46,129 bases of DNA from an uncultured Victivallaceae bacterium. GTDB taxonomy: Bacteria; Verrucomicrobiota; Lentisphaeria; Victivallales; Victivallaceae. The stretch is taken from NCBI GenBank assembly GCA_964599205.1, contig CAZRFG010000001.1, forward strand, positions 1 to 46,129, read 5' to 3'. The notes beneath the pieces are model-generated. The model worked only from the letters and a program-made list of their open reading frames with translations. It was not told the DNA's origin and did no database searches. The translations under genes were made by a program, and so were the position numbers. This document shows, one piece after another, positions 1-46,129 of the stretch (positions are counted from its first letter, which is position 1; every line of letters starts with the position of its first letter).

Positions 1-57
1 GTAAGTATGGACGTCGACGGCAAGCGCATCGACAAGTGGCTGCCGATCGAGGAGTGA
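1..57 (+). CDS. 3' end of an upstream ORF cut by the window edge (..VSMDVDGKRIDKWLPIEE*)
   Basis: Frame is open from base 1 to TGA at 55-57. Too short to assign a family. Confidence 0.3.
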   Translation, partial: VSMDVDGKRIDKWLPIEE

Positions 58-396
58 CGCCCCCCGGAGCCCGCTGCCGCGAAAATCGGTCCGATGGCGT
101 TTGACCCGTTCACGCCAGGCGGACGGTTGCGTCATGCCGTCAAGCCGGCGGGTTTGAGTTGGCCCCCGGCAGCGGCAGCGGCCGGGCCGGGGCAGACGGT
201 CCGGCGGCGGTCAGGATATCCTTCCCCGTCAATCTTCCTTTGCGGCGAATGACCCGGCCGGGCGCGGTTGGGGGTCGCCCGCCCCGTTGCCCTTTTGGCG
301 CATCGGTTTTCCCTTCCTGCATGCTTTCCTTCGCAGATGCGGCACCGCATCGATATTTCATTTCAGCGGAATCAGGACAAACGCCGAAACGGCTTT

Positions 397-436
397 GTCT
401 TTTTTTGTCTTTTTTTGTATCTTTTTGTTCTTTTCG
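397..436. repeat. Four helically phased 10-bp T-tract units just upstream of a promoter
   Basis: GTCTTTTTTT (397-406), GTCTTTTTTT (407-416), GTATCTTTTT (417-426), GTTCTTTTCG (427-436). Each unit starts with GT and carries a T-run at 10-bp periodicity. Confidence 0.8.
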
Positions 437-438
437 CC

Positions 439-467
439 TTGACATCAAAGATTTCTTTTGCTATAAT
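439..467 (+). promoter_or_regulatory. sigma70-type promoter with perfect consensus hexamers
   Basis: TTGACA (439-444), 17-nt spacer, TATAAT (462-467). It lies 42 nt upstream of the ATG at 509. Confidence 0.7.
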
Positions 468-508
468 TAAAAAAAAGAACCAACAAGCGCAAAGAAAAAG
501 GACCGATC

Positions 509-3211
509 ATGGTTTTGAAAGCTGCCCCGCCGCCGAAACGCCAGCGCGTTGCCAACGCGATTACCGAAAGCATCGTCAACGGCCAGCTGCCGCCCGGCGG
601 CAGACTCGCCACGGTGCGGGAGATGTCCACCTATTTTGAGGTCAGTCCTTCCGTAATCCACCGGGCCTTGAAAGATCTGGTCGACGACGGCATGATCGAA
701 TGCCGCGGGGCACAGGGCTTTTATGTTTGCGAAGGCATGAATCCGCCGGCGTCCGCGGCGGAACCGGCGGCCGTCGCGACGGAAGTTCCGACCGACAGCC
801 GGGTGTTCCTTTCGCTCGGCCACCACTCCGACCTGGTCTGGCAGTTGCCCTATGCGGGATACGACGCGATCCGCGAAAAGCAATTCGACACCCTGCTGCG
901 CCACCTCGACCGCCACGAAAATTGTCACATCTACGTCGAACAGGCCGAATTGCTGCGCCGCTACCTCGACGCCCATCCGGAAATCCTGGAAAAATTCCGC
1001 GCCGCCGCCGCGTCCGGCCGCCTGGCGCTGACCGGAGGAGACAGCATTCCGGATCTCAATTTGTGCTGCGGCGAGTCGCTGGTGCGCAACCTGCAAGCCG
1101 GACGCGCCTATTACCGGGACACATTCGGCGTCGAGGTCAGGATCGCATGCGAAAACGACGCGTTCGGGATGTGCGCCCAGCTGCCGCAAATATTGGTCAA
1201 GTCGGGTTACGAATTTCTGCTTCCCGGCCGCCGCCCGGCATTTCCGCGCGAAGTTCCCGGCAACGTGCCGTTCCGCTGGCGGGGCGCCGACGGCAGTGAG
1301 ATCATCGTCACCCCGGCAACCGAATTCGTCAGCCATATCGGTTATTCGATCAACCTGCCGGTTGTCCATTCCGAGCTCGAACAGCTCCGGGAGTCGATCT
1401 TGGAAGTGCGCAACAGCGATTACCCCGGCGATATTTTCGTTCAGTACATGACCGAACTCGAACCGCTGCGCGAAGAGATTTTCGGCATCGTCGACGCCGC
1501 CAACCGGGCCGACGGCGTCAGGATGGTCGAATTCGGCTCCGTATACGATTACTGCGCCCGGATCGACGCCAGGAAAATTCCGGTTGTGCATGGTGAATTC
1601 AATCCCACCTTCACCGGATGCTACACCACCCGCATCGGCGTCAAACAAGCCGTCCGCCGCGTTGAAAATCTGCTCTTCGCCGCCGAAATGCTCGCCGCCG
1701 GCGTTGGGTGCACCGTCGACTGCCGCGAGGCCTGGCATGATTTGAGCCTGGCTTCATTCCATGATGCGGTCTGCGGCTGCCATACCGATGCGGCCAATCT
1801 TGACATCATGGCCAAACTAACTTCGGCGCAGGCATTTGCCGAAGAAACGCTGGCGCGATGCGGCGGGCAAACCGGAAGCGGGTTCCGAGTCATGCAGCCG
1901 GCGGCCGAAGACGGTCCGGCGCTGGTCGAATTTACGTCATCGCAAGATCTGCGGATCGGTGATTTCCCGGTACAGCGCACCGGCGACACCCTCGCGTTTG
2001 TCGCGCCGCTGCCGGGCTGCGGCATCGCGGCGTTTGACGCCGCTCCCGGCGCGATGGAGCCGGAACTGCCGTGCGGAGCTGAATTTGCCACCGACTGGTT
2101 CAAGGTCGACTTTTCCACTCCGCACCCGCTGATCCGGCGATCCGGAATGGACTCCCAGTCCTGCTTGAATCCGGGCTTCGGCGAAATCATTTTCCGGCAC
2201 GAAACCGGGTCGATGTGGAGCGAGGAATTGCAAAGTCCATGGTTCGGCCGGGCCCACACCCGCGAAACCGTGCAATCGATTCAGCGCGGCGCGGTCTTTT
2301 ACCGCGTCGTGACCGAGGGCGAGGCGCTGCCGTTCCCGTCGAAGAACGGCGCGCTGGAACCCTGCTGGGCGGGTTTCGGTTCGCTCAAGTTCCGCAAAGA
2401 ATACCGGTTTTTCCATACGCTCGACTATTTCACGCTGAAGCTTACGCTGGAATGGCGGGGCAGCAACACCAAAATCGCATTGCGCCTGCCGCTGGCGCTC
2501 GATCCGGCCAATACGCAGTTCCTCTGCGACGTGCCGTTCGGGGCGCAGGCCCGGCAGCCCTATTTCGAGGTGCCGCGCCAGTTGGCCGCGCAGCGCCGGG
2601 TATTCACAGCGGAGACCTATCGCCATGCCGCCGGGGACTGGCCGGTGCTGCACTGGGTGGATTGCGCCGACGATGCCGCCGCGCTGGCGGTGGCCAACGA
2701 CGGCGTGCCGGGCTGGCAGTGGAACGCCGGCGCGCTGCTGGCGAGCCTGCTGCGCAGCGGCACCAAAATTGCCGACGGGATGATGCAGCCGCAGCCGGGC
2801 GCGCTGGACAACGGAATCCACGAATACGAATTCGCCTTCAGGCCGCATTCCCCGCTGGAGCCGGAAACCGCCCCGGCGCTCGGCCGCGTCCTCAACCGCA
2901 AACCGGTGGCGTTCCCGGGGCTCGGCAAGGTGGACGGCGAAGCCAGGCGCATGGTGGAGTTCAACCGCGCCAATTTGACTTTGTCGAGTTTACGCCGGGT
3001 CGACGGCGGCTGGGTGGTTCGCGTCTACGAAAATCTGGGCCACCGGACCCAGGCTTGTTTGCGCAGCGATTACGGCGCATTTCAACTTTTCGAATCCGAC
3101 CTGACCGAACGCGAGTGGGTTGTATGCGACAGCCGTAATTTAAGTTTCAAGCCTCTCGAGATCAAAACTTTAAAACTCGTCTTCGACGAAGGAAGGAAAA
3201 TGCTCGAATGA
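509..3211 (+). CDS. GntR-family winged-HTH domain fused in frame to a GH38 alpha-mannosidase-like enzyme (900 aa, cytoplasmic)
   Basis: N-terminal ~75 aa read [61 protein letters not shown] (GntR HTH pattern). An Ala/Pro linker follows, then GH38 hallmarks: [10 protein letters not shown] (metal H-x-D), [11 protein letters not shown] and [15 protein letters not shown] (nucleophile Asp). No stop codon separates the two parts. Confidence 0.8.
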
Positions 3212-3966
3212 AAAAGAGGGCTTTTACTTTGATCGAATTGCTGGTGGTGATCGCGATCATCGCGATTCTCGCCGCCATGCTGCTGCCGGCCCTGAACCAG
3301 GCCCGGGACAGAGCCCGCGGCATCAAATGCGTCAGCAATCTCAAGCAGTTGACCGGAGCGATCCTTTCCTATGCCGGCGACTTCGACGATTATCTGCCGG
3401 GCGCGTGGCAGGCGGGACAGGGCTTTGCGCCGGACAGCTGCGTCGGCTGGTGGTACAGCTGCGTCATTCCGTATATCGGACTGAGCAAGGATAATTCAGC
3501 GACCCGCAAGAACAAGAATACGGTTCTCCAGTGTTCCAGCGACCGGCGCGAAGCCGTCGCCGGGGTCAGCTACGGCATGAACGGATTCATCGCCGCAACC
3601 CTGCCGGCCACCGTCTCCGGCTACTCGCGCCGCAAGCTCGGGATGGCGAAAAAAAGCTCCAGAACGATGATCCTGATCGACACGTACGGCATCAAGAACG
3701 GGAAAAAATACGGGTATGAAGACCCCTACAGCATCAATGCCAGCAGCAATACCACGCTGTTCGCCGCCAATGAAGGCGTCTCGCTCGGCGATTTCCGCCA
3801 CCACGGACAGATCAACGCCGGTTTTCTCGGCGGCAACTCCGAATCGCTGACTTTCCATGCCTTGCGCGATCGCTACGCGGACCGCGACAGCAGCGAAGTG
3901 GGAGAAACCGGCGACACCTCAAGTTTCTGGGGGAAAACCGTCAACGGCAAGAATGCGGGATTCTGA
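3208..3966 (+). CDS. Prepilin-type N-terminal cleavage/methylation domain protein, H-X9-DG-like family
   Basis: N-terminus [30 protein letters not shown]-terminal [18 protein letters not shown] resembles the RH-X9-DG motif, with Asp replaced by Gly. ATGA start/stop overlap with the upstream gene. Confidence 0.8.
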
Positions 3967-4034
3967 ACTGCTTCCGCAACATTCAACCAAATCACCGGCT
4001 TAAAAAAACAATTTACGGCAAAGGAAACCCGATT

Positions 4035-4634
4035 ATGAAAAAAATGACCTGGATTCTCGGTTGCGGCGTACTGCTGAGTTTGAGCGTGCCGGCGGCCGAA
4101 GTGGTGGACGTCAACGGCTCATTTGAAAAGATTCAAGCCATGCCGGATGTCCATGTCAAAGCGCTCAAAGAAAAGGGATTTACCCTCAGCTTCCCCAAAA
4201 ACAAGTGGATTTCCTCGTGGGAAATCAACCCCGCGATGAATCCGGCCACGGTGACTCTGATCAATGAGGACGCCCCGGACGGCAAACGCTTCATCCGCAT
4301 CTGCTCGGTCAAGCCGACCCACTTTGCGCAAGCCAACGGACTGCTCGAAAACCGGGCCTATACGGTCAGCTTCATGGCGCGCGGTGAAGGCGTGACCAGC
4401 GACGACAACCTCTACGATCCGGCCGTCAAACTGATGGCGTACACCTACGTCGCCAAATCGGCTCCGAAAAAGTGGAAGAGCAGCACCGAATTCGAACGCT
4501 TCGACCTCGAGAACAAGTGGCAGGAGTACACCGTCAAGATTCCGGCCAGATTCCCGGATGAAGACATCGCCCTGGTCTTCGAAACCGTCGGCCAGATCGA
4601 TCTTGATCAGGTCAAAGTCACCGTCGCGGAATGA
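4035..4634 (+). CDS. Secreted jelly-roll (CBM4/9- or LamG-like) protein, function unknown
   Basis: Signal peptide MKKMTWILGCGVLLSLSVPAAE. The ~180-aa body ends in IDLDQVKVTV, as many carbohydrate-binding jelly-roll modules do. Confidence 0.55.
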   Translation: MKKMTWILGCGVLLSLSVPAAEVVDVNGSFEKIQAMPDVHVKALKEKGFTLSFPKNKWISSWEINPAMNPATVTLINEDAPDGKRFIRICSVKPTHFAQANGLLENRAYTVSFMARGEGVTSDDNLYDPAVKLMAYTYVAKSAPKKWKSSTEFERFDLENKWQEYTVKIPARFPDEDIALVFETVGQIDLDQVKVTVAE

Positions 4635-7600
4635 ACCGAAGCTTTTTCGAAAACGGAATTTTTTTCATGAAATTTTTGCTGTCGTGGTTTTTCCTGGCCC
4701 TGCTCCTCGCCGGTGCGCCGGCGGTTGACGCCAAAGAATCGGTATTGTTCCTGGCGGCGCGCGAATGGAACACCACCTTCAGCCTCCACACCTACGACGA
4801 GGGGGTGGAGGCGGGGTATGAGGTGAAGGTCGGCACCTATGCCGATATCCGGAGTTTCGCCGACCTCAAAAAATTCAACGTCGTGGTCATCAACAGCATG
4901 CCGCTGATCAACAGCGACGGCAAAGTCCAGCCCGAACAGGCGGTCTTTGAAACCCCCTGCAAGGAATACCTCGAAAAAGGCGGCTCGGTCATCTTCAATT
5001 GCGCCGGCGGCGAGTGGAGCAAGGGCGTCCCCGCGATGAACAGCTTCCTCGCGCCTTATGGCGCCAGAATTCATGAGGAGCAGCTGGTCGACGTCGCCAA
5101 CTTCATCGGCAAAACCGACAAAATCGGCGCGTTCCACTCCACCCGGCAGATCAAGCCGCATGAATTGACCAAAAACATCAAAATGCTCGGCTATCCCGGC
5201 GTCGCCACCCGCGCCGATGCGATGAAAACCGCCAGTCCGCTCACCTTCAGCGATGAGAACGCCTGGACCGTGCTCGCCACCGGCGAAAAGACCGCGATGT
5301 CGGTCAAGGCCGCCGAACCGGGGAACAGCCCGCGGCTGGAGAAAACCGGGGCGACCTATCGCTCGCTTCCGGTCTACCTCGCCGTCCGGAACGTCGGCAA
5401 GGGTATACTGCTCGCCGATGGGGTGAACAGCGCCTTTTCCAGCGCTTCGCCGGAAATCTTCAACCATATGTTGTGGCGCAAAGACGATATGACGACCCCC
5501 GATCTGCCGCAGAACCGCTCGTTCCTTTTGCAGGCGGTCAAAATTCTGGCCGGCCGCAGCGCGGCGCAGGGCTTCGGCGGCTTCGTCGCGGACCCCGGTT
5601 TTGTCCCCGACAGCAAGCATGTGCTGAAAGGCAAATCGACCGACTGGAGCAAAGTGCCGCCGCTTCTCAAAAGCCTGCCCGATTTCGATGCGATGCCGGG
5701 GCTGGTCGGCGCCCAGTCGACGTTCAGCGGCGGCCGGTTCGCGGTCGCCGAAATGGCGCAGGCCGCCCGCAAAAGCGGCCTCAAATTTCTGGTTTTCACC
5801 GAAAAACTGGAAATGATGAACCCGGAAAAGTGGAAGGAGCTCAAAAAAGCGTGCGCCGCCGCTTCGGATGACCATTTCCTTGCGATTCCCGGTTTGCTGA
5901 GCCGCGACCGGATCGGCAACACCTGGTTTGCCTTCGGCGCGGTCGCCAATTTCCCGCAGCCCCCCTCGATCACCCGCGACGGCAAGTGGATGGACAACGT
6001 CTATCAGTTCAACGCCAAGAACTTCGGCTTGCGCATGACCGGCTACGCCTACGCCGGCAAAAATCCGAATCCATGGTCGGAGATGCGCCAGTGCTCCGGC
6101 TTCCCGGTTTTCACCTGGCTCAACGGCAAAGAGGAGGACGACGCCCTCGGCGACTTCTTCAAAAGTTGCTGGAACATGGAGTCGATGATCCCGTTCAGCG
6201 TGACCTTCGTCGACTCTCCCGCGGCAATCGCCGCCACGGCGGCCAATGCCCCGCTCAATATCTTCACCGGCGAATACGCCGAGGAACTGGCCGACTACTC
6301 GATCGGGCAGGGATTCGGCTCCGGCCATACCGAGTCGCCCAAAAAGTGGTATCTCGCGACCCAGGACGGTCCCCGGCTCGGCCAGTTCGGCGCCGTCTCC
6401 GGCGGCTTCGGCGTCAATATCCCCGCGGAAAACCGCAGCGCCCTCGCCTTCCGTCTCGAGAAACTCCGTCCCGGCGATATCGTCAGGCTCCACGACGGCG
6501 AAAAAGTGCTTCGCCAATGGGTGATCGGGTCCGAAACACAACTCAAAACCGAGTTCCGCTGGCCGGTTGAACAGATCCGTATTCCGCTGCTCACCGTGGA
6601 GCGGGAAAAACGCCCGGTGCTGGTGAGTTCCGGTCTTCCGCTGCAGTTCGGTTCCTTTTACAACCAGTGCGGCGACCGGCAGAACACCATTCCCTACGTC
6701 TATTTGCCCGATGCGCACGGCAACGTCAACGTCTCCGGCACCCCGATCGAGATGAAATACCGCGAATGGGCCCCCAACGTGCTGGTTTATGCGCCGGTCA
6801 AAGTCTGGGCCGCGACCGCGATCGGGCTGGAAATCGGGGCGCAGATTTTCTCCAGCTGGTCCGGCGGCGTGCAGATTCCGATCAAGGGCGAATTGCAGGA
6901 GCGGCGGCAGAGTCTTTCGAGCTTTCATTACCCGGTGATGTCTTCGGTGGATATGATGATCGTCGACGACATCGCCGGGCGGATTCACCCGAACGGAAAA
7001 ACCCATCTGGGCGACTGCTATCCGCCGCAGCAGACCGAACCCCTGCGGACATTCAATTACACGGCGCGCAAATACGCGATTTACGGCCGGATCAAAGAGG
7101 GCCAGGTCAATGGCCAGCTGCTCGAAGGCACGATTCGCATCCTGCGCGACATCGAGCTGGAGAATCCCTATATTGAAGTCGCCGTCGCCAACATGGCAAG
7201 CGCGACCCACGGCGAGTACCGCGTCAACGGCAACGTCAAAAACATCACCTTCGGCAATGCCCCCGACCGTAATCTCAACCTCAAACTGGCGGCCGGCGAT
7301 TATTTCGGCGTCTATCCGTTCGGCCTCACCAACGGCGGCGGCGTTTTCGCGGTCAGCGACAATGTGTTCGCTTCGGCGAAAAACGACGCCTCCAGTTTGA
7401 CCTTCAAAATCCGGGTGCCGACCAAACTGGCCAAGGGCGGGGTGATCCGCTATGCGCTGCTCTTTACCAACGGTGGTTCGGTGCCGGTCCGGCTGGAGTC
7501 GGATTATCTGCGCATCCGCAAGCATTTCGGCTTTGACGGTTCATTTCCGGCGCTGGAGTCGGTGGAGGACGCCGAGCTCAACCCCGCCTCGCGGGTGATG

Positions 7601-8023
7601 CCGGAGATCAAGGCCGATCCGGCCAGGGCGCTGACCGTGCGCACCCGGGCGACCCCCGAGGCGCCGACCGGACTGCCGCTGCGCATCACCGGGCTCCATC
7701 CCCGGCGCACGGTCGCCTATCGGCTCAACGACGAGCCGTTCCTGCGCTTTGCGGGCAACGACGGACAAGATTACTATACTCATCTGTATGTCGACCAGAA
7801 GCCCAATCGGCTTGTGCTCGGGCATCCGGTGACCGCCGACGATCCGGAGATCGTCATCACCCTCAACGATTTCAGCGGAAAGTACCAGGACTTTGAAGTC
7901 TACAATCCGACCAATGACGAGCGGAGCGTCACGCTGCGCGCCAACCCCGCGCTGACCGGCAGGGAATGGAGCCGGACGCTGAAGCTGGCCCCGCTCCAGA
8001 AAGAGATCGTATCGGTCAAGTGA
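4631..8023 (+). CDS. Large secreted protein of unknown function (about 1120 aa)
   Basis: The ATG at 4631 overlaps the upstream stop (ATGA). An alternative ATG at 4667 starts directly with the signal peptide MKFLLSWFFLALLLAGAPAVDA. The N-terminal ~130 aa look like a class-I glutamine-amidotransferase/ThuA-like fold (low confidence). The opposite-strand 972-aa ORF is a GC artefact. Confidence 0.75.
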   Translation: MNRSFFENGIFFMKFLLSWFFLALLLAGAPAVDAKESVLFLAAREWNTTFSLHTYDEGVEAGYEVKVGTYADIRSFADLKKFNVVVINSMPLINSDGKVQPEQAVFETPCKEYLEKGGSVIFNCAGGEWSKGVPAMNSFLAPYGARIHEEQLVDVANFIGKTDKIGAFHSTRQIKPHELTKNIKMLGYPGVATRADAMKTASPLTFSDENAWTVLATGEKTAMSVKAAEPGNSPRLEKTGATYRSLPVYLAVRNVGKGILLADGVNSAFSSASPEIFNHMLWRKDDMTTPDLPQNRSFLLQAVKILAGRSAAQGFGGFVADPGFVPDSKHVLKGKSTDWSKVPPLLKSLPDFDAMPGLVGAQSTFSGGRFAVAEMAQAARKSGLKFLVFTEKLEMMNPEKWKELKKACAAASDDHFLAIPGLLSRDRIGNTWFAFGAVANFPQPPSITRDGKWMDNVYQFNAKNFGLRMTGYAYAGKNPNPWSEMRQCSGFPVFTWLNGKEEDDALGDFFKSCWNMESMIPFSVTFVDSPAAIAATAANAPLNIFTGEYAEELADYSIGQGFGSGHTESPKKWYLATQDGPRLGQFGAVSGGFGVNIPAENRSALAFRLEKLRPGDIVRLHDGEKVLRQWVIGSETQLKTEFRWPVEQIRIPLLTVEREKRPVLVSSGLPLQFGSFYNQCGDRQNTIPYVYLPDAHGNVNVSGTPIEMKYREWAPNVLVYAPVKVWAATAIGLEIGAQIFSSWSGGVQIPIKGELQERRQSLSSFHYPVMSSVDMMIVDDIAGRIHPNGKTHLGDCYPPQQTEPLRTFNYTARKYAIYGRIKEGQVNGQLLEGTIRILRDIELENPYIEVAVANMASATHGEYRVNGNVKNITFGNAPDRNLNLKLAAGDYFGVYPFGLTNGGGVFAVSDNVFASAKNDASSLTFKIRVPTKLAKGGVIRYALLFTNGGSVPVRLESDYLRIRKHFGFDGSFPALESVEDAELNPASRVMPEIKADPARALTVRTRATPEAPTGLPLRITGLHPRRTVAYRLNDEPFLRFAGNDGQDYYTHLYVDQKPNRLVLGHPVTADDPEIVITLNDFSGKYQDFEVYNPTNDERSVTLRANPALTGREWSRTLKLAPLQKEIVSVK

Positions 8024-8104
8024 GACGCGCTTGCCCGGCGGCTTGAGCCGACGCCGGGATTGGCGCGCCGCCGGCCGCCCGCAAACACCGCGACAGAAAG
8101 GGAT

Positions 8105-8842
8105 ATGCCGTTGAGCTTGAAAATCGTGTTGATCATGCTCTGCGGTCTCGGCCTCGCCGCCGGGGCCGCGGCCGGACCGCTGCAGCACCGGGCGCCTTTT
8201 GCCGCCGGGACTGCGGCCGAACTCGGGGACGCGACCCATCCCGCCTGGAAAAGCGCGCCCGCGCTGCCGTTTCGCCCGGCCGGACTGGAGGATCCCGCGC
8301 TCGAAGAAGGCGGGCAGGTGCGTTTTCTCTGGAATGAGGATTTTCTCTTCATTTTCGCCGAAATGACCGACTCCGACCTGGTGCAGGAGGCGGAGGCCGA
8401 CGGCGACTTTCTTTTCCGCAGCGGAGATGTGGTGGAAATTTTCATCCGCCCGCCGGGAGGGCGCTGCTACTGGGAACTCCATTTTGCCCCCAATGGCCGC
8501 CGGAGCTCGTACTTTTTTCCGTCGCGGGGGCGCTGGCTGGCGAGCTGTTATGTCGGAACGCCGTTGCCCGGCTTCCGGGTCAAACTTGGACTCGATGGGA
8601 GTTTGAACAACGAAACCGGCCGCGACCGCGGCTGGCGCGGCATCGCCGCCGTCCCGCTGGCGGAGCTCAAACGCAAAACCGGCGACCTGGACTTCAGCCG
8701 CCCCTGGCTGGTGCAAGTCTCGCGCTACAACTACTCCGCCTACCTCGAGCGCATGGAGCTCAGCCAGCTCGGCACTCCGGTCACCCCGAATCCCGACTTC
8801 CATCAGTTCGATTCCTGGCTCCGGCTCGCTCTCGTCCGCTGA
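8105..8842 (+). CDS. Secreted protein, possibly a CBM9-like carbohydrate-binding domain
   Basis: ATG at 8105 preceded by AAAGGGA. Signal peptide MPLSLKIVLIMLCGLGLAAGAAAG. The FLWNEDFLFIFAEMTDSDL..GDVVEIFIRP..YWELHFAPNG pattern recalls CBM9/DOMON-like sugar-binding modules. Confidence 0.55.
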   Translation: MPLSLKIVLIMLCGLGLAAGAAAGPLQHRAPFAAGTAAELGDATHPAWKSAPALPFRPAGLEDPALEEGGQVRFLWNEDFLFIFAEMTDSDLVQEAEADGDFLFRSGDVVEIFIRPPGGRCYWELHFAPNGRRSSYFFPSRGRWLASCYVGTPLPGFRVKLGLDGSLNNETGRDRGWRGIAAVPLAELKRKTGDLDFSRPWLVQVSRYNYSAYLERMELSQLGTPVTPNPDFHQFDSWLRLALVR

Positions 8843-9674
8843 AGATCGAACCCCGGCCGGGCAGTTGCGGCCTTCGCCGGTTCGTTCCAGCGTTCGGCGC
8901 CGAAAGGGCGGCCCGGGGTGGCGGCAAAGACGATCCGCAGAGAAGATTGAGTGTGCTGCAATATCGTCAGTCGGGACCTTTGGGGTTTTCCATTTTTCGG
9001 CCAAGCCGCGAACCGTTGCCGCTGTCGCCGGTCCACTCCGCACCGATGGAGGGACGCGCCCCGGCGGCGAGGTTGCGATATGGCGTCCGATGCGTACCTG
9101 TCGCCTCGGGGCGAAGTGGACGACAACCTTTTTAACTTCAGATGTGCATCGAAAAACCGATGTTTTGGGGTACAAGAATAATCATAAAAAAATCAATAAG
9201 CATTTTCGAAAATTGAGCTCGATCCCCGTCGGGTCTTCTCCGGCGCGTGCTCCGGCCAGGCAAAAATGGAAGCGCAGTTTGATGGTCGAGAGTACGGCGT
9301 GCCTCTTCTGCCGGAGAAATAAAGAAGGGACCTGCCGGCACGAAGCTCTTTGCGAGTTTACGACTCCCCGCCTCTCTTGTCCCGGTTGCCGCAGACCTCA
9401 TGCGATGCGAAGACCGCTTTTCAGCGCCAGTGCCAACTGGCCGCAGGAACCGCCGATCCGGAGTTGAAGGCGATGGCACCAACGGTCCGGGGTAATTTGG
9501 ACGGCATTTGTCTTGCCGGAGAGATCAGCAATGCCCCCAAGGTTCCGTCGCGCCGCACCCTACCGGAACTGGTGAAGAGGTACGGGATGGCGACTCCGAC
9601 TTCGAGTTCCCGCGCCCCGGCGGCATACCGTGCCCGAACCCGCCGGGGCGGGTTGGTTTGCGAATCACGTCTTT

Positions 9675-10151
9675 TCAGGCGCGAGACGCCGTTTCCGGCG
9701 GCGGCAGCGGGGCCATGATCACTTCCGAGGGCCCCTCCGAAGCGGGGCGAATGACCATCCGGCACTGGGGAACCGCCCGATCCACCAGATTGTACTCAGC
9801 GCTGAAGCCGGCTTTGTCCAGCAGCGGCAGAACCCAGCCCGGGCAGTGGTCGCAGTATTTGGCGCAGGGGCCGGCGTCGTTGTCGATTACTTTGCTGAGA
9901 CTCGGACAGCGGAGCATGGTCAAAATCAGCCGGTCAGGTTCGAGGTCGAGGGTCATTTCACAATTTTCCTCGATCCGGATGTGATCCCAGTATTCGTACA
10001 TGCCGCGCAGTCCGCGGGTGCGGAAAAGTTCCAGGCAATGATGCTCCTGATGACGTGAAATTTCGCGGTAATATGCGTCCAGCGCATTGCGTTCATCGAG
10101 GAATTTAAACACCTCGTTATAGAAACGAACAAAGTGATCGCTCGGAATCAT
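9675..10151 (-). CDS. Small cysteine-motif protein, paralog B (ATC-hydrolase-like family, PF14196-like, tentative)
   Basis: ATG at 10151 preceded by GGAGGAG, with an ATGA overlap on the upstream gene. The motif ..RCPSL..(n)..C..YCDHCPGW..(n)..QCRMVI parallels that of the upstream paralog. Confidence 0.6.
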   Translation of the reverse strand: MIPSDHFVRFYNEVFKFLDERNALDAYYREISRHQEHHCLELFRTRGLRGMYEYWDHIRIEENCEMTLDLEPDRLILTMLRCPSLSKVIDNDAGPCAKYCDHCPGWVLPLLDKAGFSAEYNLVDRAVPQCRMVIRPASEGPSEVIMAPLPPPETASRA

Positions 10152-10591
10152 CGGTTCTCCTCCCGGTGAAAACGCTGCCGGCAATGCCCCTCGCCGAGCA
10201 CCGTCAACTCGGCGCACCACGGCGTTCCGTCGCAGATGCCGGCGTTGACTTCTTCGGTCTGCATGCAGAACCACGGTGAAGGGGACAAACCCATTTTTCG
10301 GAGCTGGCGGAGGGCCGGACACTCGAAAACCTCGAGCGTGATGTCATCCGGCGCGACCGTCAAATGGTATTTGGCGGACTCCCGGAAATAAAACCAGTTG
10401 AGGTGTTCGAGCAGCTCCGAAGCGTCGCCCCGGGCCAGCTTTTCGCGGATCGAGCGATATACTTCACGGCCGGTTTTCCGGAGGATCAAACGGAGCGCGT
10501 CGACGCCGAAGTTCCCGGCCACGTATGTCAGCGTGGCATTGGTCACGCCGTGGAAATCCAAATGGAGCTCATTGTTTTCGCGGTATCGCAT
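10148..10591 (-). CDS. Small cysteine-motif protein, paralog A (ATC-hydrolase-like family, tentative)
   Basis: MRYRENNELHLDFHG.. start lies 2 nt after the aldolase stop. Motif ..ECPALRQL..FCMQTEEVNAGICDG..GHCRQRF. Confidence 0.6.
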   Translation of the reverse strand: MRYRENNELHLDFHGVTNATLTYVAGNFGVDALRLILRKTGREVYRSIREKLARGDASELLEHLNWFYFRESAKYHLTVAPDDITLEVFECPALRQLRKMGLSPSPWFCMQTEEVNAGICDGTPWCAELTVLGEGHCRQRFHREENR

Positions 10592-10593
10592 GA

Positions 10594-11490
10594 TCAGTCC
10601 AGCTCGGCGGCGAAATCCGCCAGACATTGTTCGATCTCCCGCTTCCGGATATCGGTCAGCGAGTCCATCTCCTGCGCCAGCGTCAGCGGCGAACTCAGGA
10701 GCCCGAGGCGGCAGAGCGCATATTTTTCGCCGCTCCAGACCGTTTCCAGCCGCGTGCCGTATACGCCGTGGAAAATCCGGATCAGCACATTCTGCAGCCG
10801 GATCGCCTCGGCGAAATAGCCGGCGTCGACCGCCCGCGCCAGCTTGACCATCGGCTTGGAAGCCAGCGCCCCCATACCGCAGACCATGCCGTCGTTGCCG
10901 ACCATCAGCGATTCATCGACCGCCCACTCCTGCCCCTCAAAAAGCAGCGTCGCAAAGCCCCGGTCGCGGCGCAAGAGCAAAAGTTCGCGGCGCAGATACA
11001 TGTCAGACGAGGAATTTTTGATCCCCTTCAAGTTCGGATGCGCCATGATCCGGGCGAACTGCTCAAGCGACAGCGCGATGCCGTTGTTGGGCGGGCAGTG
11101 GTAATAGTAAACCGGGCGGTCGGCGGCATCCAGCACGGTCAGGATCGATTTGACCGGGTCCCGCAGCGAAGTCCGCCCCGGCAGCATGAAGACATAACTG
11201 TCGAACGCGTACGGCGCGTACTTGCGGAGATTGGCCAGCGCCAAATCGAGACCGGTGGCGGAAATCCCGACCATGAGCTCGGTCCGCCCCCCGACAATCG
11301 CCGAGCTCTCCCGGACCAATTCGAGTTTGAACTCATCGCAGAAACTCCCCCACTCCCCGATCGACCCGAGAATGAAAATCCCGTCGATGCCGTGGCGGAT
11401 GTTCCGCTCAAAAACCTTTGCCAGTCCGGCCCGGTCAAGCGACCCGTCCGGCAGCAATGGCGTGATCGTCGCTGAAACTGCTTTTTTCAT
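10594..11490 (-). CDS. DHDPS / N-acetylneuraminate lyase family class I aldolase
   Basis: ITPLLPDGSLD.., ILGSIGEW (GxxGE motif), YYYHCPP (Tyr motif), and LKGIKNSS (Schiff-base Lys context). RBS AAGGGA. Confidence 0.75.
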   Translation of the reverse strand: MKKAVSATITPLLPDGSLDRAGLAKVFERNIRHGIDGIFILGSIGEWGSFCDEFKLELVRESSAIVGGRTELMVGISATGLDLALANLRKYAPYAFDSYVFMLPGRTSLRDPVKSILTVLDAADRPVYYYHCPPNNGIALSLEQFARIMAHPNLKGIKNSSSDMYLRRELLLLRRDRGFATLLFEGQEWAVDESLMVGNDGMVCGMGALASKPMVKLARAVDAGYFAEAIRLQNVLIRIFHGVYGTRLETVWSGEKYALCRLGLLSSPLTLAQEMDSLTDIRKREIEQCLADFAAELD

Positions 11491-11689
11491 ACCATCCCTT
11501 TTCCGTTATTGTGATCCTGCCGACCTCATCGAGGGGGCGCTTCCGCCAATGGTTTCATCTCTCCGTCGCCGCCCGGCGTCCGGGGCGCTTGAAGCTCCCC
11601 GCTGACGGCCGAGCCCGGCCGCTGCGCGATCGCGCCGCGAAACCGGGCGCGGATTGAGATTGCATGTATTTGCCCGCGAAACCGGAAAA

Positions 11690-12349
11690 TCACCAGTTTA
11701 TGTAAGGCTCGAAGTGCGCGCGGAGGATTTTCTGGAACTCTTCGCGGGTGCCCTTTGCCAGCACATCGCAAATCTGCTGATGGGATGGAGTGTTCCCCTC
11801 GGGTTTGACGAAGATTCGTTTTTGATAGACGGGCTCGAAAGCGTTCGAAAGGATGTGGCGGAATTGATCGGCCATGGCGTTGCCGCCGATGGCAAAGAGT
11901 CTGCTGTGGAACGCCAGTTCATCCTCGATGGCCTGGGTGCTTTGCGCTTTGCCGGCGACCTTGCGCAATTCGGCGATCGTCTCCGGCGTCTTGCGGTCAA
12001 AGATGAAGTTGGCCATGCCGAGCTCCATCACCACGCGGATCCCCATCAGCTGATGACACTCTTCGGCGGAGAACAGTTCGGCCTCGGCGAGCTTGCTGAC
12101 CCCGGCGAAGGCATTCGGACGGCTCAGGACGGTGCCTTTGCGTTTGCGCGCCTCGACCAAACCGAGCGTTTTCAAGCGGCTGACGCCTTCGCGCACAATG
12201 TTGCGGCTGACGTTCAGGCGGGAGGCGATTTCCGCTTCTTTCGGCAGCAGGTCTCCCGGCCGCAGACCGGAATTCCGGATGTATTTCAAAAGGCAGTCTT
12301 CCACCCCGTCTGCCAGAGTCACCGACTTGAGATTGTCCAGTGTTTCCAT
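11690..12349 (-). CDS. GntR-family transcriptional regulator, FadR/FCD subfamily
   Basis: LRPGDLLPKEAEIASRLNVSRNIVREGVSRLKTLGLVEARKRKGTVL followed by an all-helical C-terminal domain. RBS AGGATGA. Confidence 0.85.
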   Translation of the reverse strand: METLDNLKSVTLADGVEDCLLKYIRNSGLRPGDLLPKEAEIASRLNVSRNIVREGVSRLKTLGLVEARKRKGTVLSRPNAFAGVSKLAEAELFSAEECHQLMGIRVVMELGMANFIFDRKTPETIAELRKVAGKAQSTQAIEDELAFHSRLFAIGGNAMADQFRHILSNAFEPVYQKRIFVKPEGNTPSHQQICDVLAKGTREEFQKILRAHFEPYINW

Positions 12350-12380
12350 ATTTCATCCTATATGTTCAACTTATTATACA

Positions 12381-12409
12381 TATATTATATCAAAAAACCG
12401 ACTTGTCAA
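12381..12409 (-). promoter_or_regulatory. Putative promoter of the FadR-type regulator gene
   Basis: On the minus strand, TTGACA (12409-12404), then 17 nt, then AATATA (12386-12381). The -10 assignment is ambiguous because the region is AT-rich. Confidence 0.4.
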
Positions 12410-12842
12410 CTCCTTTTTCGAAAAAAATATGATTTTTGCAGCGGGTTTGCCTCCGGCCTCATGCCGGTAACGCGAACGGAGATGATTTGCCCCCGTCCGG
12501 GCGCTTTGCGGGCGCCTCACAAGTTGAAGGAAAGAAAGAAGGTCCGGAACGGCTTGACGGATTGCCCGGTCGCCGCTTGCCGGGATACCGGCATCCGGCA
12601 GCGCGATGATCCCGGTGGCCCCGGTCAACGCAACCTCGTCTCCCCGGTTGTACGGATCCTGACCGGTGACGGGGCCGCGAATGGACCGCTGAAGGGTTCA
12701 AGATCGATTGGGGATAACCATCAAAAGCATGGCAAGAGGATTTACCGCGCAACCCGGCGCCACGGCCAGGCGACCCGTTTCGACGCGGGGGATACCCGGG
12801 ATCGCCCCTCCCGGGCCGGGGGAGTGGCGATGGTTGCCGGCC

Positions 12843-13745
12843 CTAAAGCCGTTGCCGGCAGCTGACTTCGTGGCAGGCGCAAAGTTCGAGAAAATTTCGC
12901 AGCGGAGCGGATGAATTGCCTTCACTCCAGGCCGCCATGATTTCGACCATCGGCAAACCCGGCCCGAGCGGACGGAATTCGATTCCCGGGGGGGCGGTCA
13001 GGCGGCTGGATTCTGGGACAATGCCGATCCCCAGCCCGGCGCGGATCAGCGACAGCATGGTCGCCTTGCTGCCGGCTTCCTGACGGATCAGGGGATCGAC
13101 GCCCGCCGACCGCAACGCCTCCAGGACATCATCATATACGGCCGGATTGGAACGCCGGGAGAACATCACCAGCTCCTGATTTTGCAGCTTTGCCACCGGC
13201 ACAATTTCGCGCTCCAGCAGCGGATGCTCCGCCGGGAGCGCCAGCAGATACGCTTCACGGTAAAGCAGCCGGGTGGCGACGCCGGCATGATTGTCGCCGA
13301 AAGCGCGGAGCAAAGCCAGGTCGATTTCCTGATTTTGCAGCATGACCAGCTGCGCCGCGGTCTCCATTTCGAACAGCTTCAATTCCACCTCCGGGTAGCG
13401 GCGCCGGAATGAATTGACCGCCTGCGGCAGTATGGTGTTCAGCACCGGCTCGTTAAAGCCGACGGCGAGGACGCCGCCGCGGCCGGCGGCAAGCCGGGCC
13501 ATCCGTTCGGACATCATCTGCGTCCGGTTGAGGATGCTGCGGGCTTCTTCGAGAAAGACTTTGCCGGCGCCGGTCAACTCGACCACCCGGCTGCTGCGCT
13601 TGAAGAGTTTCACGCCCAATTCATCTTCCAGCTTCATGATCTGCTGGCTCAAGGGCGGCTGGGAGATGTGCAAACGCCTGGCGGCCCTTCCGAAATGAAG
13701 CTCTTCGGCTACCGCCACAAAATTTTTGAGATGGGTCAGTTCCAT
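12843..13745 (-). CDS. LysR-family transcriptional regulator
   Basis: MELTHLKNFVAVAEELHFGRAARRLHISQPPLSQQIMKLEDELGVKLF is a canonical LysR HTH. It is divergent from the hydro-lyase cassette. Confidence 0.9.
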   Translation of the reverse strand: MELTHLKNFVAVAEELHFGRAARRLHISQPPLSQQIMKLEDELGVKLFKRSSRVVELTGAGKVFLEEARSILNRTQMMSERMARLAAGRGGVLAVGFNEPVLNTILPQAVNSFRRRYPEVELKLFEMETAAQLVMLQNQEIDLALLRAFGDNHAGVATRLLYREAYLLALPAEHPLLEREIVPVAKLQNQELVMFSRRSNPAVYDDVLEALRSAGVDPLIRQEAGSKATMLSLIRAGLGIGIVPESSRLTAPPGIEFRPLGPGLPMVEIMAAWSEGNSSAPLRNFLELCACHEVSCRQRL

Positions 13746-13762
13746 TGTTTTGCCATATTGCG

Positions 13763-13785
13763 GATTGATTTTTTATATGTATCAA
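13763..13785. promoter_or_regulatory. LysR-type T-N11-A palindrome (ATTGAT-N11-ATCAAT)
   Basis: ATTGAT (13763-13768), 11-nt AT-rich spacer, ATCAAT (13780-13785), in the divergent intergenic region. A further ATCAAT is at 13810-13815. Confidence 0.55.
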
Positions 13786-13905
13786 TAAAATACATTCATA
13801 CTTTTAAAAAATCAATATGCGGCATTATATTTTTCCCATGAACTCGACACCATCCTGATTCCGTGCGGGAATCGGGTGGCGGGTCCGATATTTCAGGAGG
13901 TTGTG

Positions 13906-14802
13906 ATGTTTTCCGAAGAACTGTTGACTCAAGCCATGTACACGGCGATGCACCGCGCCGCGGTGGAAATGCCGCCTGACGTCCGCGCCGCGCTGGAACA
14001 GGCCCTCGATGAAGAAACCGAACCGATGGCCCGGCGGCATCTCGAAGTGAGTTTGCGCAACGCCGATCTGGCCGCCCGCGGCGAAGGGCTGGTCTGCGCC
14101 GACACCGGATTCCCGTTGTTTTTCATTCGGGCCGGCGATCAGGTGGAAATCGAGGGCGGCTTCGCAACCCTTTACCGCGCGGCGGCGGGAGCGGTGGAAC
14201 AGGCGACCGCCGAGTGTTTCCTGCGTCCCACGATGGTCAATCCGCTCGACCGCGGCAATCCCGGCAGCAATGTCGGACCGGGAATGCCGAAAATCGACCT
14301 GGCGTTCGGCGGAGCCGCCGATACGCTGGAAATCATCGCGGCTCCGAAGGGCGGCGGGTCTGAAATCTTCGGAACCTTTTACCGGATGCTGTTTCCCTCG
14401 GACGGCGTCGCCGGCATCAAGCAATTCGTCATGGAGTGCATCGTCAACTCATGCTATGCCGGCAAAATCTGCCCCCCGGCGATCATCGGCGTCGGCATCG
14501 GCGGCACCGCCGATCTCTGCATGGCCATGGCCAAAAAAGCCGCTTTGCTGCGCCGGATCGGCGTCCGCAATGCCGATCCGGCGGTAGCCCGACTGGAGAC
14601 CGAGTTGCACCAGGCGTCGCGCAAACTCGGGATCGGACCGATGGGGTCGCGCGGCATCAACGCCGTGCTGGCGCTGAACATCGAGTGCGCGCTCACCCAC
14701 ACGGCGGCGCTGCCGGTGGCATTCAACGCCCAGTGCCTGGTCGGACGCCGCTGCAAAGCCGTCCTGCGCCCCGACTCAATCCAATACACCGGAGAACTCT
14801 GA
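13906..14802 (+). CDS. Fe-S type hydro-lyase alpha subunit (class I fumarate hydratase / L(+)-tartrate dehydratase family)
   Basis: AGGAGG RBS before the ATG at 13906. GLVCADTGFPLFF and NSCYAGKICPPAIIGVGIGGT motifs supply the cluster Cys context. Confidence 0.8.
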   Translation: MFSEELLTQAMYTAMHRAAVEMPPDVRAALEQALDEETEPMARRHLEVSLRNADLAARGEGLVCADTGFPLFFIRAGDQVEIEGGFATLYRAAAGAVEQATAECFLRPTMVNPLDRGNPGSNVGPGMPKIDLAFGGAADTLEIIAAPKGGGSEIFGTFYRMLFPSDGVAGIKQFVMECIVNSCYAGKICPPAIIGVGIGGTADLCMAMAKKAALLRRIGVRNADPAVARLETELHQASRKLGIGPMGSRGINAVLALNIECALTHTAALPVAFNAQCLVGRRCKAVLRPDSIQYTGEL

Positions 14803-15428
14803 TGAAAGACCTGAAACTGCCTCTGTCCGCTCAGGACGCCGCGCAACTTGAACTCGGCGAAATCGTGACCGTCAGCGGTCTGATTTTCACCGGGCGCAGC
14901 CGTTTCCATATCCGGGCGATTGAGAATGATACCTATCCGCCGCTCGATTACGGGCGGATCAACTGTTTTTTTCATGTCGGTCCGGTGATGAAGAATACGG
15001 GGGAGGACTGGGAAGTCGTCAGCATCGAACCGACTTCCAGCATCCGTTTCGAACGCTACGGCGCCGACGTGGTGCGCAAGTTCAAGCTGCGCACCTTGAT
15101 CGGCAAAACCACCATGGGCGTCCGCACCGCCGAGGCGCTGAAAGAGGTCGGCGGCGTCTATCTGTCCAAGATCGGCCTGAGCGGAAACTCCCTGCGCAAA
15201 CAGGTCAAAAAAGTGCGCGAAGTTCATTTTCTGAACGAGCTGGGGAAAACCGAAGCCACCTGGGTATTCGAGGTGGAGAAATTCGGGCCGTTCTTCGTCG
15301 CCATCGATGCCGGAGGAAGAAACTATTTCGAACAGCTGGCGCGGGATGTCGAACCGGCCCAAGCGCAATGTTTCCGGGAACTCGGCATCCCCGTCGACTA
15401 CGTTCGCACCGAGGTGAATCATGGATGA
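14802..15428 (+). CDS. Fe-S type hydro-lyase beta subunit (fumarate/tartrate family)
   Basis: The ATG overlaps the alpha-subunit stop by 1 nt. LELGEIVTVSGLIFTGRSRFHIRAIE.. and LIGKTTMG are typical of the beta/C-terminal domain. Confidence 0.75.
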   Translation: MKDLKLPLSAQDAAQLELGEIVTVSGLIFTGRSRFHIRAIENDTYPPLDYGRINCFFHVGPVMKNTGEDWEVVSIEPTSSIRFERYGADVVRKFKLRTLIGKTTMGVRTAEALKEVGGVYLSKIGLSGNSLRKQVKKVREVHFLNELGKTEATWVFEVEKFGPFFVAIDAGGRNYFEQLARDVEPAQAQCFRELGIPVDYVRTEVNHG

Positions 15429-16740
15429 AATCCGTTATCTGTCGCTGTGCGGGCTGCTGGGTTACGGCTACGCGCCGGAAAGCCTTGCCGACGCGCTCGA
15501 CCGGGATCTCCATTTCATCGGAGTGGACGGCGGCTCCACCGACCCCGGCCCCTATTATTTGGGCAGCGGCGCGGGATTCGTCAAGCGCATGCAAGTCAAG
15601 CGTGACCTGAGTCTGGTGCTGCCGGAAGTACTGAAGCGCCGGATTCCGCTGATCATCGGCAGCGCCGGGGGATCGGGGGCGCGGCCGCATGTGGATGCGA
15701 CTTTGGAGATCCTCCGCGAAATTGCCCGCGAACAAAAACTGCATTTCAAAGCCGCGGTTATTTACACCGATATCGAACCTTCCTCGCTCCGCGGGAAACG
15801 GCTCGATTCCTGCGGGGGGGCTCCCGCATTCGACCCGGCGGTGATCCCGGCGCTCCGCAATCCGGTGGCGCAAGTCGGCACCGAACCCCTGATCGAGGCG
15901 CTGGCAACCGATGTCGACGTGATCGTCAGCGGACGGTGCTGCGATACCGCGGTGTTCGCCGCCTATCCGATCCGGCACGGCTTCCCGCCGGGGTTGGCCC
16001 TCCATGCCGCCAAAATCGCCGAATGCGGCGCGCTCTGCGCCCGTCCGACCGGGGCGAATGATTCGCTGCTGGTCACGCTGCGCCGCGATTCCTTTACCGT
16101 GGAACCGCCGAATCCGGTCCGCAGATGCACCCCCGACTCGGTCGCGGCGCATTCGCTGTACGAACAACCCGATCCGGAATGCTTTTATGAGCCGGAGGGC
16201 AAAATCGACATGAGTGAATCGTCATTTGAGCCGCACGGCGAACGCGTCGTGACCGTGCGCGGCACCCGGCTGGTCCCGGCCGCCGAACCGACGCTGAAGC
16301 TCGAGGGCGCGGTCTGCCGCGGCTATCGCGCGATCAGCGTTGCCGAAATCCGCGACCCGGCGGCGCTGGCGGCGTTCGACGCGCTGCAACAGGGCGTTGC
16401 GGACGCGGTGGCGGCCAATTTGAATCGCCGCGATTACAGTCTCCGTTTCCTGAAATACGGCGGAAGCGCGGTGGCGGCGGGGCTGGTGATCGACGCGGTG
16501 GCGCCGACCCAGGAGCTGGCCGACGCGGTGGTGAGCCTGGCCCGCTCCAGCGCCTTGCACCAGTCGTTTCCCGGCCGCAAGGCGACGGCGGGGAATCTGG
16601 CGTTTCCCTTTTCCCCGTCGGATTTCCGCGGGGGCGAGGTGTACGAATTCGCTTTGTACCACCTGATCCGGAGCCGGGAACTTGGACATGAATTCCATCC
16701 GGCAACCATCGAAATCGGAGGCAACGATGAAACTTTATGA
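15421..16740 (+). CDS. DUF1446 / AtuA-like family protein
   Basis: RYLSLCGLLGYGY..IGVDGGSTDPGPYYLGSG..PLIIGSAGGSG resembles acyclic-terpene-utilisation AtuA-like proteins. 8-nt overlap with the upstream gene. Confidence 0.6.
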   Translation: MDEIRYLSLCGLLGYGYAPESLADALDRDLHFIGVDGGSTDPGPYYLGSGAGFVKRMQVKRDLSLVLPEVLKRRIPLIIGSAGGSGARPHVDATLEILREIAREQKLHFKAAVIYTDIEPSSLRGKRLDSCGGAPAFDPAVIPALRNPVAQVGTEPLIEALATDVDVIVSGRCCDTAVFAAYPIRHGFPPGLALHAAKIAECGALCARPTGANDSLLVTLRRDSFTVEPPNPVRRCTPDSVAAHSLYEQPDPECFYEPEGKIDMSESSFEPHGERVVTVRGTRLVPAAEPTLKLEGAVCRGYRAISVAEIRDPAALAAFDALQQGVADAVAANLNRRDYSLRFLKYGGSAVAAGLVIDAVAPTQELADAVVSLARSSALHQSFPGRKATAGNLAFPFSPSDFRGGEVYEFALYHLIRSRELGHEFHPATIEIGGNDETL

Positions 16741-17056
16741 TCTTGCCCGGGTTTGCCGGAGCAAAAATGCCGGGCCGTTCCTGATAACCATCGACCTGAT
16801 GTTCGACAATGCCGCGGACTATGCGAAAGTGCTGGCGACTCCAACCTTCACCCCGGAACAGATTGCCGAACGGTATCAGGTCCCGGCGGCAGAGGTCCGG
16901 ATCAAGCCGTTCGAGCGGATCCTGACCGTCAAGGTGGTGCTGCCGCGCCGTTGTTCATCCGGCAGCCCCGGCGACTGCGATGTTTACGGCTGTCAGCAGC
17001 ATTTCCCGCTGGGAAACTGGGAAATCGGCGCGCCGCAAATTCCCGGCCGCCGGTAA
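16727..17056 (+). CDS. DUF4387-like small protein, the usual partner of DUF1446
   Basis: MKLYDLARVCRSKNAGPFLITIDLMFD.. 14-nt overlap with the DUF1446-like gene. Confidence 0.55.
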   Translation: MKLYDLARVCRSKNAGPFLITIDLMFDNAADYAKVLATPTFTPEQIAERYQVPAAEVRIKPFERILTVKVVLPRRCSSGSPGDCDVYGCQQHFPLGNWEIGAPQIPGRR

Positions 17057-17312
17057 AAAAAGTCCGCCGTCTCCGTTTTTGCCGTTTGACTTGGCGGGGA
17101 TCAGGGTGCAAATTTCATCGCGGCGCGTTTGATCCTGATTCGCTCACGTTCATCGATCGCCGCTTGTTCTTTGAAGCCGATTTTTGCCGCGGATCCTCGT
17201 CCGATACGCTGTACCGGACCGAGGGTTACAACCCAAATCCATCGCGAAAGCGTCAAGCTCTTTGATCGATGAATGATCGCTCATCAGCAGAACTTGAGCA
17301 AAGGAAACAAAA

Positions 17313-18668
17313 ATGAATCAAATCAAATTCGGAACCGCCCGGCGCAACATCAATCCGCTTTCGCCGATGGGACTTGCCGGGTATTTCAATATCCGCATGT
17401 GGGAACGGATCGCCGATGACATCGAATTGCGGGTGCTGGCGCTTGAACAGAACGGGGTCAACGCTTTCATCATCCAATACGACCTGGTGACGACTTCGCA
17501 CGATTTGTATACCGCGGTCATGGCGGCGATCCGGGCGGCCGGTCTCGAACCGGTGCGGACGGACAATTTGATCATGACCGCCACCCATACCCATACCGCG
17601 CCCGAGGTGCGCATCAGCCGCGGCGCCGTCGACCCCGCCTACATCCCCGCCGTGGCGGCGAAAACCGTCGAGGCGCTCCGTGAAGCGATGGCCGGCATGG
17701 CCGAGGGAGAACTCGCCGGCGGCCTGGCCCGCGACGGCCGCTTTCTCTTCAACCGCCGTTACTGGATGAAAGACGGTTCGGTGATGACCAATCCCGGCAA
17801 ACTGAATCCCGACATCCGCACCTCGGAGGGCGATATCGATCCCGAAATCCCGCTGCTGGCGATCCGGCGGGACGGTCAAATCAAGGTTCTGCTGGCCAAT
17901 ATCGTCAATCATGCCGACACCATCGGCGGCAGCAACGTCTCGGGCGACTGGCCCGGATTCACCATCCGCGCGCTGCAATCCCGGCTGGGAGCGGACGCCA
18001 TGGTGCTGCCGCTGATCGGCTGCGCGGGAAACATCAATCACTTTGACGTCTCCACCGCTGCGCCGCAGACGCAATATGCCGAAGCCGAACGCATCGGCAA
18101 AGGGTATGCCGACACCATCTGGCAGGCGCTGCCGTCGCTGAAACCGTTTGACGCGCCGCTGCATACCGCCGGAAAAACGATCCGGGTCAGCCCCCGCCAT
18201 CCCACCGTTCAGGAAGTCGCCGAGGCACAGGCCGTCATGGACCGCTATCCCGAGCTCGAAGTCGTCGGCGTTTCGGGAAACGACCTCAACGCGGAAGACC
18301 TGGCCCGAAAAACGCCGTTCGCCCTCAAATATTTCGCTTATCATCTGCTCAATACGCGGAACAACCGGGAACCGCTCAATTATCACCTGACCGGCATCTT
18401 TTTCGGCGACGCAGTGGTGATTGCGTCGCTGCCCTGCGAGCCGTTTGTGGAAATCGGCTTGACCATGCGCAAAGATATTTTTCATGACCGCCTGGCATTC
18501 GTCGTCTCCCACGGCAACGGCACCGGCAGCAGCGAATGCGGCGGCGGCTATATCCCGAATCCGTGGAATTACGGCCGCGGCGGCTACGAAACCACCCCCC
18601 GCTCCAATCTGTCCGAGCCGATGTGCGCGTCGAAACTGCTCAAGGCATGGCGGGAACTGGCGGGATAA
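17313..18668 (+). CDS. Neutral/alkaline ceramidase N-terminal-domain-like hydrolase
   Basis: INPLSPMGLAGYF.., IMTATHTHTAPE, and no signal peptide. The family call is from memory of PF04734-like proteins. Confidence 0.5.
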   Translation: MNQIKFGTARRNINPLSPMGLAGYFNIRMWERIADDIELRVLALEQNGVNAFIIQYDLVTTSHDLYTAVMAAIRAAGLEPVRTDNLIMTATHTHTAPEVRISRGAVDPAYIPAVAAKTVEALREAMAGMAEGELAGGLARDGRFLFNRRYWMKDGSVMTNPGKLNPDIRTSEGDIDPEIPLLAIRRDGQIKVLLANIVNHADTIGGSNVSGDWPGFTIRALQSRLGADAMVLPLIGCAGNINHFDVSTAAPQTQYAEAERIGKGYADTIWQALPSLKPFDAPLHTAGKTIRVSPRHPTVQEVAEAQAVMDRYPELEVVGVSGNDLNAEDLARKTPFALKYFAYHLLNTRNNREPLNYHLTGIFFGDAVVIASLPCEPFVEIGLTMRKDIFHDRLAFVVSHGNGTGSSECGGGYIPNPWNYGRGGYETTPRSNLSEPMCASKLLKAWRELAG

Positions 18669-18718
18669 AAGGCTCCGGCATTCCGTCGGGCCCGGAAATC
18701 GGCGGCCGGATCATCTTT

Positions 18719-19585
18719 TCAGCCGTTCCACAATCTGGGGCGAATCAGCCGCTCCGGGAGGGGAGTGCGGCAGTTCTCGATCGCGGCCATCAGATCGTCG
18801 GGAAGCGGGCCGCGCGCGGCGATCGCGAGGTTTTCCTCGAGCTGGGTCAGAGTGTCGACGCCGAAGACCACTCTGGCGATGTCGCGCCGGCTCAGGACGT
18901 AACGGAAGTAGAACTCCTTGGCCTCCAGTCCGGCGGCCGACCGCAGGGCTTCAAACCGCGCTTTGTACGGCAAAATCGCGGCGAGGTGCGGCGGGACTTC
19001 GGCGGTCAGCAGCAGCCCCTGCAAATAGGCGCTGCGGGCGAAAAACCGCGTCGCAGGGTGCGCCGCGATCAAGTGGTCAAAGCGGCAGTCGAGCACGTTG
19101 AGCGGGAGTTGCACCAGTTCAAAGCCGGGCGCGATCGAGCTGACCGCGGCGGAGTCGATGGAGATGCCGGTGTGTTCGATCAGTCCGGCGGCTTTGCACG
19201 ATTCGAGCAAGTCCGCGCGGTTCATTTCCTCCTCGCGGTGGAACATCGCGCCGTACAAGGTCTGGCGGCGCAGACGGCGGAGCGAACGTTCGAGGCTCTC
19301 CCGGACGAACCGCCCGGGATCGGCTTCGGCGGGGTCGAGCGGCGTGATTTTGGTGACGATCCGGAAATCGCCGCCGCCCTCGATTTCGGCAAGCGCCCTC
19401 CCCAGCACTTCCTCGCTCTCGCCGTAAGAAGCGGCGGTGTCGAGCATGGTGACCCCGCGCTCGCGGGCGCAAGCGAGAATTTTCACGACTTCCGCAAACG
19501 GCACCTGGCCGCTGCGGTTGGCGATGCCGTAGTTCAAGCCGAACTGGACGGTGCCGAGCATCAATTTTGCAATCATAATGCTCAC
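18719..19585 (-). CDS. Aldo/keto reductase
   Basis: LGTVQFGLNYGIAN.., LDTAASYGESEEVLG. Confidence 0.8.
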   Translation of the reverse strand: MSIMIAKLMLGTVQFGLNYGIANRSGQVPFAEVVKILACARERGVTMLDTAASYGESEEVLGRALAEIEGGGDFRIVTKITPLDPAEADPGRFVRESLERSLRRLRRQTLYGAMFHREEEMNRADLLESCKAAGLIEHTGISIDSAAVSSIAPGFELVQLPLNVLDCRFDHLIAAHPATRFFARSAYLQGLLLTAEVPPHLAAILPYKARFEALRSAAGLEAKEFYFRYVLSRRDIARVVFGVDTLTQLEENLAIAARGPLPDDLMAAIENCRTPLPERLIRPRLWNG

Positions 19586-20376
19586 TTCGCGGTGTAGCCG
19601 CCGTCAACCGGGATGTTGGCGCCGGTGATGTAGCTTGAAGCGTCCGAGGCGAGCAGCACCACAATTCCCTTGAGGTCGTCCTGCCCCGCCATCCGTCCGA
19701 GCTGGGTGCGTTTGGAGTAGTTCGCGACGAAGCGCGCCGGCTGCGGCTGGGCCGGATTGAAGAGCCCGCCGGGATTGACGCAGTTGACCCGGACGTTGAA
19801 TTTGCCGAGGATGCTCGCCGCCCAGCGCGTGAAGTTGACCATGCCGCCCTTTTCGTAAAAGTAGATCGGCGAGGGATCGGGATTCATGTCGGTCCCCTCG
19901 TAGTTGTCCGTCTCGATGCCGATCAAGCCCATCATCGAACCGATGTTGATCACCGAGCCGGAGCGCTGTTTCTTCATCACTTTGCCGACGAGGTTGGTGA
20001 GGTAGAAGAGAGCGGAGGCGTTGACATGGAGGCTTTTGTCATAGGCTTCGAGTTCATGGTCCCAGCCGCCGAGGGCGCTCCGCTCGACCGCGTTGTTGAC
20101 CAGGATGTCGATTCTGCGATGGGCGCCGTAAACCGTTTCCACCGCGGCCCGGATCGAGGCGCTGTCGGCGAGATCGAGTGGGAGCGGCCGCACGTCGAGC
20201 CCGGCGGCCCGGAAAGTCGCCGCGGCGGCCTCGAGCTTATCCAGATTCCGGCTGGCGATGTAGACCGTCGCTCCGGCCTCGGCCAGCGCTTCGGCGATCT
20301 GCCGTCCGTAGAGTCCGGCCCCGCCGGTCAGCAGCGCGACCTTGCCCTGCAACGAAAGCATGTTCATCACGTTCAC
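19582..20376 (-). CDS. SDR-family oxidoreductase
   Basis: LQGKVALLTGGAGLYGRQIA (Rossmann TGxxxGxG), NNA motif, classic ~260-aa length. Confidence 0.85.
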   Translation of the reverse strand: MNVMNMLSLQGKVALLTGGAGLYGRQIAEALAEAGATVYIASRNLDKLEAAAATFRAAGLDVRPLPLDLADSASIRAAVETVYGAHRRIDILVNNAVERSALGGWDHELEAYDKSLHVNASALFYLTNLVGKVMKKQRSGSVINIGSMMGLIGIETDNYEGTDMNPDPSPIYFYEKGGMVNFTRWAASILGKFNVRVNCVNPGGLFNPAQPQPARFVANYSKRTQLGRMAGQDDLKGIVVLLASDASSYITGANIPVDGGYTAK

Positions 20377-21320
20377 AGCAGCACCTCCTCGCCGCCCCGG
20401 TTGCGGCTCTCGATCCCGGCGATCAGCATTTTCATCAACTCCCTGGTTTCTCCGAAGTCAAAAGGCGGCGTCCCGGTCCGGAGATACCCGACGAAACCGA
20501 GGAGTTGATCGCGGAACGCCTGATAGGTGTCGGTCGCCGCCACAATTTTCACGCCCGCGGTCCCCCCCAGCACCATCGGCGCGCCGTACTGAATGTCGCG
20601 GATACAGGCAATGGTCACCGTGCACCCGTCGCGATGGCGGTAGACGACGATGTCGCGATCGCTCCCGGCGCAGTTCCGCGCCGACACGAAACCGGGGCCG
20701 AGGATCGGATAGACCGCTTCCAGCGCGTGGATGCCGTAGGTCTCCCAGTACTTGGACATCTGCATGAAAATATGCCGGAGCTTACCGAGTTCGGAACTGT
20801 TGCGGTGGTAAATCCGGAATTCCTTGCTGTAGCGCATCGAGCTTGAGGAGAGGATCTTCGCCCCTCCGGCGATCCAGCGCTCGAACGTCGCCAGGTCGGC
20901 GGCGTTGTCGCAAAGCGGCTTGTCGATCAGCAGCGGCACCCCGGCCTCGACAAAGGGCCGGGCCCGTTCGACGTGCTCCGACCCGATATCGGTCGCGATG
21001 ATCACCGCGTCGACTTTGCCGATCATCGCGGCGGGGTCGTCGACCACTTCGCCGATGCGGCTGGCCGCGGCGATGGCTTCGGCGTCTTCGCGCGACGAAC
21101 TCGCATGGACCATGCTCACCTCGACCCCGGGAACGCCGGTGACGTCCTCCTTGCCGAGGTAGCCGATGATGCCCGGATACGGACAGAGCCGGGTCATCGC
21201 CTCGCGGTCGTAGCCGTTGAGGATCGCGCTCCATGAGTACGGGTGCCCGTTGCCCGGCGTCATGCCGATGATCCCGAGGCGGATGCGGTCCGGATTTTTG
21301 ACCAGGGGCTGCCGCTTCAT
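20373..21320 (-). CDS. Gfo/Idh/MocA-family oxidoreductase-like protein
   Basis: IRLGIIGMTPGNGHPYSW.., AVIIATD, and an alpha/beta C-terminal domain. Confidence 0.6.
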   Translation of the reverse strand: MKRQPLVKNPDRIRLGIIGMTPGNGHPYSWSAILNGYDREAMTRLCPYPGIIGYLGKEDVTGVPGVEVSMVHASSSREDAEAIAAASRIGEVVDDPAAMIGKVDAVIIATDIGSEHVERARPFVEAGVPLLIDKPLCDNAADLATFERWIAGGAKILSSSSMRYSKEFRIYHRNSSELGKLRHIFMQMSKYWETYGIHALEAVYPILGPGFVSARNCAGSDRDIVVYRHRDGCTVTIACIRDIQYGAPMVLGGTAGVKIVAATDTYQAFRDQLLGFVGYLRTGTPPFDFGETRELMKMLIAGIESRNRGGEEVLL

Positions 21321-22117
21321 TTTTCGCTCCTGATCTTCGCCATTTCGGCGGCGATGCGGCCGTAGTATTCGCTCAAGCCGACCACGTCGGCCCCCACCGA
21401 AATCAGGTGGTAGCCCATTGCGGCGTAGTCGCGGAAACGGGCGGTGGGGCCGGTGGTCCCGGCAAGTTTGCCGTGCCGCCCGGCGGCTGCGGCCACCAGG
21501 CGGCGGGCCTCAAGCAGCCGGGGATGCTGGAAGTCGTCCGGCGCACCGAGGCTGTGGGCGAAGTCGGCGGGACCGAAGAAAAGCATGTCGATCCCCGGCG
21601 TCGCGGCGATCGCATCAAGCTCGTCGAGCGCTTCGACATCCTCGATCTGGATGATCACCATCCGGTTTTCATTCACGAAGCGCCGGTACTCGGCGTAATC
21701 GGCCAAGGTAAAGCCGCCGTCGGCGTTGCCGCCGTCGATCGGCCGCCGCCCGAGCGGGTGGAACTTGGTCGTGCGGGCGATTTCGGCCGCCTCGGCGGCG
21801 GTTTTGACATGGGGGACCATGATCGCCTCGCAATTCATTTCGAGGAAGTTGATCATGTCGGAGTAGGAGCCGCGCTTGACCCGGACGATGACATCGCAGC
21901 CGGCCGCTTTGGCGGCGTTGAACTGGCGTTCGATTTCGCTGATGCCGTTGGGACAATGCTCCTGATCGAGCCAGATGAAGTCGAAACCGAAGAGTCCGGC
22001 CTGATTCACCCCGCGCGTTCCGTCCAAATTGATCTTGATCGCGGCGGCCGTTTCGCCCCGGCGCATCTTTTCCAACGCCGCACTTTTTTTCAACACCATT
22101 TGAGTCAGTCCTTTCAC
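21317..22117 (-). CDS. HpcH/HpaI-family (2-keto-3-deoxy-acid) aldolase
   Basis: FDFIWLDQEHCP, VIVRV, MVPHVKTAAEA, PLGRR, IQIEDVEAL, and FFGPADF are motifs of class II pyruvate aldolases. Confidence 0.8.
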   Translation of the reverse strand: MKGLTQMVLKKSAALEKMRRGETAAAIKINLDGTRGVNQAGLFGFDFIWLDQEHCPNGISEIERQFNAAKAAGCDVIVRVKRGSYSDMINFLEMNCEAIMVPHVKTAAEAAEIARTTKFHPLGRRPIDGGNADGGFTLADYAEYRRFVNENRMVIIQIEDVEALDELDAIAATPGIDMLFFGPADFAHSLGAPDDFQHPRLLEARRLVAAAAGRHGKLAGTTGPTARFRDYAAMGYHLISVGADVVGLSEYYGRIAAEMAKIRSEK

Positions 22118-22180
22118 GCTCCGGACGCGGACGGCCGTCTAAAGTTGCCGCCCAAAATCGTCCTGTTCGCTTTTTTGATT

Positions 22181-22191
22181 TGTATAATACA
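22181..22191. promoter_or_regulatory. Perfect 11-bp palindrome TGTATAATACA (candidate GntR-type operator)
   Basis: Arms are TGTAT/ATACA around one central base. It abuts the -10 of the minus-strand promoter, sharing 1 nt. An identical copy is at 42639-42649. Confidence 0.5.
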
Positions 22192-22219
22192 TTATATGAT
22201 GATTCCCGGCAAAAGTCAA
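22191..22219 (-). promoter_or_regulatory. sigma70-type promoter of the HpcH-aldolase operon
   Basis: On the minus strand, TTGACT (22219-22214), 17-nt spacer, TATAAT (22196-22191). It lies 74 nt upstream of the ATG at 22117. Confidence 0.6.
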
Positions 22220-22449
22220 TCCGGGAAGTATTTTTTTTGCTCTTTTTTTTGATCTCTCAAGCCGGCTTCGGTTGTTATCCGCAAGGGACATCGCCGGTGA
22301 CGGCCCCGCCGGAAATATTCTGTACTGATTGCGGAGATTGTACAGGGGTGATATTTTTTGTTTTTTTCCGGGCGTCACTTGGCAATCCGCCGAAAAGAGA
22401 GTACTTTAATAGGAAATTGATCAAAAACCATCAAACCTCAGACATATCG

Positions 22450-23520
22450 ATGACTTGTGAAGAAGTAAAAAACAAAATCCTCGACCTGATCGCCGAGCAG
22501 CAATTCGAGCCGGGGTCGAAAATGCCCGCTTTCCGCGCGCTGGCCCGGAAATTTGAAGCCAGCATCCCCACCGTGCAGCGCGCCATCTCGATGCTGGTCA
22601 GCGAAGGCATCCTGATCAGCAAAGTCGGCTCCGGCACCTACGTATCCGAACGCCGGAACAACAAAAGCCGCCTGATCGGCATCCTGCTGCCTTATACCGG
22701 AATGCTGGGCGACAACTTCCTCGCCGTGGCCCAGCACCGGATGCGCGAAGTTTTTCAGCAGAACGGCTACATCCCGGTCATCGTCTATCCCCAGGGCGGC
22801 ACCCGCGGCGAAGAACGCATGCGCGAAGAGCTCTTCCTGATCGAGCAGCTGATGAGCCAGGAGGTGGCCGGGCTGATTGTCGGCTCCGCCTCCGACGTCG
22901 ATTCTCCGTTCTGGCGCAAACTCCGCTTCTTCAACCTTCCCATCGTCTGCTTCAACAACATCGGCCGGGCGGCCGACCAGTTCGACTTCGTCGCCTCCGA
23001 CAACGAACAGGGCGGCGTGCTCGCCGCCGAACGGCTGATCGAAGCCGGTAAAGTCCCGGCAATCATCCTCGCCGACCAGCTCGAAAGCGATGCGGTTTCC
23101 CGGCGCGTCCGGGGCTTCTGCGCCACGTTCGCCGATGCGGGACTTCCCGCGCCGGAGGTGGTCAATCTGGACTCCTGCTTCGGCAGCCCGACCCTGATCG
23201 GCGACCGGCTCCTCGAGAAAATCAAGAAGCACAAGGGCGTCTTTGCGGTCAACGACACCTACGCGGTGAAAACGCTGACCGCGCTCCGCGACGACGGGGT
23301 CAAGGTGCCGGAGGAGATCGCGGTGATCGGCTTCGACGACGGCGACATTTGCGAACATGTCACCCCGCGGCTCGATTCGATCCGCCAGTCCGCCGGCCTG
23401 ATGGGCGAAAAAGCGGCCAGACTGCTGCTTGACCGCATCGCCGCCGGCGACGCGATCCTCGACACCATGCACATCAAGGTCAAAGTGTCGCTGACCAAAC
23501 GCGAATCGGTTGCTCCTTGA
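22450..23520 (+). CDS. Hybrid regulator: GntR-type HTH plus LacI/PBP-type sugar-binding domain (paralog R1)
   Basis: MPAFRALARKFEASIPTVQRAISMLVSEGILISKVGSGTYV, then IGILLP.., VAGLIV, AVNDTYA, and VIGFDD, which are periplasmic-binding-protein-like sensor motifs. Confidence 0.85.
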   Translation: MTCEEVKNKILDLIAEQQFEPGSKMPAFRALARKFEASIPTVQRAISMLVSEGILISKVGSGTYVSERRNNKSRLIGILLPYTGMLGDNFLAVAQHRMREVFQQNGYIPVIVYPQGGTRGEERMREELFLIEQLMSQEVAGLIVGSASDVDSPFWRKLRFFNLPIVCFNNIGRAADQFDFVASDNEQGGVLAAERLIEAGKVPAIILADQLESDAVSRRVRGFCATFADAGLPAPEVVNLDSCFGSPTLIGDRLLEKIKKHKGVFAVNDTYAVKTLTALRDDGVKVPEEIAVIGFDDGDICEHVTPRLDSIRQSAGLMGEKAARLLLDRIAAGDAILDTMHIKVKVSLTKRESVAP

Positions 23521-23532
23521 GCCTAACATAGT

Positions 23533-24741
23533 TCAGCTCTTGCCGCCGGTGTCGCCGCTCAGCAGTCCGAGCGACCGCCAGATCCCGTCCAGCTGAAGCA
23601 CCTCCCCCGCGATTCGCGCCTGATCGATGACCAGCGCGGTGACCGAGCCGGCCATGCCTTCGCGGCTGCTGCATTGCGCCGCTTTGCCGGTGCGGATGGT
23701 TTCGGCGAGCTCGGCCATGATCGCGTGGTCGGCGTCGGAATGAACTTTCTGGTATCCCTCAAGATGGGCGTCGTGGAATTCGCCGAAGTTGACCCGCTCC
23801 GGCTCGAGATCGTCGAGCGACTGACAGCGCAGGTCGGCGGCGTACTGGTCGAGCACCAGATTGCCGCGGGTGCAAGCAAGATACATCCGCCGCTCCGGCA
23901 TGGTGTTGCACATCGTCGCCTGGAATTGGGCACGGGCGCCGTTGAAGTATTCGATGATCGCGACCACATTGTCCTCGATGCTCTTGTCCGAAGTGAAGGG
24001 ATCGACCCCGGCGTCCCAGCATGATTCCAGCCGGTAGAGCGAGCGGAACGCCGCTTTGTCCTGCCGCTGCGCCGGCAGATCCAGCAATCCGCGGTTGGCC
24101 GGAACAAAGAAATCGTTGCCGCCGAAGGCCGCCACCCGGCGCGGCAGCGAGCCGGTGAACCAGTTGAGGATGTCGAGGTCGTGACTGCATTTTTCCAGCA
24201 GATGCGGTCCGGCGAGCGCCCGGTGCCGCCGCCACTGGCTCATGATATAAGCGCCGTGGCCGGGGTTGATGTTCTCGCTGGCGGCGATATTGACCACCCG
24301 CCCCAGCCGCCCGCTGTCGAGGATCTCCTTGGCCCGGCGGTACAGCAGCGCGTACCGCAGACAAAAGCCCATCGCCAGCTGCCGTCCGCTGCGAATGTGC
24401 GCCTCGGCGATCGCCAGGCAGTCCTCCACCGTGGTCGCCAGCGGCTTCTCCGAAAAAACGTGCTTGCCGGCGGCGAAAGCGGCGAGGATCTGTTCGGCAT
24501 GGCAGTGGTTGGGCGAGCCGATCATCACCCAGTCGATCAAGGGATCGTCGAGCATCGCCTGGTACGAATCATAGAGGATGGCGGCGGGATTGCCGGTCCT
24601 GGCCAGTTTCGACTTCATCCGCTCCCGGTCGGGGTCGAAGCCGCCCCGGATGACGATGCCGGGGTGGCCGGCAAGATAGATGGCCAGTCCGCCGGTCCGT
24701 CCGGCGCCGGCCACTCCGATCTGGAATACTTTCTGCGTCAT
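23533..24741 (-). CDS. Gfo/Idh/MocA-family oxidoreductase
   Basis: VFQIGVAGAGRTGG.., GSPNHCHAEQ, and GKHVFSEKPLA. ATG at 24741 with GGTGAGG RBS. A GTG at 24753 is an alternative start. Confidence 0.8.
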   Translation of the reverse strand: MTQKVFQIGVAGAGRTGGLAIYLAGHPGIVIRGGFDPDRERMKSKLARTGNPAAILYDSYQAMLDDPLIDWVMIGSPNHCHAEQILAAFAAGKHVFSEKPLATTVEDCLAIAEAHIRSGRQLAMGFCLRYALLYRRAKEILDSGRLGRVVNIAASENINPGHGAYIMSQWRRHRALAGPHLLEKCSHDLDILNWFTGSLPRRVAAFGGNDFFVPANRGLLDLPAQRQDKAAFRSLYRLESCWDAGVDPFTSDKSIEDNVVAIIEYFNGARAQFQATMCNTMPERRMYLACTRGNLVLDQYAADLRCQSLDDLEPERVNFGEFHDAHLEGYQKVHSDADHAIMAELAETIRTGKAAQCSSREGMAGSVTALVIDQARIAGEVLQLDGIWRSLGLLSGDTGGKS

Positions 24742-24749
24742 GATCAACC

Positions 24750-26066
24750 TCACCGCACCAGCCGTTGAAAGGTGGTGTGGGCGACCGGTCCGCGGAGCGA
24801 CGCTTCGACCCGGTTTTCGGCGACGATGGCGGCGAGTTCGGCAAAGACCGGGTCGGCGGCGGCGGCAAATTTCGCGAGCACGCCGTCGGTATGGGCGAGC
24901 GTGGGATAGATCGCACAGCCGGCGAGGAACCCGCGTTCGAGCATCAGCTGGGTGTAAAGCGTCCGGATCGCATTGGCATTGGGATACTCAAAGGCGAAAG
25001 TGCCGAGACAGCCGACTTCGCTGGTGATCCTGACCTTGAGCCGGTGTCTGGCCCCGAGCTCGGCCCAGAGGTTCATCATTTTGAAACCGAAGGCGTTGAC
25101 GTAACTTGCCGCGTCGGTTTTTACCATTTTGGCAATCGTCGCCAGCGCCGCCGCCGGTCCGACCCGCTCGGTCCAGTAGGTGCTGCTGATGAACGACCGG
25201 TTAACCCCCGCCATCGCTTCGGCAGTGCCGAAAACCGCCCCGATCGGGTGCCCGTTGCCGAGCGCCTTGGCCATCACCGCGATGTCCGGGGTGACTCCGA
25301 TTTTGAGGTGGGAACCCCCGAAGCAGTACCGCCAGCCGATGGTGATTTCGTCGAAAATGAGGAGAATCCCGTGTTTTTCGCACTCGGTGCGGATCAACTC
25401 GAGGAAGCCCGGCGGCGGGGCGTGGTGCCGCATCGGCTCCATCACCACCGCGGCGAGTTTGTTGCCGTGCGTTTTGATCAGCTCGAGAAACGCTTCGCGG
25501 TCGTCGTAGGCAAAGGTGCGGGTGGTGCCGCGCAGTTCCTGCGGCACCCCGTAGGCGTCGAGGCCGGGCAGCAGCATATTGCGCAGATTGTTGCTGTCGC
25601 CGAGATTGGCGGCGATGTACCAGTCGCTCCAGCCGTGGTAGCCGCAGACCGCGACGTCACTGCGGTCGGTGGTCGAGCGGGCGATCCGGACCGCCACCGC
25701 CATCGCCTCGCCGCCGCTGCGGGTGAAGCGGACCTGCGACGCCCAGGGGTGGATTTCGCAAAGCCGGTCGGCGAGTTCGACCTCCTCGTAGCAGTTGAGC
25801 GAGGACATGCTGCCGTCGCGGACCGCTTTGACCACCGCCTCGGTGACTTCGGGATCGGCGAAGCCGAGCATGCACGAGCCGATCCCGCAAGTGGTCATGT
25901 CGTAATAATGTCTGCCGTCAAGATCGGTGACTTCGCAGCCGTGCGCGGTGCGGTGATACGCCGGCCAGAGGTCGGGAGCCATCATTTCCGGGCGCTTGCT
26001 CAAAAGCTGGGTGCCGCCGGGAATCCGCTCTTTGGCGCGCCGGTAAAGGGTTTCGGTCCGGGTCAT
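24750..26066 (-). CDS. Class III PLP-dependent aminotransferase (glutamate-1-semialdehyde aminomutase-like)
   Basis: AKERIPGGTQLLSKRP.., LIFDEITIGWR, and DIAVMAKALGNGHP (PLP Lys context). Confidence 0.8.
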   Translation of the reverse strand: MTRTETLYRRAKERIPGGTQLLSKRPEMMAPDLWPAYHRTAHGCEVTDLDGRHYYDMTTCGIGSCMLGFADPEVTEAVVKAVRDGSMSSLNCYEEVELADRLCEIHPWASQVRFTRSGGEAMAVAVRIARSTTDRSDVAVCGYHGWSDWYIAANLGDSNNLRNMLLPGLDAYGVPQELRGTTRTFAYDDREAFLELIKTHGNKLAAVVMEPMRHHAPPPGFLELIRTECEKHGILLIFDEITIGWRYCFGGSHLKIGVTPDIAVMAKALGNGHPIGAVFGTAEAMAGVNRSFISSTYWTERVGPAAALATIAKMVKTDAASYVNAFGFKMMNLWAELGARHRLKVRITSEVGCLGTFAFEYPNANAIRTLYTQLMLERGFLAGCAIYPTLAHTDGVLAKFAAAADPVFAELAAIVAENRVEASLRGPVAHTTFQRLVR

Positions 26067-27043
26067 TTTGATTCTCCTCGCAAAAGGTGTTGGGCATTGT
26101 TATAAAACAAATTTTCGATCTCGCTCCGGGATAAATCGAGCAGCATCGCCGCCTGGCGGAGGCAGCGGAGCTGTTCGTACACCACCAGCGTGGCGCGGCA
26201 GTCACAGTGCGGCCGGCCGGGCACGCCGGGGAAATACTCCCAGCCACGCCCCCAGCTCACATATTTGCCGTGCGCCCCGCCGGCGACGATGTTGTCGGAG
26301 CCGAACATGATCCGGCTCCGGTCCTCGTGCCGCAACAGCAGCAGGTGGCTGAAGAGGTCGTTGACCGCCGAGTTGTCGTACGTTAAGTGGTCGAGGTGTT
26401 TCAAGCGGTGGATCGACTTCTCGAGCGTGAACGGATTGAAGCCGCGCGCCCCGTGGGCCAGCTGCCAGGTGACGCCGGGGTAGCGCGAGGTGAAATGCGC
26501 GAGGTCGGCGAGATTCACCTCGTCCGCCGCTCCGGCGAACCTGGCGAGGTGGAGCACCACCGTCAGACGGTAATGGTCGGCGACCTCGATCAGCGGTTCC
26601 GGCAGGAAATCGGTAATCCGGCAATTGGCCGGATCGGCGGCGAACAGCCGGTAAGGCTTGAGCGCCCGGAAACGGAACTTCCCGGCCTCGGCGGCCAGTT
26701 CGGCGGGATCGAGTTCGGGCGTCACCAGCACCCCGGCGACCGACCGCGGGTCCTTGGCCGCTTCGGCACAGAGCCAGGCGCGATCCGCGGCGAAATCGAT
26801 GTTCCGGATCGGCGTACCCAGCAGCAGATAATGAACTTCGCGGCCGGGAAAAACCTTCGCCGAAAAATCGTTCAGCACGCCCAGATCGGCTTCGAAACGC
26901 ATCTCCGACGACGCGGTCGCCGCAGTGGCGAAACGGTCGCACCACAAATGGGCATGGGCGTCGAAAATTTTTTCGGGGACGAACCCGGCCAGCTCGGCGT
27001 CCCATATTTCGCGGTCGAAATCAGTGACGGTGAATTCATTCAT
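26063..27043 (-). CDS. Amidohydrolase-2 (TIM-barrel metal-dependent hydrolase) family protein
   Basis: Start MNEFTVTDFD.. at 27043. IFDAHAHLW metal motif, VVLHLARF, and FGSD near the C-terminus. Confidence 0.65.
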   Translation of the reverse strand: MNEFTVTDFDREIWDAELAGFVPEKIFDAHAHLWCDRFATAATASSEMRFEADLGVLNDFSAKVFPGREVHYLLLGTPIRNIDFAADRAWLCAEAAKDPRSVAGVLVTPELDPAELAAEAGKFRFRALKPYRLFAADPANCRITDFLPEPLIEVADHYRLTVVLHLARFAGAADEVNLADLAHFTSRYPGVTWQLAHGARGFNPFTLEKSIHRLKHLDHLTYDNSAVNDLFSHLLLLRHEDRSRIMFGSDNIVAGGAHGKYVSWGRGWEYFPGVPGRPHCDCRATLVVYEQLRCLRQAAMLLDLSRSEIENLFYNNAQHLLRGESK

Positions 27044-27518
27044 GGGATGCTTCCCCCGGCTTGACCGGGGCCTCCACTTTGAATACGATTTTGCGGGCCC
27101 GCTCCGGCGACGCCGGATGGCGCAGGCCGGGCGAATGCCCCTCCCCGGGGGCAAAGCTGACGAAGTGGCCGGGAGCCGCCACCATGGTGGTGGCGGCGGC
27201 GGGGTCGAGTTCGTACAGCACATCGTCGCTTCGCGGGGTGAAGTCCTCGATCAGCGGCATCGCCGCCACCGAGGCGAAGCAGAGCATCTCGGCCCCCTCC
27301 AGCGGCACATGGATATCGATGTAACGGCGGTGGATTTCGAGCTTGGCGCGGCCATAGTCGCGCGGCGCATACTCCTGGACCAGCGCCAGCACGCGGTCGC
27401 CGTCGAGCGGATATTTGCCGGGCGCGACTCCGGCGGCGGCCGCCGTAAACGCAGTGATCAGGCCGGCGGCGGCGGGGTCGATTTCGGACGCGAGATTGGA
27501 CAAAAGGTCTATTTTCAT
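27036..27518 (-). CDS. YhcH/YjgK/YiaL (DUF386, EbgC-like) family protein
   Basis: Size ~160 aa. GKYPLDGD..ALVQEY.., EIHRRYIDIHVPLEGAE, and GHFVSFAPGEGHSPG. Confidence 0.7.
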   Translation of the reverse strand: MKIDLLSNLASEIDPAAAGLITAFTAAAAGVAPGKYPLDGDRVLALVQEYAPRDYGRAKLEIHRRYIDIHVPLEGAEMLCFASVAAMPLIEDFTPRSDDVLYELDPAAATTMVAAPGHFVSFAPGEGHSPGLRHPASPERARKIVFKVEAPVKPGEASHE

Positions 27519-27553
27519 TGCTGTTCTCCTGGATGAATGACGGGGCGATGCAA

Positions 27554-28999
27554 TCAGTTGTCAAAGCCGGGCGGACGGTAGGCGGCGTCGCCGCCGCAGC
27601 GTTTCCACTCGCGGAACAGCAGCAGCAAAAACACCAGGCCGATGCCGAAGAAAATGAAGGTCCAGACCGGGACGAAGCGGTAACAGTAATCGCGGCCCCA
27701 CACCTCCGCCGGCAGCCACTGCCGGATGAAGTCAAAAGTCACCCCCACCGCCAGCCCGGCGAGGATGCTGAAGAGCGACACCATCATATAGCAGGCCGAA
27801 CAGAACTGCCCGAAGCGGCTGGCCGGAAGCAGCCGCATGATCATCGGACTCATCGCCGCCATGTACATCACATTGAGCGGCAAAGTGAAAGCGGTGATGC
27901 CGATGAGGATGTAAAAATTGACCTGCGGCGAAAAGGTTTTGACCAGCCAGATCATATTGAGCGCGGTGGCGGCGAGAATCCCGATTTTGACCCAGACCAT
28001 CACCCGCAGCGGGTGGAGCCGGTCGGCCAGCGCGCCGGCGGGATAGAGCAAGATCGCGGTGAGGATTTGCGCCACGCCGAGAATCTTGCCGTGCTGGCCG
28101 AGGGTCACTCCGAGCGAAAGGTTGAGAAAGATGGTGAAAATATAGCTCGCGCCGCCGATGTTCCAGCAGGCGGTGTGGAGAAAATAATACCAGTAGAGGC
28201 GGTGGACGAAGCACTCGGTAAAGTAGGTCTTGACTTCGGAACGGAATCCTTTGCGCTTGTCCACCGTCTCCGGCGGCGGGGGATACTCGCCCTCTTTGAC
28301 CTTCCAGCACATCTGCATGAAACTGATGAAATAGAGCACCGCCACCCCCAGCAGGATTTCCCGGGTGTGGGATTCGCCGAACTGAAAGATGAAGTAGTTG
28401 TAAAAAGCCCCGGCGAGAATCCCGGCGATCCGGAAAAGCGCGTAGAAACGCGTGAGATGGGTTTCCGGCACCACGTCGTTGAGGAGATAGCTGAAGATCA
28501 AATTGCTGATCAGGTCGAAGAACCGGTAGCCCATCATGAATACCGCAATGCAGCCGATCACCACCGCCGCCGGCGCGATCTGCGAACCTGCCAGCAAGGT
28601 GCGCGAAAGAAGATGTCCGATCTCCGGCGAAAACGCCATCAGCAGCAGAAAGAGCGCGATGAACGGGGTCGAAATGATCAGGAACGGAATCCGCCGCCCC
28701 CACCGGGTGCGGAGGCGGTCGGAGTGAAAACCGAGAATCGGGCTCACCACCGTCGCCATCGCGGTCGGCGCCGCGGTCAGCACCGCCGCCATCACCCAGT
28801 TCGGCGTATTGAGCGCCTTGAGCTTGAGCGGAATGATGCTCGGGATCACCTGTTCCATCAAGGTGAAGCAGAAATCCCCCCAGAGCAGCCAGAGGAAAAG
28901 CATCGCCAGGCCGGTTTTGGTATAGACCAGCGTGCCCTTGACGAAGTGCTTCGGCTCCGGCGCGGCGGGGATTTCAACGTTGACGGCGGCATCGGACAT
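27554..28999 (-). CDS. MFS-type transporter (glycoside/cation symporter-like)
   Basis: About 12 hydrophobic segments. HSDRLRTRWGRRIPF resembles the GPH/MFS loop motif. Confidence 0.75.
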   Translation of the reverse strand: MSDAAVNVEIPAAPEPKHFVKGTLVYTKTGLAMLFLWLLWGDFCFTLMEQVIPSIIPLKLKALNTPNWVMAAVLTAAPTAMATVVSPILGFHSDRLRTRWGRRIPFLIISTPFIALFLLLMAFSPEIGHLLSRTLLAGSQIAPAAVVIGCIAVFMMGYRFFDLISNLIFSYLLNDVVPETHLTRFYALFRIAGILAGAFYNYFIFQFGESHTREILLGVAVLYFISFMQMCWKVKEGEYPPPPETVDKRKGFRSEVKTYFTECFVHRLYWYYFLHTACWNIGGASYIFTIFLNLSLGVTLGQHGKILGVAQILTAILLYPAGALADRLHPLRVMVWVKIGILAATALNMIWLVKTFSPQVNFYILIGITAFTLPLNVMYMAAMSPMIMRLLPASRFGQFCSACYMMVSLFSILAGLAVGVTFDFIRQWLPAEVWGRDYCYRFVPVWTFIFFGIGLVFLLLLFREWKRCGGDAAYRPPGFDN

Positions 29000-29018
29000 G
29001 ATGACTCATTGCTCCCGG

Positions 29019-31541
29019 TTATTCGGCGACGAATTTGAGACTGTACAACTCGGCATCCGGCATCGAAATCCGGAGCCGGAAGGGCGAAGACGGCAGCGTT
29101 TTGAGCTTGCCGCCGCTCCACTTGAGTCCGGCGGCGGTGCCGTCGCCGCTGAAACCGGCGGCGTTGTCGCCGCAGTAGCCGGCAATTTCCTTGCCGCCGG
29201 CGGTGAGGACTTCGACTTTGAGCGGAGCGGCACCGGTTTTGGCATTGACCTCGAGCTGGTTGCCGGGGGCAACGAGCACCCGGCTCAACAGCCGCGCCTC
29301 CGGGCCGCCCCGGACCGCCAGCCAGCCGTCTTTGCGGAAGACCGCGAGGCCGATCGCGTCGTTGGCGTTGAGCATATCTTTGGCGAGGCCGTCCCAGCCG
29401 CCGATTTCCTTGAAGTAAGGCCACTCTTCGGCGAGCTTGCGGCCGCCGAACCCGCGGCGCAGGAACTCGCCGTTGAGGTAGGAGAGATCGTCCTTGCCGG
29501 AGTCGTAGAAGTGGAGATGGTGATAGACCGAGCCGAGCACCTGATGGAATTTGCCGTCGCGCTCGAGCGGCGTCTCCTCGGTGAAGATCATCCCGAAGTT
29601 CCACGAACCGACCGGACCGTTGGCGATGAAGGGCGTCGAACCCGGAATCCGCCGCCAGTCGAGGCCGTCGCGACTGTAGATGAGTTCGGTGTAAATCTGC
29701 TGTTTGGTCGCATGATAGGCGTGGAGGTAGCCGATATAGAAGTCCTTGTCCACCCGGAACGAATGGAGCCCGTAGTGCTGGTAACTCCAGTGGTCGCTCT
29801 CCTCGGGCAGCGTCAGGTAGCGCCGCTGCCAGTTGATCCCGTCATGGGTGTAGTGGATGCGCAGAATCCGGTGGGCCTGGCGGATGTTGTCGTACTCGAT
29901 GGTGAAGGGTTCAAAGCGGCGGAGCTTGGCGGCGCGGGTGTAGAACAGCGTTTTGCCGTCATCGCTCAGGAACTGGGGGGCAAAGTTGTCGTTGCTGTCG
30001 CGCTCGGTTTCGAGCTCGTCGGAGCCGAACTCGAATTTGTCGACCAGCAGCGGTTCGCGGGTCAGCACCAGCCATTCGCCGGGCCGCTTTTCCCACACCG
30101 GATAGGTACCCCATTTGACCAGGCCGTATTTGGCGGCGTCGCAGACGAAGGGCGGGAACCACTGCATCCGGATTTCGGCAAGCGGCGGCACGCCGTCGCG
30201 TTCACGGTCGTAAAAGAGCACTTTGGCGTCTTCGAGTTTGGTCTTCACCCCCCACTTCGGCACTGCCGGCGGCGGCGGGGCAAAGGGGGACGGCATCGGG
30301 CGGTTGGGCTTGCCGGTCGGCGACTGATCGGCGATCTGCCAGTTTTTCAGGTCTTTGCTGAAAGCGAAATGGTATTTGCGATCCTTGCCGCTGCGGAGCG
30401 CGTCGGAAAAGAAGACCACGAAATTGCCGTCGGCGTCGCAGTTGAGGTTGGCGCTTCCCCGCGACTGCTGGACGCTGCGGCCGGGACCGAGCAGCGGGGT
30501 GGTGACCCGGGTGACTTCGGCGGGAACGACATCGACCTTGACGCCGTTCCGCTCGGCAAAGTGAAAGTCGTCGACCGGGAAGATCTTGCGTCCCGCCACC
30601 GCCACCGGTTCGGCCGGGAGCTCCGCCGGTTTGCCGCGGTCGATCCGCAGCATCCGCTTCAAGTCGCCCTTGAGGGGGCTCGCCGGATCGACCGGAGCGA
30701 GGGTCACCAGATAGCGGCCGTCGGGGTACTTCGCGAGGTCGAATTCGACCCGGTGTTCGCCCGCCTTGACATTCAGCTTGCGTTCTTCGATCGCGGCGCC
30801 GCCGTTTTCCGGAGTGACCGTCAGTTTGACTTCGGTCGGCTGGAGCCACGGCATGCCGGTCAGCTTCAGCTCGGCGACCGGCTGCGAACGGTAGACCGGC
30901 AGCCGGAAGTCGCCGCTCAAGGCCTGGTTGAACCAGGAGAGTTTGGACCCGGAGCGTCCGGCCTCGTAGATTTCGACTTCGCGGATGTAGGAACCGCGTT
31001 CGGCCTCGGGGATGATTCCCGGCTGGGAAACGCTCCGGCCGGTGGCGCCGGAACGGGTCACCACGATCCGCACCGCCGAAACGGTGGTCGGCTTGAAATT
31101 GTGTTCGTAGAAATAGGCGGCGTTGGAGCCTGCATTCGACTTGATGTAGCCGGGCTGGCCGGTCGCTTTGGCGAGCGGATGCCAGTATCCGTTGTTGAAG
31201 CCTTCGACGGTGTAGTCGGCAATGCCGCAGTCGCCCGAGGGGTTGGGCGCGTAGATCGTCATCCCCGGAAAAATGCGGACCAGATTGATCTGAACCGGGG
31301 CCGGAAAATTGATCTCAAGCGTGGCCGGCACCCCGGCGAGCTTGACTGCCGAACCGTCGTCGTAATTGCCGTCGAGAACTTTGACAGCGTCGACTTTGCT
31401 GCCGTCGGCGTTGATCGCGGCGGCCCGGCTGCCATAGAGCGACGAGGCCACGTTGTTGCGATCGACCGGGGGCGCGGCGGCGACGGCGGCTCCGGCGAGC
31501 ATCGCGGCGGCGAGCAGGATACAGCGGCGTACAGTGGTCAT
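29019..31541 (-). CDS. Secreted multidomain protein: discoidin (F5/8 type C, CBM32-like) domain plus a predicted beta-propeller glycosidase-like region
   Basis: Signal peptide MTTVRRCILLAAAMLAGAAVAAA. VKVLDGNYDDGS..INLVRIFPG..VSAVRIVVTR..IREVEIYEA is a discoidin pattern. The C-terminal half has repeated beta-strand/DG motifs (low confidence). Confidence 0.6.
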   Translation of the reverse strand: MTTVRRCILLAAAMLAGAAVAAAPPVDRNNVASSLYGSRAAAINADGSKVDAVKVLDGNYDDGSAVKLAGVPATLEINFPAPVQINLVRIFPGMTIYAPNPSGDCGIADYTVEGFNNGYWHPLAKATGQPGYIKSNAGSNAAYFYEHNFKPTTVSAVRIVVTRSGATGRSVSQPGIIPEAERGSYIREVEIYEAGRSGSKLSWFNQALSGDFRLPVYRSQPVAELKLTGMPWLQPTEVKLTVTPENGGAAIEERKLNVKAGEHRVEFDLAKYPDGRYLVTLAPVDPASPLKGDLKRMLRIDRGKPAELPAEPVAVAGRKIFPVDDFHFAERNGVKVDVVPAEVTRVTTPLLGPGRSVQQSRGSANLNCDADGNFVVFFSDALRSGKDRKYHFAFSKDLKNWQIADQSPTGKPNRPMPSPFAPPPPAVPKWGVKTKLEDAKVLFYDRERDGVPPLAEIRMQWFPPFVCDAAKYGLVKWGTYPVWEKRPGEWLVLTREPLLVDKFEFGSDELETERDSNDNFAPQFLSDDGKTLFYTRAAKLRRFEPFTIEYDNIRQAHRILRIHYTHDGINWQRRYLTLPEESDHWSYQHYGLHSFRVDKDFYIGYLHAYHATKQQIYTELIYSRDGLDWRRIPGSTPFIANGPVGSWNFGMIFTEETPLERDGKFHQVLGSVYHHLHFYDSGKDDLSYLNGEFLRRGFGGRKLAEEWPYFKEIGGWDGLAKDMLNANDAIGLAVFRKDGWLAVRGGPEARLLSRVLVAPGNQLEVNAKTGAAPLKVEVLTAGGKEIAGYCGDNAAGFSGDGTAAGLKWSGGKLKTLPSSPFRLRISMPDAELYSLKFVAE

Positions 31542-31562
31542 CGGAAGATCCTTTCCAACCGG

Positions 31563-32273
31563 TTATTTGCCGGGCACGGTGATTTTAACTTCGTCGAAAT
31601 AGACCGCCGCGCCCGGCTTGGCGGGGGCTGCGCCGAAAGTCAAACTGGCGATCGAGCGCGGTTCGCCCGCCAGATCGAGCACCGCAAGATCCACGGTCTT
31701 GCCCTCAAGCTCGGCCTTGAACGTGCACTTCCGGTTGGCGCGGTCAAAAGCGGCGGTGATCCGGGTCCAGCTGTCCGGCGTCAGCTTGTAGCCGCTGCGC
31801 TGCCAGCGCGGGGTGCTGCCCGTGCGGACCATCAGGGTGCCGCTTTCGCCGGTCGCCAGCGCGGCGATTTCGACCGGTTTTTTGGTCGCCTCATCGACCC
31901 CGCGGATGGCAAAGGTCAGCTCGGAGCCGTTCGGGCGGTAGGCCCAGATTTCGATTTCCGCATCGGAATCGGCGGGGACCGGCTTTTTGGGCACCGCAAG
32001 CCCGAGAGTCTGGGCTTTTTCCATCCGGGTGACCTTCAGCGAATTTTTGCCCACCGCGGCCTGGTCGGCGCTGATCGACACCGCCTGGTCGGCGCCGAAG
32101 ACGCCCCAGTAGCCGCCGAGTTGCGGCGACATCATGGTGTACCCGTTGACCGAGAGCTTGCCGAAAAAGGCGGTGTCCTCAAAGCCCTGCTCAAGCACTG
32201 TCACCGGATCGGCGGCGAACAGTTTCGCGGACAACAGAACCAAGATCCCGCACCACATCGTTTTTCCAGTCAT
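31563..32273 (-). CDS. Secreted jelly-roll (LamG/CBM-like) protein
   Basis: AAGGAG RBS before the ATG at 32273. Signal peptide MTGKTMWCGILVLLSAKLFAAD. The protein ends in ..VYFDEVKITVPGK. Confidence 0.6.
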   Translation of the reverse strand: MTGKTMWCGILVLLSAKLFAADPVTVLEQGFEDTAFFGKLSVNGYTMMSPQLGGYWGVFGADQAVSISADQAAVGKNSLKVTRMEKAQTLGLAVPKKPVPADSDAEIEIWAYRPNGSELTFAIRGVDEATKKPVEIAALATGESGTLMVRTGSTPRWQRSGYKLTPDSWTRITAAFDRANRKCTFKAELEGKTVDLAVLDLAGEPRSIASLTFGAAPAKPGAAVYFDEVKITVPGK

Positions 32274-32305
32274 TTCGGACACTCCTTTGCGTTTTTGGTT
32301 TCGGT

Positions 32306-35053
32306 TTAAAAATATAACTTCAAAGTGACGATTTCGCGAGGTCCGGCGCTGACTGTGACCGCGTGATCGCGGACCCTCAACCGCTCCGGCATGGTTTCGT
32401 CGAGCCGGCATTTCTCGACGTATTTGACGGCGACGGCGGGAAAACGCACCGCAACTTGCCGGGGTTCCGCGGCGAGACTGTAGAACCGCAGCACCATCGC
32501 CGGGCCGCGCTCCGCCGCCTTCAGGGCGGTCATCACCATCGCCGGATCGTTGATTTCGCAGAGCGACAGCGAAGGCGGCAGCGCCACGGCGGCATATGGG
32601 TCGGGGCGGAAAAAGATTTCCGAGAGGTCGCTCTCCTGAACGCACGGCCGGCCGCCGCTGAATTTCAAGGGATCGCAACTGTCCGAGCGGCTCAGCGGCG
32701 GATTGAGGAAATCGATTGCCGCGCTCGCTTCGTCGGCGACGGAGTCGGAACCGTCCCCCGGCAGCAGCGCCAGCCGCCCCTCGATGGTGCGCAGACACTG
32801 ATTTTCCGGCGCAATCCAGTCGTCGTCAAGCGGCTTTTCAAAATAACCGGTGATGTAGCGGGTGCCGCGCACCAGGGTGATGCCGAGTTCGCCGGTGCGG
32901 TCGCGGTAATTCTGATACCCGTGCAACCCCTCGACCAGCACCGCCATTCCGCCCTGCTTCGGGTTGCGGATTTTGACGAATTCAAAGGCCGGTTCGTGCT
33001 CGTCGTCCGCCGGTTGCGGCCGGACCGCGTGCTTGTCGCGCTCGACCGCGTCGAACATCGATGACGCCAGCGTGCGGCCGGAGTCGATGCCGGTCCGGAC
33101 CACCGCCCGCAGACAGTGGTCATTGACCCGGTTTTCCAGCTTGAAATCGATTTCGAGATAGGGACAGTCGCGCCGCAGTTTGAACGTGAGTGCGACCGGC
33201 ACCTCGACCAGTTCGGATGAACGGGTGCGGGAAGCCGGATCGGCTTCGCGCGGCAACCGCAGCGTGTAGTCGAGATGCGCCACGCTCTCCACCGCATGGT
33301 CGACGAATTCGACGCGATCCGGCATCAGGCCGCGAGTGGAGAACAAGCCGCCTTCGGGACCGGGGCGGTGGGAATAGCTGTCGCCGAAGTCGGCGGCGTC
33401 TTCCAGCGCAAACACATCCTCGAATCGACGGCCGCGGCGTTTGTCGACGAGGTCGATCCGGCCGTCGCGGCCGATTTCGACTTTGAGGAAGCGGTTTTCA
33501 AAACGGAGCGCCGGCGCTTCCGCCACCTTTTCGGCGCGGCGGACCATGTAGACCCGGTATCCGGTGGCCGGCAGTTCGGCGATGAAACGGATCCGGTGGC
33601 GGTCAACCGGCATCCGGCCGGGAAGATTGATCGGACTGCGCAAGCGGCGCTCGTTTTTTTCGGAGCTGACCATGCGGAAGGGAACCGGCCGGCCGGCGTC
33701 GTCAAAAAGTCCGAATGTTTCAATTTTCTCGTCGCTTTTGAGATCGACGTCGGTTTCGACCAGCGCGGTGCGGCCAAAAGGCAGGGTGTTGACCGCGAGC
33801 ACGTAATAATCGTCCGGCCGGCTGCCGCCGGGATTGAGGTGGGAGCCCAGCAGCCGCATTTTTTCCTCCAGCAGCAGTTCGCCGGCTTCGGCGATCCGGG
33901 CGAAGCGATCCTCCATGTGACGATGGACCGCGTCACGGGAACAGCCGCAGATCGAGTCATGGGGATGGTTGTGGATCAGCGTCTTCCAGAGATAAGCGAG
34001 GACTTCGCGGTCATACGCATCGCGGCCGAAAGGCAGCATCCGGAGCATCGAATTGAGCACCTCCAGCCGCCGGGCAAGGAAATTTTCGGTGCGGATGTTG
34101 GCGATTTTGAGATAAACCCGGCTGGAGAGGGTGCCCTGGAGAATCCAGCGGTCGTTGCCGACGCGCTTCTCGCCGGGCTCGACGGAGGGAGACACGAGTT
34201 CGCGCCGCACCCCCTGGCAGAAGTCGAAAAGGGTGCTCTGGATGATGCGGTCTCTGGCCGGCAGCCGGCGCTGAAGCGCGGGCAAAATTTCGAGCAGATT
34301 CTCCTGCGCTTCGAGGTGGTCGACGCCGTTCATCAGCAGATATTGCGAAGTCGAAGTCACCGGTTCGAGTTTTTTGCGGGCGAGCTCGAAAAAACCGGCC
34401 GCCCGCTCGGGATCGGCGGAGAACCGCTGGGCGTTGTTGTAGAAATTGGCCATCTGGATCGCCAGCAGCCGGGACCCGTCCGGGCCCTGCCAGATGAATT
34501 CGGCTTTGGCCCCGCTCTCCGGGGTGCAGATCCGGCCGCGACCGAATATCACGCTGTCGAGCCCGAAGCCGCGCCCGAGCTGCGGCAGCTGCGAAACCAA
34601 ACCGAAGTGATCGGGGGTGTAGACCACCATCCGGTCGCTCCCGCCGAACTCTTTGACCATTTTGCCCCCGATCAAAAGGTTGCGCACGGTCGCTTCGCCG
34701 CCGGTCAGAAAAAGGTCGTTCTGGACGTACCACGGGCCGATCAGAATATTGCCGCGTTTGATCGCCCGCTTCAACCGGCGGCGGTTTTTCGGCTTGATCT
34801 CGAGATAGTCCTCCAGCACGATGGTCTGGGCGTCGAGATGGAAGACGAATTCCGGCTCCTTCTCCACCAGTTCAAGCAGATGGTCGATCAGCCGCACCAG
34901 CCGGAGGCGGAACTTTTCAAAAGGTTCGTACCACTCGCGGTCCCAGTGGGTGTGACTGATCACGTGATAAGTGTTGCTCATTGTCGCCAATCCTGTTGCC
35001 GAATTTGCTGTTGTATTGCCTGAGATGTCAGGCATGGTGCATATCATTCTCAT
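32306..35053 (-). CDS. GH38 alpha-mannosidase (MngB-like, cytoplasmic)
   Basis: HVISHTHWDREWY, IGPWYVQNDLFL, and YTPDHFGLVSQLPQL. The ATG at 35053 makes an ATGA overlap with the upstream stop. The alternative ATG at 34981 (MSNTYHVISHTHWD) has an AGGA RBS. Confidence 0.85.
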   Translation of the reverse strand: MRMICTMPDISGNTTANSATGLATMSNTYHVISHTHWDREWYEPFEKFRLRLVRLIDHLLELVEKEPEFVFHLDAQTIVLEDYLEIKPKNRRRLKRAIKRGNILIGPWYVQNDLFLTGGEATVRNLLIGGKMVKEFGGSDRMVVYTPDHFGLVSQLPQLGRGFGLDSVIFGRGRICTPESGAKAEFIWQGPDGSRLLAIQMANFYNNAQRFSADPERAAGFFELARKKLEPVTSTSQYLLMNGVDHLEAQENLLEILPALQRRLPARDRIIQSTLFDFCQGVRRELVSPSVEPGEKRVGNDRWILQGTLSSRVYLKIANIRTENFLARRLEVLNSMLRMLPFGRDAYDREVLAYLWKTLIHNHPHDSICGCSRDAVHRHMEDRFARIAEAGELLLEEKMRLLGSHLNPGGSRPDDYYVLAVNTLPFGRTALVETDVDLKSDEKIETFGLFDDAGRPVPFRMVSSEKNERRLRSPINLPGRMPVDRHRIRFIAELPATGYRVYMVRRAEKVAEAPALRFENRFLKVEIGRDGRIDLVDKRRGRRFEDVFALEDAADFGDSYSHRPGPEGGLFSTRGLMPDRVEFVDHAVESVAHLDYTLRLPREADPASRTRSSELVEVPVALTFKLRRDCPYLEIDFKLENRVNDHCLRAVVRTGIDSGRTLASSMFDAVERDKHAVRPQPADDEHEPAFEFVKIRNPKQGGMAVLVEGLHGYQNYRDRTGELGITLVRGTRYITGYFEKPLDDDWIAPENQCLRTIEGRLALLPGDGSDSVADEASAAIDFLNPPLSRSDSCDPLKFSGGRPCVQESDLSEIFFRPDPYAAVALPPSLSLCEINDPAMVMTALKAAERGPAMVLRFYSLAAEPRQVAVRFPAVAVKYVEKCRLDETMPERLRVRDHAVTVSAGPREIVTLKLYF

Positions 35054-36066
35054 TTGCCGTCGAGTTGAGCCGGACTCAATTCATTGAGCAACGGCCGTCC
35101 GGATATCCTTCGCCTGACGTTCTCCACCCAGATTTCCCAGATCCGCTCAAGAAACCGGGTGCTGCCGCTGGAGCCGGAAATGTGGGGGGTCAGGATCACG
35201 TTGTCCATCTCCCACAGCGGATGCCCGGGCGGCAGCGGGTAATAATAATGGGTGTCGAGCGCCGCCCCGGCGATGGACCTCTGCCGGAGCGCCTCGATCA
35301 GCGGCTGCTCCTCGATCAGAGGGCCGCGGGCGGGGTTGAGGATGAACGCGTGCGGCGGCAGCATCGCCAGCTCGGCGCGGCCGATCATGCCGCGGTTGCC
35401 CGGCGTCAGCGGCACCGACAAAATCAGAAAATCAAGGCCGCCAAGGAACTCCTTTTTCGCCGCCGGCGCGAAAACGCGGTCGGGGAAAATACCCTCCGGA
35501 TCGCCGGAACCGGGGACGCAATAGCAATCGGCGCGACTTTTGAGCCGGCCGTCGGAGGTCATCACGTGAACCGTCAGGCCCAGCGCTTTGGCCAGGCGGG
35601 CGGTCTGGCGGCCGATGCCGCCGTAGCCCCAGATCCCGACCGTGAGGCCCCGGATTTCACGCTGGAAACGGGAATCGCGGTCCCACGCGCGGGCGGCCTG
35701 ATTGCGCATCATCGCCGGAAGGTCGCGCCGGAGATTGATCATCATCGCCAGATTCCACTCGGCGATCGGAATATCCTGAACCCCCGCCGCGTTGCAGGCG
35801 CGAATGCCGCGGATATTGAGGTCGCAATCGAGGAGCTGGGTGTAACCGGCCGAGGCGATCTGGATTACCTTGAGCGCGGCCATCGCCCGGTGATTCGACG
35901 GCAGGCAGGTCCCGAAAAACATTTCGGCGCCGGCGATCAGCTCCTCCGGCAGCGGACGCGCCGCTTCCGAGGGCTCCGGAGTCAACGCGATCTCAAGACC
36001 GGAAATCTGTTTGAGTTCGGCCAGTCCGGCCGGTTCGACCGGCATGTCGATCAGTAGTTTCATCAT
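35050..36066 (-). CDS. D-isomer-specific 2-hydroxyacid dehydrogenase family protein
   Basis: GLTVGIWGYGGIGRQTARLAKALGLTV (NAD fold), ILNPARGPLIEE, GAALDT, and TPHISG. Confidence 0.85.
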   Translation of the reverse strand: MMKLLIDMPVEPAGLAELKQISGLEIALTPEPSEAARPLPEELIAGAEMFFGTCLPSNHRAMAALKVIQIASAGYTQLLDCDLNIRGIRACNAAGVQDIPIAEWNLAMMINLRRDLPAMMRNQAARAWDRDSRFQREIRGLTVGIWGYGGIGRQTARLAKALGLTVHVMTSDGRLKSRADCYCVPGSGDPEGIFPDRVFAPAAKKEFLGGLDFLILSVPLTPGNRGMIGRAELAMLPPHAFILNPARGPLIEEQPLIEALRQRSIAGAALDTHYYYPLPPGHPLWEMDNVILTPHISGSSGSTRFLERIWEIWVENVRRRISGRPLLNELSPAQLDGK

Positions 36067-36071
36067 TTGCC

Positions 36072-37322
36072 TCAGTCGTTGAGAATCTTGCCCGGCACGC
36101 TGTTGAATTCGCCGCTGCCGGGGACAAAAGGATATCTGGCGATGGTCGCATCGGTCAATTCGATGCCCAGCCCCGGTTTTTCCGGAGCGGTGAGAAAGCC
36201 GTCTTTGAGCTGGAAGCTGTCGCCGATCACTTCGTAATGCAGCGGCCCGTAAGCCGGCGCGGCCTCGACGATCCGGGTGTTGGGACAAGCAAAAGCGCAA
36301 TGGATGTTCTGCATCTGCGAGCCGCCCGCGCCCCAGGCGTGGGGAGCCACCTGCGAATTGGCGGCGGCGAGCATCGCGGCGACCTTCATAAACTGCGAGA
36401 GCCCGGCGGTGAACGAGGCGTCGGGCTGGCCGATGCGGAATGCGCCGCGCTCGATGAACGTCTGCCACTCGCAGACCGCGGTCAGGCACTCGCCGCCGGC
36501 GATCGGCGTGGTGGTCCGCCGGGTCAGCTCGCCGTACCAGTCCGGCCTGGTGTAGTGAAGCGGCTCCTCGAGAAACACCAGATTGAAAGGTTCGAGCGCC
36601 CGCGCCACCGCCAGCGCGGTGTCGAAATCCCAGGTCGCGGCCGAGTGGTTGCCCATGTGGGCGTCGAACATCAGCCACAAATCGCTGCCGAAGCGCCGCC
36701 GCAGAAAAGAGCATTTGGCCGCTTCAAAATCCGCCGCCCCGGCGGGATCGGCGGCGATCTCCGACCCGGTCCCGGGGGTGAAGGAGCCGCAGCCCAGTTT
36801 GACTCCCTTGAAACCGCAGGACTGATAAAATTCGACCTTGCCCGCCAGCATGTCGAGCGGGTAGTTGCTCGGCCCCCCGGTGGCATAGGCCGGAAGCCTG
36901 CGGTGACCGGTGAAATCCGCCGCCCCGGGGAAGCGGTCGCGCCACGTTTCGAGCAGCAGCCGGTAGACCGGCAGGCCGTGGATTTTGCCGCGCAAATCCC
37001 ACAGCGCGGCGTCGATTCCGGCGAGCACGGTCGCGCCCAGTCCGACCCGGCACCAGAAGTTGCCGCAGTGGTACATCCGTTCCCAGAGGAGGTCGCTCTC
37101 CTCGGGATCCTGCCCCAGCAGGATCGGCTTGAAAAAGTCGACGATCGCGGGCACCCCCTCCGGAAAGAAATAACCGGCGTAGGTTTCACCGAGTCCGACC
37201 AACCCGCTGTCGGTTTCGATCCGGATAAAGGCGGCGCTGCGGCGGGAGCGTGCCGCCGAGAGATAGGGATCGCCGGTGCACGGCCCGGTGAGGAGAATGG
37301 TTTTGACATCGAGGATTTTCAT
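36072..37322 (-). CDS. Enolase-superfamily (mandelate racemase/muconate lactonizing enzyme family) acid-sugar dehydratase-like protein
   Basis: IRIETDSGLVGLGET, MFDAHMG, FLEEPL, PIAGGE (three metal-ligand contexts), and APHAWG. Confidence 0.8.
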   Translation of the reverse strand: MKILDVKTILLTGPCTGDPYLSAARSRRSAAFIRIETDSGLVGLGETYAGYFFPEGVPAIVDFFKPILLGQDPEESDLLWERMYHCGNFWCRVGLGATVLAGIDAALWDLRGKIHGLPVYRLLLETWRDRFPGAADFTGHRRLPAYATGGPSNYPLDMLAGKVEFYQSCGFKGVKLGCGSFTPGTGSEIAADPAGAADFEAAKCSFLRRRFGSDLWLMFDAHMGNHSAATWDFDTALAVARALEPFNLVFLEEPLHYTRPDWYGELTRRTTTPIAGGECLTAVCEWQTFIERGAFRIGQPDASFTAGLSQFMKVAAMLAAANSQVAPHAWGAGGSQMQNIHCAFACPNTRIVEAAPAYGPLHYEVIGDSFQLKDGFLTAPEKPGLGIELTDATIARYPFVPGSGEFNSVPGKILND

Positions 37323-37324
37323 AG

Positions 37325-40072
37325 TCAGCGTTTTTCGCTTATTTTGAGGTCGTCGATCAGCACCGTCGCGCCGGCGACGCTTCCGGCGGGGGTGAAGCTG
37401 ATCCGGTCGACGCCGCTTTCGCCGTTCATATTCATCATGCCCGGAGCGTTCACCCGTTTGCCGTCAAGTTCGAGCGCGACGCCGCAGGTCCGCAGATTGA
37501 CGTTGCTGAAAATGATCAGCCTGGCCCATTTGCCGTCGGGAATTTTGACCCCGGCACGCTCCCATTTGGCGCTCGCGTGGTTGCGGAGCGCGATTTCGCC
37601 GTCGGGACCGACCAGCACTTCGACAACCTTGTTGCCGGCCGCGCCGGCGCCGGCGACAAACGCGCTTTCGGGATCGCGGCGGATCATCATTTCAACTTCA
37701 AAGTCGGCTCCGGCGACCACTCCGCCGGTGACCCAGCCGAGGATATCGCCGCCGCCCCGCTTCACCGCCAGCGACTGCCGGCCGGAAAATGCGGCTTCGT
37801 CGGTAATGCGGGCTCCCTTGTCGGGATTGAGCGCTCCCCACCGGCCGGAGCCGCGCTTGACGTCGCCGACGATCCCGGCGGTTGCGGGAGTGAAGAGCTT
37901 GGGGTCGTCGAAGTTCTGGCTCAGGCGCTCGACTTTCTGATCTTTGAGCAGCGCCGGACGCATAGCGTAGAGCCGGTCATTCTCCTGCGGCGAGATCAGA
38001 TTGAACGCATTGGCCTCGTGGTCGACCTTTTCCCGGTAGGCGAGGATGCGCCAAGCGTAGTCGGCAAGGCGCTTGTCGCTGCCGTTGTTCATCAGCTTGG
38101 TCAGCACCGCTTCGCCGTCGCGGCCGCAGTAGAGGAAGGCTTCGCCGATGGCGCGGTAGCCCCATTCCAGATCGGAGGGCTGCTTGCCGTCGCCGTAGGC
38201 GCGGAAAGCCTTCTCCAGTGCGGCGAGGATTTCCACCTTGGCGGCGATCGCCGCGGGGTCGTTGCGCTTGACCAGCTGGCCGAGCGAAACCGCGGCGCGG
38301 TCGCGGATGGCGGCGTCAGGGTTTTGATTCAGCACTTCGAGCAGCAGCGCCACCGCCGGCTTGGAATTGGGGATCCCGGCGAGGTTGAACGCGGCGGTAT
38401 AGCGCGGGAACCGTTCGGAATCGTTCAGCCGTTCGCGGTAAAAATCGACCATGTCGGGCGACGGATGAGCCTGAAGAATCCGCAAAGCCACATTGCGGAC
38501 GGCGCCATTGGGATGGCTTTTGGCGACCGCCATGATTTTTTCCTTGGGGAACGGCTTCATCCGGGGAATGTAGCTGCGGGCCATCTCCCACTCGGGATGG
38601 TTGCCGAGTTTGTCGAGCGAGTCAAAGAGCTTGTCGAGCGACTGTTCGCCGTGGACGGTGGAGAGCGCCGCGATCGCCTTGCTCCGGACCCCGGTTTCCG
38701 GGCTGAAAAGCGCGGCTTCAACCACCGGCGCGGCCTTGGGGTCGCCGATCACCTGAAGCGCGTTGAGGGCCAGCCGCTGCAGGACGATATTGTCCGATTG
38801 CGCCGCCAGCGGCATCACTTCGTCGGACGTCGCCTTGGAAGTGCCGGAAATCACTTGCGAGAGGAAACGCATCTGCGCAAACTTGTCGCCTTTTTTGAGC
38901 GCTTCGACGGTCTGCTCGGGGATGATGCCGCGCATCATGAACTGCTGATCCTCGTTGAGCGCCGCAATCATTTCGACATTTTTGGCGCGGAAAGGCTGCC
39001 AGGCGGCGTCAAACGGCGACGACGTGACCACGCCGACCGTGACCGGCGTGCCCCGGGCGGCCCAGAGAAACTCCTCGGCGGTGCGGTACTGGCTGCGGCG
39101 GGCGGCGGCGCCGTAGACGAGCAGCTTGTCGACGATGCCGTCCTTGATCCAGGTTTGAAAATCCATATACATGGCGCCGATGGTCGAGTGGGAATGGGGC
39201 AGCGTGGCCCAGGTCATCGGGTATTCGGGGCGGTCGGCGCTCATGAAAACCCCGAGTTTGCCGCCGAGCTTGTTGAGCTCGGCCTTGAGTTCCCGCAAAT
39301 AAGCGGTGACGTACTCGCCGCGCAGCCGGTGCCAGTCGTACTTGCTGGCGTATTTGGTGAACTCCTGGGTGCGGATGTCGATCCCGTAACGGCTTTTGAA
39401 TTCCTGGACGATCGGTTCGCTGTAGCCGTACTCATCCTCGAAGCGCAGCGAGAAGTTCTCGACATAGGTGAGAAACACCATCCCGCTGTAACCGGCTTCC
39501 TTGTAAATTTGGATATGAAGGTCGATCAGCGCCTTGCGCGCTTCGGGGTAGGCCAGTTCGATGGTGCCGCCCTGGCGGCGCTTGCCGTACTTGTCGACCG
39601 GCACCCACTCCGGATGTTCGATCCGGAGCTTGGACTCGTTGGAGAACGGGAAATCGTTGAAACACGGGGTGTCGGCGCTCGAACCCCAGTCGCCGAGGGT
39701 GGAAACGCCCCAGACTTCGATGCCGAGCTTTTTGGCCTGTCGGACGATGGTCGGCTCCATCTGCCGGTCGATGATCAGATGGCACGACCATTTGCGGGAG
39801 CTGTTAATCCGGAAGTTGTCTTCGCGGGCGATCGATTTGTAAGCCCAGGCGGCCTCCTGCATGCCGCGCCAGTAGATGATTTTGGTGCCGAGCGCGTGTT
39901 TGAGCATTTCGAGGCCGTCGTACAGCGATTTTTCGGAATCCATCGCCAGCGAGTCGCCGAGGAAGTGGCTGTCACCGCTGCTGATGTAGGCGTTGCTGCT
40001 GTCGTCGCCGCCGGCGGCGAAAGCGCTCCAGGTCAGCAGACCGAGGCCCAGGGCCAGAATCGATTTCTTCAT
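37325..40072 (-). CDS. Secreted multidomain protein: TIM-barrel glycoside-hydrolase-like N-terminus, HEAT/PBS-lyase-like repeats, C-terminal jelly-roll module
   Basis: Signal peptide MKKSILALGLGLLTWSAFAA. N-terminal ~330 aa read ..IIYWRGMQE..LGIEVWGV..GMVFLTYVENF... The middle has repeated ..AVRNVALRIL.. / ..AIRDRAAVSLGQL.. helices. The C-terminus ends in VLIDDLKISEKR. Confidence 0.6.
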   Translation of the reverse strand: MKKSILALGLGLLTWSAFAAGGDDSSNAYISSGDSHFLGDSLAMDSEKSLYDGLEMLKHALGTKIIYWRGMQEAAWAYKSIAREDNFRINSSRKWSCHLIIDRQMEPTIVRQAKKLGIEVWGVSTLGDWGSSADTPCFNDFPFSNESKLRIEHPEWVPVDKYGKRRQGGTIELAYPEARKALIDLHIQIYKEAGYSGMVFLTYVENFSLRFEDEYGYSEPIVQEFKSRYGIDIRTQEFTKYASKYDWHRLRGEYVTAYLRELKAELNKLGGKLGVFMSADRPEYPMTWATLPHSHSTIGAMYMDFQTWIKDGIVDKLLVYGAAARRSQYRTAEEFLWAARGTPVTVGVVTSSPFDAAWQPFRAKNVEMIAALNEDQQFMMRGIIPEQTVEALKKGDKFAQMRFLSQVISGTSKATSDEVMPLAAQSDNIVLQRLALNALQVIGDPKAAPVVEAALFSPETGVRSKAIAALSTVHGEQSLDKLFDSLDKLGNHPEWEMARSYIPRMKPFPKEKIMAVAKSHPNGAVRNVALRILQAHPSPDMVDFYRERLNDSERFPRYTAAFNLAGIPNSKPAVALLLEVLNQNPDAAIRDRAAVSLGQLVKRNDPAAIAAKVEILAALEKAFRAYGDGKQPSDLEWGYRAIGEAFLYCGRDGEAVLTKLMNNGSDKRLADYAWRILAYREKVDHEANAFNLISPQENDRLYAMRPALLKDQKVERLSQNFDDPKLFTPATAGIVGDVKRGSGRWGALNPDKGARITDEAAFSGRQSLAVKRGGGDILGWVTGGVVAGADFEVEMMIRRDPESAFVAGAGAAGNKVVEVLVGPDGEIALRNHASAKWERAGVKIPDGKWARLIIFSNVNLRTCGVALELDGKRVNAPGMMNMNGESGVDRISFTPAGSVAGATVLIDDLKISEKR

Positions 40073-41487
40073 TTGCCTTGCGTCCTTATTTGGTTGAGAA
40101 GGGCCTGAGCCTTCGCTTTGAGGGTTTCGTCACTGATTTTTTCGGCGCTGAACCCGACCGTCGCGGGCGCATCGGCGATTTTGCCGAAACTTGAGGTACG
40201 GTCGCCGGTGGCGGCGGCGAACGGCCCGGCGGCATAGAACGCATTCTTGCCCGAGCGCAGCGCGCGAATCGCAAAGTAGTTGCCGGAAGTCGTCCCGAGC
40301 GAGCCCTCTTTGCAGACGATGCTGTTGCCGCAATCAACCAGCAGCGTGTTTTCCAAATTGAGTTTGGTGTTGTTGACCGACCAGTCGAGATTGAAGAAGC
40401 TGCTGTTGCGGATGGTCACGGTCGAATTGCCGTAGAGCCGGCCGATGGTGTCGCCGCCCCGGCGGCCGATGAAGAGCAAATTGTCGAGCTCGACGCTCTG
40501 TTCGCTGTCGGGTTTGGGCGACTCGACCACCAGCTGCTTGCCGCCGTTGCCGATGATGACGGCGTTTTTGATCCCGTGAGCGGACTTGCCGCTGCGCTCG
40601 AGCAGGAAGTAAAGGTCGACGCCGACGATATTTTCGATCAGCACGTCTTCGTAAAAGGTCTCGCTGTTGCCGGTGTCGCAGATCCCGGTGCCGTTGCCGG
40701 AGGAGTAGAATCCCTTGATCTTCGCTCCCGAACCGGCGTGGGCGCTGATGCCGTCGTCGCCGCAGTCAACGGCGCGAATGTTTTCGAGCCGCAGATTTTT
40801 GCCCTCTCCGCTCAGACCGTAGCCGTCGTTGTAGACGTGAGTGGCGGTGAGGTTTTTGATCGTCACGAAATCGGCGGTGTGGTGGATCGACACGCCGTTG
40901 GCGCGGACCGGAATTTCAATGCGGTAGTCGGCGAGCTTTTTGGCCGGATCGATCTTGAGGTAAAAGGCTTTTTCGGCGGCGACAAACGTCCACTCCGCCT
41001 CCTGGAGCGCCGGCGGCTCCTTGAGCGGGGCGGATTTGCCTTTGAGGCAGGTGCCCATCCGGTTCATCTTGCCGTCAAAGACAAAGAAGTAACGCCAGAT
41101 GACTTCCTTGTTGAACTTGTACTGATCATAGATGGTGCCGTTTTTGTAAAGCCCCGGCCCGACCGGCTGCCAGTCGGCTTCATTGAGGGGATCGGCGCCG
41201 CTGATGGTGGCGCCGTGGCCGTCGACGGTCAGGCGGGCGTCGGCGCGCCCGGCGCTCTGGGTGAAGCTGAACGATTCCCGGTAGACCTTGCCGGTATCGG
41301 CGAGGTGGATGGTGTCTCCGGCGGCGGCCAGCGTCCGGGCTTTGGCGATGGTGAGCAAAGCGGCGCTCTCGCTGTCTCCGGCGGCGGCGTCACTGCCGTC
41401 GCGGTTGTTGACATAAATATCTTTGGCGGCAAGCATTCCTGAAATCAGCAACAATCCGGCAGCGATCCGTAACCCGGCTCTTTTCAT
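40069..41487 (-). CDS. Secreted right-handed parallel beta-helix repeat protein (pectate-lyase-fold, polysaccharide lyase/hydrolase-like)
   Basis: Signal peptide MKRAGLRIAAGLLLISGMLAA. IYVNNRDGSDAAAGDSESAALLTIAKA..GDTIHLA opening, then repeated N/G-rich beta-helix turns. Confidence 0.7.
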   Translation of the reverse strand: MKRAGLRIAAGLLLISGMLAAKDIYVNNRDGSDAAAGDSESAALLTIAKARTLAAAGDTIHLADTGKVYRESFSFTQSAGRADARLTVDGHGATISGADPLNEADWQPVGPGLYKNGTIYDQYKFNKEVIWRYFFVFDGKMNRMGTCLKGKSAPLKEPPALQEAEWTFVAAEKAFYLKIDPAKKLADYRIEIPVRANGVSIHHTADFVTIKNLTATHVYNDGYGLSGEGKNLRLENIRAVDCGDDGISAHAGSGAKIKGFYSSGNGTGICDTGNSETFYEDVLIENIVGVDLYFLLERSGKSAHGIKNAVIIGNGGKQLVVESPKPDSEQSVELDNLLFIGRRGGDTIGRLYGNSTVTIRNSSFFNLDWSVNNTKLNLENTLLVDCGNSIVCKEGSLGTTSGNYFAIRALRSGKNAFYAAGPFAAATGDRTSSFGKIADAPATVGFSAEKISDETLKAKAQALLNQIRTQGK

Positions 41488-41520
41488 GAAAACCACCTTT
41501 CTTGATTGATCTGCGAGGTA

Positions 41521-41549
41521 AGTATACAATACATTAAATCAAATGTCAA
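41521..41549 (-). promoter_or_regulatory. sigma70-type promoter of the 18-kb minus-strand operon
   Basis: On the minus strand, TTGACA (41549-41544), 17-nt spacer, TATACT (41526-41521). It lies 34 nt upstream of the ATG at 41487. Confidence 0.65.
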
Positions 41550-41739
41550 ACCCATATCGCGAAAAATTTCTATTTTTTTTGGATTGATTCGATCTCAAGC
41601 GCCCTGCCCCGGGATCGGAAACAATTCATTTATATATTGAATCGCTTCGAGTTATCTACCCATGGCTCGGGCCTTTCGACCAAAACAAGACGATTTAAAA
41701 TTTTTTTCGAAAAAAAACAAAGTTTACCCTATTTCGCCC

Positions 41740-41768
41740 TTGACATCGATCATCAAGTGTACTATACT
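41740..41768 (+). promoter_or_regulatory. sigma70-type promoter of the pilin-like/regulator genes
   Basis: TTGACA (41740-41745), 17-nt spacer, TATACT (41763-41768). It lies 72 nt upstream of the ATG at 41841. Confidence 0.65.
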
Positions 41769-41840
41769 TTACCCGGAAAAAGCAAATACACTATTGGGAT
41801 TGTGGCGCTTTTACGTTGACTAACCAAGGAAAAGACGAAG

Positions 41841-42608
41841 ATGAGAAAAACGTTTACGCTGATTGAACTCCTCGTCGTGGTGGCGATCATCGCCATTCTC
41901 GCCGCCATGCTGCTGCCGGCGCTGAGCAAGGCCCGGGAGAGAGCCCAGGCCACCAAATGTCTCAGCAATCTCAAACAGTGCGGCACCGGCTGGCTGCTCT
42001 ACGGCAACGACTGGCAGGGCTACATGCCGCTCAATTATCCCGACCAGACTTTTGCCGTCGCCGGCGGCGGCACCATCATCAACGGCTGGGACTCCTTTGT
42101 CGGCCCGTGGCGCAACTCCGGCAAGACCATTCCGTCCGGCGGGTACGTCAAAAACACCGCATGTTTGCGCTGTCCGGGCATTACCAAGGTCAACACCTAC
42201 AGCCTGGGCCGTGTTTACGGCGCGATGCATATAAATACCTCGCCGCAGCGCCGCCCCGAAGACTGGTGGCGCTACCGGATGGTCGCCGGCGTCGTCCAGT
42301 ACTGGCCGAAAAGTCCGAGCAAAAACTATGCCCTGACCGACTCGATCGTGCTCCAGGGCGGCGCCAAGGGCGACCAGTTTGCCGGTGTCGACCTTGCTCA
42401 GCCCCCGGCTTCACTGACCCGCACCATCCACATGCGCCATCCCGGTAAAACCGCCAACGCCTGGATGCTCGACGGCTCCGCCAAGGCGATGTCGCGCGAG
42501 GAACTGATCAAATGGCCGAGCGGCAGCATCGGCGTCGGCCAGGCGCTCTACGGCGGCAGCCGCGCTCCCGAGATGCCGGACAACCTGGAGTTCGGCGAAG
42601 TCAAGTGA
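41841..42608 (+). CDS. Prepilin-type N-terminal cleavage/methylation domain protein, H-X9-DG-like family
   Basis: N-terminus [29 protein letters not shown]-terminal [16 protein letters not shown] is H-X10-DG, one residue longer than the canonical spacing. Confidence 0.8.
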
Positions 42609-42638
42609 CGGATGCTTTCCGGACCTGTCCGCCGCCGG

Positions 42639-42649
42639 TGTATAATACA
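42639..42649. promoter_or_regulatory. Perfect 11-bp palindrome TGTATAATACA (candidate GntR-type operator, contains TATAAT)
   Basis: Identical to 22181-22191. It lies 43 nt upstream of the ATG of regulator paralog R2. Confidence 0.5.
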
Positions 42650-42691
42650 ATTCTATCGATCAAAAAAAATATCCTCAAGACTTAATTCTCC

Positions 42692-43780
42692 ATGAATAAA
42701 AAAATCGTCACCTGCGACGAAGTCAAACCGAAGATTCTCGACAACATCCGCCGGAACCGGATCCGGGCCGGCCAGCGGCTGCCGTCGTTCCGGGCGCTGG
42801 CCCGGGAGTTCGGCTCGAGCATCCCGACCGTCCAGCGGGCGGTGTCGATGCTGGTGAGCGAAGGACTGCTCACCAGCAGAGTCGGCTCCGGCACGTATGT
42901 CTCCAAGTCGTCGCCGCCGTCCAGCAAATTCGTCGGAGTGCTGATGCCCCACATTCCGCCGAATGCGGGAAATTTCATGACCGACGCCTTTGTCAGCATG
43001 CGCAAAATCCTGCTTGACCACGGCTATTTTCCGGTCAGCGTCGAGCCGACCCCGAACACCTCGGGGCAGGTCCGGGACCGCGAGGAGCTCGAATTGATCC
43101 GGAAACTGGTCAGTCAGGGCATGGCCGGCATCATCGTCGACTCCTGCGCCGATGAGGCCTCGCCGATCTGGCGGGAACTCCAGTTGCTCAATATCCCGGT
43201 GCTTTGCTTCAACAACAGCGGCAGGGGTGCGGGCAACCTCGACTGCGTCAGCGCCAACAACTATCAGGGCGGGGTGCTGGCGGCGGAGCGGCTGCTCGCT
43301 ACCGGACGCCGCGCACCGGTGATCGTATCCGACCCCTTTGACGGCAGCAGTTCGGTCCGGGACCGGATCCGCGGCTTCATTGAAACCATGCGCGAGGCGG
43401 GCGTCGCAGTAGCCCCCGATGCGATCATCCCCTGTGCCGAACTGCTCGACGGCAAAGGAACGGACGATGCGGCCGCAGTTCGGTTTCGCGCCGCCGACGC
43501 GGTTTTCGGCATCAATGACGGGATGGCGATCATCGCGATGAAGTTTTTGCAGCGGACCGGGAGACGGATTCCGGCCGATGTCGCGGTGATCGGCTTTGAC
43601 GACAGTGAGCTCTGCGAACACGTGACGCCGCGACTCGACAGCGTCCGCCAGGCCAGCGCCCACATGGGCCGGCGCGCCGCCGAATTGCTGCTGGAGAGAA
43701 TCGAAAACCCCGCCAACCGGGCCGACACCATTCAACTGAAAACCATGGTTTCGCTGGTTATCCGCGACTCGGTCAAATAA
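42692..43780 (+). CDS. Hybrid regulator: GntR-type HTH plus LacI/PBP-type sugar-binding domain (paralog R2)
   Basis: LPSFRALAREFGSSIPTVQRAVSMLVSEGLLTSRVGSGTYV. The sensor-domain motifs VGVLMP, MAGIIV, GINDGMA and VIGFDD are colinear with R1. Confidence 0.85.
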   Translation: MNKKIVTCDEVKPKILDNIRRNRIRAGQRLPSFRALAREFGSSIPTVQRAVSMLVSEGLLTSRVGSGTYVSKSSPPSSKFVGVLMPHIPPNAGNFMTDAFVSMRKILLDHGYFPVSVEPTPNTSGQVRDREELELIRKLVSQGMAGIIVDSCADEASPIWRELQLLNIPVLCFNNSGRGAGNLDCVSANNYQGGVLAAERLLATGRRAPVIVSDPFDGSSSVRDRIRGFIETMREAGVAVAPDAIIPCAELLDGKGTDDAAAVRFRAADAVFGINDGMAIIAMKFLQRTGRRIPADVAVIGFDDSELCEHVTPRLDSVRQASAHMGRRAAELLLERIENPANRADTIQLKTMVSLVIRDSVK

Positions 43781-43832
43781 TCGCGCCGGAGCGGAAACCG
43801 ATCTCCGGCCCACATCCGTGAAAGGCGCCAAG

Positions 43833-45551
43833 ATGACTCTGTGCAAAAGAATTCTGGCTTCTCTGATCGCGGCGCTGCCGCTGCTCCGGGCCGGCGCCGA
43901 TGCCGCGGCGGAGGTTCGCGCGAATCTCGCCGCGATGCCCCGGCCGTGGCAGGCCTCCGCCTACCGTCCGGCCTCGCCGGAAGCGGAAATCTACAGCGGC
44001 CGGGTCAATGTCCGCGGAGTCGAGAAGCTCACCTGGCCGCTTTATCAGGCGGCGCTCCGGTTGTGGAGTGAAAAATACGAATACGTGCGGCTGGAAACGG
44101 TCGGATATTCGCTGGAAAACGATCCGATCTACGCCATCAGCATCACCAATCCGAAAATTCCCGACGACCAGAAATTCCATCTGCTGTTGACCGCCAATCA
44201 CTCCGGGGCGGAGCGTTCCGGGCTTCACGCCATGATGGCGGTGCTGGAATATCTGGTTTCCGACCAGGCGGCCCGATATCGCGACAAATATGAAATCAGG
44301 GCCATTCCCTGCGGTAATATTTTCGGTTTCTTCCGCAGCGAAGCGGCCAACAACAGCCGCAAAATCGATCCCTACGCCGCCGGCCGGGGAAGTTTCTGGG
44401 ACGTCCCCCGATTGACCCCGAAAAAAACCGAAGACACGCCCGAGATCGTCGCGATGATGAAAGTCGTCGATGAATTCCAGCCGGAAATCATGCTCGATTT
44501 TCATGGTGTCGGCCGCAGCGTCCCCGGCGAAATCATGACCCAGTATATCGGCGGCGCCGGCAGCAACCACAGTCTGCTGCCATGGGCCCGCCGCCTCGTC
44601 GAAGCCGCCCGGGCGGGGGCCAAAGCCAACGGTTCGCCGGCCTGGCCGTGCGAAGAAAACCTGCAGCGGCTGACCCCGCCCCCGGCGGCGCTGCCCGAGC
44701 ACAAGGCGAAATTCCGCGATTCGGGCGCCTACTTCTACAGTCCGATGTATCCCTATCTCAAATGCCACACCGCGGTGCTCTTCTTTGAAATCGGCTACGA
44801 AGCGATGGCGGTCGGCGGGGTCCGGGGCATACTCGACTTCGGGCTCAATCCGCCGCCGGATCTGCACGGGTCGCTGCCGGTGGACAATGTGCGGACCGAC
44901 TGGGGAGGGTTTTTAATTCAGGCCTGGGGCGTCACTCCCGGCGAGCGCCGCCGGAGCCGGGTCGAGTTGTGGAACCGGAACGACGCGATGATCTCGATGG
45001 TGCTGGCGCCGCCGCAAACCTACCGGATCGTCCGGGCGGCGGCCTTCGGCCCGGAGGGTTTGAAGGAAATTTACGGCCAGACCCCGGTCGCGCTGTCGCT
45101 CAATTTGAAAAGTTCCGGGCTGTTTGAAAACCGGGCCGATACCGGAGAATACTCCTGGAGCGCCATCCGCCAGTTCATCAAGCTGGGCCCGGAAGTCAAT
45201 TTCACTCACGCCAATGCCATCAACTTCAACGAGCTATCCAGCGGCGTCCCGCCGCAGCACGGAATCGCTTTCGCGATCGATATTCAGCTGCCCGCGCAGT
45301 ATCGCCCGGAGCTGCTGGACATCCGGCTCAACGGCTTCACTTTGCCGCCGGACGCCCGGGACGGCTATGAGCTGTTCCCGCACGACTTCGGCTGGCGGCT
45401 GCGGGTCAATGTGCCGCCGGAAAAATCGCAGCGCATGCGCTCCTATTTCATCACTTGCGCTTACCGGACCGACGCCCCGGTCGCCTGGGGCTGGCAAATC
45501 CCGGCAGAGGTCAAGACCCGGGCCCAAACCCTGCCCGACCTCCGTAAATAA
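43833..45551 (+). CDS. Secreted M14 zinc-carboxypeptidase-like protein (atypical metal motif)
   Basis: Signal peptide MTLCKRILASLIAALPLLRAGADA. GYSLENDPIYAISI.., LLTANHSGAERSG (H-x3-E rather than H-x2-E), and MLDFHGVG (second His context). A GTG at 43818 is an alternative start. Confidence 0.45.
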   Translation: MTLCKRILASLIAALPLLRAGADAAAEVRANLAAMPRPWQASAYRPASPEAEIYSGRVNVRGVEKLTWPLYQAALRLWSEKYEYVRLETVGYSLENDPIYAISITNPKIPDDQKFHLLLTANHSGAERSGLHAMMAVLEYLVSDQAARYRDKYEIRAIPCGNIFGFFRSEAANNSRKIDPYAAGRGSFWDVPRLTPKKTEDTPEIVAMMKVVDEFQPEIMLDFHGVGRSVPGEIMTQYIGGAGSNHSLLPWARRLVEAARAGAKANGSPAWPCEENLQRLTPPPAALPEHKAKFRDSGAYFYSPMYPYLKCHTAVLFFEIGYEAMAVGGVRGILDFGLNPPPDLHGSLPVDNVRTDWGGFLIQAWGVTPGERRRSRVELWNRNDAMISMVLAPPQTYRIVRAAAFGPEGLKEIYGQTPVALSLNLKSSGLFENRADTGEYSWSAIRQFIKLGPEVNFTHANAINFNELSSGVPPQHGIAFAIDIQLPAQYRPELLDIRLNGFTLPPDARDGYELFPHDFGWRLRVNVPPEKSQRMRSYFITCAYRTDAPVAWGWQIPAEVKTRAQTLPDLRK

Positions 45552-45732
45552 CCGGAACGGAAAAAGCGCTGATGCCGGATTGCGGCGACGGGACGGAAGC
45601 CGTCGCCCCAAAAAGAGCTTATTCTGACAGACGGATTTCGTGCCGGCAGGGGAATTATTGATGGCGGCGTAAACCCAACCCCATAAGCGGTAATAACGTT
45701 CGCTCCCGGGATGAATTTTAAAATATGAATGA

Positions 45733-46128
45733 TCAAACGGGCAGGTCACTCGGTGCCTTGCATGCATTCCGCAATACCTCTCCCGGCGGGGCGTTGAATC
45801 TCGGGTCCGGAGGGCCTCCGGGGCGTGATGAAGGCCCCCGCGGCCATATCGGCGGACCTGCGACGGCGTAAATAATGAAGCAGGCTTCATCAACCTTGTC
45901 AAATGCGCCAGCCCGACCATGGCTTGAAGCTTTGCCGCAATCCGTCCGATGAAAAAAGAAAATACTTCCCCGGTTTTCACGCCATGCCAGAACCGGCGGC
46001 AAGGGATTGGCCTTGACCGCGGCAGCCGCCAGCGCGTGCGGCCCGAATGCCGCGACCAAATCCGCCAGCCGGCGTTCCAGCAGGTCCAGGTCGTAGAGCA
46101 CGAAGGCCGTGTCTTTCTCCCGGACCAT
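45733..46128 (-). pseudogene. Possible truncated gene: the first ~49 codons resemble a fold-III PLP decarboxylase (Orn/DAP/Arg decarboxylase family), the rest is unrelated
   Basis: ATG at 46128. TAFVLYDLDLLERRLADLVAAFGPHALAAAAVKANPLPPVLAW matches the N-terminal strand plus the PLP-Lys (VKAN) motif. After about 45982 the frame continues in AT-richer sequence with no family resemblance, to a stop at 45733. Confidence 0.35.
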
Positions 46129-46129
46129 G

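Follow-up and report, generated by a model that had tools for sequence, protein, structure and literature searches.

A conserved GntR-GH38 fusion gene in Lentisphaerota and its candidate role as a one-component regulator with a glycoside hydrolase effector domain

A winged helix-turn-helix joined to a complete GH38 body

The DNA analysed here (the window) comprises 46,129 nt of an uncultured Victivallaceae bacterium (contig CAZRFG010000001.1, positions 1 to 46,129), and close to its beginning lies a gene (509..3211, + strand) that joins a GntR-type DNA-binding domain to a GH38 alpha-mannosidase. As originally predicted, it is a single uninterrupted frame of 900 codons that opens with ATG, and the 900-aa product is devoid of a signal peptide, i.e., its N-terminus contains no hydrophobic stretch. 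The winged helix-turn-helix (HTH; residues 11-73; 539..727, +) is recognized by PF00392 at 45.9 bits against a cut-off of 27, and at 50.7 bits when the N-terminal 100 aa are searched in isolation, the match being full-length (model positions 2-64 of 64). In the AF2 model it consists of three helices (residues 10-23, 36-43, and 47-59) and a two-strand wing (63-65 and 71-73), in which residues 47-59 form the recognition helix with H51 as candidate specificity residue. R32, S46, L57, E64, G67, and G70 are invariant in the family, and the fused HTH is evidently under selection. The Ala/Pro-rich flexible linker that had been noticed between the two halves (residues ~77-97; 737..799, +) is apparent from its composition and includes a disordered stretch of 15-20 aa; residues 77-90 (pLDDT < 50) are the exception in an otherwise confident model of the whole protein (pLDDT 91.9, pTM 0.87).

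The rest of the protein is a full GH38 body (800..3208, +), as supported by Pfam, Foldseek, and residue conservation, with an N-terminal catalytic alpha/beta domain, a helical middle domain, and C-terminal beta domains. Its completeness, also part of the original prediction, is borne out by four Pfam GH38 domains, each above its gathering cut-off, i.e., Glyco_hydro_38N (residues 106-357, 99.4 bits), Alpha-mann_mid (367-447, 44.3 bits), Glyco_hydro_38C (586-752, 26.9 bits, cut-off 25), and Glyco_hydro38C2 (824-888, 25.9 bits, cut-off 22). The best Foldseek match of the model was SpGH38 (2wyi, E 9e-44, TM 0.73) and the top 40 matches were GH38 only, while hhalign of the protein against canonical GH38s gave a probability of 100%. 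GntR subfamilies are recognized by their effector domains (FadR-FCD, HutC-UTRA, MocR-aminotransferase, YtrA, and AraR-PBP). Searches with Pfam and NCBIfam gave no match to an FCD, UTRA, aminotransferase, or PBP domain; the MocR-type NCBIfam models cover the HTH only (residues 7-134 at most), all far under cut-off, and as Pfam found no aminotransferase class I/II domain, which in that group bears a PLP lysine, the protein does not qualify as MocR-like. Since the C-terminal 800 aa are a GH38 body and not a recognized effector, the protein would represent a new GntR subfamily by its effector domain.

Such a chimera might be suspected to result from a sequencing error joining two neighboring genes. 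Logan contigs of four runs, one from each of four studies, traverse the junction (nt 300-1500) with zero indels, a divergent strain differs across it by substitutions only, and no frameshift or stop between the HTH and GH38 parts was found in these four independent assemblies. Moreover, the architecture is present in more than 50 (about 55) full-length protein clusters at 35-52% identity, and ~45 genomic loci give a continuous tblastn match from residue ~5 to ~890, leaving an assembly or annotation artefact with a negligible probability. All fusion-bearing loci come from Lentisphaerota, several MAGs harbor 2-3 paralogues per genome, and the cultured species Victivallis vadensis is among the carriers (L005, L083). 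A single gain of the HTH followed by two losses would fit an NJ tree that is indicative only. A literature search found no published description of a GntR-GH38 architecture, in agreement with the original expectation that it is not characterized; however, more than 50 members are already in the databases, automatically annotated as either "GntR family transcriptional regulator" or "alpha-mannosidase", so the architecture is uncharacterized rather than unseen.

The fusion gene heads an operon. The start of the second gene (3208..3966, +), encoding a protein with a prepilin-type N-methylation motif and DUF1559 (SBP_bac_10), overlaps the GH38 stop codon (ATGA), and is followed by genes for a 199-aa protein without family match (4035..4634, +), a 1130-aa protein (4631..8023, +), and a 260-aa protein with a weak CBM9_1 match (8060..8842, +; E 6e-4, under cut-off), which is probably the last gene of the operon. 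The latter three have, by eye, signal-peptide-like N-termini, in keeping with the operon of secreted unknown proteins described originally, but the first of the downstream genes is identifiable. This layout is conserved among fused loci: the DUF1559 gene also directly follows the fusion in L011, L013, L028, L084, and L085, the 199-aa protein has a homologue in L011, and a gene of ~197 aa occupies the same position in L085. The 1130-aa protein has no match in Pfam, NCBIfam, or the PDB, a word search retrieved three homologues only, and an AF2 model built from four sequences was unusable (pLDDT 35.8); its relatives recur beside genes of the same GH38 clade, whether fused or unfused.

An active site with an altered acid/base motif

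GH38 enzymes are retaining alpha-mannosidases or mannosylglycerate hydrolases. In SpGH38 the zinc ligands are H13, D15, D125, and H351, the second Asp being the catalytic nucleophile, and the general acid/base Asp (D232, corresponding to D341 of dGMII) is located in a loop of the G-D-G-G-G-G type (PMC2815779). The fusion protein aligns H106, D108, D217, and H418 to the zinc ligands and nucleophile, and its W111, F219, and R241 correspond to SpGH38 W18, F127, and R149. The two motifs pointed out originally, GHHSD (H106, D108) and NDAFG (D217), are indeed intact; these three residues and H418 are invariant in both alignments (71 and 53 sequences), and D419 and E316 likewise in 53/53 sequences. 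Nevertheless, the active-site motifs are not wholly intact, as the acid/base G-D-G-G-G-G is missing and the region reads Y313-M-T-E316-L317 (Y-x-T-E-E in the family). By profile alignment L317 takes the position of the canonical acid/base Asp, a position that is variable (E/L/T/V) across the family, and with this Asp absent hydrolysis could be impaired.

The GH38 body could be a pseudo-enzyme that binds a mannoside-type ligand without hydrolysing it, comparable to MocR (aminotransferase fold) or to ROK repressors (kinase fold), in which case the fusion would be a pure regulator and hydrolysis would be left to stand-alone GH38s. One of these is encoded in the window (32306-35053) and, besides the replaced motif in the fusion, it speaks for such a division of labor, as it has a recognizable Asp at the aligned acid/base position (within NGVDH, not GDGGGG). 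However, Y-x-T-E-E is also found in unfused clade members of other phyla, which carry no HTH and are presumably enzymes, and apart from the invariant E316 the nucleophile and four zinc ligands are retained over 35-50% sequence divergence. This invariance exceeds the usual demand of mere ligand binding, and we consider a non-hydrolysing sensor unlikely. The conservation pattern indicates that the active site is under selection and makes hydrolytic activity of the GH38 body likely; E316, adjoining the aligned acid/base position, may substitute as acid/base. Given the change in the canonical acid/base motif, catalytic competence is something we infer.

In its five-domain fold, zinc ligands, and nucleophile the fusion resembles SpGH38 (2WYH/2WYI), the E. 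faecalis enzyme (5KBP), E. coli MngB, and Bifidobacterium Bl_Man38, and it shares the lack of a signal peptide with bacterial cytosolic GH38 alpha-mannosidases, yet it is just 14-17% identical to these, has YxTEE in place of GDGGGG, and carries the extra N-terminal HTH. The YxTEE clade, together with its recurrent secreted partner of 900-1500 aa, may mark an undescribed glycan-degradation pathway.

Consensus promoters and phased repeats at fused genes

Upstream of the fused gene, a terminator-like hairpin (GATGCGGCACCGCATC; 336..351, +) followed by a T-rich tail would, judging by its consensus match, close the preceding transcription unit. Next comes a candidate operator of four 10-bp-phased direct repeats (TTGTCTTTTT / TTGTCTTTTT / TTGTATCTTT / TTGTTCTTTT; 394..433, +), the units of which begin at -44, -34, -24, and -14 relative to the -35 hexamer; this array is unique in the window (3 matches vs 0.05 expected, at spacings of 10 and 10). 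The perfect consensus promoter described originally is present as TTGACA-17 nt-TATAAT (439..467, +; extended-10 TG at 459-460), a sigma-70 promoter with 12/12 consensus matches and the sole 12/12 site in the first 12 kb. It is followed by an A-rich leader (469..504, +) that contains the Shine-Dalgarno sequence AAGGA (497-501) and two degenerate inverted units (AAAAAAAAGAACC and AAGAAAAAGGACC), the arms 400-429 and 469-498 being 70% complementary. It is possible that these units constitute a second, inverted operator array, weak in the window. The leader is just ~41 nt long, and no Rfam match to a riboswitch or leader RNA was obtained for window positions 1-4700 (E <= 0.1). An internal promoter (668-696, 9/12) that together with Met77 would yield an HTH-less GH38 was discarded, since such matches are about as frequent as chance would give (4 found vs 2.5 expected) and Met77 lacks conservation.

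Fused genes across the family are preceded by sigma-70 promoters close to consensus, with 10-bp-phased direct repeats TTGTAT(Y)TTTT flanking them; this is not so for their unfused relatives. Most fused loci have such a promoter in the same position, and it reaches 12/12 in 11 of them, the window included; L001 and L003 have no promoter directly upstream of the fused gene, and ~12/43 fused loci are without a clear motif. Upstream regions of fused genes contain TTGTATT in 25/43 cases vs 154/3478 AT-matched background windows (P 2e-22, uncorrected for shared ancestry), and 19 of the 31 phased clusters in 1.2 Mb fall within 220 nt upstream of fused genes, while none is seen upstream of 20 unfused clade genes (0/20), where single core motifs are rare too. 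The units keep a fixed register, at -35/-25/-15 when counted from the -35 hexamer and at +15/+25 when counted from the -10 hexamer, and inverted units are often present between the -10 box and the ATG, where other loci have clear inverted GATACA units. Furthermore, residue 51 of the recognition helix and the core of the repeat vary together: Gln51 pairs with TTGTAT (28/34 vs 1/9, P 1.6e-4) and Tyr or His51 with TTGTTY/TTGTCT (7/9 vs 6/34, P 1.4e-3), both P values being uncorrected for shared ancestry. Enrichment, register, and co-variation provide independent evidence, drawn from sequence comparison, that the HTH would be a working DNA-binding domain with a cognate candidate operator at its own promoter, and they lend support to the original idea of a one-component regulator with a GH38 effector.

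Other roles for the repeats can be envisaged, e.g., as lineage-specific UP elements or bent DNA, or as the site of another GntR regulator, and the fused HTH would then bind elsewhere or exert ligand-independent feedback. The units are T-rich and phased in the manner of A/T tracts, and the TGTAT half-site recurs in the palindrome TGTATAATACA at the promoters of both GntR-PBP regulators of the window, which makes cross-recognition by another GntR protein possible. The 18-nt core TGTATTTTTTTGTATTTT is also frequent by chance in AT-rich DNA: among the matches listed in a scan of metagenome_contigs (at least 120 loci) there were 0 GntR-GH38 genes, most were AT-rich (GC 0.2-0.45) and chance-like, and the few GC-rich ones listed had no Lentisphaerota-type promoter or gene. 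With 0/120 listed matches at a fusion gene, the core by itself does not mark such genes outside the lineage. However, across the 1.2 Mb of Lentisphaerota loci the arrays are in essence a feature of fused-gene promoters and are lacking at unfused GH38 genes and other promoters. A role as UP elements is impossible for the inverted copies that follow the -10 box, and the co-variation with residue 51 ties the core to the fused HTH. That the repeats are something other than the operator of the fusion seems to us very unlikely.

A putative ligand-gated switch and its relatives

We lean towards the view that the fusion protein is an autoregulatory cytoplasmic one-component factor, probably a repressor, in which GH38 acts as effector and ligand relieves DNA binding and induces the operon. 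GH38 would stand in for the sugar-binding PBP domain that serves AraR-like GntR regulators as effector, with the winged HTH tethered by the flexible linker of ~20 aa, and since bacterial GH38s are dimers or tetramers, oligomerization would probably be supplied by the GH38 body. Several HTHs would thus be able to bind the 10-bp-phased TTGT(A/C/T)T repeats abutting the -35 box (394-433) and, in many relatives, the leader inverted repeats as well, and the bound oligomer would restrain a near-consensus and intrinsically strong promoter. An imported alpha-mannoside-type oligosaccharide filling the zinc active site would relieve DNA binding, allowing expression of the regulator-enzyme, the DUF1559 pseudopilin-like protein, and the three secreted proteins. 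As the sensor probably hydrolyses its own ligand, induction would be self-limiting, i.e., a trigger-enzyme logic. Gating of DNA binding by substrate or product occupancy, the core of the original idea, is something we infer, as are repression and the nature of the ligand.

The opposite sign of control deserves consideration, as the upstream phased repeats (roughly -80 to -40 with respect to the start of transcription) could be class-I-type sites from which the protein, once it has bound its ligand, activates the operon. The clear repeats of the window are all upstream of the -35 box, an activator-typical place, and the downstream inverted units are degenerate; five other loci (L005, L006, L011, L028, and L045) resemble the window in showing clear units upstream only, on one helical face beside the -35 box. 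Yet the promoters should not need activation, given 11-12/12 matches to the sigma-70 consensus, spacers of 17 nt, and an extended -10 box. Many loci also have inverted units at repressor-typical positions (about +3 to +30), and in several the array reaches into the -35 box (GTATTGAC). Promoters at or near full consensus and inverted units in the leader favor repression, and activation appears quite improbable to us.

A bolder version of the repressor model, which we offer tentatively, is that the family forms a new GntR subfamily, the first with an active glycoside hydrolase as effector, in which the GH38 oligomer would wrap or loop the promoter shut across the flanking repeats and act as an inducer-consuming, self-resetting switch that has diversified into 2-3 specificity classes, as well as paralogues, per Lentisphaerota genome. 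Glycan-utilization loci are usually governed by dedicated sugar-binding sensors (LacI, AraR, hybrid two-component systems, SusR, and anti-sigma factors). A complete glycoside hydrolase as sensor would, if true, be a new logic in which the receptor uses up its own inducer, as well as a new effector-domain class for the much-studied GntR family. Victivallales/Lentisphaerota are a PVC lineage of gut and sludge with very large sets of CAZymes, for which, to our knowledge, there is almost no experimental genetics, and the GntR-GH38 fusion offers a concrete way into their gene regulation. With a predicted operator, a consensus sigma-70 promoter, and a candidate specificity residue (51) at hand, the hypothesis can be put to a direct test in E. 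coli, and a switch working as proposed might serve as a mannoside-responsive biosensor part.

Among known regulators, those of the MocR/GabR type similarly combine an N-terminal GntR winged HTH, a long flexible linker, and a large enzyme-fold domain that dimerizes and senses the ligand, the same role as proposed here for GH38, and their operators include direct repeats in place of inverted ones. However, their effector has a PLP aminotransferase fold and is largely non-catalytic, whereas the fusion has an ~800-aa zinc-dependent GH38 glycosidase that keeps its catalytic residues, and its candidate repeats are 10-bp-phased arrays beside the -35 box. A carbohydrate-active module as sensor, as proposed for the fusion, is also a trait of the RsgI anti-sigma factors of Clostridium thermocellum, which use CBM or GH modules to control transcription of glycan-degrading genes; these are membrane proteins that sense extracellular polysaccharides and have no DNA-binding domain, while the fusion is predicted to be a soluble, cytoplasmic DNA-binding protein. 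The trigger enzymes PutA, BirA, and NadR, as well as BzdR and RbkR (PMC3602430, PMC5397151), also unite an enzyme and a DNA-binding domain in one polypeptide, and they control genes of the same pathway by substrate availability, as the fusion would in the proposed model. Unlike the fusion, none of them is a glycoside hydrolase and none has a GntR winged HTH.

For relatives of the HTH itself, a word-indexed homology search gave one 104-aa fragment only and an exhaustive HMMER search was used instead. The nearest relatives outside GH38 are GntR+Peripla_BP_3 proteins (39-47% identity), i.e., the AraR-type architecture of a winged HTH and a LacI-like periplasmic-binding-protein fold. AraR-type proteins are sugar-responsive local regulators of glycan-utilization operons, much like the role proposed for the fusion, and the half-sites are alike as well, TGTA-type in both the TGTATAATACA palindrome of the window and the fusion repeats, as well as in the B. 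subtilis AraR box. They differ in that the GH38 enzyme replaces the PBP domain and in that the candidate operator consists of phased direct repeats where theirs is a palindrome. An origin of the HTH as a recent copy from the GntR-PBP regulators of the window was ruled out, as identity to these is just 23-31%. The fusion may instead have originated by a domain swap, to which the GntR+Peripla_BP_3 relatives point together with a neighboring cassette in V. vadensis, the first gene of which encodes a 360-aa GntR-family protein and has a phased repeat of its own.

Structure, reality and spread of the fusion

The fused gene (window 509-3211, plus strand) is one open reading frame of 900 codons, beginning with an ATG that lies 7 nt downstream of a Shine-Dalgarno-like AAGGA. 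The frame is uninterrupted, as predicted, and both halves of the original prediction were recovered by HMM search: Pfam places a full GntR winged-HTH (PF00392) at residues 11-73 (45.9 bits, cut-off 27) and the expected full-length GH38 as four modules, all above their gathering scores, at residues 106-357 (N-terminal catalytic, 99.4 bits), 367-447 (middle), 586-752 (C-terminal) and 824-888 (C-terminal beta-sandwich). No hydrophobic signal was seen at the N-terminus, in agreement with the predicted absence of a signal peptide. NCBIfam similarity to the GntR, MocR, HutC and FadR equivalogs was at the HTH level only and far below all cut-offs, and similarity to mannosylglycerate hydrolase was partial and not near its cut-off. 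The AlphaFold2 model, built with 53 family members as input, is confident (pLDDT 91.9, pTM 0.87), with disorder only at residues 77-90, inside the anticipated Ala/Pro-rich linker. All 40 top PDB matches of this model in Foldseek are GH38 enzymes, the best being SpGH38 of S. pyogenes (2WYI; E 9e-44, TM 0.73), E. faecalis 5KBP, fungal Ams1 and Bifidobacterium Bl_Man38.

An artefactual fusion is exceedingly improbable, as Logan contigs from four independent runs and four studies (sludge, freshwater sediment, bioreactor and another sludge) show no insertion, deletion or joint over nt 300-1500, i.e., across the HTH-GH38 boundary; a divergent strain in one run (X9) keeps the frame despite 10 substitutions in 651 nt. 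Protein searches returned ca. 55 clusters (870-937 aa, 35-52% identity) that share the GntR+GH38 architecture in Pfam, labeled "GntR family transcriptional regulator" or "alpha-mannosidase", and ca. 45 loci in one-genome-per-species contigs match the query from residue ~1-10 to ~890. These loci belong exclusively to Lentisphaerota (Victivallales, Victivallaceae, Victivallis vadensis MAGs, Lentisphaeria and Oligosphaeraceae), and several MAGs carry two or three fused paralogues. Close unfused relatives, whose match begins at query residue ~95-105, occur in Lentisphaeria and beyond it in Clostridiales (Murimonas intestini), Ratteibacteria, Armatimonadota, Omnitrophota and Planctomycetota, and more distant ones in Dehalococcoidia. 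In a neighbor-joining tree of the GH38 portion (computed without support values) the fused proteins form one clade, with one unfused group as its sister and two nested inside, which suggests a single gain of the HTH and about two losses. In one locus (L045, 4292-6924) tblastn splits the fused gene into two segments (query 8-286 and 307-891) about 50 nt apart, for which a frameshift, an inserted stretch or faulty assembly of that MAG may be responsible.

The active site of the GH38 half

In SpGH38, zinc is bound by H13, D15, D125 and H351, D125 is the nucleophile and D232 the acid/base, and W18, F127 and R149 also have assigned roles (PMC2815779). H106, D108, D217 and H418 of the query align with the zinc ligands and nucleophile and are invariant in alignments of 71 and 53 sequences, so that the predicted H-x-D metal motif and nucleophile are indeed intact; W111, F219 and R241 are likewise conserved. 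The canonical acid/base feature is absent: the loop that reads G-(Y/I)-G-D-(G/H)-G-G-G-P in canonical GH38s is Y-x-T-E-E, three residues shorter, throughout the clade. Since unfused members have the same motif, the loop is a trait of this divergent GH38 clade and not post-fusion decay. The canonical Asp falls opposite position 317 (MAFFT and hhalign agree), which is Leu in the query and Glu in 39 of 53 family members, and the adjacent E316 is invariant (53/53) and is therefore the likely acid/base. A pseudo-enzyme, whose GH38 half would act as a sensor lacking catalysis, is rather unlikely, although the altered loop speaks for it.

Promoter repeats and a candidate operator

In the upstream regions of 43 fused genes a sigma-70-type promoter lies about 25-70 nt before the ATG, and it matches the consensus at 12/12 positions in 11 loci, including the window, for which a perfect consensus had been claimed. 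These promoters are flanked by repeats of TTGTAT(T/C)TTTT, with forward copies upstream of the -35 box and inverted copies (AAAAGATACAA) often between the -10 box and the ATG. The window has four forward units at 10-nt spacing (394-433) and a degenerate inverted A-rich pair (469-504). Across 1.2 Mb of scanned loci, 19 of 31 phased clusters lie at most 220 nt ahead of a fused gene; none precedes any of 20 unfused genes, upstream of which even single core motifs are rare. TTGTATT occurs in 25/43 fused upstream regions vs 154/3478 AT-matched background windows (Fisher P 2e-22, loci treated as independent). The register is fixed as well: relative to the -35 hexamer, forward units begin at -35, -25 and -15 (in the window, at -44, -34, -24 and -14), and inverted ones begin at +15/+16 and +25/+26 relative to the -10 hexamer; in several loci the array continues into the -35 box (GTATTGAC). 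The repeat core also co-varies with recognition-helix residue 51, TTGTAT accompanying 28/34 SV(I/V)Q proteins vs 1/9 others (P 1.6e-4) and TTGTTY or TTGTCT accompanying 7/9 SV(A/V)YR or SV(I/V)H proteins, the window's SV(I/V)H among them, vs 6/34 (P 1.4e-3), where motif and co-variation statistics alike count as independent loci that are not. Such enrichment, register and co-variation are what a cognate HTH-operator pair predicts, and we consider the array a candidate operator. Binding of the repeats by something else is very unlikely, and a generic UP element is hard to reconcile with inverted copies downstream of the -10 box. The X9 strain has three substitutions in or beside the array (393, 399 and 435), of which C399A turns unit 1 from TTGTCT into the family consensus TTGTAT. 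When metagenome contigs were scanned for the repeat core, the matches listed were mostly chance occurrences in AT-rich DNA, and 0 of these 120 came with a GntR-GH38 gene; an Rfam search gave no match.

The evidence best fits a one-component regulator that controls its own gene, with a cytoplasmic GH38 in the place of a PBP sugar sensor. In an exhaustive HMMER search with the HTH alone (a word search gave almost no matches), the nearest relatives outside the family are proteins of 350-385 aa (39-47% identity), and five of the seven checked combine GntR with Peripla_BP_3, the AraR-type architecture. The flexible linker would let the HTHs carried by a dimeric or tetrameric GH38 reach head-to-tail repeats, as in MocR-type proteins; SpGH38 is a dimer (PMC2815779), Ams1 is described as a tetramer (PMC7609781) and the Bl_Man38 entries hold four chains each as deposited. 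The fused protein would repress its promoter, a role favored by consensus-strength promoters and by leader sites in many loci, so that an activator is quite unlikely. A ligand in the active site could gate DNA binding, and its hydrolysis could make induction self-limiting. One-component regulators and trigger-enzyme-type fusions are already known as a kind; the effector domain is new, and the operator geometry is unusual compared with GntR proteins in general. A GH38-HTH regulator is not known to have been characterised, and our literature search found no account of GntR-GH38 or of any HTH-glycoside-hydrolase regulator, the database entries of fused members being automatic annotations only.

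Neighboring regulators and genes

Two AraR-like GntR+PBP regulators in the window are merely 23-31% identical to the fused HTH. The 11-nt near-palindrome TGTATAATACA has exactly two copies in the window (0.03 expected), at 22181-22191 and 42639-42649, each overlapping a TATAAT that resembles a -10 box and lies shortly before one of these regulators, and is probably their shared autoregulatory operator. TGTATAATACA shares its half-site with the repeats at the fused genes, and this half-site thus exists in two layouts, inverted at PBP-type and phased direct at GH38-type promoters. The TTG start listed for one regulator (22180-23520, plus strand) is probably wrong: its HTH does not start until residue 94, and promoter and palindrome lie at 22181, so that the true start is likely ~270 nt downstream. 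A second prepilin-like (N_methyl) gene (41841-42608, plus strand) directly precedes the GntR-PBP regulator at 42692, another pseudopilin/regulator pairing. Among the best HTH matches, P0084, P0088 and P0131 have an unusual architecture, with four or five GntR winged-HTH domains in tandem (e.g., 393 aa, five PF00392 matches, 229 bits). In a V. vadensis MAG (L083), a neighboring heparinase II/III cassette is headed by a 360-aa GntR-family gene (GntR only in Pfam), with four ~10-bp-phased CTGGTA repeats at about 1040-1100, between a consensus -10 box and the ATG. The geometry is that of GntR-GH38 promoters with a different motif, which suggests a cassette design general to the lineage, whose first gene encodes a regulator that controls its own expression and has a phased repeat to itself.

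The fusion consistently heads its operon. Next come an N-methyl/DUF1559 pseudopilin-like gene, in many cases a ~200-aa gene, and one for a 900-1500-aa protein with no known domain; the variants are DUF4838 (L083) and GDSL-lipase-domain proteins (L086), and locus L085 has exactly the window's gene order. The window's pseudopilin gene overlaps the stop codon of the GH38, and the three subsequent ORFs have signal-peptide-like N-termini; in the proposed operon of secreted unknown proteins, the first gene after the fusion is thus pseudopilin-like and not unknown. The family of the 1130-aa secreted protein (window 4631-8023; L013 11884-15141; L057 2508-5483) had no match in Pfam or PDB, its most conserved stretch (residues ~350-466) giving a faint PolX/PHP-like NCBIfam match (E 0.063). 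As its relatives also adjoin unfused clade members, one in Armatimonadota, it is linked to the GH38 clade and not to the HTH. Two genes downstream of the fusion, L081 (16682-17101) and L082 (8315-8695) have a short fragment of GH130, a beta-mannoside phosphorylase/mannosidase family, which fits a mannoside context; phage-type integrase, D5-like primase and methyltransferase genes are nearby. A second, stand-alone GH38 of the HTHWD/PDHFG type (32306-35053, minus strand, 915 aa), merely ~20% identical to the fused one, lies in a minus-strand cluster with an MR_MLE enolase-superfamily enzyme, a 2-hydroxyacid dehydrogenase, a HEAT-repeat protein, a beta-helix protein and an MFS transporter.
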